Assembly: GCA_018241965.1 (NCBI GenBank)
Contig: JAFECS010000011.1
Coordinates: 92,690-156,689 of the forward strand
DNA length: 64,000 nt
Source of the DNA: Pseudomonadota bacterium
Lineage (GTDB): Bacteria > Pseudomonadota > Gammaproteobacteria > Berkiellales > Berkiellaceae
Direction of reading: 5' to 3'
Position numbers and translations under genes: made by a program. The notes beneath the pieces were generated by a model. The model was not told the origin of the DNA. It worked only from the letters and a program-made list of their open reading frames with translations, and did not search any database. Shown piece by piece: positions 1 through 64,000 of this stretch. Position 1 is the stretch's first letter, and every line of letters starts with the position of its first letter.

Positions 1-4
1 CTTC

Positions 5-2050
5 ATGGCCATTTTTTTTAGCCTCTCTATCTTTTTAGGCGCATCACTACTTTTTATAGTGCAACCTTTGATTGCGAAAAAATTACTTCCCTGGTTTGGT
101 GGTTCGCCGCTGGTCTGGTTATCTATTGTTTTATTTTTTCAAACCATTCTTTTGTTGGGGTATCTTTATGCTTATGGATTAACCAAGCTGAAGTCTCATT
201 TCACTCAAATCAAAATACATGGCGTGTTGATTACTGCTTCTTTGTTTTTTTTACCTATCATCCCTTTAGAAACCCATTTAGTTTCTGATGTTTGGCCACC
301 CATTAGCATTTTTATCCTGCTCATATCTACTTTATGCTTACCCGCCATACTGTTATCCGCCTCAAGCCCTTTGCTACAGTATTGGTATTGTCAATGTTAC
401 CAAACAGATTTCCCTTATCGATATTATGCTCTGTCAAACGCAGGATCGCTGCTAGGATTACTTGCTTTTCCTTTTTTATTAGAACCTTATTTTGGACTTA
501 AATTTCAATTTTATGCCTGGTCTGTATTTTACATGCTGTATATACTTTGCGTCGGAGGTTGTCTTTATATTACCTACAGCAAAGCACCCAAAGTTTCTGT
601 AGTAACCACCTCGCAAGCCGTACTAAAAAAATCTGACATAGGCGCTTGGACGTTACTGACTTTTCTCGGATCAACGTTATTACTTTCCTCGACGCAAGTA
701 ATTTTACAAAATGTTGCCGGGTTCCCTTTACTGTGGGTCGCTCCTTTGTCATTATATTTGATCACTTTTATTATTACTTTTGGCCATCCGCGTTTTTATG
801 TCAGAGAAATATTTAGCGGAATTTTTGCCATTTTGTGTGCCACTATTTTCTATTACCCCTCCCATCACACCCTTTCATTCTGGGTGCAAATTGCACTTTA
901 TTCTGCTTTACTTTTCTCTGGGTGCATGATTTGCCATGGAGAATTGATACGGTTAAAACCTCATACATCACGATTAACCACCTATTATTTATTCATCGCT
1001 TTAGGCGGTGTCCTGGGCGGTGTTTTTGTGAACCTGATTGCCCCAGTTCTATTTAATCAATGGTGGGATTTTTATCTTACCCTATTTGCCATCTTGCTAT
1101 GCGCTGGTTTTTACTATTTCATTTCTACATCTTCTTTTTATGCACACTTCGCTGTTAAAGGGATTTGGTTACTTGCTTATATTGGGCTTGGGCTACTGTT
1201 GTGTTACCACATCAACACTGTCAACGTTGATGTGATTTTGAATCATCGTAATTTTTTTGGTAGCTTTGAAGTTGCGGACAAATTCCCAAACAATGAAGAG
1301 TATCATTATCATTCGCTCACCAATGGTAACATTATCCATGGTAAACAATTTGTTTTTGCCCCCAAAAGAAATGAACCAACCACGTATTATAGCCAGCAAA
1401 GTGGTATTGGCTTGGCCATTGCTTATGAGCGCCAACTTAATCAAAACAAATACCGCGGACTTTCGATTGGCGTAATTGGCTTAGGGGCTGGCACTATCGC
1501 TTCGTTGAGTACTTTGAATGATTCTTTACGGTTTTATGAAATTGATCCCGATATTGAAAAAATGGCTAAACAATATTTCTATTATTTACATGATGCCAAA
1601 GCAAAAACTGAAGTCATTATTGGCGATGGAAGAATAAAACTGCTAGAAGAACTTGCCAATACAGGCTCAAATCAATTTGATGTCTTAGCCATCGACGCCT
1701 TTAGTGGTGATGCCATTCCCGTACACCTGCTAACACTTGAAGCAATGCAAATATATTTATCGCATTTATCTCATGATGGTATCTTAGCATTTCATATTTC
1801 CAGTCGTTATGTGGATTTATACCCACCCTTACAAGCTTTGGCAACGCATCTTAAACTATTCACCTTTACAACCGTTAACGATGAAGATCTACTAAAAGGA
1901 ATTTTTACTTCTAAATGGGTTTTAATGAGTCAAAATGGCGATCTGGGTGCATTTTTGTATGTGAGCCAAAATCTTATTTTTCCTCCAGAAAGAATGGCCC
2001 CTTTATGGACAGATGACTATAACACGCTCTTGAATGTTATTAAGTGGTGA
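5..2050 (+). CDS. Fused multi-TM membrane protein / spermidine-synthase-like SAM-dependent transferase
   Basis: About 400 aa of successive hydrophobic helices, then a Rossmann-type domain with VIGLGAGT, YEIDP, IGDGR and IDAFSGDAIPVHL motifs. Confidence 0.85.
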   Translation: MAIFFSLSIFLGASLLFIVQPLIAKKLLPWFGGSPLVWLSIVLFFQTILLLGYLYAYGLTKLKSHFTQIKIHGVLITASLFFLPIIPLETHLVSDVWPPISIFILLISTLCLPAILLSASSPLLQYWYCQCYQTDFPYRYYALSNAGSLLGLLAFPFLLEPYFGLKFQFYAWSVFYMLYILCVGGCLYITYSKAPKVSVVTTSQAVLKKSDIGAWTLLTFLGSTLLLSSTQVILQNVAGFPLLWVAPLSLYLITFIITFGHPRFYVREIFSGIFAILCATIFYYPSHHTLSFWVQIALYSALLFSGCMICHGELIRLKPHTSRLTTYYLFIALGGVLGGVFVNLIAPVLFNQWWDFYLTLFAILLCAGFYYFISTSSFYAHFAVKGIWLLAYIGLGLLLCYHINTVNVDVILNHRNFFGSFEVADKFPNNEEYHYHSLTNGNIIHGKQFVFAPKRNEPTTYYSQQSGIGLAIAYERQLNQNKYRGLSIGVIGLGAGTIASLSTLNDSLRFYEIDPDIEKMAKQYFYYLHDAKAKTEVIIGDGRIKLLEELANTGSNQFDVLAIDAFSGDAIPVHLLTLEAMQIYLSHLSHDGILAFHISSRYVDLYPPLQALATHLKLFTFTTVNDEDLLKGIFTSKWVLMSQNGDLGAFLYVSQNLIFPPERMAPLWTDDYNTLLNVIKW

Positions 2051-2091
2051 TTTAGACTACACCCCCCTTCAACAAATATGCATTTAAGTTT

Positions 2092-4104
2092 ATGTTTGAA
2101 CTCAATGCCCAGCAACAAGCTGCCATCAAATATATTGATGGACCTTTACTCGTCATTGCAGGTGCCGGCAGTGGCAAAACGCGTGTTATTACGCAAAAAA
2201 TTGCTTACTTAATTGAACATTGTCAACTGCCTGCTAAAAATATTTATGCGGTTACCTTTACCAATAAAGCTGCCCGAGAAATGGCAGCGCGTGTACAAAA
2301 GTTATTTGCTAAACGAAAAGTTTCAGGTATTCATGTTTCAACCTTTCATTCATTAGGCTTAGATATTATCAAAAAGGAAGCCAATGCCTTATCACTTGGC
2401 ACCAATTTTACCTTATTTGACGCACAAGACAGTGTTAACCTCCTAAAAGAATTAAGCCAAAAACTCACTGCTGTGAGCGAAGATCATCTCAATGATATTC
2501 AACACCATATTTCTAATTGGAAAAATGATTTAATCACTCCCGAAGAGGCTGTGTCTATTAGCCAAACTCCTCAACAACATTTGGCAGCTAGATTTTACCT
2601 TGCCTATGAAAACACCTTGCGTGCTTATAACGCTGTTGATTTTGATGATTTAATTGCTTTACCTGTTAAATTGTTTCAAGACAATCCGCTTGTTTTAGAG
2701 CGCTGGCAAAACAAAATGCGCTATCTTTTAGTTGATGAATATCAAGATACCAATACCGCGCAATATACGCTGATTAAACTATTGTGTGGGGCAAGAGGAG
2801 CGCTTACCGTCGTAGGCGATGATGATCAATCAATTTATGCTTGGCGCGGTGCGAAACCTGAAAACATTCAATTATTACAACAAGACTATCCACAGTTAAA
2901 AGTCATTAAGTTAGAACAAAATTATCGCTCAACCAGCACCATTTTAAGTGCTGCCAATCAACTGATTGCCAACAATCCTCATGTGTTTGAAAAAAAATTG
3001 TGGAGTAGTCTTGGCCAAGGTGAACCGATACGGATCTTGACCACCCCCAATGAAGAGGGCGAATTTGAACGGGTTATCAATGAATTATTAGCGCACCAAT
3101 TTCGCTATAAACTCCCTTATGATCACTACGCTGTTTTATATCGTTCAAACCATCAAGCCAGAAATTTAGAAAAAGCCTTACGTGCAAATGCTATTCCTTA
3201 TCAAATCAGCGGCGGAACTTCTTTCTTTGCGCGCAGCGAAATCAAAGATCTATTTGCCTATTTCCGCTTAATGACCAACCATGATGATGATGCTGCATTT
3301 TTACGTTGTGTGAATACCCCTAAACGCGATATTGGGCCTGCGACTTTAGAAAAATTAGGGCTGTACGCAAAATCAAGAGGATGCAGCTTATTTAATGCCT
3401 CCCAAGAATTTGGCTTGTCAGAATTTTTACAAGACGCGCAAAGAAGCAGATTGCAAGATTTTGCAACCATGATTATGCAAACCTTTGAAAAATCAAATTC
3501 AGATGAATGCATGAGTGTATTGCAAAGCTTTGTGAAAGAAATCGGTTATTATGATTATTTAACCGACACTTCTGCCTCCCCTCAAAGCGCTGAAAAGCGC
3601 ATTGAGAATGTGCTTGAATTGCTTGCTTGGCTTAGCAACCTCATTAAAGAAGAAGGACAAAATCTCTCTTTTCAGGATGCTATTCACAAAATGATGTTGT
3701 TAGATATTCTTGATAGAGAATCTAAACAAGATACCAATAGAGTGCAATTAATGACCTTACATGCTGCCAAAGGTTTAGAATTTCCCCATGTTTTCATTGT
3801 TGGTTGTGAAGAAGAAATTTTGCCACATAAAACCAGTATTGAACAAAACACCATTGAGGAAGAGCGTCGTTTAGCTTATGTGGGCATGACCCGTGCACAA
3901 AAAACCTTAACCTTAACCTATGCTAAACAAAGAAAACGCTATGGTGAGCAACAGCTCATTATCCCCAGCCGATTTTTAGATGAATTGCCTGTTGAGTTAG
4001 TTTATCGTGAAGAAACCGCTGCGCCAAAATCTGAAGAAGAAACGCGCGCCAGTGGCCAAGCCCATTTATTAGCATTAAAAGCGATGTTGCAGGATCATAA
4101 CTAG
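2092..4104 (+). CDS. rep: ATP-dependent DNA helicase Rep
   Basis: AGAGSGKT, VTFTNKAA, VDEYQDTN, LEQNYRS, TLHAAKGLEF and EERRLAYVGMTRA motifs; 670 aa without the UvrD C-terminal domain; a separate uvrD is present. Confidence 0.9.
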   Translation: MFELNAQQQAAIKYIDGPLLVIAGAGSGKTRVITQKIAYLIEHCQLPAKNIYAVTFTNKAAREMAARVQKLFAKRKVSGIHVSTFHSLGLDIIKKEANALSLGTNFTLFDAQDSVNLLKELSQKLTAVSEDHLNDIQHHISNWKNDLITPEEAVSISQTPQQHLAARFYLAYENTLRAYNAVDFDDLIALPVKLFQDNPLVLERWQNKMRYLLVDEYQDTNTAQYTLIKLLCGARGALTVVGDDDQSIYAWRGAKPENIQLLQQDYPQLKVIKLEQNYRSTSTILSAANQLIANNPHVFEKKLWSSLGQGEPIRILTTPNEEGEFERVINELLAHQFRYKLPYDHYAVLYRSNHQARNLEKALRANAIPYQISGGTSFFARSEIKDLFAYFRLMTNHDDDAAFLRCVNTPKRDIGPATLEKLGLYAKSRGCSLFNASQEFGLSEFLQDAQRSRLQDFATMIMQTFEKSNSDECMSVLQSFVKEIGYYDYLTDTSASPQSAEKRIENVLELLAWLSNLIKEEGQNLSFQDAIHKMMLLDILDRESKQDTNRVQLMTLHAAKGLEFPHVFIVGCEEEILPHKTSIEQNTIEEERRLAYVGMTRAQKTLTLTYAKQRKRYGEQQLIIPSRFLDELPVELVYREETAAPKSEEETRASGQAHLLALKAMLQDHN

Positions 4105-4160
4105 CCCACCGTGTATGCCATACATGCCGCTAGGCATGTTGGCAGGAACGGTGGGCTAGT
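4100..4160. repeat. 61-bp nested palindrome between convergent genes (bidirectional terminator or MITE/REP-like)
   Basis: ACTAGCCCACCGT (4100-4112) pairs with ACGGTGGGCTAGT (4148-4160); inner stems TGCCA/TGGCA and ACATGCC/GGCATGT. Confidence 0.75.
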
Positions 4161-4171
4161 AAGTTTTTGAA

Positions 4172-4606
4172 TTATTTTTTCTGCGGGATCATGTACTCGA
4201 TGGTCATGCGCAATTCTTTATCCGAACATTGCATACAGGTTCCTTTAGGTGGCATGGAACCTTTACCCTTGATAGCAATAGCCAACATGCCATCAATACC
4301 CACATCCATTCTTGGTTTCCAGTCAGCTTCATTACGGAATTTAGGTGCACCGCCAACGCCGGTCGCATGGCAAACCGCACAAGTAGACTTATAACGATCT
4401 TCACCTGCGGTTTCACTAAGCTCGGTTGTTACCGCAGCAGCAACCACGCCACCCTCTGACTCAACAGAGCCAACGGGCTTAATGCGTTCAAAAATGGCTT
4501 CTTTAGTCATCGGTTCGGTGAGCTGGCCACAAGAAGCTGCTATAGAGAGTGAGGGGATCCCTAGCAGCATGGCGCAATGAACGAGTAACGTTAATATTTT
4601 TCTCAC
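4172..4606 (-). CDS. Cytochrome c5 family protein
   Basis: Signal peptide, ERIKPVG, heme motif CAVCH, MPPKGTCMQCSD. Confidence 0.9.
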   Translation of the reverse strand: MRKILTLLVHCAMLLGIPSLSIAASCGQLTEPMTKEAIFERIKPVGSVESEGGVVAAAVTTELSETAGEDRYKSTCAVCHATGVGGAPKFRNEADWKPRMDVGIDGMLAIAIKGKGSMPPKGTCMQCSDKELRMTIEYMIPQKK

Positions 4607-4723
4607 CGTGTTCTCCTGAAAGCCCTCAAACTTTTACTTTGGCGCATAGTATACCCACTCTAGGTTAAGACGAAAATATCAAAGCGAATAATCGCAATTT
4701 AGTGAGTTAATCAATTAAAAAAG

Positions 4724-5449
4724 TTATGTTAAATATAACGCTTGCCCATGTTGGCTAAGCCAAGCTTCTGCTTGTTTGTAGTGTGGAAAAAATTTTTCAA
4801 CCTTTGCCCAAAAACGTACCCCGTGATTACGATGAAATAAGTGGCAAAGTTCATGGACAACCACATAATCCAATACCGCTTCTGGCGCCAACATCAACAA
4901 CCAATTAATGTTGATTTTATCCATACCACAACTTCCCCAACGGGTTTTCTGTTTTTTAATCTGCACGGCAAGAGGGCTGCGTCCCATCACTGGACCATAA
5001 GTCTGTATAGCACGCATCACGGCTATCATGGCTTCTTCTTTATACCAAGCAACGACTTGTTGCTTAACATAGTCTGATAGTCCCTCTTGGGTTACCTTTT
5101 GCCAAGGAACGGTAATTTTTAAACCATTTGCCTCTAAAATTGTCCCTTTGTGTTTGGCAAATTTAACATTGAGCAAAATGCTTTTGTCTTTGAAACGAAG
5201 CGTTTCCCCCGCCAGAAAATGCAATGGCCAGTAGGCGCTCTTTGGTGATTTGCATTGGCGGTGGGTTAACTGTTTTAGCATCCACTTTTTATACTGCCTA
5301 ATAAACTGTAGTATCTCGCTATTTTTTATTCGGGGGGGCGCCACCACTTCGAAGGCATCCTCTTTGAATAACATATGCAAACGCTTGGCACGATGGCTTC
5401 GGCGTACGTAATAAGGTAAAGAGCTGTTATTGATCTGAATAAAGGGCAT
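4724..5449 (-). CDS. YgjP/DUF45 family zinc-dependent hydrolase (M48/SprT-like)
   Basis: QKTRWGSC and DYVVVHELCHL..NHG.RFW motifs. Confidence 0.85.
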   Translation of the reverse strand: MPFIQINNSSLPYYVRRSHRAKRLHMLFKEDAFEVVAPPRIKNSEILQFIRQYKKWMLKQLTHRQCKSPKSAYWPLHFLAGETLRFKDKSILLNVKFAKHKGTILEANGLKITVPWQKVTQEGLSDYVKQQVVAWYKEEAMIAVMRAIQTYGPVMGRSPLAVQIKKQKTRWGSCGMDKININWLLMLAPEAVLDYVVVHELCHLFHRNHGVRFWAKVEKFFPHYKQAEAWLSQHGQALYLT

Positions 5450-5507
5450 AATGTCATCAGTGATGCGTGTTATAATTAAGTATACGGTTTAAAGGAAGCT
5501 TAACTCA

Positions 5508-6458
5508 ATGGGATTGTTAATCGATGGCAAGTGGCACGACCAATGGTATGACACGCAAAAAACCAAAGGGGAATTTGTCAGAGAACAAAGCCAATTTAGG
5601 AATTGGATAACCATTGATGGCCAACCCGGCCCGACCGGCAAAGGCGGATTTAAAGCCCAAAGTGGGCGTTATCATTTGTATGTCTCTTATGCCTGCCCCT
5701 GGGCGCATCGTGCGCTTATCTTTCGCGCCTTAAAAGACTTAAACGAACATATTTCTGTCAATATAGTTCATCCACATATGCTAGAAAACGGATGGTCTTT
5801 TGATAAACAAGATCCTTTTTTGCACGATACACTTCACCATAGTCAGTATTTATATGAAGTTTATCTTAAAGCAAACCCGCATTTTACCGGCCGTGTGACA
5901 GTACCCGTGTTGTGGGATAAAGAACAATCCACGATTGTGAATAATGAATCTGCGGAAATAATCCGCATGTTTAATTCTGCCTTTAATGATATAACCGGCA
6001 ACCAAGCGGATTTTTATCCCAAAGCCTTACAAACTAAAATAGATACCATCAATCAATTTGTCTATGAAAATATTAACAATGGTGTCTATCGCTGTGGCTT
6101 TGCCACTACGCAAGATGCCTATGATAAAGCTTTTGACAAACTATTTAATGCGATAGAGGAAATAGAAAACACTTTAGCGACCAATCAATATTTAGTAGGC
6201 GATACCATCACGGAGGCCGATTGGCGATTATTTACTACCCTGATCCGTTTTGATGCCGTTTATTATAGCCACTTTAAGTGTAATTTACGGCGCATGAAGG
6301 ATTATCCTAATCTATCTCGTTACCTGGAAGAGCTTTTTCTTTATCCGGGCATTAAACAAACCGTGCATTTTGATCATATCAAACATCATTATTATTTTAG
6401 TCAAAAGCAAATCAACCCTACCCAAATCATCCCCAAGGGACCACTTTTAGACTTTTAA
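5508..6458 (+). CDS. yqjG: Glutathionyl-hydroquinone reductase (omega/Xi-class GST)
   Basis: MGLLIDGKW start, YACPWAHR active site, TVPVLWDK, NNESAEI, INNGVYRCGFA. Confidence 0.9.
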   Translation: MGLLIDGKWHDQWYDTQKTKGEFVREQSQFRNWITIDGQPGPTGKGGFKAQSGRYHLYVSYACPWAHRALIFRALKDLNEHISVNIVHPHMLENGWSFDKQDPFLHDTLHHSQYLYEVYLKANPHFTGRVTVPVLWDKEQSTIVNNESAEIIRMFNSAFNDITGNQADFYPKALQTKIDTINQFVYENINNGVYRCGFATTQDAYDKAFDKLFNAIEEIENTLATNQYLVGDTITEADWRLFTTLIRFDAVYYSHFKCNLRRMKDYPNLSRYLEELFLYPGIKQTVHFDHIKHHYYFSQKQINPTQIIPKGPLLDF

Positions 6459-6473
6459 AGGGTTAATATCATC

Positions 6474-7319
6474 ATGGGTGAAACAACATTAATCAGACCC
6501 TTTTTAAAATGGCCCGGCGGCAAATATCGCCTTTTACCCGTGTTGCAGGAGTTTTTACCGCCAAGAAATTGTTTAGTAGAGCCCTTTGCTGGCGCAGGTG
6601 CGCTGTTTATCAACAGCATGCATCGTGAAGTGATTGTGAACGATATTAATCCGGATTTAATTAACTTATTTCGTCTTTTGCAAACACAAGGTGATGATTT
6701 TATCATCGATGCCAAAAAATTATTTGTGCATAAAAATAATCACAAACAATCTTACTATCGTCTACGAGAACGTTTTAATAGCATCCAAACGCCATGGGAG
6801 CGGGCACTTTTATTTCTTTACTTGAATAGGCACGGTTATAATGGATTATGCCGATACAATGCCAAAGGCATTTATAATGTTCCCTTTGGCGATTATGTTA
6901 AGCCGTATTTTCCTCTGGATGAGCTTCACTATTTTAAACAACGCGCCAAACAGGTTACCTTTCATTGCCAAGATTTTGTTGATTTTCTAACGCCTTTTTT
7001 AAAATATCCAAAGCGTAAAATGCAGCAGATAACCTTTTATTGCGATCCACCTTATGCGCCATTAAGCGCCACAGCAAATTTTACAGGCTATGCGCAACAA
7101 CATTTTTCATTAAACCATCAACAACAATTAGCCGATTTAGCGCACGCTTTAGCTAAAAAGGGGGCTACCGTGCTGATTAGCAATCACAATACCCCTTTTA
7201 CGCGTGAAATATATCGACATGCCATATGTACGTTGCTGGAAGTAAGAAGATCGATCAGCTGCAAGACTAAAGCACGCAATAAAGTGTCTGAACTAATTGC
7301 TTGCTTTAGTGCTTCTTAA
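6474..7319 (+). CDS. dam: Dam-family DNA adenine methyltransferase
   Basis: FLKWPGGK, EPFAGAG, GYNGLCRYN, NVPFG and catalytic DPPY. Confidence 0.9.
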   Translation: MGETTLIRPFLKWPGGKYRLLPVLQEFLPPRNCLVEPFAGAGALFINSMHREVIVNDINPDLINLFRLLQTQGDDFIIDAKKLFVHKNNHKQSYYRLRERFNSIQTPWERALLFLYLNRHGYNGLCRYNAKGIYNVPFGDYVKPYFPLDELHYFKQRAKQVTFHCQDFVDFLTPFLKYPKRKMQQITFYCDPPYAPLSATANFTGYAQQHFSLNHQQQLADLAHALAKKGATVLISNHNTPFTREIYRHAICTLLEVRRSISCKTKARNKVSELIACFSAS

Positions 7320-7328
7320 AGAGGGGAT

Positions 7329-8000
7329 TTATTGCGCCTGTTTGATTAGCTCATTGAGCACTTTAATAAGCTCATCTTCGCTACCGGCAAATCGAACTGC
7401 GCTCAAGAATATCCCTTTGGGACCTTGAACAACGATGCAAGGAACTGCCGTAATCCTATAGGCTTGAGCAATACTCACTGCCCATTTTTGCTTACGAGTT
7501 ACCTCGAACGAATTAAACGTTTTGCTAAAATCTTGTGCTGAAATACCTGCATCCACAAAAAACTGCTTTAAAGAATCTTCTGAACTATCTTTGATTCTTT
7601 CTGTTTGGATAGCATCGAATAATGCTGTATGCACTTTATCAACGGCGTTAAGCTCAACTTCAGTGTAATAAGCTTTGGTTAAAGTCGCCCAGGTAGGGTG
7701 AAATTCAACGGGAACTCTTTGAAAGCTCACGCCAGTTGGCATGGTTTTACGCCATTTCTCAATATAGGGATCTAATTTGAAACACCAGCTACAACCGTAG
7801 CTGAAAAACTCTAGCACTTGGACTTTGCCATTGCCTTCTTTGAGTAAATCTTTGACTAAATCATTTTGCTCTACGCTAGCTGGCAAGCGCTGATAGTGTT
7901 TACCTTCAATATAAGGACCATTGGCCGCATAAGCCGAATAAACCAACATGAGCCCAAGCACCAAAATGGCGACATAAACAATACCACCAAGTGTTCTCAT
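7329..8000 (-). CDS. dsbA: Thiol:disulfide interchange protein DsbA
   Basis: Signal peptide, EFFSYGCSWC (CXXC), cis-Pro loop AVP; follows cytochrome c4 as in many gammaproteobacteria. Confidence 0.85.
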   Translation of the reverse strand: MRTLGGIVYVAILVLGLMLVYSAYAANGPYIEGKHYQRLPASVEQNDLVKDLLKEGNGKVQVLEFFSYGCSWCFKLDPYIEKWRKTMPTGVSFQRVPVEFHPTWATLTKAYYTEVELNAVDKVHTALFDAIQTERIKDSSEDSLKQFFVDAGISAQDFSKTFNSFEVTRKQKWAVSIAQAYRITAVPCIVVQGPKGIFLSAVRFAGSEDELIKVLNELIKQAQ

Positions 8001-8011
8001 TTATCCCTCCT

Positions 8012-8836
8012 TTATTTTAATCCTTCAATATAACTGCTTACGGCTTTAATTTCCTCGTTACTCATCCTGTGGGCAATACTTTCCATCATTTCGTTAGGGC
8101 TATTTTTGCGTTTACCATCACGAAAGGCGATTAATTGGTTTTCAATATACACCGCATGTTGCCCGGCCAGCTTGGGGAACTTCGCTGCTTCATTGCCTTT
8201 ACCTTCTGGGCCATGGCAAGCCAAACAAGCACTCACACCCGTTTGCACATTACCACCACGGTAAATTCTTTGCCCTAAAGCAACATAGGCATCCTGCGCT
8301 TTACCCATAGTTTGCTTTTCATTGGCATAAAACGCTGCTAAATCAGCGATATCTTGATCAGTTAAATTGGCGACCATGCCGTACATAGAGCCTTCATAGC
8401 GCGGCCCTTTTTCACCAGCACGAAAATCTTTTAGTTGTTTAACAAGATAATTTTCATATTGGCCAGCAATCTTGGGCCAATTAGGGACGGTGCTATTACC
8501 ATCTTGGCCATGGCAAGCAACGCAGGTTTGGGTTTTGCCTTTACCGGCGGCAGCATCTCCTACCAACACTTTATTTTCAGTTGGCATAGCAGCTTCAGCT
8601 TGTTGTGGAGCCGCTTGAGCTTTTTCTGGCACAGCCGCCTCTTGTTTGCTAGCAGGCTCACCACCTTCGGTGTTTGCTTTAGGTGCTTCAGCAGAAGCCT
8701 TTTCAACGGTAGCCTTTTCGGCCTCTGTAGTAGGCTCCCCTTTTGCCTTTGCAGGCTCTGTGTGCGCTGAGGCATAGCTCATTAAGGGGTTTATTATTAA
8801 AGCAACAACTAATAGAAGTTTTCCTAGGCTATTCAT
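8012..8836 (-). CDS. Diheme cytochrome c4
   Basis: Two CxxCH motifs (CVACH, CLACH), PKIAGQ and PKLAGQ; divergent from engB. Confidence 0.9.
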   Translation of the reverse strand: MNSLGKLLLVVALIINPLMSYASAHTEPAKAKGEPTTEAEKATVEKASAEAPKANTEGGEPASKQEAAVPEKAQAAPQQAEAAMPTENKVLVGDAAAGKGKTQTCVACHGQDGNSTVPNWPKIAGQYENYLVKQLKDFRAGEKGPRYEGSMYGMVANLTDQDIADLAAFYANEKQTMGKAQDAYVALGQRIYRGGNVQTGVSACLACHGPEGKGNEAAKFPKLAGQHAVYIENQLIAFRDGKRKNSPNEMMESIAHRMSNEEIKAVSSYIEGLK

Positions 8837-9032
8837 CTTTGTGTCAATCCAATTTTCCTATGAAGGGCTTTTTAAGGCTGCTCAAAAGCTTTTTAAATTG
8901 CTAGTGTTTACTTGCTAACCCATGGTAAGATAACCATAGCTAAAAAGAATGCCAACTTATACCAACAACTATAGAGTGTGGTCAATAACGACCTGAAGGT
9001 TGTTTTGCTAGCATAACCAAAATTAGAGCGCT

Positions 9033-9689
9033 ATGTCTGATCTAGATCTCCCCAAACCACAGCATTTTGACTTCTCCCAAATTGAATTTATCAAAAGTTC
9101 CCCTTCGCTAGCGCAAAGTCCCGAAGACGTTGGGATAGAAGTGGCATTTGTGGGACGTTCTAACGCCGGCAAGTCCAGTGCAATTAATGCGATTGCAGGC
9201 AGAGCCAATCTGGCCAGAACCAGTAAAACCCCCGGACGAACCCAGTTGATTAATTTTTTTAAAATTGATGAGCACCGACGCTTAGTTGATTTACCTGGCT
9301 ATGGCTATGCCAAAGTCCCCCAGCGTGTACAAAAACAATTGGAAGAAATGCTCACAACCTATTTAAGCCAACGACATTGCTTACAAGGCTTAATGTTATT
9401 GATGGATATTCGCCATCCGCTCATGCCCCAGGATAAGCAATTAATTCATTTTGCCAATGACTGTGAATTGCCCATTCATGTGCTTTTAACCAAATGCGAC
9501 AAATTAAAACGTGGCGCCAGTCAAAACACACTCATCCAAACTCGCCACACATTAAGTGCTTACCCGCGCGTCAGTGTGCAAACCTTTTCTGCGCTCCATC
9601 GCTTTGGTTTAGAAGAAGTGCATCAAAAATTAGACGATTGGTTTAATTTTGATGATGGCATTGGCGCCTCTAATAGAAATTTTTCCTAA
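9033..9689 (+). CDS. engB: Ribosome biogenesis GTPase YihA/YsxC
   Basis: GRSNAGKSS, SKTPGRT, DLPGYG, TKCD. Confidence 0.95.
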   Translation: MSDLDLPKPQHFDFSQIEFIKSSPSLAQSPEDVGIEVAFVGRSNAGKSSAINAIAGRANLARTSKTPGRTQLINFFKIDEHRRLVDLPGYGYAKVPQRVQKQLEEMLTTYLSQRHCLQGLMLLMDIRHPLMPQDKQLIHFANDCELPIHVLLTKCDKLKRGASQNTLIQTRHTLSAYPRVSVQTFSALHRFGLEEVHQKLDDWFNFDDGIGASNRNFS

Positions 9690-9695
9690 ATTGCA

Positions 9696-11681
9696 TTAGC
9701 ACTCTAATCTCTTTGAGCGCCTTACCTTTTGCGTCGACTCAGATTTGATCAACTCCGCAATTTTCTGTTTCACAATTTTTCCTACCTTGCCTTTTTTTAT
9801 GTCGACAAATTTACCTTGGCAATCAATACGACCTCGACGAGAGGTATCGCTATCAACCCATTTTATTTCTGGATTTTCCAATGCTTGCTTAAAGAAAAAG
9901 GGCACAACTCTTTGGGGCAATCCACTCATTGTTTCTAAGTGCTTCGTTGATAATTTATCAGCATAGGGAGACGCCATCACAAGTTGTGCATTTTCACGTG
10001 ACTTACTCCCAAGCTTCGCTAAATCATCTGCATCAAGTTTTGTGGCAAGTGATTCTGTGGTGAAAATAATTTTAGCAGCTTCATGAAAAGCATGTCCTAT
10101 TGTTGCTAATTCAGCGCCACTCAGTAATTCGGCAAATTGTTCATTCTTTAGAATAAGAACTGCCGATGCTAAGAAACTGCTTCCTATCTGCGCCAACTCT
10201 TCTGCTTCAAGTTCTTCGTAAAGTTCAGGATTGCTTAATATGTAATTTGCATTGTCCTCATTATGTTGTGCGATCATAACTAACGACCTTGTGTCTAGCA
10301 TATCCCAATTGGCTTGGTTGCTTAAAAATGCCTTAGCCAGATCAGGATAAGGCCTTAATATTTCTCCAAGATCGTATCTTGCAAGACTGGATAATAATGA
10401 GGGATCGTTGATAATAAAAGAAGCACATCTTTTATGTTTATGCGCTATAGAAACTTTGTTAGGACACAATCCTTGTGTTCTCAGGAGCTCTAAAGCAATT
10501 CCCTCATCGTTTTCCCACATGGGACCAATTTCATGAGGATGAAGACGCGTTACCAAGGATGGTGTTGCAAGCACATGACGTATGACATCCGCATGGTTGC
10601 CGACCATATGCGTAAAAAGAAAATTCCCCATTCTTTCCAATAAATTAGGGTTACCTATAATGAGAAATGCAATTTCTTTATGCGCTTTACCTAAATCATG
10701 TAAATTTTGGCTATCTAGTTTGTCTATAAGATTTTGATTAGTAAAAATTGCTTTGGCAAAATCAAAGTTTTTACAACCAATTGTGGCCAAATCTTTTCCA
10801 TTCAACATATCAAGTAATGCTGGTGTTTTGAGGATCGTAACTGCAATCGATGGGTGTGCTGCAGCTATATTTGCTAACAAATCACTGGTCAACATATTAA
10901 GAAGATCCGGCGTATTGAGGATGAGTTGCGCTATTTCAAGATGAGCCTCTCCCATTTGCGCTACAACATATTCATTGATAACGCCCGGCGCATGGAGCCT
11001 TGCTCGACGTCTAAGCGAGGGATGATTCAGCATTTGTTTGGCGATCTCAAGGTGACTGCTTGCTATAGCACCTAAATCTCCAGAATAAAGCTTTTCAACA
11101 ATGTTTGGTTCATTTAAAACTCTAATCGCAATGTCTAAATGATAGGATGCTAGTTCAGTAATAATTATGCCTCGCTTCTCTTGCACAGCTTCCTCGTACA
11201 TTTTCCAAGCAACGTTAATATCGCGTTTTCCTAACACAGCCCTATCACGATTTTTTTCAAAGCTAAGTGAACCCTCATAAAACGCTGGAAGGTCCTCTAA
11301 CAAGGTTGCCGTCAATTGTGGATGAAAACTGACGATTTCTAAAAATTCTGCAAGCGATAAACTATCAAAAGTAGCTTCATCTTTGAGTATGTTGATAACA
11401 TCCTGCTCATTGTGGCAAGAGGCAATAAGCTCCGCAAACGTGACTCGGGAATGAAGACTTTTAGCGCTAGCATTCCACAAAGAGGATACTTGCTGTGTTG
11501 ATTGTTGTCCTACAAATGAGTATGCGGGCAGAAATTTCATTACTTCAACTAATACTTCGTTGGGTAAGTCGTTTATAGAAATCGAAGTAGTTTCAAATGG
11601 ACTTTGCGTTGATGTTTTTGCTTTTTTTAAAGGGGGTTGTTTTTTTTCGCTGAATTTTTGAGGACCGCTACGCTTAGACAT
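9696..11681 (-). CDS. F-box protein with about 14 tandem 29-aa helical repeats; candidate host-targeted effector
   Basis: F-box-like INDLPNEVLVEVMKFL...VSSLWN near the N-terminus; repeats such as LTSDLLANIAAAHPSIAVTILKTPALLDM; basic termini. Confidence 0.7.
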   Translation of the reverse strand: MSKRSGPQKFSEKKQPPLKKAKTSTQSPFETTSISINDLPNEVLVEVMKFLPAYSFVGQQSTQQVSSLWNASAKSLHSRVTFAELIASCHNEQDVINILKDEATFDSLSLAEFLEIVSFHPQLTATLLEDLPAFYEGSLSFEKNRDRAVLGKRDINVAWKMYEEAVQEKRGIIITELASYHLDIAIRVLNEPNIVEKLYSGDLGAIASSHLEIAKQMLNHPSLRRRARLHAPGVINEYVVAQMGEAHLEIAQLILNTPDLLNMLTSDLLANIAAAHPSIAVTILKTPALLDMLNGKDLATIGCKNFDFAKAIFTNQNLIDKLDSQNLHDLGKAHKEIAFLIIGNPNLLERMGNFLFTHMVGNHADVIRHVLATPSLVTRLHPHEIGPMWENDEGIALELLRTQGLCPNKVSIAHKHKRCASFIINDPSLLSSLARYDLGEILRPYPDLAKAFLSNQANWDMLDTRSLVMIAQHNEDNANYILSNPELYEELEAEELAQIGSSFLASAVLILKNEQFAELLSGAELATIGHAFHEAAKIIFTTESLATKLDADDLAKLGSKSRENAQLVMASPYADKLSTKHLETMSGLPQRVVPFFFKQALENPEIKWVDSDTSRRGRIDCQGKFVDIKKGKVGKIVKQKIAELIKSESTQKVRRSKRLEC

Positions 11682-11947
11682 ATACTACTCGCTTTTTAAC
11701 TGGGTGAATGATTAAAACGAGTAGAAGTTTAATAAAACTAACTTAATAAATATGCCATAAATATTCTTCTTTGGCCAAGAATCGGATGAGTGGCAAAGCA
11801 AAGGGATAACATCAAGAGTTTACCTATAATAGGTATCATCCCGAAAATGGCTATTATCAAGGACACGAATTCGTGCATGTTCTTCATTTTAAAGATTGAA
11901 CTTTCTCTATACTTTAAAAATTATCTTCACGATAAAAAGGGAAATAT

Positions 11948-12409
11948 ATGATCAGCTATCGATTATACACTTTTATATTTTGCATGGGGTTATGCCTTCA
12001 CGGGGCAGCCATGGCAAGTCCTGCCGATGAAATGTTGCTTCCCCCAGAATACAAAGTTTATTTTAAAGAAGGCGTGGGTGTGGTAAATCATCAATTTGAT
12101 GGCGCAGCCGAAAAAGTGTTGCCCACTAAAAATGAATTTAAAGGCAAACCTGGTTGCTATATCGCCTGTTATTCCCGTAAACCTATACAAAGCGTTTACC
12201 CTGTCAGCAAAGATATTTTTGTGATGGGACAAATTCGCGTTGAAGGAAGTTATAAAGAAAGAATTTGCCAACCTAAAGGCTTTGAAGGTAAAGATATAAG
12301 CAAAGAAGTTTCATTCAAGGACAAATGCGCAGCGCAATTGCCACAAGCTTGCAGTCAATCGAATTGTTGGGCAGGGGGTGACACCGGTGGTTGGTTTGGG
12401 ATCCAATGA
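11948..12409 (+). CDS. Hypothetical secreted cysteine-rich protein
   Basis: Signal peptide ending AMA, six Cys in the mature part, C-terminal CWAGGDTGGWFG; purine-rich RBS upstream. Confidence 0.7.
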   Translation: MISYRLYTFIFCMGLCLHGAAMASPADEMLLPPEYKVYFKEGVGVVNHQFDGAAEKVLPTKNEFKGKPGCYIACYSRKPIQSVYPVSKDIFVMGQIRVEGSYKERICQPKGFEGKDISKEVSFKDKCAAQLPQACSQSNCWAGGDTGGWFGIQ

Positions 12410-12454
12410 ATGTTATGCTGGTATTTTCAGACAACCTCATAAGTTGGTCGTCCA

Positions 12455-13042
12455 ATGAATCTAAAATTATTTGCTGTTTTACTCGGTGGCAGAGCTCCAG
12501 GCTGTCATATAGAGCTTCACGATGTTGTATTTATTGTTAGTCCAAGTTTAGAAGAAGCTTATCCTCGTTTGGTTCATAAATGGTTTGGTACCAGCAAACG
12601 CCTGCACATAGATAGCTCCGTGGAACTATCCATCGTAGATGGCCATGAAATTATTTTGAGCAAAGAAAAACCCGACAACGCTGAAAACACTTTATATTTT
12701 GTCAACTTTGGCGGTTATAAACCAGGATTTTTTGGTGAATTACATGAAGTGGGTTTTTATGTCACTAACGCAAAACCCCTTGCAGTAGCAAAAGCAAAAA
12801 ACGAGCTTTGTGCAGGAAGCCATCAGCAACATTGTGATGATAATTTAGAAATTGCACAGTTTTTAAATAAAGCCACGGCCTTAGCTGATGATGTGATTGC
12901 TATTGAGAAAGTAGACAATTATTTCATTCATTTAAAGCCAACCTCAAAACCAGCGACCCTGTGTGTAGAATCCCATTATCGACGTTTGGACGTGCCAGAG
13001 ATCATAGAAAAAGCTAAACAACTAGGGTCTGTTGACATTTAG
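12455..13042 (+). CDS. DUF1543 domain protein (last 5 codons supplied by the inserted IS end)
   Basis: LGG...IELHDVVF, W.G...LHID and YFVNFGGY...GELH tandem motifs. Confidence 0.8.
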   Translation: MNLKLFAVLLGGRAPGCHIELHDVVFIVSPSLEEAYPRLVHKWFGTSKRLHIDSSVELSIVDGHEIILSKEKPDNAENTLYFVNFGGYKPGFFGELHEVGFYVTNAKPLAVAKAKNELCAGSHQQHCDDNLEIAQFLNKATALADDVIAIEKVDNYFIHLKPTSKPATLCVESHYRRLDVPEIIEKAKQLGSVDI

Positions 13043-13090
13043 CTTTGCTACTCACCGCCTACTTGCCGCGGCTTGTCCGCGGCATCCAGC
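13025..13090 (+). repeat. Terminal inverted repeat with embedded hairpin TGCCGCGG-CTTGT-CCGCGGCA
   Basis: GGGTCTGTTGACATTTAGC...CCTACTTGCCGCGGCTTGTCCGCGGCATCCAGC. Confidence 0.9.
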
Positions 13091-13091
13091 T

Positions 13092-13382
13092 TTAAAGGCA
13101 AATTTCTTGGTACAAATCACACCATGACGAATTGAATTCTTCGATTAAATTCAATTTCCATTGCCTACACCAATTTTTAAATCGTTTTTCGCGCCTTGCC
13201 GCTTCAACATACAATTCATGCTCTTCGTAATAAACGAGCTGATTGACATTGTATTTTGCTGTAAAACCAGGCGTTACTTTGTTTTTATGCGCCCAAACTC
13301 TTCTTGCAAGATCGCTTGTTGAACCAACATATAGAGTTCCATTTCGCTGGCTTGCCAAAATATAAACGTAATATGAACTCAC
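13092..13382 (-). CDS. Small GIY-YIG nuclease family protein
   Basis: YYVYILAS.RNGTLYVGST..LARRV..H, FT.KYNV..LVYYE and A..REKRFKNW motifs; GTG start with AAGGA upstream. Confidence 0.9.
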   Translation of the reverse strand: MSSYYVYILASQRNGTLYVGSTSDLARRVWAHKNKVTPGFTAKYNVNQLVYYEEHELYVEAARREKRFKNWCRQWKLNLIEEFNSSWCDLYQEICL

Positions 13383-13432
13383 TTCAATTCCTTAAGCAGA
13401 CAATAATTTATTTTGACAACGTCAGCATCTAT

Positions 13433-14182
13433 TTACATTGGTAACCACAAATAAAAACAAGCCATCGCTAACATCGATGCAAAATTTCTTTTTAACTTGT
13501 CATATCGTGTTGCTATTGCACGAAAATGTTTAAGCCGTGCAAAAAGATTTTCAACTAAATGCCTATACTTGTAAAGGCTCCAGTCAATGTCGGAGTTTCC
13601 CATCAGTGAATTATGTTTTCTAGGAATAATTGGTATAGATAATTTTTTTCGAGCATGCTCTCTTAGAGCTTCATTATCATAGCCTTTATCCGCAATAAGG
13701 TATTCAGAAATAGGAAGTTTACTGATAAATTCAATGGCATTTTTACAATCATGAACTTCGCCTCCTGTGATTATAAAGTCAATCGGCAAACCATAAGCAT
13801 CAGCAGCAATATGTATTTTTGTTGTATTTCCTGCAACTGATTTACCAATCCCTTGCTCATCATTACTTGCAGCTCCAGAACTATGTTGATGTGCTTTTAC
13901 AATGCTTGCGTCGATGAATTCCCATTCTAAATCTGGTTCATCCACTAGCATTTTAAAAATCATCATCAATTTATTTTTAGCTGACCAGCGATTAAACTTT
14001 TGGAAAATCGTGCTCCAACGCCCAAATTCTTCTGGAAGGTCTCGCCAAGGGCAACCCACTCGCATACGGTATAGCATGCCTTCAACCATGTCCCGAAGAA
14101 AAGGCTTGTTATAGATCCTATGTTGTCGCAAAATTCTCTTTAGCTTAGACCAAAGCTCATCGGCAAGCATTCGTCTAGCCAT
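13433..14182 (-). CDS. IS5-family DDE transposase, single intact ORF
   Basis: GCPWRDLP, IDASIVKAHQH (D), IADKGYD (D), YKYRHLVENLFARLKHFRAIATRYDK (YREK-type E). Confidence 0.95.
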   Translation of the reverse strand: MARRMLADELWSKLKRILRQHRIYNKPFLRDMVEGMLYRMRVGCPWRDLPEEFGRWSTIFQKFNRWSAKNKLMMIFKMLVDEPDLEWEFIDASIVKAHQHSSGAASNDEQGIGKSVAGNTTKIHIAADAYGLPIDFIITGGEVHDCKNAIEFISKLPISEYLIADKGYDNEALREHARKKLSIPIIPRKHNSLMGNSDIDWSLYKYRHLVENLFARLKHFRAIATRYDKLKRNFASMLAMACFYLWLPM

Positions 14183-14271
14183 TGCAAACTCGTTTTGTTT
14201 TATTTTTGACGAATAAATTCTACGAGTTTGCTCTTTTTAATCAATAACTTGTGAAGCTTGGAAAGTTAGCT

Positions 14272-14337
14272 GCTGGATGCCGCGGACAAGCCGCGGCAAG
14301 TAGGCGGTGAGTAGCCAAGCTAAATGTCAACATACCC
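14272..14337 (-). repeat. Terminal inverted repeat with embedded hairpin
   Basis: GCTGGATGCCGCGGACAAGCCGCGGCAAGTAGG...AAATGTCAACATACCC. Confidence 0.9.
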
Positions 14338-14367
14338 TAATGCCATTACAAGCTTGATAAACCCAAT

Positions 14368-15612
14368 CTAATTATTCCACCCATATAAGCAAAAGGGGTT
14401 TAAAATTGATCTTCTCCATAGTTTTTCGCGTTCAACTTTTGGCAGATCAGCTTCCTCACATAGTTTTAACCAATTATCTTGAATAATAGCAATCTGTGCA
14501 TTAATTAGATTTTTAGCTTCATCTTGCGTTATTAAAAAATGCTCACATATGCTCAATATATTACTAAGTGTCGACAAATTATCCTGATTACCTTCAATTA
14601 ACATAGCTTGGCTTGCTTCTTGACCTGATCTTAGCTGAGGTAAGATATCATAAGCAGGTGTTAATTTGAGATATTTGCCATCCCAAAATGCTGAAATATT
14701 TCTGGCATGGTCATCTGTATTTCCAATAAGCACATTAAATATTAATCTTTGATACAGCTCTTTAAGATTTTCTTTTGGCTGTGCAAATCGAGCTCGTATT
14801 ATTTCAGCTAAATCTACATAACTTGCATATCTTGCTTCTAATTCATTTAATGATAATAAGCTTAAACCACTGAGCAATAAATGACGCGAAACCCCGTGCT
14901 TTGTTACAGTGCGATCAAAACGTTCTATCAAGAGAATTTTTTTACCTAATACCGTTTTTAAATGAATTTTTGAAACCTCTAGCGGAATGAGACTAGCCAT
15001 TTTCATGGCAATATACTCTGCTTTTACTAAATCATAAATATCAGAAGATAGTGGAAATTTTGCAATATAATATTTTTCTTTATCATTAATTAAACACTTG
15101 GGCCTTGCACCGCCAACACTTGTTCCATGCATAAGTGCTGTACCAACTTCAGCAGGAAGTGGCAAGCCTTTATCAATATATTCTGCTGCATTTAATAAAT
15201 CAGCCAACTTTGAAACATTAGTTGTTCGAGGAATATATTCAGTGCTTGAAAGTTGAAAATCTAAAGCACCAATACGATTACTACCTGAAAACAACATGTA
15301 ATCTAGCTCATCAGCCATGAGTTTAGGATATTCATGCAAAATAACTCTACGCCCCCATGCATCTGGAGCTGCATCTCTTAAACAGGAGTGAATCGTGTTC
15401 ATTCCTTTGGGCTCAAATGTCCCCATTTTTAAAGGTAATTCAAAAGGCGACAAACTAATAGCATCTTCTCTTGCACGATAGCTTTTACCATAAGTAAAAA
15501 GAAATTTATTATTTTGTTTTTCTATCATGCCCGCGACAACCGGCTGAGTCTGGTTTGGTAACCAGATCCAAACATATGCCGAAGTTGCTGACTTCATATT
15601 AAAATTCATCAT
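14368..15612 (-). CDS. hipA: HipA-family kinase toxin (start may be the ATG at 15597)
   Basis: N-terminal couple domain, DAAPDAWGR, SVGGARPK, GNTDDHARN, LTPAYDI. Confidence 0.9.
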   Translation of the reverse strand: MMNFNMKSATSAYVWIWLPNQTQPVVAGMIEKQNNKFLFTYGKSYRAREDAISLSPFELPLKMGTFEPKGMNTIHSCLRDAAPDAWGRRVILHEYPKLMADELDYMLFSGSNRIGALDFQLSSTEYIPRTTNVSKLADLLNAAEYIDKGLPLPAEVGTALMHGTSVGGARPKCLINDKEKYYIAKFPLSSDIYDLVKAEYIAMKMASLIPLEVSKIHLKTVLGKKILLIERFDRTVTKHGVSRHLLLSGLSLLSLNELEARYASYVDLAEIIRARFAQPKENLKELYQRLIFNVLIGNTDDHARNISAFWDGKYLKLTPAYDILPQLRSGQEASQAMLIEGNQDNLSTLSNILSICEHFLITQDEAKNLINAQIAIIQDNWLKLCEEADLPKVEREKLWRRSILNPFCLYGWNN

Positions 15613-15931
15613 TCAGATCTCGCTTCTTACGCGATGAACGTTTTGGCAACAATGCACTAACCGTCGAAATTCTATTGGCTGTGACTTTTAAATCGCTTTC
15701 TTCGGGAAAAAGAGAGACATTTAAAATTGTTGCGGCCTCAAACACTGTTCCAATGCTTACTTTGGCGCTCCCTTTTTCAATTTGAATCACTGTTAATCTG
15801 CTTACATTAAGGCGCATTGCCAGATTTTCTTGAGACATTTTCTGCTCGATACGAGCTGATTTAATTGATTTAGCTAGCGTCTTAAGCGCTAAGCGGGTGA
15901 TCTTTGAAAGAGGTTGGGTGGCTGAGGGCAT
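15599..15931 (-). CDS. XRE/HTH antitoxin, HipB-like
   Basis: IKSARIEQKMSQENLA.RLNVSRLTVIQIEKG helix-turn-helix; directly upstream of and coupled to hipA. Confidence 0.85.
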   Translation of the reverse strand: MPSATQPLSKITRLALKTLAKSIKSARIEQKMSQENLAMRLNVSRLTVIQIEKGSAKVSIGTVFEAATILNVSLFPEESDLKVTANRISTVSALLPKRSSRKKRDLNDEF

Positions 15932-15980
15932 GTATGTTATACCTTACATTATACCGCTTAATGTATATTATAGCATACAT
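15930..15980 (-). promoter_or_regulatory. hipBA promoter with two palindromic operators (ATGTA-N10-TACAT)
   Basis: ATGTATGTTATACCTTACAT (15930-15949) and ATGTATATTATAGCATACAT (15961-15980); extended -10 TGcTATAAT on the minus strand at 15967-15975. Confidence 0.65.
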
Positions 15981-15988
15981 ACCATTGC

Positions 15989-16017
15989 AAAAAAAAGCCC
16001 CGAATGGGGTACGGGGC
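15989..16017 (-). terminator. Rho-independent terminator
   Basis: 6-bp GC stem followed by 8 T on the minus strand. Confidence 0.8.
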
Positions 16018-16062
16018 GTAACGTGCTCGGCTCTGGGGGGTCACCGAGCATTTCAATTTTTA
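15989..16062 (-). ncRNA. Candidate polA-downstream small RNA with C-rich loops (Spot42/ErsA/sX13-like locus)
   Basis: Minus strand reads TGCTCGG-TGACCCCCCAGAG-CCGAGCA, then GCCCCG-TACCCCATT-CGGGGC-T8; ECF-like GAAACTC-N16-TCTAA upstream; no coding ORF ends here. Confidence 0.5.
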
Positions 16063-16299
16063 TTAATTAGACACCCGTCTTCATATTGAGTTTCAATATT
16101 TATTTACAGTTGTATAAGCTTTCAATACCCTCCTGTATTACTTGAAACCTATATTCCTACACAGCAGCAATATGATCCCATTAAACATGATCCCATGATC
16201 GCCCATCTGCTCCTCGCTATTTTATGTCTTGTTAAGATATCAAGAACATGCTGGGATTGTTAAGCTAACTGCCAATTTGCTTTTCAAGAGAAACGCGTT

Positions 16300-17709
16300 A
16301 TGGGTAAATATGGTCTACATCTGAATGAATCGTATGAATCATTCCAAAAACGATTGAATAAACTTAACGATATAGAGATCCCGCAGCGTTTATATGAGCG
16401 CATAAACGAAACAGATCTTCGCCGTATTATAAAATTTGTTATCGACGACAATAATCTAAATCAGAAAATTTTAAGTCTGAAAAAAAATCAGGCTATTCGT
16501 TTTGACAAAAGGATGACACAATTACCTCGCACCTTCACGATTCTAAAAGATCCCGAAGGCGAATATCAATTAATATTAGAAACTAAAAGTAAAGCTTCAA
16601 CCAACCAAAAGTGTAAAACCGAAAATTTTGCAGGTACCAGTAAGTCCGGAAAACCCGCCTGGCGGCTCGATGGGCAAAATGGCCCAGAAGAATATGTGAG
16701 TTTAAAATGCAAACTTCATACTGATGCTAATGGCAACTTAAACCTTAATCAGCTAAAAGAAATCAAAAGGGAAGTTTCTTTTGTTTGGCGAATGCAACAT
16801 GATCATTTTCACTATTCATTTTTAGGCACTATTACTAAAGATAAAAAAGGTCATTTTTATCAAAGTATGTATTCCAAAAAAGGGATCCCCTTAGACAAAC
16901 TTGAGAATTATGGGATAGTCATAACAAATCAAATAATAGATAACATCGCTAGACAATTATTAGAGGCGCTCAGCATTGCTCACAACAAAGGATTTGTGCT
17001 CCAGGATATTAAACCCGGTAACATTCTTTGCTTTAGTGAAAATGGTCAATTATACGTCGAATTTAATGATTTTGGCAGCGTCCCCTGGGTACGCCAAAAC
17101 TTGACCACCCAAACAACTATTGGATATGAATCCCCAGAAGTGTCTCTTTCACATTCAGATGTAAATGATGTTTATCATGCTTATTTTAAGAATGGGTATG
17201 CTAAATACGGATTATCCTATGGCAAACAATGTGTAGACAAATACCAATTACATAATAAAATAGGATATGCAACAGCCCACCCTGCAAATGATGTTTGGGC
17301 GCTTGGGATAGTACTTTATGAACTTTACAATAAACAAAAACCTTCCATCCATATGCCTATTCTTGATGAAAGGCTTAAAGGTATGTTGGAATATGATCGA
17401 AACCAGAGAATTACTGCCAAACAAGCACTCGATATATTTAATAGTTACAACGAGTATTCTAAACAAGCTATGGTAAATAAAGATAACACGCCTACTGAAA
17501 CAACTGATACTCCCTTTCTGACGCCTGCGCCCACGCTGACTGAAGTGCCATCCACTCCTGAGGATAGTCCGCCTCAATTTGTCCACGAAATCTTAGAGAA
17601 ACCAAAACCATTTCTAATAGTAGCTCGTCGTCCCACCCTTGGAAGTCTTATTGCTGCGAATAAAAAAAATCGTCTCGATAAATTTGCACCGCGCAGGCAA
17701 AATTATTAA
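16300..17709 (+). CDS. Eukaryotic-like Ser/Thr protein kinase; candidate effector
   Basis: YVSLK, alphaC EIKREV, LQDIKPGNIL, NDFG, TIGYESPE, ANDVWALG, RITAKQAL; T/P/E-rich tail. Confidence 0.8.
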   Translation: MGKYGLHLNESYESFQKRLNKLNDIEIPQRLYERINETDLRRIIKFVIDDNNLNQKILSLKKNQAIRFDKRMTQLPRTFTILKDPEGEYQLILETKSKASTNQKCKTENFAGTSKSGKPAWRLDGQNGPEEYVSLKCKLHTDANGNLNLNQLKEIKREVSFVWRMQHDHFHYSFLGTITKDKKGHFYQSMYSKKGIPLDKLENYGIVITNQIIDNIARQLLEALSIAHNKGFVLQDIKPGNILCFSENGQLYVEFNDFGSVPWVRQNLTTQTTIGYESPEVSLSHSDVNDVYHAYFKNGYAKYGLSYGKQCVDKYQLHNKIGYATAHPANDVWALGIVLYELYNKQKPSIHMPILDERLKGMLEYDRNQRITAKQALDIFNSYNEYSKQAMVNKDNTPTETTDTPFLTPAPTLTEVPSTPEDSPPQFVHEILEKPKPFLIVARRPTLGSLIAANKKNRLDKFAPRRQNY

Positions 17710-20432
17710 TGTGCCTCGTCCCAATTTGGGCCAAGGCCAATGCCTACCTCTAGTGGCACTGATAATTTGACTGTATTTTCCATGCAGTCGCGTATTAACG
17801 CTTTGGCTTTATCGGCCACAGCTTCTTTCACTTCAAACACCAATTCGTCGTGCACCTGCATCAGCATTTTAATATCCTCATTATCTTTAATATGCTGATG
17901 CAACGCTATCATGGCCTTTTTAATGATATCAGCGGCAGTCCCTTGCATAGGCGCATTGATCGCCGTGCGCTCAGCTGCTTTTCTTCGCCCCATGTGTTTG
18001 ATATTAATATCTGGTAAATAAAGTCGACGCCCGAAAAGCGTTTCTACAAAACCATTTTGAGCAGCTATTTCGCGGGTAGCTTCCATATAACGTTTCACGC
18101 CTGGGTAGCGATTAAAATACATATCCATATAAGCTTTGGCCGCTTTTTGATCAATGTCCAACTGCCGGGCAAGGCCAAATGCGCTCATACCATAAATTAA
18201 CCCGAAGTTAATGGCTTTAGCGCTTCGTCTTTGATCATGTGTTACTTTGTCTAAAGCAACACCAAATATTTCACTGGCGGTAAAACGATGAATATCTTGT
18301 TTATCACAAAAGGCAGCCAATAGGCCTTCATCTTTTGAAAGATGCGCCATAATTCTTAATTCAATTTGCGAATAATCTGCTGAGATAAGCACATTGCCTT
18401 TACCCGCGATAAAAGCTTGGCGAATTTTACGCCCCTCTTCAGTTCTAATAGGAATGTTCTGTAGGTTAGGATCTGTTGAAGAAAGTCGACCTGTTGCCGC
18501 TACCGCTTGATGGTAAGAAGTGTGCACGCGCTCTGTACGCGGATTAATCTGCTCGGGTAATTTATCGGTGTAGGTCGATTTAAGTTTACTTAACGTCCGA
18601 TGAGATAAAATTAATTTAGGCAGCTCATAATCATGGCTTAGCTCTTGCAGTACACTTTCTGCCGTGGAAGGAGCGCCCTTAGGCGTTCTTTCAAGAATAG
18701 GTAATTGTAACTTTTCAAAAAATATTTCTTGTAACTGCTTGGGAGAGCTTAAATTAAAATCTTGCCCAGCTAAAATATAGGCCTTTTCTTCAATTTCTTT
18801 CAGTTCTTTGGTGATTTGTTTACTTTGCTGATTTAATTTTTTCGCATCAATCGCAATACCTTGCTCTTCCATTTGCCAAAGCACTTCAATTAAAGGCAAT
18901 TCTATGTCTTGATAAACTTTGACAAGTGAAGGGGTATCCGCCAATTTATTGTTAAAAACATGCGCCAGCCGCAAAGTGATATCAGCATCTTCGGCAGCAT
19001 AATCTGTTGCTACTTGTACCTCGACTTTGTCAAAAGTAACTTGTTTTGCCCCTTTTCCAGCCACTTCTTCGTAAGTAATTGTTTGATAGTCTAAATAGCT
19101 TGAAGCCAAGCTATCCATATCATGACGTTCAATGCTGTTGTACACATAGGATGCCAACATAGTATCTGTGACAATACCGAAGAGCCTAATACCATAGCGC
19201 GCAAAAATATGCATATCATATTTGATGTTTTGCCCAATTTTACCAATAGCAGGGTTTTCTAATATTGGTTTAAGTTTATCTAGCACCCACCCTCTTTGTA
19301 ACTGCTTAGGACAATCTGGATAATCATGAGATAAGGGTATGTAAAAGGCATGCCCTTCTTCCAAGGCAAGCGAAACACCAACACAGTTGGCCTGCATTGG
19401 ATCTAAACTATCTGTTTCAGTATCAATGGAGAAACTTTTACACGCTTGTAGCTTTTCAACGATAACGAGGAATTCTTTTTCCTCAAAAATACTTTGATAT
19501 TTACCTTTAGCTTTTTTCACCGGCACAGGTTGCGCGTGGGGTGTTTGACTTTGGACTTCTTTGGTTGCGCCCTTTTGATATTCTTTTAACCAGGTTTTAA
19601 ATTCTAATTCTTCTAATAATTTAATTAATGCTGGCTCATCAATATTTTTCATTAACAGTGATTCTGGCGTAAAACTTAAATCCAAATCTCTCTTTACTGT
19701 GACCAATTGTTTGCCAAGCGGTAGCTCTTGTAGATGTGCACGTAAATTTTCACCTATTTTCCCTTTTACCGCATCTGCATGCTTTACAATATTGTCTAGG
19801 GAGCCGTATTCTTGCAACCATTTCACAGCTGTTTTTGGCCCCACTTTGGGGATCCCAGGAACATTATCAACTGGATCACCCATTAAGGTTAAATAATCCA
19901 CTATTTGTTCTGGTTTAATTCCAAATTTTTCAATCACTCCCTCTTCGTCAAGACGCGTGCCCGTCATGGTGTTTACCAAGGTAATATCATTGTCTACAAG
20001 TTGTGCTAAATCTTTATCACCGGTAGAAATGACTGTTTTAAGATGATGATCTTTGCCAATTTGCGCAAGAGTTGCAATGATATCATCTGCTTCAAAGCCC
20101 TCAACGGCAAGCAAGGGAAAACCCATAGCGCGGATCATGTTATGCAATGGCGCAATCTGTACACTCAATTCATCTGGCATGGGGGGGCGATTCGCTTTAT
20201 ATGCCGGGTACAATTGATGACGAAAATTCTTTGATTTGGTATCAAAGACCACCCCAACATAATCGGGCTTTTCCTCGGATATCAACTTACGCAGCATATT
20301 AATCACCCCATATGCTGCACCTGTAGGAACCCCTTTTGAATTCGTTAAGGGAGGAAGCGCGTGATACGCTCTAAACAAGTACGATGAACCATCCACCAAG
20401 ACTAATTTTTTAGCATTATCGCTTTTAGGCAT
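17706..20432 (-). CDS. polA: DNA polymerase I
   Basis: LVDGSSYLFRAYHA 5'-exonuclease start, DTET 3'-exonuclease, ADYSQIELR, KAINFGLIYG, QVHDELVFE. Confidence 0.98.
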   Translation of the reverse strand: MPKSDNAKKLVLVDGSSYLFRAYHALPPLTNSKGVPTGAAYGVINMLRKLISEEKPDYVGVVFDTKSKNFRHQLYPAYKANRPPMPDELSVQIAPLHNMIRAMGFPLLAVEGFEADDIIATLAQIGKDHHLKTVISTGDKDLAQLVDNDITLVNTMTGTRLDEEGVIEKFGIKPEQIVDYLTLMGDPVDNVPGIPKVGPKTAVKWLQEYGSLDNIVKHADAVKGKIGENLRAHLQELPLGKQLVTVKRDLDLSFTPESLLMKNIDEPALIKLLEELEFKTWLKEYQKGATKEVQSQTPHAQPVPVKKAKGKYQSIFEEKEFLVIVEKLQACKSFSIDTETDSLDPMQANCVGVSLALEEGHAFYIPLSHDYPDCPKQLQRGWVLDKLKPILENPAIGKIGQNIKYDMHIFARYGIRLFGIVTDTMLASYVYNSIERHDMDSLASSYLDYQTITYEEVAGKGAKQVTFDKVEVQVATDYAAEDADITLRLAHVFNNKLADTPSLVKVYQDIELPLIEVLWQMEEQGIAIDAKKLNQQSKQITKELKEIEEKAYILAGQDFNLSSPKQLQEIFFEKLQLPILERTPKGAPSTAESVLQELSHDYELPKLILSHRTLSKLKSTYTDKLPEQINPRTERVHTSYHQAVAATGRLSSTDPNLQNIPIRTEEGRKIRQAFIAGKGNVLISADYSQIELRIMAHLSKDEGLLAAFCDKQDIHRFTASEIFGVALDKVTHDQRRSAKAINFGLIYGMSAFGLARQLDIDQKAAKAYMDMYFNRYPGVKRYMEATREIAAQNGFVETLFGRRLYLPDINIKHMGRRKAAERTAINAPMQGTAADIIKKAMIALHQHIKDNEDIKMLMQVHDELVFEVKEAVADKAKALIRDCMENTVKLSVPLEVGIGLGPNWDEAH

Positions 20433-22590
20433 CTTTTAACCAATCCTCTAATTTATTGATCCTCAAGGCAACTTCGCCTCTTTTAATGGCAAAGCTTAAT
20501 GCTTCAGGTTCACCCACAATCACCACACAAGACTTGCCCCGCGTGATAGCTGTATAGAGTAAATTTCGTTTTAGCATAATCCGCTGACTCATGGACACAA
20601 TCACCACCACCGCAGGGTATTCTGAACCTTGGGACTTATGCACACTGATAGCATACGCAAGGCGTATTTGTTCTTGCTCTTTAAATTGATATTCCACTTG
20701 CGTTTTATCAAATAAAACAACAAATTTTCGCAAATTAAAATCAATTTTAATGATTTTACCCACGTCGCCGTTAAAGACATTTTTTTCATAATTGTTGACA
20801 ATCTGTATGACTTTATCCTGTACACGCAAAACACCATTTAAATGTTTTATTTCATTTTTATCTTCGGCTGGCGGATTCAAGTTTTCCTGCAATAGCATAT
20901 TTAAATTATCCACCCCAAGCGGTCCGCCATTGAGGGGGGTTAACAGTTGAATATCATCGGCCGAAAAACCAAAGCGAGCAGGTAAACTCAGCGTCATGAT
21001 ATCTAGCATTTTTTGTTGCTGCTCTTTGGGATCATGACTTCTTATTAAGAAAAAATCTCTTGCGTCAACTTTGTCGATTTGTGGCATTAAACCTTGATTA
21101 ACCCGGTGGGCATTGATAATGATTTGACTGCTCGCCGCTTGGCGAAAAATCGTCTTTAGCGCATAAAATGGAATTTTCTGGGAATTGATCAGCGATTTTA
21201 ATACATCTCCAGGCCCAACAGCAGAAAGCTGATCCACATCGCCAACAAATATGATGCGCGCATCTTTTTTTAGCGCCCCAACCACACTGGCACAAAGCGG
21301 CACATCCAACATCGAAGATTCATCTAAAATCACCACATCAAAGGGCAACGGCATCTGTTGATGATACGCAAAATTTTGCGTAAAAGGATCATACTCCAAC
21401 AAACGGTGAATGGTTTTAGCGATTTGTCCTGTTGATTCGCTGATACGTTTAGCCGCACGCCCCGTGGGTGCAGCAAGCGCAACACTCATTTTTTGCTTCA
21501 TAAATACTTTAAGCAGCACTTTGATCAACGTTGTTTTACCCACACCTGGGCCGCCGGTGAGCACAAACACCTTGGATTGCAAGGCCAGTAAAGCTGCCTC
21601 TAATTGTTCTTGCGATAAGGGTAAATCACTCTCTTTGATCTCATCTTGCAGCATTTTTCTTAAAGTGCTTTCTTCACTGGGGACTGGCTCGCCCAGCAAG
21701 GTCAGTAAAACAGCTGCAATCATTTTTTCTTGGTAATAAAGTGTTGGCAAAAATACACAAGCATAGCCTTGCGCCTTATCAACAATTACCAGCTCTTTTT
21801 CACTTGACTGGTTTATCGCATTGTCTAAAGCAGCATTATCTACCCCGAGCAAGGCCCTGGCCTTTTCAATAAGATCGGCTTTTCTTAGCCCACAGTGGCC
21901 CTCTCTGGTGGCTTGTTGTAATAAATAAATTATGCCGCCTTGTAAGCGCCTTGAGTCATCTTTAGCAAAAGATAATTTTAATGCCAAATTATCCGCCGTT
22001 TGAAAACCTATTCCCTCAATATCCGCAATTAATCGATAGGGATTTTCTTGCACCTTTTCAATAGCACTTGCCCCATAACGTTTGGTCACTTTTGCTGCTT
22101 GTGAAAAGTTTAAACCGTGGGTAGTGAAAAAAAGTACCCTTTCATGCGAGGATTTTTGTTGTTGCCAACTGGAAATGATTTGTTGATAACGGCTTTGACC
22201 AACCCCTTGTACCATCTTTATTTTTTCAGGGGTATTGTTTAAAACATCCGTTAACTCATCACCAAATTTATCAATAAGCTTTTTAGCATAGGAGGGCCCT
22301 ATGCCATCTATATATTCTACCAAAAACTTTTCCATCGGCAGCGATTGGTTGACTTGTTCACAGATAAGCGCCATAAATTGACGCCCATGTAAGGCATGTT
22401 CTTGCCATTGGCCAAAAAAGGTGACCTGTTCATTGGTAAAGGTTTGCGCAAAATGACCGACCACCGTGATTTTATCTTGGGTTTTATCTTTGGTTTTGAG
22501 CTGCAAAACGGTGTAGCCATTTTCAGGATTATTGAAAATGACTTTTTCGATGCGGCCTTGTAAAGAGATCGGAGATTTAACTTCAGTCAT
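20425..22590 (-). CDS. recD2: ATP-dependent RecD2-like (TraA-type) helicase
   Basis: N-terminal OB/HhH extension (GIGPSYA, GIGFQTAD), GGPGVGKT, APTGRAA, DESSM, HKSQGSEY, YTAITR. Confidence 0.85.
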   Translation of the reverse strand: MTEVKSPISLQGRIEKVIFNNPENGYTVLQLKTKDKTQDKITVVGHFAQTFTNEQVTFFGQWQEHALHGRQFMALICEQVNQSLPMEKFLVEYIDGIGPSYAKKLIDKFGDELTDVLNNTPEKIKMVQGVGQSRYQQIISSWQQQKSSHERVLFFTTHGLNFSQAAKVTKRYGASAIEKVQENPYRLIADIEGIGFQTADNLALKLSFAKDDSRRLQGGIIYLLQQATREGHCGLRKADLIEKARALLGVDNAALDNAINQSSEKELVIVDKAQGYACVFLPTLYYQEKMIAAVLLTLLGEPVPSEESTLRKMLQDEIKESDLPLSQEQLEAALLALQSKVFVLTGGPGVGKTTLIKVLLKVFMKQKMSVALAAPTGRAAKRISESTGQIAKTIHRLLEYDPFTQNFAYHQQMPLPFDVVILDESSMLDVPLCASVVGALKKDARIIFVGDVDQLSAVGPGDVLKSLINSQKIPFYALKTIFRQAASSQIIINAHRVNQGLMPQIDKVDARDFFLIRSHDPKEQQQKMLDIMTLSLPARFGFSADDIQLLTPLNGGPLGVDNLNMLLQENLNPPAEDKNEIKHLNGVLRVQDKVIQIVNNYEKNVFNGDVGKIIKIDFNLRKFVVLFDKTQVEYQFKEQEQIRLAYAISVHKSQGSEYPAVVVIVSMSQRIMLKRNLLYTAITRGKSCVVIVGEPEALSFAIKRGEVALRINKLEDWLKDA

Positions 22591-22612
22591 TAAAAAAATA
22601 AATCCAAAAAGC

Positions 22613-24799
22613 CTATTCCACTGGCTCTAATTTGGCATAGGCCAACACTAACCACTTTCTGCCTTCATTGGCAAAGTTAACTTGCACGCGGGCAGTCTCG
22701 CCACTGCCATCCCCGCTGATAATCACCCCTTCACCAAAGCGTTGATGCAAAACGCGCTGCCCTAGCCTAAAAGGTAAATCATCGTTTAAAGCAATACGTT
22801 TTGGCGATGAGGTTTGCGGCATCATGATTTTTGCATTCATGTTCATGGCTTCAATTAATTGCGACGGGATCTCATCAATAAAACGTGAAGGGCGGTTAAC
22901 GCCAGATAACCCTGCAAAGGCTCGTTTTTCTGCATAGGTTAAATATAACTTGCGCATGGCACGCGTTAAACCCACATAGCAAAGGCGCCGTTCTTCTTCT
23001 AAAAGTGCTTTATCTTGCAAGCAACGGTGATGCGGAAATAATCCATCTTCCATACCAGCTAAAAATACCAAGGGGAACTCTAATCCTTTGGCAGAGTGCA
23101 ATGTCATTAGTTTAATGCATGATTCTTGGGTGGCTTCCCTGTCGCCGGCATCCAGTGCTACTTCAGATAAAAATGACGGCAAGGTATCTTCGCTATGATA
23201 AGAAGTTTGCTCAAACATTTCATCATAAGATTGATGAAACTGTGACGCAGCTTGCACTAACTCATGTAAGTTTTCAACGCGTGCCGTTGTGCGCTCACCC
23301 GGCTGCGTTTTAACATACTGCATTAGGCCGCTTTTCTCTAACACATGTTGTGTTAATTTGGACAAGGGAAGCATTTTCACTTGCACCAGCATATCTTCGA
23401 TGCATTCAAAAAATTGTCTTAATCCATTGCTAATGCGTCCTAAGGGTATACTGGGAAAGTATTGTTTAGCCGCTTTATACAAAGAAATTTGTTCTTTTTG
23501 AGCAAGTTCGCGAATACTGGCCAAGGTGCGCTCACCCACACCGCGCGGCGGAAGATTGAGTACTCTTTCAAAAGCGGTATCATCATCGATATTGACCAAT
23601 AAACGCATGTAGGCTAAAACATCTTTCACTTCGGCGCGATCAAAAAAGCGCAAGCCTCCATAGACACGATAAGCAATATTGGCCTGACGTAAAGCTTGTT
23701 CTAACACTCGAGATTGCGCATTAGAACGATATAAAATGGCAATATCTTCAAAGCTGCCGCCCCCATGGCACCAAGCGCGTATGCGCTCTACAATAAAGCG
23801 CGCCTCATCAATTTCATTAAAAGCACCATACAAAGTCAGGGGCTCGCCAACAACACCTTGAGTCCACAGCTCTTTGCCTAAGCGCGAGGCATTATGCGCA
23901 ATCAACGCATTAGCTGCCGCTAAAATAGTGCTGGTAGAGCGATAATTTTGTTCAAGACGGATGGTCACCACATCCGGAAAATCTTTATGGAAACGATGAA
24001 TGTTTTCAATTTTGGCACCACGCCATCCATAAATAGATTGATCATCATCACCCACTATCGTGATGTGGTTTTGTTGGGTGCAAAGCAATTTAAGCCAAGC
24101 ATATTGTATGGTATTAGTATCTTGAAACTCGTCGACTAAAATATGTTTAAATCGTTGCTGGTAGTACGCTAAAATATCCGGGTTTTGTCGCCAAAGTTCA
24201 TATACCCGCAGCAAAATCTCTGCAAAGTCTACAATAGCAAAACGCTGACAATGCTGTTCATATAATCGATATAACTCAGTAAACATAGCCACGTCAGGCA
24301 AGGTGGAAATACTGACGTCTTGTGCTCTTTTACCTTCATCCTTTTGGCGATTAATAAAGCCCATTGCACGCTTGGGTTCGCACAGCTCATCATCCCAGCC
24401 GCGCTCTTGAATAAGACGCTTAATTAAGCGCAGCTGATCATCGGCATCGATAATTTGAAAGTTTTCAGGTAAATGTGCTTCCTTGGCATGAAGACGTAAT
24501 ATGCGGTGTGATAATCCATGAAAAGTACCCACCCATAAACGCGAAGCATTACCTGTTATTTTTTCAATGCGTCGTAGCATTTCAGCGGCTGCTTTATTAG
24601 TAAAGGTCACTGCTAAAAGCTGATGCGGCAATACCCGATGCTCTGTCATTAACCACGCCATGCGTTGTACTAACACACGCGTTTTACCGCTGCCTGCGCC
24701 AGCTAAAACAAGCAAGCGTTGCGCATTGGATGTAACCGCTTGGCGTTGTGCACCATTAAGCTCTTCAAGAAAACTGTCTTTGACTTCATCCGTGAGCAT
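22613..24799 (-). CDS. uvrD: DNA helicase II
   Basis: AGAGSGKT, DEFQDTN, EEERRLCYVG; C-terminal GQRVLH..FGEG...KWLVLAYAKL. Confidence 0.95.
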   Translation of the reverse strand: MLTDEVKDSFLEELNGAQRQAVTSNAQRLLVLAGAGSGKTRVLVQRMAWLMTEHRVLPHQLLAVTFTNKAAAEMLRRIEKITGNASRLWVGTFHGLSHRILRLHAKEAHLPENFQIIDADDQLRLIKRLIQERGWDDELCEPKRAMGFINRQKDEGKRAQDVSISTLPDVAMFTELYRLYEQHCQRFAIVDFAEILLRVYELWRQNPDILAYYQQRFKHILVDEFQDTNTIQYAWLKLLCTQQNHITIVGDDDQSIYGWRGAKIENIHRFHKDFPDVVTIRLEQNYRSTSTILAAANALIAHNASRLGKELWTQGVVGEPLTLYGAFNEIDEARFIVERIRAWCHGGGSFEDIAILYRSNAQSRVLEQALRQANIAYRVYGGLRFFDRAEVKDVLAYMRLLVNIDDDTAFERVLNLPPRGVGERTLASIRELAQKEQISLYKAAKQYFPSIPLGRISNGLRQFFECIEDMLVQVKMLPLSKLTQHVLEKSGLMQYVKTQPGERTTARVENLHELVQAASQFHQSYDEMFEQTSYHSEDTLPSFLSEVALDAGDREATQESCIKLMTLHSAKGLEFPLVFLAGMEDGLFPHHRCLQDKALLEEERRLCYVGLTRAMRKLYLTYAEKRAFAGLSGVNRPSRFIDEIPSQLIEAMNMNAKIMMPQTSSPKRIALNDDLPFRLGQRVLHQRFGEGVIISGDGSGETARVQVNFANEGRKWLVLAYAKLEPVE

Positions 24800-24804
24800 A
24801 CTAC

Positions 24805-26064
24805 TTAGTCCTTGCTGTCACGAATAAATGGTACAACCAAAAAAGCACTCACAGCATAAAATAACGGTAATACCACCAAACTGATATGATAATCGCTCAC
24901 GCTATAAAGCCGTTCGCCATTTTCCGCCAAAGCACCTGTACTGACAAAATCTAAAAGCCAACCAATCATGTAAGTTAAGATAGCGCTGCCAAACATCGAT
25001 ACCATGTTGACAAACCCCACAGCGGTAGCAACAAAGGTAGGCTGGGTAAAACGACGCGTCATCACAAACGCTAAAACATAGGTGCCTGAACTGCCAAAAA
25101 TGAAAAAGAGTACCGATGCCCAAAATCCTGTTAAGCCAGGCAAAAAGACTATCAACGTTAATGCGATTGACGCGATAATGCTGGCAACCATCATCGGAAT
25201 TTTACGATTATCAAAAAGTGTCGAAACCCACCCTAACACCGGGCTACCGACAGCCATACCAACAAAGGTCATGGTAACAGCAGCAGTGGAAGCAACATCT
25301 CTTGAGATACCATGGGTTTCTACCAAAAACTTTACACCCCATGTGCCGCCAAAAGCATCCGTTGGCGCTGTCACGAAAAAGCAATAGATCCCAACCATCC
25401 AGCTTTGAGGCTGTTTTACCACTTCGGTTAAACAACGCCAAAAACCTGGCGTTTCTCCTTTTTCCATCGAGACATGCGGATGATCAGGGTTGTGATCTTT
25501 AATCAACGCAAAGGCCAACACAGCAAGCACAATCCCTATAAAACCTAGATAAATTAATACATCGCGCCAAGCCATGAAATCTAATGCTAACGATAACGGG
25601 ATCCCGCCGGCAGCAGCCCCTAAGGTACCGATGGTAAGTGTTAAACCGGTCATCAATGGAAATAAATGATGCGAAAACCAAATGTGAATGATTTTCATGC
25701 AGCTAATAAAGGCAAAAGCCGAACCTGCGCCAATAAAAAAGCGCATTAGACACCCCAAATAGAAGCTTTTGGTATAAGCAAGCGCCAGGGTACTGCCAGC
25801 ACAAACTAAAATAGCCATGGTTAACAAGCGCCGAGGGCCATATTTATCGGTTAACGCACCCACCGGCAATTGCAAGGGGGCATACGCCCAATACCAGCAG
25901 GAAGAAAAAAAGCCAAACATCTGTGCATCTAGATCAAATGCCAGGATCAACTCATTTTGCAAAACATTGGGGGATACACGAACCAAGAATTCATAAAGAT
26001 AAAAAAATGTCGCCACGCCAAACATGGCGATGGGCATTAACAGCGAAACGCGACGGTTAACCAT
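24805..26064 (-). CDS. MFS transporter (resembles Legionellales Pht-type nutrient transporters)
   Basis: About 12 TM segments, GALTDKYGPRR motif A, RFFIGAGSAFAF. Confidence 0.85.
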   Translation of the reverse strand: MVNRRVSLLMPIAMFGVATFFYLYEFLVRVSPNVLQNELILAFDLDAQMFGFFSSCWYWAYAPLQLPVGALTDKYGPRRLLTMAILVCAGSTLALAYTKSFYLGCLMRFFIGAGSAFAFISCMKIIHIWFSHHLFPLMTGLTLTIGTLGAAAGGIPLSLALDFMAWRDVLIYLGFIGIVLAVLAFALIKDHNPDHPHVSMEKGETPGFWRCLTEVVKQPQSWMVGIYCFFVTAPTDAFGGTWGVKFLVETHGISRDVASTAAVTMTFVGMAVGSPVLGWVSTLFDNRKIPMMVASIIASIALTLIVFLPGLTGFWASVLFFIFGSSGTYVLAFVMTRRFTQPTFVATAVGFVNMVSMFGSAILTYMIGWLLDFVSTGALAENGERLYSVSDYHISLVVLPLFYAVSAFLVVPFIRDSKD

Positions 26065-26216
26065 AGATAGCCCTTTACGTTATAGTCAAAATAAGATGAA
26101 ATATCCTTAAAAAAGTAGGATAACCCTCTCATTTTCTAAAGAGAGCCTGAGTCTAACTAAGTCACAGGTTAATCGCAATATACTTTGGTTCTATCACTCA
26201 TGATTAGGATATCATT

Positions 26217-27515
26217 ATGACTAAAGAATATACCTATTTATCCGGCTGGGGTGGCGCCTGGCACAGTGAAGCACTTCCTAACGCACTACCTACTGGACAA
26301 AATTCTCCTCAACAAGTGCCTTACGGCCTTTACGCAGAGCAGTTAAGCGGCAGTGCCTTTACTCGTGCACGCCATCAAAATTTACGCAGCTGGCTTTACC
26401 GTATTTTGCCTTCTGTAGCTCACAGTGAATTTACGGCATATAAACATGAAGGACTGACTCTGCCTGCCCAAGGATTAGCACAACCTAAACAAATGCGTTG
26501 GGATCCGTTACCAGAACCGCAAGCCAAATGTGATTTTGTCGATGGGCTTCAAACCATGCTCTATAACGGCAATCCTTTAGAGCAAACAGGAGCAGCGGTG
26601 CATCTATTTGCTGCGAATATTTCCATGGAAAATCGCTATTTTTACAATTCAGATGGCGAACTATTGATTTTGCCTTATGAAGGGGAATGTGAGATTTTTA
26701 CTGAGTTTGGCACCCTTTCTTTAACACCCACTGAGATTGCGGTTATTCCGCGCGGTGTGCGTTTTCAAGTAAAGCTCTTAAGTCCTTTATTAAAAGGCTA
26801 TATTTGTGAGAACTATGGTTTGCCTTTCAACCTGCCTGATTTAGGGCCCATCGGCAGCAATGGTTTAGCCAATCCTAGAGATTTTCTCATTCCCACTGCG
26901 CAATTTGAAGAAAAGCGTGGTGATATTGTTTTAATAAATAAAAGCAATAATCAACTATGGCAAGCAAAGATGACGTTTTCGCCTCTAAATGTAGTTGCTT
27001 GGCATGGAAACTATGCCCCTTATAAATATGATTTAAAACGCTTCAATACGATTAACACGGTAAGTTTCGATCATTGCGATCCTTCTATCTTTACTGTGCT
27101 AACCTCGCCAAGTGCTTTGTCTGGCGTAGCAAATGTTGATTTTGTGATTTTTCCTGAAAGATGGATGGTCGCAGAGCACACCTTCAGGCCTCCTTATTTT
27201 CATCGTAATATCATGAGTGAATATATGGGGCTGATTACTGGTGTTTATGATGCTAAGGCACAAGGGTTTCTCCCAGGAGGCGGTAGCTTACATAATTGCA
27301 TGTCTGCGCATGGCCCCGATGCACAAACTTATCAACAAGCAATAAAAGATCCTTTAAAGCCCACAAAACTCACGCAAACTTTGGCCTTTATGTTTGAAAC
27401 CAGATCACCGTGGAACCCCACACCATTTGCGTTAAATACAACTGCTTTGCAAAAAAATTATCAAGATTGTTGGAAAGATATGACTATAAGTTTTGATAGG
27501 AATTGGAAAGGTTAG
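26217..27515 (+). CDS. hmgA: Homogentisate 1,2-dioxygenase
   Basis: GQNSPQ..PYGLYAEQLSGSAFT, FRPPYFHRNIMSEYMG, SLHNCMSAHGPD. Confidence 0.97.
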   Translation: MTKEYTYLSGWGGAWHSEALPNALPTGQNSPQQVPYGLYAEQLSGSAFTRARHQNLRSWLYRILPSVAHSEFTAYKHEGLTLPAQGLAQPKQMRWDPLPEPQAKCDFVDGLQTMLYNGNPLEQTGAAVHLFAANISMENRYFYNSDGELLILPYEGECEIFTEFGTLSLTPTEIAVIPRGVRFQVKLLSPLLKGYICENYGLPFNLPDLGPIGSNGLANPRDFLIPTAQFEEKRGDIVLINKSNNQLWQAKMTFSPLNVVAWHGNYAPYKYDLKRFNTINTVSFDHCDPSIFTVLTSPSALSGVANVDFVIFPERWMVAEHTFRPPYFHRNIMSEYMGLITGVYDAKAQGFLPGGGSLHNCMSAHGPDAQTYQQAIKDPLKPTKLTQTLAFMFETRSPWNPTPFALNTTALQKNYQDCWKDMTISFDRNWKG

Positions 27516-27538
27516 GCGTCGCGTTAGCGACATAACAA

Positions 27539-27646
27539 TCTCCCTTTGTAAAAGGGAGAGGCGCGAAGCGCAAAGAGGGATTTATTTCTTGATAAAATCC
27601 ATCTCGCTGCTCCTTCGGAGCAGCCTCTTCCCTTTACAAGGGAAGA
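27539..27646. repeat. Inverted doublet of multi-hairpin palindromic repeats between convergent genes
   Basis: CTCCCTTT-GTA-AAAGGGAG, GCGC-GAA-GCGC, GGATTT...AAATCC, GCTGCTCC-TTC-GGAGCAGC, TCTTCCCTT-TAC-AAGGGAAGA. Confidence 0.7.
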
Positions 27647-27694
27647 ACAATTATCGCTTGCGCGACTCGTTCATTTTCAGATCTTCAGTGAATT

Positions 27695-28099
27695 TTAGCT
27701 CAATAAAGACTCTTTTAAACCCTTAAGCGCTACAAGCTTGATATCATCTCTAGCGGGTTTTGGCGGAATGGTAACTTCCATACCGGTTAATGGGCTCACC
27801 ATTACACGCTTTTTGGTAGGTTTACGGCGCACTTTGCGGATCTTTAAACCTAATTTAGGGATCATAATTTCACCTGAACCCTGCTTTTTCATATGCGCTT
27901 TTACCAATTTAGCCATCTCAGTGAAAACTGCTTCAACTTCAACGCGCTTCAAACCAGTTGAATCAGAAATATGTTGCAGAATTTCAACACGGGTTTGCTT
28001 ATCCTTCATCGCTTTTACTTTTAAAGAAAGTTTTGCTTCACTGCTTTCTTCTAGCTTTTTGCGTGAAGCGGTTTTCGTTGTAGAGCGTAAGGCTGCCAT
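27695..28099 (-). CDS. HU/IHF-family histone-like DNA-binding protein with basic N-terminal extension
   Basis: TRVEILQHISDSTGL, GSGEIMIPKLG, SPLTGMEVTIPPKPA; ATG at 28099 preceded by GGAG. Confidence 0.8.
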   Translation of the reverse strand: MAALRSTTKTASRKKLEESSEAKLSLKVKAMKDKQTRVEILQHISDSTGLKRVEVEAVFTEMAKLVKAHMKKQGSGEIMIPKLGLKIRKVRRKPTKKRVMVSPLTGMEVTIPPKPARDDIKLVALKGLKESLLS

Positions 28100-28219
28100 T
28101 GATTTCTCCATTATTGTTTTTAGAAGATTTAGAAAAATTTAATGTTATTTAGGTTTAGCTTGTGCGTGGCGATTATGCCTATCGAAATTTAGCAAGTAAA
28201 CCCCTTTTGCTTTAAATAT

Positions 28220-28876
28220 TCAGCTAAGTGCGCGAATGCATTCAGGGCCTTCAAACTTTGGATGATTCATACTGGAAGTTACAGGTTTTATACCTATATC
28301 TTCTGGTTGTGATTGAACAAGTACTTTTACTAAATCTGTAAAATCATAGTCATTGGCTAACCAATTTTCGAAATGTTGTTGTTGGATCACCAAAGGCATT
28401 CTTTCATGAATGATTTGCAATTCTCCCTTGGCCTGATGCGTAATAATGGCACAAGTTTTTATCTCGCCCAAAGGTGATTGCCAAGTTGACCATATTCCTG
28501 CAAAAGCAACCAACGGTTGTTGCTTAAAAAAAATATAATACGGCTGCTTTTTTGCACCAAATTTTCTCCATTCAAAATAACCTGATGCAGGAATTAAACA
28601 ACGCCTTTTTAAGGCCGCTTCTTTAAAGGTCGGCTTTTCAAGCAATGAATCTAGACGTGCTTTGATGTGCCCCAACGGCATTTCACCTTGTGGCTTAACC
28701 CAACTGGCAATAAAACCCCAACGACAAAATTCTACTTGTTGGGGCATACCCATGATGACGGGAATAGTCTGTGTGGGTGCAATATTATAACGCGGCCTCA
28801 TCACCAAGGGACCCTTGGCATGAAAGGTTGTTAATATTTCTTGCTCACTAGCATGTAAAGCATATCGACCACACAT
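28220..28876 (-). CDS. SOS response-associated peptidase (SRAP/YedK, abasic-site protection)
   Basis: MCGRY catalytic N-terminus, PRYNIAPTQ, RRCLIPASGYFEW, IHERMP. Confidence 0.92.
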   Translation of the reverse strand: MCGRYALHASEQEILTTFHAKGPLVMRPRYNIAPTQTIPVIMGMPQQVEFCRWGFIASWVKPQGEMPLGHIKARLDSLLEKPTFKEAALKRRCLIPASGYFEWRKFGAKKQPYYIFFKQQPLVAFAGIWSTWQSPLGEIKTCAIITHQAKGELQIIHERMPLVIQQQHFENWLANDYDFTDLVKVLVQSQPEDIGIKPVTSSMNHPKFEGPECIRALS

Positions 28877-28885
28877 GCAGCGCTC

Positions 28886-30715
28886 TTATTCTACCGTAAC
28901 AGATTTCGCTAAATTCCTTGGCTGATCAACATCTGTTCCTTTGAGCACAGCAACATGATAAGCCAATAATTGCAGTAATATGGTAAACGCAACCGGCGCA
29001 AGCAAGGAGCCCACAAACGGGATCTCAATGACGGTAATTTCTTTATTTGAATGCAAATCAACGCCTCTTTCAGCGAAAACTATCAGCTCTCCTTGGCGTG
29101 CTCGCACTTCTTGTAAATTTGAAATCAATTTTTCAATGACATGATCATTGGCCGCAAGTGCTACCACGGGCATATTTTTATCCACCAAAGCTAACGGGCC
29201 GTGTTTTAACTCCCCGGCAGGATAAGCTTCTGCATGAATATAAGAAATTTCTTTAAGCTTTAACGCACCTTCTCTGGCGATAGGATATTCAAGCCCTCTA
29301 CCTAAAAAGAGCGCATGTTCTTTTTTATCAAAACGATGCGCTAATTTGGCAATCGCTTCATCCAACTGTAATATTTGCTCAACCATTTGTGGCAAAGCGC
29401 GTAACGTTTGCACAATTTGGTGATCGTTTATTTTATTATTAAAGCGTCGGCCTAAACATTGCACCAACATTAACAGCGCCACCAATTGTGTGGTAAAGGC
29501 TTTTGTGGAAGCAACCCCAATTTCTGGTCCTGCGTGCGTTAAAAGTACCAGATCAGATTCGCGCACAAGCGAACTTTCTGGCACATTACAAATTACCAAT
29601 TTTCCACAATAATTTTCACTTTTTATACCACGGGTTGCCGCTAAGGTGTCTGCCGTTTCACCGGATTGCGATAACGTCACAAAGAGAGTGCCTTTATTGA
29701 CCACACTGCGTCTATAACGCATTTCGCTGGCAACTTCCACTTGGCAAGGGATCCCCACCATCTCTTCAATCCAATATTTAGCAACTAACCCTGCATGAAA
29801 GCTCGTACCGCAAGCAACAATTTGAATTTCGCGGGTATTATCAAATATAGTCTTTGCCTTGGCGCCAAAAATTTCATCGGGAATATCATTTTCATTAAGC
29901 CGACCAGACAACGCTGAACGAATAGCTTCAGGTTGTTCAAAGATCTCTTTTTGCATGAAATGCCGATATTTTCCTCTGTCGGTATTTTGCAATGTTAGCG
30001 CTATCTTTCTTGCTTTACGCTCAACCTTGTTCCCCAACCTATCGTAAATGGCATAATGATCGCGAAATACTTCAGCCACATCACCATCTTCTAAAATAAT
30101 AAAATCTTGGGTAAAGGGGAGCAACGCTAAACTGTCAGAAGCGATATAATTTTCGCCATTGCCTAAACCAATCACTAACGGCGCACCGTGTCTGGCAGCA
30201 ATTATCCTATCTGGGGTATCTTGTGAAACAACCACCAAAGCATAAGCGCCTTGTAGCTCTTTAACCGTAGAAAGCATGGCTTGTAAAATATCATTGGATT
30301 TTTCAAGCTCTGCCCCAACCCATTGCACAATCACTTCAGAATCGGTTTCCGAAAAAAATTGAACGTTTCGTTTTTCTAAGTCTTGTCTTAAGCGAAGATA
30401 ATTTTCAATAATGCCATTATGAACTAAGGCTATTTTGTTTTGGAACATATGAGGATGCGCATTCGTTTCGCTTGGTTTACCATGCGTAGCCCATCGGGTA
30501 TGCGCAATCCCAACTTTGCCGAGCAAGGGCTCTTTATCGTGCGCTTGCAGCAACTGATTCACCTTACCACAAATTCTTAAGCGTTCTAATTTGCCTGCAT
30601 CATTTAACACTGCCATGCCCGCAGAATCATACCCACGATATTCCAGACGTTTTAGCCCTTCTAGCAAAATAGGGGATATTTCTCTTTGTGCTATACCTGC
30701 GGTGATTCCACACAT
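28886..30715 (-). CDS. glmS: Glutamine--fructose-6-phosphate aminotransferase
   Basis: MCGI, EYRGYDSAG, HTRWATHG, QSGETADT, PRNLAKSVTVE. Confidence 0.98.
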   Translation of the reverse strand: MCGITAGIAQREISPILLEGLKRLEYRGYDSAGMAVLNDAGKLERLRICGKVNQLLQAHDKEPLLGKVGIAHTRWATHGKPSETNAHPHMFQNKIALVHNGIIENYLRLRQDLEKRNVQFFSETDSEVIVQWVGAELEKSNDILQAMLSTVKELQGAYALVVVSQDTPDRIIAARHGAPLVIGLGNGENYIASDSLALLPFTQDFIILEDGDVAEVFRDHYAIYDRLGNKVERKARKIALTLQNTDRGKYRHFMQKEIFEQPEAIRSALSGRLNENDIPDEIFGAKAKTIFDNTREIQIVACGTSFHAGLVAKYWIEEMVGIPCQVEVASEMRYRRSVVNKGTLFVTLSQSGETADTLAATRGIKSENYCGKLVICNVPESSLVRESDLVLLTHAGPEIGVASTKAFTTQLVALLMLVQCLGRRFNNKINDHQIVQTLRALPQMVEQILQLDEAIAKLAHRFDKKEHALFLGRGLEYPIAREGALKLKEISYIHAEAYPAGELKHGPLALVDKNMPVVALAANDHVIEKLISNLQEVRARQGELIVFAERGVDLHSNKEITVIEIPFVGSLLAPVAFTILLQLLAYHVAVLKGTDVDQPRNLAKSVTVE

Positions 30716-30724
30716 AAATCGTCC

Positions 30725-32113
30725 TTAAGGGTTTTCTTGTTTATTATTGGGCGTTGTTGACTTTTTTGGTCGTGCCCATTTTTTACTGCGTTGATTTAAC
30801 TGATGCGTTAAGGTCAACTGGTTTTCAGGTACATCTTTATTTACCGTAGAGCCAGCGCCAATGGTGGCCCCTTTCCCAACGCGAATGGGGGCAATAAGCT
30901 GCGTATCAGAACCTATAAATACTTCATCTTCAATAATAGTGTGATGTTTGTTTGCCCCATCATAATTACAAGTGATAGTGCCTGCACCAATATTGACATC
31001 ATTGCCTATGGTTGCATCGCCCACATAACTTAAGTGATTAATTTTTGAATGATTTCCAATGGTGGCATTTTTAATTTCAACGAAGTTACCCACACGTACG
31101 CTTTGGCCCAACTTTGTGCCAGGTCTTAAACGGGCAAAAGGTCCTACGGTGGCGTTATCATCAATGGTGACATCTTCTAAGTAACAGTTTGCCAACACGG
31201 TAACATTTTCGCCTAAAGTGGCATTCTTGAGTATACAATTTGGCCCAATATGACACCCTTTTTTGAGGGTCACTTGCCCTTCAAATATGGCATTTATATC
31301 AATAAATACTTCTGATTGAACATCAAGCTTGCCTCGAACATCCAGTCTCCCAGGATCGGCCAGCGTAACCCCTTTAGCCATTAAGGCATTGGCCATTTTG
31401 TATTGATAAGCGCGCTCTACTTGTGCGAGCTGCGCTTGATCATTGACACCCAAAATATCTTCGATGTGAAGCGGCGCAAGCGTGAAGATATTGATCCCTT
31501 CCTTCGCTGCCATTTCAACAATATCGGTAAGATAAAATTCATTTTGTTTGTTTTTATTTTGTATTTGCGGCACCCATTTGTGGAGCAAGTGGCCGGGCAC
31601 AAGGTATATTCCTGTATTTATTTCACAGATTTTTTGCTCTTGTTCTGTGGCATCTTTTTGTTCAACTACTTTGAGTACGTTGCCATTATTATCTCTGACA
31701 ATGCGCCCAAGCCCAAAAGGATTTCCCATGGTGAGGGTGATGATGCCCAAACCGTCCTTTGTTTTTTCAACTAATTGATTTAATGTCTCAGTCGAAATTA
31801 AAGGCACATCTCCATACAAAATAAGCACTTTTTCATTGGTGTTTATCTTGGGGAGCGCTTTAAGAACAGCATCTGCAGTTCCTTGTTGAGGAACTTGCTC
31901 AACAAATTCTAGCGCTTGATTTGCAAAGGCTTGCTGTATCGCTTGCTTTTGATGGCCACACACCACAATAATAGAAGTGGGAGATAAGGCTCTTGCTGCA
32001 TCAATGACATGCGCTAACATAGGCTTTCCCGCCAAGGGGTGGAGCACTTTGGGTAAGGATGACTTCATCCTGGTACCCTGCCCCGCAGCTAGAACAACTA
32101 TCTTCAGCCCCAT
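30725..32113 (-). CDS. glmU: Bifunctional UDP-GlcNAc pyrophosphorylase / GlcN-1-P acetyltransferase
   Basis: LAAGQGTRMKS..PKVLH, hexapeptide repeats, NYDGANKH. Confidence 0.98.
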   Translation of the reverse strand: MGLKIVVLAAGQGTRMKSSLPKVLHPLAGKPMLAHVIDAARALSPTSIIVVCGHQKQAIQQAFANQALEFVEQVPQQGTADAVLKALPKINTNEKVLILYGDVPLISTETLNQLVEKTKDGLGIITLTMGNPFGLGRIVRDNNGNVLKVVEQKDATEQEQKICEINTGIYLVPGHLLHKWVPQIQNKNKQNEFYLTDIVEMAAKEGINIFTLAPLHIEDILGVNDQAQLAQVERAYQYKMANALMAKGVTLADPGRLDVRGKLDVQSEVFIDINAIFEGQVTLKKGCHIGPNCILKNATLGENVTVLANCYLEDVTIDDNATVGPFARLRPGTKLGQSVRVGNFVEIKNATIGNHSKINHLSYVGDATIGNDVNIGAGTITCNYDGANKHHTIIEDEVFIGSDTQLIAPIRVGKGATIGAGSTVNKDVPENQLTLTHQLNQRSKKWARPKKSTTPNNKQENP

Positions 32114-32154
32114 ATGGTTTAACCTTTTGTTCGCTATTTGTTTGTATTAAATAG

Positions 32155-32180
32155 AAAAAAGGCTGAAAAACCCAGCCTTT
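32155..32180 (-). terminator. Terminator after the atp operon
   Basis: AAAGGCTG-GGTTTTT-CAGCCTTT running into a T tract on the minus strand. Confidence 0.7.
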
Positions 32181-32214
32181 ATTCTTTTTTCCATTTTTTT
32201 AAGTAAGAAATCAC

Positions 32215-32652
32215 TTACTTCACTTTGCCCTTCTTTTTGGCTTCCTTAAGTGTTCGCAACAACCCCGCTGCTCTAGCAAGCTCAGCGCGTGCACGAGCAT
32301 AATCAATATCTGCTTTATGATCTTTAAGCATTCTTTCTGCTTGCTGCTTAGCTTTTACAGCTTCTGCTTCATTTAAGTCCCTTGCACGGACTACCGTATC
32401 TGCCAAAATAGTGACTATATTAGGCTGGACTTCTAGGATCCCCCCTGTCACATAAATGATCTCTTCTTTAGCATTTGCATCCTTTATACGTACAGGCCCA
32501 GGCAATAATCCCGTGAGCAATGGGGCATGACCAGGAGTTACTTCTAGCTCACCCATTATGCCCGTAGCAAAAACTCGTTGCGCTTTGCCCGTAAAAATTT
32601 CGGCTTCCGCGCTGACGATGTTTAGCTGTAATGTAGATGTTGCAGGATTCAT
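32215..32652 (-). CDS. atpC: ATP synthase epsilon
   Basis: IVSAE, GELEVTPGHAPL, GGILEVQP, TILADT. Confidence 0.95.
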   Translation of the reverse strand: MNPATSTLQLNIVSAEAEIFTGKAQRVFATGIMGELEVTPGHAPLLTGLLPGPVRIKDANAKEEIIYVTGGILEVQPNIVTILADTVVRARDLNEAEAVKAKQQAERMLKDHKADIDYARARAELARAAGLLRTLKEAKKKGKVK

Positions 32653-32660
32653 TATATGTT

Positions 32661-34085
<1,425 letters not shown>

Positions 34086-34958
34086 TTAAACTGCGGCGGC
34101 GCCACTCACTATCTCGGCAAGTTCGCGTGTTATCGCTGCTTGTCTTGCTTTGTTATAAGCCAATTGTAAGCTATCGATTAAATCTCCCGCGTTATCAGAA
34201 GCACTTCTCATTGCTAACATTCGAGCAGCTTGTTCGCAGGCGAAATTCTCAACTATCGCGTGATAAACCTGTGATTCGATGTAACGGGTCAACAATAAAT
34301 CAAGCACTTCTTTAGCATCAGGCTCGTAAATATATTCACCACGCTTTGTCTCGGGCACGTCGTTATCATCATCCAATTGCATGATGGGCAAAAGTTTTTC
34401 AATAACGGGTTGCTGGCTCATCGTATTAATGAATCGATTGTAGCTAATGTAAAGAGCATCTAATTTTTCGTCATTGTAAGCATCTAACATTACTCGAACA
34501 GGCCCAATAACATCAGCAATAGAGGGGGTATCCCCTAAACGCCCGGCTGACGCTAAAACATTTGCCCCCAACCTTTTAAGGAAGAGCTCTGCTTTAGTTC
34601 CAATTGCACACAAGGAGGGTTCCTTTTTTTCATCTTGCCAGCCTTGCAATTGAATAATGAGCTGTCGGAAAGTGTTGACGTTTAAACCACCGCATAAACC
34701 GCGATCAGTCGAAACAACAATCATCCCTACACGCTTTGGCTCTCTGGCCAACATAAAAGGATGTCGATACTCGGCTCGATTTCCTTCAGATAAGTGCTTA
34801 ATCACTACTCGAATATGTTCAGCATAGGGGCGAGATGCCAGCATACGATTCTGTGCCTTTCGCATTTTGCTAGCAGCCACCATTTCCATCGCTCGCGTAA
34901 TTTTTTGGGTACTTTTAATACTTTTAATTTTTGAGCGAATTTCTTTTGCACCTGACAT
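34086..34958 (-). CDS. atpG: ATP synthase gamma
   Basis: [31 protein letters not shown]. Confidence 0.98.
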
Positions 34959-34978
34959 ATTAACGCCTTTTTATTTTA

Positions 34979-36526
34979 TCAGGATTGCCAAGCATGCGAT
35001 TTTTTAAACGCATCAAGAGCAGCTTTCAGTCGCTGTTCAATATCGTCGTTGTAATCACATTTTTGGTTGATCTCGTTAACTAATTCTTTGTGTTGATGGT
35101 TCATGTAGCTTAAGAGCGCTTTTTCAAAATCAACAACAAGATTCAATTTAACATCATCTAAATAACCTTTATCTGCGGCAAATAACACAACCGCCATTTC
35201 AGCAACAGATAGAGGGGTGTATTGTGACTGTTTCATGGATTCCGTCACACGCTGCCCACGTTCCAATTGTTTGCGGGTTGCTTCATCTAAATCAGAAGCA
35301 AACTGCGCGAAAGCAGCCAATTCACGATATTGCGCTAAGGCAAGACGTACACCACCACCTAATTTCTTAATGATTTTGGTTTGAGCCGCACCACCTACAC
35401 GTGAAACGGAAAGACCTGCGTTGATAGCGGGCCTGATACCAGCATTGAATAAATCACTTTCTAAGAAAATCTGACCATCGGTAATAGAAATAACGTTGGT
35501 CGGTACGAACGCAGAAACGTCGCCAGCTTGTGTTTCAATAATAGGCAATGCTGTTAATGATCCTGTTTTTCCTTTAACGGCTCCGTTGGTGGCTTTTTCC
35601 ACATATTCTTCATTGACACGAGCCGCACGTTCCAGCAAGCGTGAATGCAAATAGAATACATCGCCAGGATAGGCTTCTCGCCCTGGCGGTCTACGCAATA
35701 ACAAGGAAACTTGACGATAAGCCCAAGCTTGCTTAGTTAAATCGTCATAAACAATTAATGCATCCTCACCTTTATCACGAAAATACTCACCCATCGCGCA
35801 ACCAGAATAGGGGGCAATGAATTGCAATGCCGCAGCTTCTGCTGCCGTTGCTGCAACAACAATAGTATGAGCAAGCGCGCCAAACTCTTCTAACTTACGA
35901 ACAACGTTAGCAACAGAAGAAGCCTTTTGCCCTATAGCAACGTAAATACATTTAACGCCCGTTCCTTTTTGGTTAATAATCGTATCAATCGCTATGGCTG
36001 TTTTACCCGTTTGCCTGTCGCCGATAATTAACTCACGCTGACCGCGACCAACTGGCACCATGGCATCGATTGCTTTTAAGCCGGTTTGAATAGGTTGGCT
36101 TACCGATTTTCTGGTAATTACCCCTGGCGCCACTTTTTCGATAGGGGAGGTTTTTGTGGTTTGAATATCTCCTTTGCCATCAATTGGGCGTCCCAAGGAG
36201 TCAACCACGCGACCTAATAACGCTTCCCCAACGGGGACTTCTAAAATTCTGCCCGTACACTCTACTGTCTGGCCTTCGGCCAAGTGATCTGAAGGACCTA
36301 AAACAACCGCTCCCACAGAGTCTCGCTCAAGGTTCAATGCCATACCATAAACATCACCGGGGAACTTGATCATTTCCCCTTGCATGACATCATTTAAACC
36401 AAAAATTCGGACAATACCGTCCCCTACACTGATGATAGTGCCAACGGTACGTACTTTTGCATCTATGTCCGTTTTTTCAATCCGTTGTTTAATAAGATCA
36501 CTAATTTCTGAAGGATTAAGTCGCAT
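34979..36526 (-). CDS. atpA: ATP synthase alpha
   Basis: [21 protein letters not shown]. Confidence 0.98.
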
Positions 36527-36543
36527 ATGTTCTTAGCCTATTC

Positions 36544-37083
36544 TTATGAAATACCAATAGCGTCGCCAAGTTTAGCGAGCCTGCCTCGAATTGAGCCATC
36601 TATTACCAGATCTTGAGAGCGGATGATGGCTCCCCCCAAAATGGATTTATCTACTTGGCAATGGAGCTCAATATTACAATTCATTCGCTCTTTAAGCACT
36701 TTTACAAATTTTTCTTGATCTTTATCGCTAAGCGGGTATGCCGATATCAGCTCAACACTCCTCACTCTTTCGGCTAACGCGCGCAACTCTTCATAAAGCG
36801 CGGCTATTTCCGGAAGTAATGTTAAGCGTTTGAATCTCCCTAAAATCCAAATAAAATTCTGCATTTGAGCAGAATAAAGATCTTTGCCAATCGATAAATA
36901 GAGCTCGACCAATTGCTTAGTGCTAAATTGTGGATCTTTTGCCAAAGCAGCAGCCTGTTTGTCACTTGCAATCATGGCTGCGTGTGCCAACATATCCGAC
37001 CATTTGGCCAAAGCATGTTCGCTTTGCGCTAGCTCAAAAGCTGCTTTTGCATAAGGTCTGGCATAAGTGCGATTTTTAGACAT
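36544..37083 (-). CDS. atpH: ATP synthase delta
   Basis: ARPYAKAAF, ILGGAII, IDGS. Confidence 0.95.
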   Translation of the reverse strand: MSKNRTYARPYAKAAFELAQSEHALAKWSDMLAHAAMIASDKQAAALAKDPQFSTKQLVELYLSIGKDLYSAQMQNFIWILGRFKRLTLLPEIAALYEELRALAERVRSVELISAYPLSDKDQEKFVKVLKERMNCNIELHCQVDKSILGGAIIRSQDLVIDGSIRGRLAKLGDAIGIS

Positions 37084-37091
37084 GCTCCCCT

Positions 37092-37562
37092 CTAAATTTC
37101 TTGCGCTAGCTTCTCTAGCATTTGTTGATGAGCATGAGGATCCACACTTTGCCCTAACACTTTTTCCGCACCAACAAGAGCAATGCCAGCAACCTGTTTA
37201 CGTAAGCTTTCTTTGGCTTGCGCAACCATTTGGTTTACTTCAGCATGTGATTGGGCAATGATTCGCTGCGCTTCTTCATGAGCTTGTTGGCGAGCCTTAT
37301 CAACAATGCCATCGGCTTGCTTTTTGGCCTCAAGAACAATGTTCGCACCTTCTTCTTTGCTTTGCTTCAAGTTTATTTCCACTTGCTCTTTAGCTCGCGC
37401 AAGCTCTTGATGGCCTTTTTCAGCAGCAGCTAGGCCATCAGCAATTTTCGCTTGTCGTTCTTTAAGCGCATGAAAAATAGGTGGCCAAACATAGCGCTTG
37501 GTGATCCACACAAACAGAACAAATGTAATCATTTGCCCTAATAACGTGAGGTTGATATTCAC
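37092..37562 (-). CDS. atpF: ATP synthase subunit b
   Basis: [24 protein letters not shown]; GTG start. Confidence 0.95.
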
Positions 37563-37585
37563 GGCAATAAATCTCCAAGTTACCC

Positions 37586-37888
<303 letters not shown>

Positions 37889-37919
37889 TCAATATAAAAT
37901 AAACTCATAATCAAAACCT

Positions 37920-39100
<1,181 letters not shown>

Positions 39101-39427
39101 TACCTTTTACCCAGGGTAGATAGCTTGCCAAGCGCGCAAAGTATACTGGGAGTGCAAATTTTAATCAATCGTTATAGAGAGCGGCGCTGGCTAACTATTT
39201 AGTTAAATGTCGTAACTTAGTGCTAAGCGGCGGTTTCTTCGTTAAGCAAACGATTCAGGAGCTGGCTGCCGCGTGATATTGGTAGCACCCGAATCTGCGC
39301 AGCCTCACCTCCTTTTGAGCCCCCCATTAAAATGCTGAAAAAGTCATTTTAAGCAGCATTTATAAGGGATTTTTGTTGATTTAGTAGTAAATAAAACGTA
39401 CTCTGCGCCCTGGCTATCACTAAAGAA

Positions 39428-40357
39428 ATGCAGAAAATGAAGTTTTTATCCCCCAGACATATTGCCTTTTTCACTCTTTTTGGCCTTTTCATTCATCACA
39501 CTGCGAGCGCCTTTAACCACCATGGCGCGCTGTGCAAGCAAAATCAGCATGCTTTTGGTTTACTTGCCACCGATCCCTTGTTAGATGAAATTGAAAAAGA
39601 TCTCCCCCCGGAGCCACCACTCAGCCACACGGGAAAATCTTTAGTTACATTTAATAAGCAAGGTTTTGATGTGGTTGATGCGGCAACAGCGCAAGATAGT
39701 TTTTTAATTCAATCTATCTCTGATTTTAGCAAACATGCCACACACCCTATATTAGAAATTGGTGGCGGTTATGGGCGTTTAAGTCAAATTATGTTAGCCC
39801 AAGGTGCCACGGTTATCGAAAACGATTTGGATATGAGGCATTTAATCTATGGACGCAAGTTGATAGCACCTGAATTAAGAGATCATTTATATCTTAATGC
39901 CCATCGTTTTCCGCGCGCAGTCATATTAAAGCCTAATAGCTTGTCAGGCGTGGTTTTACATCGCGTTATCCATCTTATGACCCCCGATGAAATTGAAGAA
40001 GGATTTGCTAAAATAAATAAGTGGTTGGTGCCAGGAGGCAAAATATTTATTGCCGTACTTCCCCCTCAACATATTAAATATCGTGATAAAGTTTTGGCAA
40101 CCTACGAACAGCGCTGGCAACAAGGGCAAGCGTGGCCAGGGGCGGGCTTTAATAGCAAAATGCTTTTACCAGAACAAGCGTATGCGTTACCTAAAACATT
40201 ACATGTCATGGATGAAAGACCTTTAAAGCTTGCTTTAGAAAAATATGGTTTTAAAGTGGAGAAATATGGATTTATTCCCATGAAAAAATTCCATGGCACA
40301 AAAGAAGATGCCGGCAAGGAACTTTTTGGATTAGTGGCCGTAAAGCACCCCCTTTAA
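39428..40357 (+). CDS. Class I SAM-dependent methyltransferase with predicted signal peptide
   Basis: ILEIGGGYG motif I, ENDLD, RVIHL, WLVPGGKIFI; N-terminal hydrophobic segment ending ASA. Confidence 0.75.
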   Translation: MQKMKFLSPRHIAFFTLFGLFIHHTASAFNHHGALCKQNQHAFGLLATDPLLDEIEKDLPPEPPLSHTGKSLVTFNKQGFDVVDAATAQDSFLIQSISDFSKHATHPILEIGGGYGRLSQIMLAQGATVIENDLDMRHLIYGRKLIAPELRDHLYLNAHRFPRAVILKPNSLSGVVLHRVIHLMTPDEIEEGFAKINKWLVPGGKIFIAVLPPQHIKYRDKVLATYEQRWQQGQAWPGAGFNSKMLLPEQAYALPKTLHVMDERPLKLALEKYGFKVEKYGFIPMKKFHGTKEDAGKELFGLVAVKHPL

Positions 40358-40369
40358 AAACAAAGGGGG
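40347..40369. terminator. Probable terminator between convergent genes
   Basis: CCCCCTTT-AAAAAC-AAAGGGGG followed by TTTTT. Confidence 0.6.
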
Positions 40370-40373
40370 GTTT

Positions 40374-40652
40374 TTAACGCAGTCTTTGTTGCTCTTGCAA
40401 ATCATCTCGCTCAATTTCTTTGTTTATCAAATACACTGTAGTTAGAGCCATTGCACTAATCGTCACTGTATAACCCAAAACAAAAACTCTAAAGGAAAAA
40501 ATGGGATCTTGCATATTCTCATACAAAGCATGAGCCGCATTACAACCAACATCTAAAGCCGCTTTTGCGGCACAACCGGCTGCCTCTCCTGCAGCAGTAA
40601 TTGTTTCCTGTGCGGTAAATTTTTCAAGACATTTTGATAAAGCATCTAACAT
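40374..40652 (-). CDS. Hypothetical small protein with one C-terminal TM segment
   Basis: 92-aa ORF with ATG, Ala-rich N-terminal half and hydrophobic VFVLGYTVTISAMALTTVYLI. Confidence 0.55.
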   Translation of the reverse strand: MLDALSKCLEKFTAQETITAAGEAAGCAAKAALDVGCNAAHALYENMQDPIFSFRVFVLGYTVTISAMALTTVYLINKEIERDDLQEQQRLR

Positions 40653-40773
40653 GATTTAAATCTCAAATCAATAAATTACTAGGCTTATAGTATCAAAAAC
40701 CGTATACAAGGTGAATTGCCTCCCCCCTCAAAGCCAGTTATATTAAAGATCTAATCCACCTGGAAATTGTACA

Positions 40774-41286
40774 ATGAAATATAACCCACAATCCTTATTT
40801 GTAAGCCAACAAGGCCAAGCACTGTATCCTGAGTCAGGGTGTGGGGTAGCATCATTATTGATGTTACTTAAATTTATTAACTATTCCCCCTTGCCCAACT
40901 GGGAAAAGCTTTGCGGCAATTTAAGGCTTGATGTCTCACCCGTAGAAAAAGGCTATGCCAAAGAAAACCCTGAAATAGGGTTGTATCCCGAAGATATCTT
41001 CAGATTTGCGGTAAAAGAAAATCTTTTATTCAGAGTGCATTTTTTTGATGATGAATGGCAAAGTTGTTTAGAAATTGCGCCCATCATGGTATTGCTCGAT
41101 GGCATTATCAAAGAATATCCAGAAGAACCGCATTGGGTGGTACTAACTTCTTATGATGGCAAAATATTTTCATATCTTGACCCATGGTCTAAAGAAAGTG
41201 ACTCTAAGAAAATAGCGTTAGCTGATTTTAAGCAATTTTATACCGGCATTGCCTGTCAGCTTTTAGCTAAGCAAAAATCACTTTAA
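40774..41286 (+). CDS. Peptidase C39-like (papain-fold) protein
   Basis: Q..GCGVASLLMLL (Cys), HWVVL (His), YLDPW (Asp). Confidence 0.75.
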   Translation: MKYNPQSLFVSQQGQALYPESGCGVASLLMLLKFINYSPLPNWEKLCGNLRLDVSPVEKGYAKENPEIGLYPEDIFRFAVKENLLFRVHFFDDEWQSCLEIAPIMVLLDGIIKEYPEEPHWVVLTSYDGKIFSYLDPWSKESDSKKIALADFKQFYTGIACQLLAKQKSL

Positions 41287-41348
41287 TTTCATTCTAGCGA
41301 ATTTTTACAAAATAATTAAAACAACTTTTCGCCCTCAGGAAATTTATC

Positions 41349-41849
41349 ATGACAAATACTGAATTTACCTTACGCTTAGGCACACATGCTGATTTTGATT
41401 CATTATATGCAATCTACATGCATGGATCTGTTAACCCTTATTTAAATTTTGAAATAATGGATAAAAAATCATTTGAGCCTATTTTTAATGAATTACGTCA
41501 AAGCGGTGATTTATATGTTTATGAGCACGATAAAAAAATAGTTGCTACTTGTATTGCCATGCGGCTAAAACGTCGCGCTCAGCATGTTGCTACTTTGGGC
41601 ACCTTGGCAACCCATCCTAATTTTCAAGGAAAAGGGATAGGATCGCAATTCATACAAAAAATAATTACTCTCCTTAAAGAGCAAGGCATTAAAAGAATCG
41701 ATTTGTTTGCTGAAGCCGATAACCTCAAAGCTATTCATTTTTATAAAAAGATGGGTTTTGAGCTTGAAGGGGTTTTAAAAAAGTATTTTTTAAGAGAAAA
41801 TGAAAATAAGTATATCGACGAACATTTAATGGCTTTGATAGTAAATTGA
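41349..41849 (+). CDS. GNAT family N-acetyltransferase
   Basis: HPNFQGKGIGS acetyl-CoA motif, N.KAIHFYKKMGFE.EG. Confidence 0.9.
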   Translation: MTNTEFTLRLGTHADFDSLYAIYMHGSVNPYLNFEIMDKKSFEPIFNELRQSGDLYVYEHDKKIVATCIAMRLKRRAQHVATLGTLATHPNFQGKGIGSQFIQKIITLLKEQGIKRIDLFAEADNLKAIHFYKKMGFELEGVLKKYFLRENENKYIDEHLMALIVN

Positions 41850-41872
41850 GCTTAAATAAAAAAGGAAAGCAT

Positions 41873-42265
41873 ATGCCCTTTGTATCAATTGAAGTTAGAA
41901 ATAAATATACCGAAGACCAAGAACTAGCTTTAATAAGTGCCGTGCAAAGTGCCATTTCAGAGGCTTTCCAAAAGCCTGATGATATTAATGTACGTCTGTT
42001 TGCCCATGAACCACATCGTTTTGCAGCCCCCAAGAACTTAACGCAGCCTGAGCTTTACACCAATGTCACTATTGACTGTATTATGGGGCGAACCCTGGAA
42101 ACAAAACGAAAACTATATCGCTTGATTGTTAATCATTTAGAATCTTTGGGGATCCCTAAAGATCACATCAAAATTCTTTTAAGGGAAAACAAAAAAGAAG
42201 ATTGGGGTATACGGGGTGGGCAAGCTGCATGTGATGTCGATCTTGGATATGCAGTTGAAGTTTAA
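41873..42265 (+). CDS. Tautomerase family protein
   Basis: ATG at 41873 gives the catalytic Pro-1 (MPFV) with AAGGA upstream; GRTLETKRKLY, WGIRGG. Confidence 0.85.
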   Translation: MPFVSIEVRNKYTEDQELALISAVQSAISEAFQKPDDINVRLFAHEPHRFAAPKNLTQPELYTNVTIDCIMGRTLETKRKLYRLIVNHLESLGIPKDHIKILLRENKKEDWGIRGGQAACDVDLGYAVEV

Positions 42266-42339
42266 CGTTGCTTTGTGCGATTGATTTATTTGTAATTTAT
42301 GTTCATATTACACATCAATCAATAAAATATAGGCACAAC

Positions 42340-43323
42340 ATGTTATTAGATGGACCTTCTAGCACCCAATGTAATAAAGATTCTGACAATATTCGCTTAT
42401 TCGTCGAGTTGCTAAATACAGAGCATCCACTTTCAGAGAGTGGCGAGGGAACCTTAACACTTCCCCCGCCCCCACTGTTTGAAGAGGCGTTAAGCTTACC
42501 CAAATCTTTACCACAAAGTCCGGATAGCGAAGAATCACTCTCTGTTGGGAATGATGGATCTGATTACAAACCAAATCGAAGTGTTAAAAAAACCGCTTCA
42601 CGAAGCGCGTATTTAATTTGCAGTAAAATCACTTTGGAACAAGGACCAAGCAAACTTGCCGACTTGAAAAAAGAAATCACGGATCTTGAAACAGAAAAAG
42701 CCTCAACCAAAAACAAATATAAACTTAAAACAATTAATGCCAAACTTGAAAGGCGCCAATATTCCCTGTTTAGGCTCCAAAACCATCTTAAAAGCCTACA
42801 AGATAAAGCGCCTGCCGCTGTTGAGGCACAACCCTCTACTCCTGCTGTTTCCCCCTTAGTGCAAGAAAATACCCAGTTACAACGAGAGCTATGTATTTTA
42901 AAAAAATTTGTTTCAGACCAAGCAAACCTAACTGAAAATACTGAAAAAGAAATCGAGCAATTACGGTTAACCAATAAAACGCTTACAGAACAATTATCTA
43001 AAAGTGAGACACAATTAAAAGACTCACAGAGAACACCGCAAAGCGTACATCAGGAATGCCAAGTAGAACGCGAAAGGTTGCTTGATAAAATTCACAGATG
43101 GGCAAGAGCCTATGATGAACTTGAGGATCTTTTGTACTATGAGCGAAGGGCACACCAAGACCAAGTAGTGCATTTAGAAAACACGGTTGATGATTTGCAG
43201 CTTGAACTCTTCGCGCAGCGCACACCCCCGATGCTGCGCCAGCGGCATCAACATAGAACAGCGGACCAACCAAGGCCTCAAGAGAATTGCCAAAGATTTG
43301 ATAAGCCCGCAAAACCTAGATAA
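42340..43323 (+). CDS. Hypothetical coiled-coil protein; candidate effector
   Basis: Pro/Ser-rich N-terminus (LPPPPLFEE), long heptad-rich segments, basic C-terminus; ATG at 42340. Confidence 0.65.
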   Translation: MLLDGPSSTQCNKDSDNIRLFVELLNTEHPLSESGEGTLTLPPPPLFEEALSLPKSLPQSPDSEESLSVGNDGSDYKPNRSVKKTASRSAYLICSKITLEQGPSKLADLKKEITDLETEKASTKNKYKLKTINAKLERRQYSLFRLQNHLKSLQDKAPAAVEAQPSTPAVSPLVQENTQLQRELCILKKFVSDQANLTENTEKEIEQLRLTNKTLTEQLSKSETQLKDSQRTPQSVHQECQVERERLLDKIHRWARAYDELEDLLYYERRAHQDQVVHLENTVDDLQLELFAQRTPPMLRQRHQHRTADQPRPQENCQRFDKPAKPR

Positions 43324-43347
43324 CAAAGCCCTTTTTTGAAGCGGGTT

Positions 43348-44274
43348 TTATTGAATATGCGCCAAAATGCCTTCTAGCTCATCAACGCTGTTGTAACGAA
43401 TTACAACCAATCCTTTGCCGCGGCTTGAATGTCTAATACCCACTTTGGCGCCTAATTTATCCGCCAAATCATCTTCTAATCGGCGAATATTGGGATCGAT
43501 CACTCTGACTTCTTTCACACGCTCTTGTTTGGGCTCTTCAAGCCCTTCACCATCTACCAGCTTAGCTACCAGGCGCTCGGTTTCTCGTACTGATAACCCT
43601 TTTTCGACCACCATGTGCGCAATTTGGCTTTGCTGTGTGCCTTTAAGGCCTAATAACGCTCGCGCATGTCCCATTTCAATTTGATCTTGATCAAGCAAAG
43701 CTTGTACATCTGGGTTTAAGGTTAATAGCCGCAACAAATTGGTTACGCTGGCACGCGATTTACCCACCGCTTCTGCAACTTGTAAATGGGTTAATTGTAG
43801 TTCTTCGGATAAACGTTTTAATGCCATCGCTTCTTCAATAGCATTCAAGTTTTCACGTTGAATATTTTCAATCAGCGCCATCGCCATGGCAGCTTCATCG
43901 GGCACTTGGCGCACAATGGTGGGCACTTGCGCAAGGCCTGCCAATTGCGCAGCACGCCAGCGACGCTCACCAGCAATAATTTCATAATGCTGATTTTTAG
44001 GGCGCACCACGATAGGTTGTAATAACCCTTGTGCACGTATAGATTCGGCTAATTGCTCTAACCCTTCATGACGAATATGCTGACGCGGCTGAAAAGGGCC
44101 AACCACTAATTTTTCCACCGGCAAGTAAAGCAGATCTTGCCCAGCTACCGGCTCACCATCTTTGGGTGGGTTAACAGGCTGTGGTTTATCCCTTGAAACA
44201 GCAATGCTGTTGCCAATGCTTGCCGACAATAATTCGTTTAAGCCTTTTCCTAAGCCTCGTTTTTTACTCGACAT
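43348..44274 (-). CDS. parB: Chromosome partitioning protein ParB
   Basis: KRGLGKGL, QPRQ, IIAGERRWRAAQ, ALIENIQRENL, HTH. Confidence 0.97.
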   Translation of the reverse strand: MSSKKRGLGKGLNELLSASIGNSIAVSRDKPQPVNPPKDGEPVAGQDLLYLPVEKLVVGPFQPRQHIRHEGLEQLAESIRAQGLLQPIVVRPKNQHYEIIAGERRWRAAQLAGLAQVPTIVRQVPDEAAMAMALIENIQRENLNAIEEAMALKRLSEELQLTHLQVAEAVGKSRASVTNLLRLLTLNPDVQALLDQDQIEMGHARALLGLKGTQQSQIAHMVVEKGLSVRETERLVAKLVDGEGLEEPKQERVKEVRVIDPNIRRLEDDLADKLGAKVGIRHSSRGKGLVVIRYNSVDELEGILAHIQ

Positions 44275-45083
44275 TATGTAACCTTTTCACGTTGTTTCTT
44301 GGCTTTGTTAGCAATTAACTTTTCCTTGCGTAAAAACTCAGCCGCTAAAGTATGATAGGCGCTAGAGCCTCTTGAGCTTTTATCGTAAAGCTGCACCGGT
44401 AACCCATAACTTGGTGCTTCAGCCAAGCGCACATTTCGTGGGATCACAGTTTGAAAAACTTTATTCTTAAAATGAGAAACCAATTGCGAGGACACTTCTG
44501 CTGCCAGGCGGTTACGACCATCATACATGGTACGAATAATGCCCTTCACTTCCAAACGTGGATTCACCGAGCTTTGTAATTGCTTCATGGTGTTCATTAA
44601 ATCGGTGAGCCCTTCAAGCGCAAAATACTCACACTGCATAGCTATGATAATGCCATCGGCAGCCACTAATGCATTCACCGTTAACATGTTCAAAGAAGGT
44701 GGGCAATCTAAAAAAATATAATCGTATTGATCAATAACTTTATTCAGCGCATTGGCCAATGAGCGCGGCTCGGCTTGTTTTTTAAGTAACACCACCTCTG
44801 CCGCCGTAAGATCACTGTTGGCTGGGATAAGATCATATCCTGCTGGGGTATGAGGAATAATGACTTCTCGCGCACTGGCTTTACCTTGTAACAAATCATT
44901 CATGGTCAATTCTGTGGCGTTTTTATCTACCCCGCTGCCCATGGTCGCATTGCCCTGAGGATCGAGATCGCACAATAGTACACGTTTTTTGGATAAAACA
45001 AGAGAGGCGGCTAAATTAATGCAGCAAGTGGTTTTTCCCACCCCCCCTTTTTGATTTGCAAACGCCAGTATTTGTGCTGCCAT
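44274..45083 (-). CDS. parA: Chromosome partitioning ATPase ParA/Soj
   Basis: NQKGGVGKTT, DLDPQGNAT, DCPPSL, IPRNVRLAEAPS. Confidence 0.97.
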   Translation of the reverse strand: MAAQILAFANQKGGVGKTTCCINLAASLVLSKKRVLLCDLDPQGNATMGSGVDKNATELTMNDLLQGKASAREVIIPHTPAGYDLIPANSDLTAAEVVLLKKQAEPRSLANALNKVIDQYDYIFLDCPPSLNMLTVNALVAADGIIIAMQCEYFALEGLTDLMNTMKQLQSSVNPRLEVKGIIRTMYDGRNRLAAEVSSQLVSHFKNKVFQTVIPRNVRLAEAPSYGLPVQLYDKSSRGSSAYHTLAAEFLRKEKLIANKAKKQREKVT

Positions 45084-45103
45084 ATCCTACTTTCCTTTAT
45101 TCA

Positions 45104-45754
45104 CTAAATTCTCGCAATGATGCCTAAATGCCGCTGGGCATTTTCTTGAGGGACCCTTAAAGATACCATGTGTTCAATTTCAAATCCTGGGGGTAAGCTT
45201 AAGGTCTCTTGCTCAAGCCTGCCCAACATCGCCAGAAAACGTCCCTTATCCGCTAGCAAATGCTCTGTTAAGGCTAACATGAGTGACAATGGCGCAAAGG
45301 CCCGGGTAACGATAGTACTAAACTTTTCTGTTGGTTGATATGCTTTCACCTCAGAATGCACACACTGCACGTTTTTCAGAGACAGTGATTTAACTACTTG
45401 TGAAACAAAAACTTGCTTCTTATGGTTACTATCTAACAAAAAAAAGTTTAAATTTGGGTTCATGATAGCCAATGGGATCCCAGGCAAGCCAGCGCCTGTT
45501 CCCACATCAATAATCCTGTCACCATGGAGGTATGGCATAACCGACAAGCTATCTAAAAGATGCCGTGACACCATTTCTTGAGGATTTCTAATGGCGGTTA
45601 AATTTAAACGCTGATTCCATTTAAACAATAATTCTAAATAATCCACGCATTGCGATATTTGCAAAGCACTTGCTGTCAATGACATTGCTTTTATGCCTTG
45701 CAGACATTGTGCTTGGCAGGCTGATTTATCAAATACTTTAACAGGCTGGGACAT
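45104..45754 (-). CDS. rsmG: 16S rRNA m7G527 methyltransferase
   Basis: [27 protein letters not shown]. Confidence 0.95.
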
Positions 45755-47669
45755 TTTCGCTCTCTAAAGCCATTTGATGTTTTTTAATGTAAATTAACAA
45801 TAAAGAAATCGCCGCCGGGGTGACACCCGGAATTCGCGAAGCCATACCCACCGTTTTAGGTTTGGTTTTATTGAGTTTTTCCACAATCTCTGCGGATAAC
45901 CCCGGGATCCCTTTATAAACAAAATTTTCAGGAATAAGCGTGTTTTCATTTTTCGCCGAGCGCGCAATATCTACGCTTTGTTTGGCAATATAACCGGCAT
46001 ATTTTGCTTGTGTTTCAACTTGTTCGATGGCTTGAATAACCTGTGCATCAAAAGCGATATTTTCTTGTTCCAGCACTTGCTTCACTTTTGGCAACCCAAT
46101 TAGCATATCAATAGTTACCTCAGGACGCGTGATAAGCTCGATTAATTTAAAATCTCTAGATAAATCAATTTTCGCTGTTTGTTTTAACTGCTCGGCATCC
46201 GTTGAGTCCGGTAAAACAGAAACGGATTTCATGATCTCATAAATGTGTGCGATAGCTGCTTTTTTCTGATTAAAAAACGCCCAGCGTTCATCGTCAATGA
46301 GCCCCATATTACGGCCAATTTCCGTTAATCTGAGATCAGCATTATCTTCTCTTAACAATAAACGAAATTCAGCGCGTGAGGTGAACATTCTATAAGGCTC
46401 TAGTGTGCCTAAAGTAATTAAATCATCTATTAACACGCCAATATAGGCTTCATCACGACCAATAGTCCACAACGTTTCGCCAAATGCTGTGCGTGCGGCA
46501 TTAATACCTGCCACAATACCCTGCGCGGCGGCTTCTTCATAACCTGTAGTACCATTAATTTGGCCAGCAAAAAATAAAGCTTTAACAAAACGCGATTGTA
46601 AACTGGGCTCCAGCTCTCTGGGATCAAAATAATCGTACTCGATGGCATAACCAGGACGCGTAATGTGGGCTTTTTCTAGGCCTTTCATCGAACGTACTAA
46701 TTTTAATTGCACATCAAAAGGTAAGCTGGTGGAAATACCATTAGGATAATACTCATGGGTGGTTAATCCTTCCGGCTCTAAAAATATTTGATGCGAATTT
46801 TTTTCTTTAAAGCGAACCACCTTATCTTCTATGGAGGGGCAGTATCTTGGCCCCACGCCTTCAATGACCCCTGAAAATAGTGGCGATCTATCCAAACCTG
46901 ATTTGATAATTTCATGCGTGTGTTCATTGGTGTGGGTAATATGACAACTCACCTGTGTGGGATGCTCATGCGCGCTTCCCAAAAAAGAAAAAACTGGGCA
47001 GGGGTTATCCCCAGGTTGTTCAGTCAGTTCAGAGAAATCAATGGTGCGACCATCAATGCGTGGTGGCGTGCCTGTTTTTAAACGGCCCATAGTAAAAGGC
47101 AAATCACGTAACTTGGTAGCCAAGGTATGTGCCGGCGGGCACCCGGCTCTACCGCCTTGATAATTATTTAACCCAATATGAATTTTTCCGGCTAAAAAAG
47201 TTCCTGCAGTTAACACGACTGATCTGGCAAAAAAACTTAACCCCATCTGGGCAACAACGCCGCAGGCCTGATTGTTTTTTATAATTAAATCGTCAACCGC
47301 TTGTTGAAAAAGCCATAGATTTTGCTGATTTTCTAACGCGCTGCGAATAGCTTGTTTATAAAGCAACCTATCGGCTTGTGCGCGTGTGGCTCTCACGGCA
47401 GGGCCTTTGCTGGCATTTAAAATACGAAACTGAATACCGCCTTTATCTGCGGCTTTTGCCATCATGCCGCCTAAGGCATCGATTTCTTTTACTAGGTGTC
47501 CTTTGCCTATTCCACCAATAGCAGGGTTGCAAGACATTTGTCCTAAAGTTTCAATATTATGAGAGAGCAATAAAGTTTTCGCCCCCAGGCGAGCACTGGC
47601 CAAGGCAGCCTCCGTTCCCGCATGACCGCCCCCAACTACTATCACATCAAAATGTTCTGGAAAGTCCAT
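45738..47669 (-). CDS. mnmG: tRNA uridine-5-carboxymethylaminomethyl modification enzyme
   Basis: [43 protein letters not shown]. Confidence 0.98.
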
Positions 47670-47670
47670 C

Positions 47671-49008
47671 TCATTTACCTATGCAAAAACTGGCAAAAAT
47701 TTTGCCTAATAAATCATCTGGGGTAATTTTACCCACAATTTCACCTAGCGCTTCTTGTGCATAACGCAATTCTTGCGCCACCAATTCGCCTGCTTTGATT
47801 TTTACTAATTGCCTATGTGCCTCATCACAATGAATATGAGCTTTTTGCAAGGCATCCAGGTGACGGCGTCTGGCAATGAAGGCGCCATTATCTATCGTTT
47901 GCATCCCCTGGGACGCTTTTAACATAAACAACAAAGCATCAATCCCCTGCCCTGTTTTGGCGCTTAAATAAATTTTATTATCAAGGTTCTCAGGGGCATT
48001 GTTTATCATATCCACTTTATTCATGACCAATGTCACTTTATTGCCATGCAATTTCATTATTTCAATTTCTTCCGTGGCTAATTCTTCACCTTGGCTTGTG
48101 TCTTTAACTAATAATATTTTATCTGCCAAAGCAAACTGCTCTTTGGCACGCTTAATACCTTCTTGCTCAATCAGCTCTGCCTCAAGACGAATTCCCGCTG
48201 TATCAATAAGATTGATGGGAATACCGTCAATTTGAATCGTTTCTTTCACAAGATCGCGCGTTGTTCCAGGGATGGGCGTGACGATAGCGCTTTCTTTGCG
48301 GGTCAATTGATTTAATAAGCTGGATTTTCCGGCATTGGGTAACCCTGCAAAAACTACATTCATGCCCTCACGCAAAACCTGACCCACTTTTGCAGATTTT
48401 TGCAATGTTATTATTTGCGACAAGATAGCTTCTATTTTTTCTAAGACGTTCCCTTCACTTAGAAAGTCAATTTCTTCTTCGGGAAAATCAATGGCCGCTT
48501 CCACATAAAGTCTTAGCGCCATCATTTCATTGGCAAGCTTCTCAATTTGCTCAGAAAAAACGCCTTGTAATGATCTGCTTGCACTTAAGGCGGCTTGTTT
48601 AGTGCTAGCATCAATTAAGTCGGCTACCGCTTCGCACTGCGCTAAATCCATTTTGCCATTTAAAAACGCGCGTTCACTAAATTCACCCGGCTTTGCCAGA
48701 CGTGCACCATGAGTTAAAACAGTGCTTAATAACATATCCATTAACACCGGGCCGCCATGTGCATGCAGCTCTAACAGATCTTCACCGGTAAATGAGTTTG
48801 GCGCGCTAAAATAAAGCGCTAGCCCTTTATCAATAATATTGCCTTTAATATCATAAAAAGATCGTAAAGCAGCAATGCGCGGTTGAGGGAGATTTTTAAT
48901 GATTTGTTGTGCAATCAAAACAACATTTTGCCCAGAAACCCGCACAATCCCAACGCCCCCTCTTCCGGGAGGCGTTGCAATTGCGGCAATGGTGTCTGCG
49001 CTTGACAT
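47671..49008 (-). CDS. mnmE: tRNA modification GTPase
   Basis: [32 protein letters not shown]. Confidence 0.98.
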
Positions 49009-49011
49009 GGT

Positions 49012-50697
49012 TTACTTCGCTTTTTTAAGCGTAGTCCCTTCACGCTCTAAGTTTTTGGTAATGAACCATTGCTGAACCATGGAAAGGATATTATTCACTG
49101 TCCAGTATAAAACCAATCCAGCAGGGAAAGACACAAACAACACCGTAAAAATAACCGGCATAAACATCATTACTTTTGCCTGAATAGGATCAGGCGGTGT
49201 TGGATTCATCCTTTGTTGCAAGAACATGGTTGCGCCCATAATTAGCGGCAACACAAAATAAGGGTCACGGCTGGATAAATCTTTTATCCAAAACATGAAC
49301 GGTGCATGTCTTAATTCAACGCTTTCAAGAAGCACATAATAAAGCGCAATAAACACGGGGATTTGAATTAATATCGGCAAACACCCGCCCAATGGATTTA
49401 ACTTTTCTTTTTTGTAAAGCTCCATCAAGGCAACGCTAAATTGTTGTTTATCGTCTTTATGACGCTCTTTCAATAACTCAATGCGTGGTTGCAATAAACG
49501 CATTCTGCCCATGGAACGATAACTTGAGGCAGATAATTTATAAAATATTAGTTTAATAACGAGGGTCACCAAAATAATGGACCAACCCCAATTACCAACA
49601 AAGTTGTAAATTGCTTTAAGCAACCAAAAAATCACTTGAGAAATTGGCCATAAAATACCGTAATCAACAGTTAAATTAAGGCCTGGGGAAATTTGTTCTA
49701 AATCATGTGCGATTTCAGGGCCAATATAAAACTCACCTTTAACGGTTTGTGTTGATAAAGGCGCAACTTCAACAGGCGTTACAGCACCAATATTAAAGAT
49801 ATTGTCGTTATCTACCCGCGTGTAGTAGGTGCTGGTGCTTTGCGCATCGGGCACCCATGCAGATAAGAAATAATGTTCAATTTGTGCAGCCCACCCGCCT
49901 TGAATTTGTTCACGAAATGGCGACTTTTGCATATCTTGAAAACTGATTTTCTTGTACGGTTTGCTGGGTGTGTATACACCACCCCCTTCATACATTTGCA
50001 CGCCAAGTAACATCCCACCTTTTTTCTCTTTGTTATGTTCGCGCTGCAATTGTCCGTAAAAGCTACCTTGCCATGGCGTATTATTAGGATTGGTAATCGT
50101 ATAATCCACATTTACCAAATAGCTTCCCTTTTTAAAGGTAAATGTTTTGACAACCTTCACCCCTTGTGGACTTTGCCAAAGCATATCCACTTTAAGCTCA
50201 TCTTGATTACCAAGCTGATATTGCGTTTGCGCACTTTTATATTGCGCCCTACCCGCTTGATGTGAATCAGGGCCTAATTCGTCTTTACCGATAAGGCCGC
50301 TTTGTGCGATATAATCTCGCCCAGGACCTTTATCCAGCAGCAACACCCCTTTAGGCGAGCTAAGTGTTTCTGGATATTTCAAAAGCTCTGCTTTAACGAT
50401 ATCACCGCCAACCGCGTCGATTTTAATATTAAAAACATCGGTTTTAATCTCAATGATTTCTGAGGTTTTAGCTTGAGGTAATGTTGCACTGCTGCTTTGC
50501 GTGCTTGTTGTTGGTGCGGCTGGTGCACTGCTTGTAGGCACACTGGGAATATCGGTTGCGATTTTCCCTTCATTTGCACTTTCATTCGTTGCGTTTGTTG
50601 GGGCTACCGGATGTTCTTTTTGCCATGTGCTAAATAAGGCTAAGCCAACAACCAAAAGGGATATTAATAAAAAAAGTCGCGTTCGTTGTAGTTCCAT
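49012..50697 (-). CDS. yidC: Membrane protein insertase YidC
   Basis: GNWGWSII, NPLGGCLP, PAGLVLYWTVNN. Confidence 0.97.
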   Translation of the reverse strand: MELQRTRLFLLISLLVVGLALFSTWQKEHPVAPTNATNESANEGKIATDIPSVPTSSAPAAPTTSTQSSSATLPQAKTSEIIEIKTDVFNIKIDAVGGDIVKAELLKYPETLSSPKGVLLLDKGPGRDYIAQSGLIGKDELGPDSHQAGRAQYKSAQTQYQLGNQDELKVDMLWQSPQGVKVVKTFTFKKGSYLVNVDYTITNPNNTPWQGSFYGQLQREHNKEKKGGMLLGVQMYEGGGVYTPSKPYKKISFQDMQKSPFREQIQGGWAAQIEHYFLSAWVPDAQSTSTYYTRVDNDNIFNIGAVTPVEVAPLSTQTVKGEFYIGPEIAHDLEQISPGLNLTVDYGILWPISQVIFWLLKAIYNFVGNWGWSIILVTLVIKLIFYKLSASSYRSMGRMRLLQPRIELLKERHKDDKQQFSVALMELYKKEKLNPLGGCLPILIQIPVFIALYYVLLESVELRHAPFMFWIKDLSSRDPYFVLPLIMGATMFLQQRMNPTPPDPIQAKVMMFMPVIFTVLFVSFPAGLVLYWTVNNILSMVQQWFITKNLEREGTTLKKAK

Positions 50698-50701
50698 GCC
50701 T

Positions 50702-50947
50702 TTAATCCTGTTTACAGGTTGGTACTAAATCAATACCACCTTCATGAAAAGGATGGCATTTTAAAAGTCTTTTCAACGTTAAAAAGCAGCCGTACCCTGC
50801 TCCGTGTTTTTCGATGGCTTCCATGGCGTATTGTGAACAAGAGGGATAAAAACGGCATCTGTTACCTAGCACTGGACGTAACACCCAGCGATACAGGTGA
50901 ATTCCCCCTAAGAAAAACCCTGCAAAGAGCGCATTAATTTTTGCCAT
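50702..50947 (-). CDS. yidD: Membrane protein insertion efficiency factor
   Basis: CRFYPSCSQYA, KCHPFHEGG.D. Confidence 0.95.
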   Translation of the reverse strand: MAKINALFAGFFLGGIHLYRWVLRPVLGNRCRFYPSCSQYAMEAIEKHGAGYGCFLTLKRLLKCHPFHEGGIDLVPTCKQD

Positions 50948-51285
50948 TGCTGGTTTAATTCCTCTTGAAGTATTTGGTTACTCACTTTGGGAAATTGGCG
51001 AGTAATCACCACAACCACATCATTACCACTTATTTGTGATTGGTAATAACGAAAGCTTTCACGTATTAACCTTCTTATGCGATTTCTATTCACCGCAGAA
51101 GGAACGTGTCGTTTAGCAACTGCCAAACCTAAACGTGCCTGTATTTTCCCATTGGCATAACAAAAGAGCGTAAATAACGCCCCTTTTTGTTTGCGCCCTT
51201 GCTTAAAAACACGCTGAAAATCATCGGGAATAAGCAATCGATTTTGTTTTGGGAAAACTAAGCTTCTTTGAACAAGTGTTGTCAG
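50908..51285 (-). CDS. rnpA: Ribonuclease P protein component; probable CTG start at 51285
   Basis: RLGLAVAKR, AVNRNRIRRLIRESFR; conserved FPK..RLL lies upstream of the TTG at 51237. Confidence 0.9.
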   Translation of the reverse strand: MTTLVQRSLVFPKQNRLLIPDDFQRVFKQGRKQKGALFTLFCYANGKIQARLGLAVAKRHVPSAVNRNRIRRLIRESFRYYQSQISGNDVVVVITRQFPKVSNQILQEELNQQWQKLMRSLQGFS

Positions 51286-51356
51286 CTTAATACCCTACTT
51301 TGTCACTTAATGTATTCACGAGCGCTAGTTTTTCCGCCAACCCCAAAGGGTATGCG

Positions 51357-51512
51357 TTACTTCTTGGTTCCGCCAACAGGAGCCAGTCTCTTACGCCCTT
51401 TTCTACGACGGTTAGCCAAAACAGCTCTTCCCCCTTTTGTCTTCATGCGTGCACGAAAACCGTGGGTTCTTGCCCTTCTTACTTGGCTTTTTCTTTGGAA
51501 AGTTCTTTTCAT
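51357..51512 (-). CDS. rpmH: 50S ribosomal protein L34 (absent from the ORF track)
   Basis: Translated by hand: [51 protein letters not shown]. Confidence 0.97.
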
Positions 51513-52671
51513 GATATCTCTACAAGTTAAATAACTTTAAAACAAAAAATCCCTAAAAATTAGGCGGTTAACTATATGCGATCACTTTTTTAAAGTCAAG
51601 GTGGAAGGGTAAATGTGAAGCACAAGGATAAATTAAATTGATGAAATACAAGTAAGAAAATAGAAGATTATGATTATACATCAAAAAAATAGGGTATAAG
51701 TGAATAATTAACAATAAAAACATAGTGTTATACAAGCAAAAAGGGTGTGAATTTCCTTAAGATAAAAGGGCGAATAAACCGTGTATAACTTTAGGAAATT
51801 TCATTTTTTGCTAAAAGGCCTTTCTTTTCCACAACTTTTTACAAGCACCATCCCAAGGGTTACCCACAATTTATTTTCTATAGATGAAAGCAAACTCACC
51901 CGTATGGAAAGCTAAACATAATGATCATTATCTTTTTTTATGATCAAGATTTTAGTGATTATGATGCAGCACTATTCTGTGGATAACTGCATTTTTCTCT
52001 TTAATTACAAAAAGGTACAACCAAAATAAGTTGTTATAAGAAATTCGTATAAGCAGGGGATGAGCTGGGGATAAGTTGCTCGCTTTTTAAAAATACACAA
52101 AAGGGGCTTACTTAATAACGGGATAATGACAATTTGCGCAGAGCTTATCCCAGGCATTCTGTGGATAAAGGTACTTTTGTTAAGCAGAAAAAAAATTAAC
52201 TCAAAAACGTAAACATAATAATTTTGTTATTTATGTGATCTCTTTTTAATTAAGATAAGCAAACCATCTGCTGGGGATAGTCTTAAAAAAGATTTAATGA
52301 TCAAGATCTTATAAAAAGCAAAACACTGTGGGTTATCCGTGAAATCATTGCTAACAAGCTGTGGATAACTTAAGGGCGTTGCGGAGACAGTGGATAACTT
52401 GATGTTTTATCAACATTTTTTTGCATAGCCAACCACAAGCCATCCACGGGTGTTGGTGGATAACTTTGGCGGCAATTTAAAAAAACAGTGTGGATAACTT
52501 TTAAGAAGGGGGTTAGAATGCGTTTTCCACTTTGCGGTTAAACCCCAAGCAAGGTGGAGAGCTTAAGGCACTGTTTTAATTTTCCAACTAATTTTTATTT
52601 TGCATTGCAGATGCGACGAATTTTTTTGCCTTAAATTTTGAAAAACAATAATCGGTGGAGTTGATAGAGCA
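51513..52671. other. Chromosomal replication origin oriC (with rpmH/dnaA promoters)
   Basis: Perfect TGTGGATAA at 51978, 52160, 52360 and 52489; TTTTCCACA at 51825; one-mismatch boxes at 51860, 52066, 52389, 52407 and 52455; AT-rich tracts; mostly minus-strand genes to the left, dnaA-gyrB on plus to the right. Confidence 0.9.
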
Positions 52672-54012
52672 GTGGAGTTATCACTTTGGCAGCAATGTTT
52701 AGCGCGCTTAAAAGAAGAAGTTGCGCAATCTCCTTTTAATCAATGGATAAGCCCGTTACAAGCAGAAGAAACCAATGGTGGATTGATTTTATGGGCTCCA
52801 AATCAGTATGTATTAGATGGGGTCTCTCAAGATTATCTAGCGCGAATTGCGCAGATTTTAACACAACTCAACCATGGCCAACCTTTAAGGGTCACCATTG
52901 GTATTGGCGAGCGTCATGTTCCTGTTGAGGAAGAACAAACCCAACAACAACCGCAAAGAGTAAATGTCAGCCCCTCTAAGGTTTCTCATCAAAGTAATTT
53001 AAACCCCAACTTTGTTTTTGAAAACTTTGTGGTGGGTAAATCAAATCAATTGGCAGAAGCGGCGGCAAAGCAAGTTGCTGAAAACCCAGGCGGCGCCTAT
53101 AACCCCTTGTTTTTATATGGGGGAGTTGGCTTAGGAAAAACACACTTAATGCATGCTATTGGTAATGCTATCAAAGCGAGAAAAAACAAAGAAGCCAATG
53201 TGGTTTATTTGCACTCCGAACGTTTTGTTGCCGATATGGTAAAAGCATTACAAAGCAATGCTATTAATGAATTTAAGCGTTTTTATCGATCGGTAGATGC
53301 TTTATTAATTGACGACATTCAGTTTTTTGCGGGCAAGGAGCGCTCTCAAGAAGAGTTTTTCCATACGTTTAATGCTCTTTTAGAAGGTCAGCAGCAAATC
53401 ATCTTAACTTCAGATCGCTATCCGAAGGAAATTAATGGTATAGAAGAGCGGCTACAATCACGCTTTGGCTCCGGGCTCACTGTGGCAGTAGAGCCGCCTG
53501 AACTTGAAACCCGCGTTGCCATTTTAATGAGCAAAGCAGAACACTGCTCTATGATTTTACCGCATGAAGTGGCCTTTTTTATAGCTAAAAGGATCCGCTC
53601 TAATGTTCGAGAATTAGAAGGGGCCTTAAAGCGTATTATTGCAAATGCCCAATTTACGGGCAGCGCTATTTCCCTAGAGTTTGTTCAAGAAGCCTTAAAA
53701 GATGTCTTGGCGCTGCAAGATAAACTGGTATCCATGGATAACATTTTGCGCATGGTGGCAGAGTATTACAAAATTAAAGTGGCCGATCTTTTATCTAAAC
53801 GGCGCAATCGCTCTGTGGCAAGACCACGGCAAATGGCTATGGCATTGTGTAAAGAATTGACCAATCATAGCTTGCCAGAAATTGGAGATGCTTTTGGTGG
53901 CAGAGATCACACCACGGTATTGCATGCTTGTAGAACCATTAAATCGATGCGTGAATCCGATGCTGATATTGGTGAAGATTTTTCTAATTTAATTCGTATT
54001 TTATCAACATAA
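52672..54012 (+). CDS. dnaA: Chromosomal replication initiator DnaA
   Basis: [36 protein letters not shown]; GTG start. Confidence 0.98.
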
Positions 54013-54022
54013 AGCGTAAAAA

Positions 54023-55141
54023 ATGCAGTTTACTATTCAACGCGAAGCTTTACTAAAACCGTTACAACGCGTTCAAGGGGCGCTAGAGCGCAAGCAAACG
54101 CTCCCCATTTTATCAAATGTGTTGGTAGTGGTGAAAAGCCAGCTATTATCTTTGACGGGCACAGATCTTGAAATAGAGATGATAGCCCGCGTGGGGCTAA
54201 CACAAAGTGCTGTTGCAGGCTCAACCACCATTCCCGGCAAAAAACTCATTGATATTTGTAAAGCATTACCAGAACAGGCGCAGATCTCTTTTGAATTGGT
54301 GGACAATAAAGTGATCGTACGCTCTGGCAGAAGTCGTTTTACCATCGCTTGCCTACCTGCAAATGACTTTCCCTTTGTTGAAGAAAGCCCAGGCGATGTA
54401 GAGCTTTCTATGAAACAAAGCGTTTTGCGCCAACTTCTGGATGTGGTGAGTTTCGCCATGGCCCAGCAAGATGTTCGTTATTATCTTAATGGGGTCTTAA
54501 TGACCTTTATGCACAACGAAGTGCGCATGGTGGCAACTGATGGGCATCGCCTGGCAACAATGGCCTTACCAATGCGCGCAAGCGTCAATCAGCCATTAGC
54601 CGTGATTGTTCCGCGTAAAGCGGTTTTGGAAATGCAGCGCCTGTTTGCAGAAGGGGATGAGGAAATTGGCTTGGTGATTGGAAAAAATCACCTCCGCGCC
54701 GTAAGTACGCACACTAGCTTTATTAGTAAATTAATCGAGGGGAAGTTCCCGGACTATCAGCGCGTGCTGCCGCAAACAACGCCGTATCAATTTGAAGTTT
54801 CACGCGAGCTGTTAAAACAAGCGTTATCTCGCGTTTCGGTTTTGTTTACAGATAAGTATCGTGGTGTGGGGTTACAGTTTACCCCGAACTTGCTGCGCAT
54901 TATTGCAACAACGCCGGACAAAGATGAGGTTGAAGACGAAGTAGAAATTGCTTATGACGGGCCCAGCATAGAGATAGGAGCGAACGCGAGCTACCTTATT
55001 GAATACCTCAATATTGTTAAATCCAACCTGGTGCGCGTTGCATTTACCTCTGCAAATCACGTGATCTTGTTTAATGCGGATATTGGCGAGGATAACTTGG
55101 CAGGGCAACATGCGTACGTCGTGATGCCAATGCGGCTATAA
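54023..55141 (+). CDS. dnaN: DNA polymerase III beta clamp
   Basis: TLPILSNVL, QQDVRYYLNG, ATDGHRL, YVVMPMRL. Confidence 0.98.
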   Translation: MQFTIQREALLKPLQRVQGALERKQTLPILSNVLVVVKSQLLSLTGTDLEIEMIARVGLTQSAVAGSTTIPGKKLIDICKALPEQAQISFELVDNKVIVRSGRSRFTIACLPANDFPFVEESPGDVELSMKQSVLRQLLDVVSFAMAQQDVRYYLNGVLMTFMHNEVRMVATDGHRLATMALPMRASVNQPLAVIVPRKAVLEMQRLFAEGDEEIGLVIGKNHLRAVSTHTSFISKLIEGKFPDYQRVLPQTTPYQFEVSRELLKQALSRVSVLFTDKYRGVGLQFTPNLLRIIATTPDKDEVEDEVEIAYDGPSIEIGANASYLIEYLNIVKSNLVRVAFTSANHVILFNADIGEDNLAGQHAYVVMPMRL

Positions 55142-55144
55142 GCA

Positions 55145-56263
55145 ATGCGTTTAACGCGCTTCCATATTCACGCTTTGCGAAATATTCATGAGATAACACT
55201 CACCTTACACCCCCATTTCAACCTGTTTTTGGGCGCCAACGGCAGTGGTAAAACCAGCATTCTTGAAGGGATCCACTTGCTTGCCTTGGGCCGTTCTTTT
55301 CGAACCAGGCAAAGCCAAACGGTGATTAATCATCAGCAAAACCAATTAGCCTGCTTTGGTGAAGTAGAAGATAGCTTTGGAGCAATTATCTCCATGGGGA
55401 TTGAAAAGACCCGCGACGGGGAAGTGCGCTGTAAGCTAAAAGGGGAGTTATGCGATAAATTATCACAATTTGCTACCCAATTGCCGTTGCAGTTATTGAC
55501 CCCGGAGACCTTTAAACTCCTCACGGCAGGCCCCGAAGAGCGGCGACGCTTCTTAGATTGGGGAGTGTTCCACGTGGAACATACTTTTACCGGATTATGT
55601 CAGCGCTACCAGCGTCTTTTGAAGCAGCGAAATGCGGCGCTTAAGCAATTTCCACGCTCTTCCATAGAAGCCTTCGAAAAAGAGCTGGTTGAGGTAGGGG
55701 AGAAGATATCCCACCAAAGAAAACAGTATTTGGTTAGCCTGATACCTTTTATTGTTCAGGCCCGTGAATACTTGCTGCCTGATCACGATATAGAAGTGCA
55801 TTATGAGCAAGGTTGGCCCAATACCACCCTTGAAGCGGCCTTAAGGGACGCTTTAAAGCAAGATCAGCGTTTGGGCTATACCAGCGTGGGGCCACATCGG
55901 GCTGAGCTGGCGGTTAACCTAAAGGGGTTCGCTGCTCACCAAGTATTGTCCCGAGGGCAGCAAAAGCTACTTATCTGTGCTTTGCATTTGGCCCAGGCAA
56001 AGGCCCTGTATGCTGCCACGGGTCGCAAGTGTTTATTCCTCATCGATGATCTGGCTTCGGAATTAGATAGCCCCAATCGTCAACGGCTGATTGCCTATCT
56101 TGCTAAAGAAGGTCACCAGCTCTTCCTGACTGGGGTGGAAGATGCCCCCTGGCAGGCCGTATGCGAGCAATATGAGGGCCAAATGTTTCACGTGGAACAT
56201 GGAAATATCACCCGAACCCACGGATTTACTGGGCTCAAAGCCCCTATTGAGTCGCCTGCCTAG
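55145..56263 (+). CDS. recF: DNA replication/repair protein RecF
   Basis: GANGSGKTS, ERRRFLDW, LSRGQQK, IDDLASELD. Confidence 0.97.
   Translation: MRLTRFHIHALRNIHEITLTLHPHFNLFLGANGSGKTSILEGIHLLALGRSFRTRQSQTVINHQQNQLACFGEVEDSFGAIISMGIEKTRDGEVRCKLKGELCDKLSQFATQLPLQLLTPETFKLLTAGPEERRRFLDWGVFHVEHTFTGLCQRYQRLLKQRNAALKQFPRSSIEAFEKELVEVGEKISHQRKQYLVSLIPFIVQAREYLLPDHDIEVHYEQGWPNTTLEAALRDALKQDQRLGYTSVGPHRAELAVNLKGFAAHQVLSRGQQKLLICALHLAQAKALYAATGRKCLFLIDDLASELDSPNRQRLIAYLAKEGHQLFLTGVEDAPWQAVCEQYEGQMFHVEHGNITRTHGFTGLKAPIESPA
55566..55581. promoter_or_regulatory. parS site (inside recF)
   Basis: Perfect palindrome TGTTCCACGTGGAACA. Confidence 0.9.
56184..56199. promoter_or_regulatory. parS site (inside recF)
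   Basis: TGTTTCACGTGGAACA. Confidence 0.9.
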
Positions 56264-56292
56264 CCATTTTTCATGGTTTCTTGGGAATAAAT

Positions 56293-56684
56293 GTAGGGGC
56301 GCAGCCTGTCTGCGCCCTTATAGAAACTATGGATTTGATGGGCGCATACGGGATGCGCCCCTACGAGGAGGGAGATCCTCCGTGTTCCGTTCGTTATCGT
56401 GGTTTGAGTAATGTGAATCTTTGTAGGGGCGCAGCCTGTCTGCGCCCTTATAGAAACTATGATTTGATGGGCGCATACGGGATGCGCCCCTACGAGGAGA
56501 GAAATTCCTAATCTGTTATTTGAGTTTAAGACTTTAAAATAATTCACGGGACTATCCTGCCGGTTTCGGGTCATCACGAACGCAGCGCAAGGGGTTCCCG
56601 TGGAGGGATCTTTTTGTAGGGGCGCAGCCTGTCTGCGCCCATATTGAACTAAGATTTGATGGGCACATACGGGATGCACCCAAC
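56293..56684. repeat. Array of three GTAG-type REP doublets (REPIN/BIME-like)
   Basis: GTAGGGGCGCAGCCTGTCTGCGCCC...GGGCGCATACGGGATGCGCCCCTAC at 56293-56364 and 56423-56493; degenerate copy at 56616-56684. Confidence 0.9.
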
Positions 56685-56882
56685 AACAGTGTTCTTAAAA
56701 AAGATCATTTTGTTATGTGAGTTACAAACAGGGTGCATTCGTCGGAAAAAAGGCAGGTTTTCGCCTAAAAAAGCAAGAAAAAAGAAGAGCTAAACGGCTG
56801 AATATGATAGAATATTCCCATTATAAACGATGACTTTTACTAACCTTACAACGGTGTGGATCCAACCGGACAGAACATAAAA

Positions 56883-56898
56883 TGTTTCACGTGGAACC
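56883..56898. promoter_or_regulatory. parS site upstream of gyrB
   Basis: TGTTTCACGTGGAACC. Confidence 0.85.
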
Positions 56899-56935
56899 TC
56901 TTGTAAGCAAGCACGCTTAGCCGTACACGGAGTAA

Positions 56936-60114
<3,179 letters not shown>

Positions 60115-60118
60115 AAAA

Positions 60119-60649
60119 TCACAACGCTTTGGCTAAACTCAAGAGATCAGGAAAAACAACAATTTCCTTGAGTTCTTCAGCATGTTTTGCGAGAGTTCTT
60201 TCTCCCTTGCCCGTTTTAACAAGCAGGGGTTTTGCGTCAACGCTTTGTGCTGCGACAAGATCACGAAATGAATCACCGACAACCATGATACCTTTCAAGG
60301 AAATTTGATAGTGTTTAGCAATTTGTAGTAACAACCCAGGTTTAGGTTTGCGGCAATCGCAGTTGTCATCTGGGCCATGTGGACAATAAAAAATGCTATC
60401 AATCTTTCCGCCAACTGCCTGCAAAGTATCGTGCATTTTTTGGTGAATTTTACTTAACGTATCCAGGGTAAACAGTTGACGTGCTACACCCGACTGATTG
60501 GTTGCAACACTTACTGTAAAACCCAGTTTATTTAAAAGCGCAATAGCTTCCAAACTACCAGGGATAGGCAGCCATTCTTCAGGGGATTTGATAAAATCAT
60601 CTGAATCTTGGTTAATGACGCCATCTCTGTCTAAAATGATAAGTTTCAT
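60119..60649 (-). CDS. gmhB: D,D-heptose 1,7-bisphosphate phosphatase
   Basis: LDRDGVIN, TNQSG, CPH...CDCRKPKPG, VGDS. Confidence 0.93.
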   Translation of the reverse strand: MKLIILDRDGVINQDSDDFIKSPEEWLPIPGSLEAIALLNKLGFTVSVATNQSGVARQLFTLDTLSKIHQKMHDTLQAVGGKIDSIFYCPHGPDDNCDCRKPKPGLLLQIAKHYQISLKGIMVVGDSFRDLVAAQSVDAKPLLVKTGKGERTLAKHAEELKEIVVFPDLLSLAKAL

Positions 60650-62727
60650 ATGACCAATTTTGATATATCGGCAATTTGCATAAAAAGGGCAAAAAGATGA
60701 CTCAACAGATAGATGCGATTTTGTTTTAATTTTTCATCATCGGTCATTACCATGACGTCATCAAAAAACTTATCTACGACTTGTTGCAAAGAAGCTAATA
60801 AAACCAGGGCTTCTTGGTACTTACCCTGTTTGGTAAGTGCGGTGGTGTTTGTTTTTAAGCTCTCAATGGCCTCATACAGCTGTTTTTCTGCCGTTTCTTT
60901 AAACAAGGCAGGATCGACCATAGGTAAGTGTTGAAAATTAAAAGAAAGAGAATTTTTTTGTAAAATATTGCGTACACGTTTATTGGCTGCAGCAAGATTT
61001 TGTGCTTCTTTTAATGTTTGAAAGTGTCCTACAGCTAAAACACGTGATGCGGCATCATAAGGTTGTTGCGGATGGGTTGCCATCACCGATTCAATCGTTT
61101 GAATAGGGATCCCTTGTTCTTGATACCAAGCTTTAAAGCGTTCAAAGCAAAAAGTCATTAATTGCGGGATGACTTCTTCGTCAATTAAATTACCATAACC
61201 GTGTCTTGCGAGCTGGAATAGCTCTTCTAAATCAAGTGGTAATTCTTTTTCTATTAAAATGCGTAAAATGGCTAAAGCGGCGCGACGTAAACCAAAGGGA
61301 TCTTTATCTCCGGTTGGTGTTTGTCCTATGCCAAAAATACCAATTAAAGTATCAAGACGATCTGCTAAGGCAAGTGTGATCCCAACAGGTGTTTGCGGTA
61401 AGGTGTCTTTGGCAAAACGTGGGTAGTAACTTTCTCTAATGGCTGTGGCCACTTCGACAGGCTCACCATCATGTAATGCATAATAATTTCCCATAATGCC
61501 TTGTAATTCTGGGAACTCGAAAACCATTTCTGTTAACAGATCGGCCTTGCACAATTTGCCAGCGCGATCACTTAAGTGACTGGGGGCATTGATTTGCTTG
61601 GCAATACTGTTTGCCAATTTAGCGATCCGTTGACTTTTGTCATAAAGTGTTCCTAATTTCTTTTGGAACACCATATTTTTTAAACCCTCTAATCTTGAGT
61701 TGAGGGGCATTTTTCTGTCTTGATCGTAAAAGAATTTAGCATCACTTAATCGTGCATGCATGACGCGCTCATTGCCTTGAATAATGTTATCTTCTGTTGC
61801 AGCTTCAGTGTTACTGACCAAAATAAAAATGGGTAATAATTTACCGTTACTATCACTGATAGCAAAGCATTTTTGGTGATTTTGCATAGAAGAAATAAGC
61901 GCTTCTTGTGGCACTTCTAAAAAAGTTTTATCAAAACGCGCATGTAAAGGTACTGGCCATTCCACGAGGCCGGTAACTTGATCAAGCAATTCATCTTCTA
62001 TTATTGTTGTTCCATTAAATTTTGTCCCAATCATTTGGGCTGCGCGCTGGATGATCTCTTGGCGTTCACTGTGGCATGCAATGACTTTTACTCTTTTTAA
62101 AGTGTTAACATACTCATCGGCATGTGAAAGGATAACCGCTTGGGGAAAATGGAAACGGTGCCCAAAAGTAACGTTACCAGCCGTTAGGTTAAAAAGATTA
62201 ATTGGCAAGGCATTTGGGCCATGCATCACTAATACCCAGTGTATGGGGCGAACAAATTCAGTTTCACTTGCTCCCCAGCGCATACGCTTAGGAATGGGCA
62301 GCTGATGTAAAGATTGTTCTATTATTTGTCCTAAAACATCGATAAGTTTTTTGCCGGGTTCTTCATATTCATAAATCAGCCAAGATCCTTGGGGAGTTTC
62401 ATGTACTTTCAATGCGCTAATATCTACGTGACAACCCTTAGCAAAACCGATGGCTGCTGCGGTTGGGTTTCCTTTGGCATCATAAGCGCTAGCGATGGCT
62501 GGGCCACGTTTTTGCACAGCACGTTTTTCTTGTTCAGCAGGAACATCGAACAGCCGCGCCGCTATTCGCCTGGGCGTCACAAAGTGCTCTACTTTGCCAT
62601 AAGGAATACCAATCGTGGTAAAGGCCTGTGAAATAAAATGTGCAAAATCTTTAGCTAATTTTTCAAGATGTTTTGGTGGTAGCTCTTCGGTACCAATTTC
62701 AATTAATAAGGTTTCAGTTGCAGACAT
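60646..62727 (-). CDS. glyS: Glycine--tRNA ligase beta subunit
   Basis: EIGTEELPP, MRWG, FVRP, EFPELQG, DPFGLRR. Confidence 0.97.
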   Translation of the reverse strand: MSATETLLIEIGTEELPPKHLEKLAKDFAHFISQAFTTIGIPYGKVEHFVTPRRIAARLFDVPAEQEKRAVQKRGPAIASAYDAKGNPTAAAIGFAKGCHVDISALKVHETPQGSWLIYEYEEPGKKLIDVLGQIIEQSLHQLPIPKRMRWGASETEFVRPIHWVLVMHGPNALPINLFNLTAGNVTFGHRFHFPQAVILSHADEYVNTLKRVKVIACHSERQEIIQRAAQMIGTKFNGTTIIEDELLDQVTGLVEWPVPLHARFDKTFLEVPQEALISSMQNHQKCFAISDSNGKLLPIFILVSNTEAATEDNIIQGNERVMHARLSDAKFFYDQDRKMPLNSRLEGLKNMVFQKKLGTLYDKSQRIAKLANSIAKQINAPSHLSDRAGKLCKADLLTEMVFEFPELQGIMGNYYALHDGEPVEVATAIRESYYPRFAKDTLPQTPVGITLALADRLDTLIGIFGIGQTPTGDKDPFGLRRAALAILRILIEKELPLDLEELFQLARHGYGNLIDEEVIPQLMTFCFERFKAWYQEQGIPIQTIESVMATHPQQPYDAASRVLAVGHFQTLKEAQNLAAANKRVRNILQKNSLSFNFQHLPMVDPALFKETAEKQLYEAIESLKTNTTALTKQGKYQEALVLLASLQQVVDKFFDDVMVMTDDEKLKQNRIYLLSHLFALFMQIADISKLVI

Positions 62728-62736
62728 AGATGGCTC

Positions 62737-63642
62737 TTATGCTTTTGCTAATAAGGGAAACCCGAGTTTTTCACGGGAAAGATAAAATTGTTGTGCTACA
62801 TCTCTTGCCAAGGTGCGCACACGTAAAATATAACGTTGTCTTTCAGTAACGGCGATAGCACTTCTGGCATCTAAAAGGTTAAAGGTATGTGATGCTTTGA
62901 GCACCATTTCATAAGCCGGGAGAGGTAAATTTGCCTCTAACAGTTGCTGACATTCTTTTTCATAATCATCAAAGTGAGCAAAAAGCATATGCGTATTGGC
63001 TAATTCAAAATTGTAAGTGGACATTTCCACTTCATTTTGATGAAACACATCTCCATAAGTTACATCCCCTTGTGGAGTTTTGGCCCATAATAATTCGAAC
63101 ATGCTTTTTTTGTTTTGAATATGCATTCCCAAGCGCTCTAAGCCATAGGCTAGTTCGCCTGTCACCGGTTTACATTCTAGACCGCCTGCTTGTTGAAAAT
63201 AGGTAAATTGTGTTGCTTCCATACCGTTTAACCATACTTCCCAGCCTAACCCCCAGGCACCTAATGTGGGAGATTCCCAGTTATCTTCAACAAAACGAAT
63301 ATCATTTTCTAAAGGATCAATGCCAATCGCGCGCAAAGAATCAAGGTAAAGTTCTTGGATATTCATGGGAGAAGGTTTGAGCACCACCTGGTATTGATGG
63401 AAAAGCTGAGTACGATTGGGGTTGTCGCCATATCGACCATCGGTGGGACGCCTGGAAGGTTGGACGTGTGCACAATACCAAGGTTCGGGACCTATAGCGC
63501 GTAAAAAAGAGGCCGGATGAAAAGTGCCAGCGCCTACTTCCATATCGAGTGGTTGCAAAATAAGGCAACCTTGATTGGCCCAAAATTGATGAAGTGCTTG
63601 AATGATCTCTGAAAAAGTATAGGGTTTTTTATGGCTCATCAT
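62737..63642 (-). CDS. glyQ: Glycine--tRNA ligase alpha subunit
   Basis: [39 protein letters not shown]. Confidence 0.98.
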
Positions 63643-63746
63643 TAACGAATGCTATTCCCGTATTGCCTACCTGGTTGGCCCATTAGTATACCTGTGCTGG
63701 CGTGATAGAAATAGTCTTCTGGCCAGCACTGGTCAACATACAAAGT

Positions 63747-64000
63747 TTAATAACTTTCTAATAAAGGGGCGTAATTTGAATGGTGAAGGTTCTTTTGTTT
63801 TCGTTGATAAAAATAAAAGGGTATTCCACTTAAGACAAAAGCGCTGGACACTAATATGGTCTTCAATGGCGTTTCATAAATAATCCACCCGCAAAACGAT
63901 AATGCGCCTAAGGTATAAGTCCATTGCAAAAAAGAGCCTTTTTGTTGGAATAACAATTTAAGCAGCGCTAGAGTACAGATCATGTACACAAACAAAAATG
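63747..64000 (-). CDS. C-terminal part of a membrane transporter, probably an APC-family amino acid permease (truncated by the window edge)
   Basis: Three hydrophobic helices ending SGIPFYFY plus a basic tail; the frame stays open to the window end. Confidence 0.55.
   Translation of the reverse strand, partial: FLFVYMICTLALLKLLFQQKGSFLQWTYTLGALSFCGWIIYETPLKTILVSSAFVLSGIPFYFYQRKQKNLHHSNYAPLLESY

Follow-up and report, generated by a model that had tools for sequence, protein, structure and literature searches.

In the window (the 64,000-nucleotide stretch of the Berkiellaceae contig JAFECS010000011.1 analyzed here), positions 13025-14337 are occupied by an intact IS5-family insertion sequence (IS) of 1,313 bp, which we interpret, with a probability of about 0.7, as a transporter IS driven by its DDE transposase and carrying as cargo an Ssn nuclease together with its cognate hairpins. 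A fusion of a nuclease and its cognate palindromes with an IS was the core of the original prediction made for this DNA. It is supported by multi-copy relatives that share this layout and sit between TA dinucleotides at a different site each time, by sister ISs that share the tips and have neither nuclease nor hairpins, by the homology of the nuclease to an Ssn protein flanked by published NTS repeats, and by transposase-less copies in which a hairpin still lies beside the nuclease gene. The element and its insertion site are composed as follows.

12455-13024, plus strand: host DUF1543 gene up to the insertion point (Pfam PF07566, E 1.7e-24)
13023-13024: TA copy 1 of the target duplication, the final two bases of the host part
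13025-13040, strand not applicable: right-end IS tip (in transposase orientation), 16 bp, GGGTCTGTTGACATTT; it also bounds the cargo-less 860-bp sister ISs and all composite relatives
13041-13056, strand not applicable: right-end variable spacer from tip to hairpin block, differing in sequence and length among relatives
13057-13089, plus strand: right-end Ssn-type hairpin block with tag CTACTT, loop CTTGT and tail TCCAG (from the DNA fold and the relatives' alignment)
13064-13071 pairing with 13077-13084, plus strand: right-end hairpin stem, 8 bp
13092-13382, minus strand: GIY-YIG nuclease gene, 96 aa, assigned to the Ssn family by Pfam and homology, with a GTG start and an AAGGA ribosome-binding site upstream
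13383-13432, minus strand: intergenic spacer between transposase and nuclease genes, 50 bp, without an IS-end relic
13433-14182, minus strand: IS5-family DDE transposase, 249 aa, intact, with DUF4096 and DDE_Tnp_1
14183-14271, minus strand: transposase leader, with an inverted repeat (14184-14193 with 14222-14231) and a promoter-like site (14244-14217)
14273-14305, minus strand: left-end Ssn-type hairpin block, its stem within 14278-14298, the mirror image of 13057-13089
14306-14337, strand not applicable: left-end variable spacer (14306-14321) and 16-bp IS tip (14322-14337)
14338-14360, plus strand: TA copy 2 (14338-14339), then the last five displaced DUF1543 codons and tandem stops, from the orthologue comparison

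The insertion lies in the final codons of the DUF1543 gene. Deleting 13025-14339 (the element and one TA) in silico restores a C-terminus of ...KQL-MPLQA followed by two stops, as had been predicted, and this matches the uninterrupted C-termini of orthologues in two Candidatus Berkiella genomes, which are 83-84% identical, have no insertion and end in ...QLMPLQA (one stop) or ...QLMPLLA (two stops). These orthologues represent the empty DUF1543 allele, and neither the transposase gene nor the GIY-YIG gene is present there. Since the comparison leaves exactly one TA as host-derived, the TA is a true 2-bp target duplication, a reading now confirmed against the empty sites of two genomes of the same genus. 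The proposal that the 1,313 bp arrived as one unit is likewise borne out by the empty site and by the TA-flanked multi-copy relatives.

A repeat search recovered inverted arms at 13023-13090 and 14272-14339, which span 68 nt including the flanking TA and are 97% complementary with 2 mismatches, reproducing the 66-bp inverted repeats with TA outside that had been read by eye from the letters. In each 66-bp end, the 16-bp IS tip is separated by a variable spacer from a conserved hairpin with an 8-bp stem, and the tip-to-stem distance among relatives ranges from 28 to 40 nt. The proposed bipartite nature of the ends stands, with the tip shared with the cargo-less sisters and the hairpin absent from them. 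Between the ends lie, as described before, two intact co-oriented ORFs on the minus strand, the 249-aa transposase followed 50 bp later by the 96-aa nuclease; across the window copy and its relatives the two genes are co-oriented and 39-110 bp apart. An inner IS end between the genes, which the first reading had also failed to see, was found neither in the window copy nor in 12 related copies when we searched for a relic after the transposase stop. The inverted repeat of the leader is able to pair across the start codon region and is conserved in plain and composite relatives. A scan of the element for promoters and terminators stayed at chance level, including the promoter-like site 14244-14217, and an Rfam search of 12900-14500 returned nothing meaningful.

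The transposase matches DUF4096 (E 8e-20) and DDE_Tnp_1 (E 4e-19) in Pfam and the NCBIfam IS5-family model NF033580 with 262 bits (cut-off 110), and its candidate catalytic residues D91, D165 and E211 are invariant in 19 relatives. Its sister ISs have the same tips, transposases 70-76% identical to it and a length of 860 bp; they are multi-copy, have neither nuclease nor hairpins, and occur in Legionella drancourtii, L. septentrionalis and several MAGs. Their transposase genes end within the right tip, which contains the stop codon. The nearest named relative seen is ISAba31, and we take the plain sisters to belong to the IS427-like group; public records give close relatives no more specific name than 'IS5 family transposase'. 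The window element thus has in common with plain IS5 ISs (~0.85 kb, TA duplication) the DUF4096 and DDE_Tnp_1 regions, the NF033580 match, the 16-bp tips and the leader hairpin over the start codon. It differs from them in being 450 bp longer, in its inverted ends of 66 bp against ~19 bp and in its second gene. In a transposase tree the window protein forms a long branch outside the starred clade of cargo-bearing elements, an AU test of all cargo-bearing transposases including that of the window as one clade gave p = 0.05, and a sliding identity profile revealed no clear recombination breakpoint. From these phylogenies a single origin of the fusion between IS and nuclease is not established; it may reflect one capture, repeated capture or transposase exchange. 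The closest transposases (80-88% identity) lie on metagenomic contigs, many of which match the composite element in size (1.2-1.4 kb), an observation that is suggestive only.

The nuclease is a single-domain protein in which PF01541 (GIY-YIG) spans residues 4-78 of 96 (E 2.7e-16). It shows 52% identity over 95 of 96 residues (E 2e-35) to a 95-aa homologue (L217:1444-1731), and it is through this homologue that its relation to Ssn proteins was established: on either side of the homologue's gene, the DNA matches the published SRM/NTS pattern in full. This identity to an NTS-flanked homologue places it with the Ssn single-strand DNA nucleases. Y7, Y18, R28 and E65 are invariant in 23 relatives, and Y7, Y18 and E65 correspond to Y6, Y17 and E64 of the Neisseria enzyme, which have been mutated there (PMC11893778). 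Homology, catalytic columns and hairpin arrangement together support the assignment of the window protein to the Ssn nucleases. Close membership in UPF0213 was rejected; UPF0213 proteins are the best matches among solved structures, with an E-value of merely 5e-4. Between the window and G023 copies of the nuclease, pN is 0.08 and pS 0.72, and between copies without a transposase omega is 0.06-0.08 (the pair of the window with L046 was discarded for an indel artefact in dN/dS), values which indicate that the nuclease is under purifying selection, also after loss of the transposase. In the nuclease tree, IS-borne and decayed forms fall into one starred clade (SH-aLRT 99), with hairpin-only forms scattered among the IS-borne ones.

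As single-stranded DNA the hairpin folds at -13.6 kcal/mol (z = -3.0), with 0 of 200 shuffles as good. In an alignment from 33 relatives, the paired share of cells is 98.5% and compensatory change is seen at 4 of the 8 pairs, and the loop, the tail and the 5' tag are conserved in sequence besides the pairing. When set against the published SRM pattern, stem, loop, stem and tail match but the 5' tag HGTCWY does not: the tag reads CTAC(G/T)T instead of CGTC, and hence the published search pattern misses this hairpin. Close variants carry intermediate CGTCGT tags on the same stem-loop, and a mismatch-tolerant genome scan detected independent stem variants, with 0 matches for a reversed control pattern. 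The gene is bracketed by two inverted hairpins oriented toward it as in the published SRM arrangement, and the TCCAG tails of both face inwards as in stand-alone hairpin-ssn-hairpin cassettes; a hairpin lies at most 62 nt from the nuclease stop in 34 of 35 distinct relatives. Judged by its pattern, the hairpin is an NTS/SRM variant in canonical orientation. The likeness to CGTC-type repeats that the original prediction gave was right in substance, the repeats being those of PMC3733652 and the NTS/SRM of PMC11893778. The type of hairpin also tracks the type of nuclease, with canonical NTS accompanying their own Ssn branch and the CTACGT type accompanying the IS-borne branch.

This last pattern bears on the idea that the hairpins serve the IS, either as subterminal sites for the transposase or a host factor or as terminators shielding the transposase gene, and that the GIY-YIG protein is unrelated cargo. 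Read-through is indeed damped in many ISs by structures near their ends, the right hairpin follows directly on the nuclease stop in the manner of a terminator, and the hairpins may have a dual role. Yet the plain sister ISs have no hairpins, a service to the IS leaves the tracking of nuclease type by hairpin type unaccounted for, conservation concerns not just the pairing but also the sequence of loop, tail and 5' tag, and hairpins accompany the nuclease in cassettes with neither transposase nor tips. We accordingly regard the hairpins as improbable servants of the IS alone.

The draft genome of the window (59 contigs, 87% complete) contains a single copy of the element, that in the window, and the same architecture is present in about 17 assemblies of Berkiellaceae and Legionellaceae. 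Full copies, MITE derivatives and solo hairpins, for which the original prediction had suggested a search, were all found in relatives. G023 has 10 near-identical copies and 1 divergent one. The divergent copy and all 8 of the near-identical ones that were examined have TA on both sides and different flanks, and in most of them both ORFs are intact. The TA flanks at every examined G023 copy, in different contexts, show by comparison of the copies that the whole 1.3-kb unit transposes and does so at TA. Further multi-copy sets are found in Legionella sp. PATHC038 (4) and the MAG MFD02832.bin.1.183 (5), and a search of 72,556 plasmids yielded cargo-less relatives only and no composite copy. Relatives also form a decay series of transposase remnants, tips only, hairpins only, and MITEs of 305 bp and 405 bp. 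In copies without a transposase the hairpin remains beside the nuclease gene, and Legionella species have stand-alone cassettes of the same nuclease clade with no transposase and no tips, in which half-site arrays adjoin the hairpins. Such cassettes might lead one to suppose that an ordinary IS landed by chance in or beside a resident hairpin-nuclease-hairpin cassette, the long inverted repeat being a by-product. This supposition has next to no probability: the IS tips lie outside both hairpins, the 1.3-kb unit recurs TA-flanked at many unrelated sites in many genomes, and the empty site has neither gene, the TA-flanked copies and the empty site together refuting it.

In the interpretation as a transporter IS, the DDE transposase acts on tips of 16-19 bp and inserts the whole 1.3-kb unit at TA, as the comparative data show. 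The cargo is a complete Ssn module, composed of the 96-aa nuclease gene and two inverted hairpins, one inside each tip. Characterised Ssn enzymes bind their hairpin only as single-stranded DNA, cut a few nt 5' of it and do not act on double-stranded DNA (PMC11893778). By analogy, the window nuclease would bind its hairpin only in single-stranded DNA and cut a few nt 5', a predicted position that falls within the variable spacer separating the tip from the hairpin, on whichever strand has its 5' end at the IS terminus. The nuclease would probably be dispensable for the chemistry of transposition, with the module riding the IS, which spreads the nuclease gene together with its hairpins, both inside a genome and from one to the other of Berkiellaceae and Legionellaceae. 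Decay of the transposase leaves nuclease-only cassettes, tip-bounded MITEs and hairpin doublets. Neisseria SsnA destroys incoming or exposed single-stranded DNA bearing its hairpin (PMC11893778), and, speculatively, the most likely pay-off of the cargo could be of the same kind—the destruction of incoming or exposed hairpin-bearing single-stranded DNA.

Alternatively, the GIY-YIG protein could partner the DDE transposase in a two-enzyme transposon, for instance by cutting the non-transferred strand at the extruded hairpin (compare TnsA/TnsB of Tn7) or by coupling movement to replication forks with single-stranded ends. The symmetric placement of the predicted cut sites on the 5'-ended strand within each terminus, the intactness of the nuclease and both hairpins in every multi-copy lineage, and the co-orientation of the genes at 39-110 bp would all suit such a partnership. 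They are countered by same-tip sister ISs that transpose without such a protein, a distance from tip to hairpin that is not fixed, purifying selection on the nuclease that continues after transposase loss, and characterised Ssn enzymes that leave double-stranded DNA alone. Because cargo-less sister ISs with the same tips are multi-copy and tip and hairpin lie anywhere from 28 to 40 nt apart, the nuclease does not appear to be needed for movement. Of the possible roles that the original prediction gave the nuclease (in transposition, in repeat spreading or in maintenance), these comparisons weigh against a direct one in transposition chemistry, and we give the partnership little credence. A heteromeric transposase of the TnsA/TnsB type of Tn7 was also considered as a class for the element and set aside on the sequences, with sisters that have no second protein and a spacing of 28-40 nt.

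Accessory nucleases that favour the retention of transposons exist, as known from work on TnpB. A retention or homing device like the TnpB of IS200/IS605, whose cuts would be repaired by copying the element back or into an empty allele, thus has precedent, and the half-site arrays beside hairpins in tip-less cassettes resemble the scars of repeated cutting and repair. Nevertheless, it is the element and not the empty target that contains the recognition site here, only single strands are substrates for Ssn enzymes, and the G023 copies examined show no insertion-site bias beyond TA, so that such a device is very improbable.

The carriage of passenger genes is well known from transporter ISs (tIS), for example those of the IS1595 family. 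Like these, the window element has a gene unrelated to transposition inside its ends that moves with it; unlike them, its passenger is, by homology, a site-specific nuclease with its target sites built into both ends of the vehicle. We know of no tIS with a nuclease passenger whose targets sit in both ends, and a literature search found none. REPtrons (a RAYT flanked by REPs) and IS200/IS605 elements resemble it in having an enzyme gene between inverted copies of a recognised hairpin (the recognition being presumed for the window element), in the importance of the hairpins as single-stranded DNA and in the many scattered orphans. They differ in that the window unit has no HUH/Y1 enzyme: mobilisation is by a DDE transposase on separate tips, and the putative hairpin-binding enzyme is a GIY-YIG nuclease. 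Membership among the REPtrons and RAYTs was rejected, the only enzymes in the unit being the DDE transposase and the GIY-YIG nuclease.

The closest parallel to the cargo is the Ssn/NTS system of Neisseria meningitidis SsnA (Chenal et al., Nat Commun 2025, PMC11893778), with which it shares a single-domain GIY-YIG protein of ~95 aa, two inverted GC-rich hairpins with 8-bp stems that bracket the gene with the (T)CCAG tail toward it, and orphan hairpin copies elsewhere in related genomes. In contrast to that system, the window module is housed in an IS5-family element whose tips lie beyond the hairpins, its nuclease gene is separated from the upstream hairpin by a DDE transposase gene, and its tag is CTAC(G/T)T rather than CGTC. 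In that study the mobility of NTS-ssnA-NTS is raised merely as a hypothesis, no link to a transposase is reported, and the role of Ssn outside Neisseria is left open (PMC11893778). The CGTC-tagged repeats (Di Nocera, De Gregorio and Rocco, BMC Genomics 2013, PMC3733652) belong with the window hairpin to one superfamily of oriented, tagged stem-loop repeats, and close variants of the window hairpin carry CGTCGT tags. Those repeats were described as having no dedicated transposase and fortuitous links only to transposase genes (PMC3733652), whereas the window variant is integral to a DDE transposon and its MITE derivatives.

A literature search, with ISfinder outside its reach, found no published description of the composite element. 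The element offers one concrete route by which the Ssn nuclease and its hairpin repeats travel, from one genome to another as well as inside a genome, and it bears both on the 2013 statement that CGTC repeats have no dedicated transposase (PMC3733652) and on the 2025 hypothesis of hairpin-ssn-hairpin mobility (PMC11893778). An Ssn gene with its hairpins has moved inside an ordinary DDE transposon across two orders of amoeba-associated bacteria, and the decay products of the vehicle are visible as nuclease-only cassettes, MITEs and hairpin doublets. The existence of cargo-less sister ISs provides a natural control for the function of nuclease and hairpins, and the enzyme would add a CTACGT-tag specificity to the Ssn family, which has been proposed as a tool for single-strand DNA.

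The distribution of hairpins extends beyond that of the enzymes. G003 has 75 orphan hairpins and no detectable homologue of the nuclease or transposase, and there are many hairpin doublets without IS tips, from which it follows that hairpins persist, and perhaps multiply, by a route other than the IS. A further, tentative and on balance unlikely option is that the Ssn nuclease is active in the life cycle of the element and not inert cargo: it would nick the hairpins whenever the element's ends become single-stranded, be it at a replication fork or in the course of DNA uptake or transfer, driving the shedding and multiplication of hairpin-only repeats or tuning IS excision and retention. Were this true, the element would be a two-enzyme transposon, and such DDE-plus-Ssn elements would be the missing mobilising machinery of CGTC-type repeats. 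The window's own genome also has a solo hairpin, on contig 56, where synteny with relatives is conserved on one flank only.

The comparisons support a reading of the 1,313-bp element at 13025-14337 as an IS5-family transporter IS, the predicted cargo of which is an Ssn-type GIY-YIG nuclease (one acting on single-stranded DNA) along with its target hairpins in both ends. The element and its surroundings comprise:

12455-13042, DUF1543 gene as interrupted, running into the left arm
13023-13090 and 14272-14339, inverted arms of 68 nt including the flanking TA, 97% complementary in a repeat search
13092-13382, minus strand, nuclease ORF, 96 aa, GIY-YIG domain alone
13433-14182, minus strand, transposase ORF, 249 aa, DUF4096 and DDE_Tnp_1, NCBIfam NF033580 (IS5 family) at 262 bits against a cut-off of 110
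14184-14231, minus-strand transposase leader, 10-bp inverted repeat
14368-15612, minus strand, HipA-type toxin kinase gene, 414 aa, HipA_C and Couple_hipA

The original prediction had described the inverted arms, two ORFs separated by 50 bp and a single-unit insertion, and it is borne out on each of these points. With 13025-14339 excised in silico, DUF1543 ends in ...KQL-MPLQA and two stops, and uninterrupted orthologues in two same-genus genomes (protein 83-84% identical) end in ...QLMPLQA with one stop and ...QLMPLLA with two. The empty site is therefore present in both orthologues, and the element arrived as one unit. Since the reading frame of the orthologues needs exactly one TA at the junction, the TA is a 2-bp target duplication that lies outside the element. 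The insertion replaces the five C-terminal residues of the DUF1543 protein by five encoded in the IS tip; the length is still 195 aa, so the interrupted host gene may still be functional. The HipA-type gene begins 8 bp past the displaced DUF1543 stop codons. The leader inverted repeat lies just upstream of the transposase start codon and touches it, is kept in relatives with and without the nuclease and hairpins, and probably hides the transposase start in read-through transcripts. The draft genome itself (59 contigs, 87% complete) contains a single copy of the element and two solo hairpins on other contigs.

The ends follow a uniform plan over 51 distinct examples: a TA, a conserved 16-bp tip, a C-rich spacer varying in length and sequence, and a near-invariant hairpin block, the stem of which is offset by 28 to 40 nt from the start of the tip. 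In this block a CTAC(G/T)T tag precedes a GC-rich stem of 8 bp with the loop CTTGT, and TCCAG follows the return stem. Its orientation is canonical, the TCCAG side being toward the gene and the tag outward. When the 62 nt 3' of the nuclease stop were taken from relatives, with pairing ignored in the selection, the hairpin was present in 34 of 35 distinct sequences. The alignment built from these (33 sequences) has 98.5% of its cells paired, with compensatory changes at four of the eight stem pairs, and a partner-sliding control abolishes the pairing signal. The compensatory variants recur in a mismatch-tolerant genome scan, for which the reversed control pattern gives 0 matches in 41 genomes. 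No relic of an inner IS end occurs 3' of the transposase stop in 13 composites (elements with nuclease and hairpins), which agrees with the absence of such an end noted earlier between the two genes.

SsnA of Neisseria meningitidis is a 94-aa GIY-YIG protein that binds the oriented hairpin NTS solely as single-stranded DNA; its homologues, found across bacteria, constitute CDD cd10448 and are typically flanked by inverted related hairpins matching the SRM pattern (PMC11893778). The window hairpin fits the published SRM pattern from first stem to tail and departs from it in the 5' tag, and the same stem-loop with CGTCGT tags occurs in relatives. Of 401 Gammaproteobacteria genomes sampled, 61 contain the exact NTS consensus (26 positions, specified or N); the highest count is 106, in G095, a genome of 1.5 Mb, and the reversed control pattern has no match in any genome. 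The 61 include G023, a genome of the same family and another genus, in which exact NTS copies lie on both sides of a 95-aa GIY-YIG gene. The product of this gene is 52% identical to the window nuclease over its full length (E 2e-35), and the catalytic Tyr, Tyr, Arg and Glu columns of the nuclease alignment are invariant. Through this NTS-bracketed homologue we assign the cargo, by sequence similarity, to the Ssn type. Compared with the hairpin-ssn-hairpin cassettes, the element has in addition a transposase gene after its first hairpin and, outside the hairpins, IS tips. For the nuclease, the comparison of the window with G023 gives pN 0.08 and pS 0.72, and omega is 0.06-0.08 between transposase-less copies, one pair of which has an unsaturated dS of 0.34. 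Elsewhere in the window's genome (L193; contig 59, 19737-19934), a small GIY-YIG ORF of another type, unrelated to the IS cargo, is stopped early by a TAA and has no neighbouring hairpins.

In G023 the whole 1.3 kb matches end to end at many sites with 74% identity, amounting to 10 near-identical copies and one divergent copy. The nine that were excised all lie in differing flanks, each with a TA at either end, and most retain the 249-aa transposase and 96-aa nuclease. A search of species-representative genomes with the transposase as query recovers this arrangement in Legionella sp. PATHC038 (4 loci), a further MAG (5 loci), L. yabuuchiae, a Legionella MAG labelled L. longbeachae and other Legionellaceae MAGs, and a second scan with the nuclease adds further assemblies, among them Fluoribacter gormanii, for about 17 composite carriers in total. 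The composite family transposes as one unit in Berkiellaceae and Legionellaceae, representing two orders of amoeba-associated bacteria; the 72,556 plasmids searched hold no composite copy.

The nearest transposases (70-76% identity) include those of sister ISs of ~860 bp, which have the same tip with TA on each side, lack both the GIY-YIG gene and the hairpin, have their transposase stop codon within the right tip and are themselves multi-copy, for instance in L. drancourtii. The cargo is also absent in more distant relatives (<=68% identity) from Methylobacter, a Gigantopelta symbiont and Alishewanella. These cargo-less sisters, with the hairpins and the Ssn homologue, support the earlier proposal that a nuclease and its palindromes fused with an IS. 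The transposase tree joins 12 cargo-bearing rows in one clade (SH-aLRT 97) surrounded by plain ISs, and sets the window's protein apart from that clade on a long branch; constraining all cargo-bearers to one clade costs 8.6 log-likelihood units (p-AU 0.05). In the nuclease tree the window joins the G023 copies (support 94). On these differing placements the fusion may have arisen once or more than once.

A nuclease required for the transposition chemistry is argued against by the existence of the plain sister ISs, by the variable tip-to-hairpin spacing and by the persistence of the nuclease in copies that have lost the transposase. The comparison shows that the DDE transposase and 16-19-bp tips are sufficient for movement, and that the nuclease and two hairpins travel with them as cargo retained by selection. 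By analogy with characterised homologues, the nuclease would bind either end hairpin once its strand is single-stranded and cut in the tip-hairpin spacer, on the strand with its 5' end at the terminus; each single strand of the element would thus carry one cuttable site, the 5'-proximal one. Speculatively, the pay-off could be restriction of single-stranded DNA that bears this hairpin, as happens in Neisseria transformation, or alternatively the generation of hairpin-only derivatives.

G023 also harbors a different, unrelated IS5-family element of ~1.3 kb (L217:518-1830 on contig 2; also loci L209, L242 and L243), which is flanked by TA and has tips of its own. Its left tip is followed by a canonical NTS-ssn(95 aa)-NTS cassette and then by a degenerate transposase gene. 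Copies number at least three, share 94-98% identity and include some with an internal deletion in ssn. This second, distinct fusion indicates that IS5-family elements captured the Ssn module more than once, in two layouts. Passenger-carrying ISs and Ssn cassettes are each already known, and the combination is what appears new: a full-text literature search found no description of GIY-YIG or Ssn cargo in an IS, with ISfinder, outside this comparison, as the main threat to novelty. CGTC-tagged repeats have been described as lacking a dedicated transposase, their links to transposase genes being merely fortuitous (Di Nocera et al. 2013, PMC3733652). Close relatives of the element carry the sole name 'IS5 family transposase' in public records.

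The Legionellaceae forms are graded, from full elements, through those with only transposase remnants in which the tips, the hairpins and an intact nuclease persist (L. pneumophila subsp. fraseri, L. quinlivanii, L. worsleiensis), to cassettes that have hairpins and nuclease and lack tips (L. wadsworthii, L. erythra). The nucleases of this series form one clade (SH-aLRT 99) on a long branch. Hairpin-only forms are dispersed within this clade, which, at the low resolution of 95 columns, fits decay from IS-borne copies. Among the other compared genomes, G022 has MITEs of 305 bp and 405 bp with tips and hairpins and no intact gene, and G003 and G012 have hairpin doublets without tips. The mismatch-tolerant scan counts 75 hairpins in G003, 29 in G023, 22 in G022, and 11 each in G012 and G002. 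No nuclease homologue is found at E 1e-8 in G003, G012 or G002, nor a transposase homologue at E 1e-20 in G003, a genome of the window's genus in 4 contigs and 99% complete; hence, orphan hairpins outlast, or spread without, both enzymes. Many hairpins of G003 are back-to-back doublets joining two differing compensatory stem variants. Beside tip-less Ssn cassettes, arrays of half-sites (the 5' tag and first stem arm, every 20-25 nt) precede a full hairpin (L135:1792-1853; L138, up- and downstream of the nuclease gene; L212:1780-1860). They occur with both the CTACGT and the canonical CGTC type and could have been left by repeated rounds of cutting and repair. In Legionella sp. W05-934-2 (L137:1792-2050), five hairpins are repeated in tandem with a 52-bp period directly 3' of a stand-alone nuclease gene.
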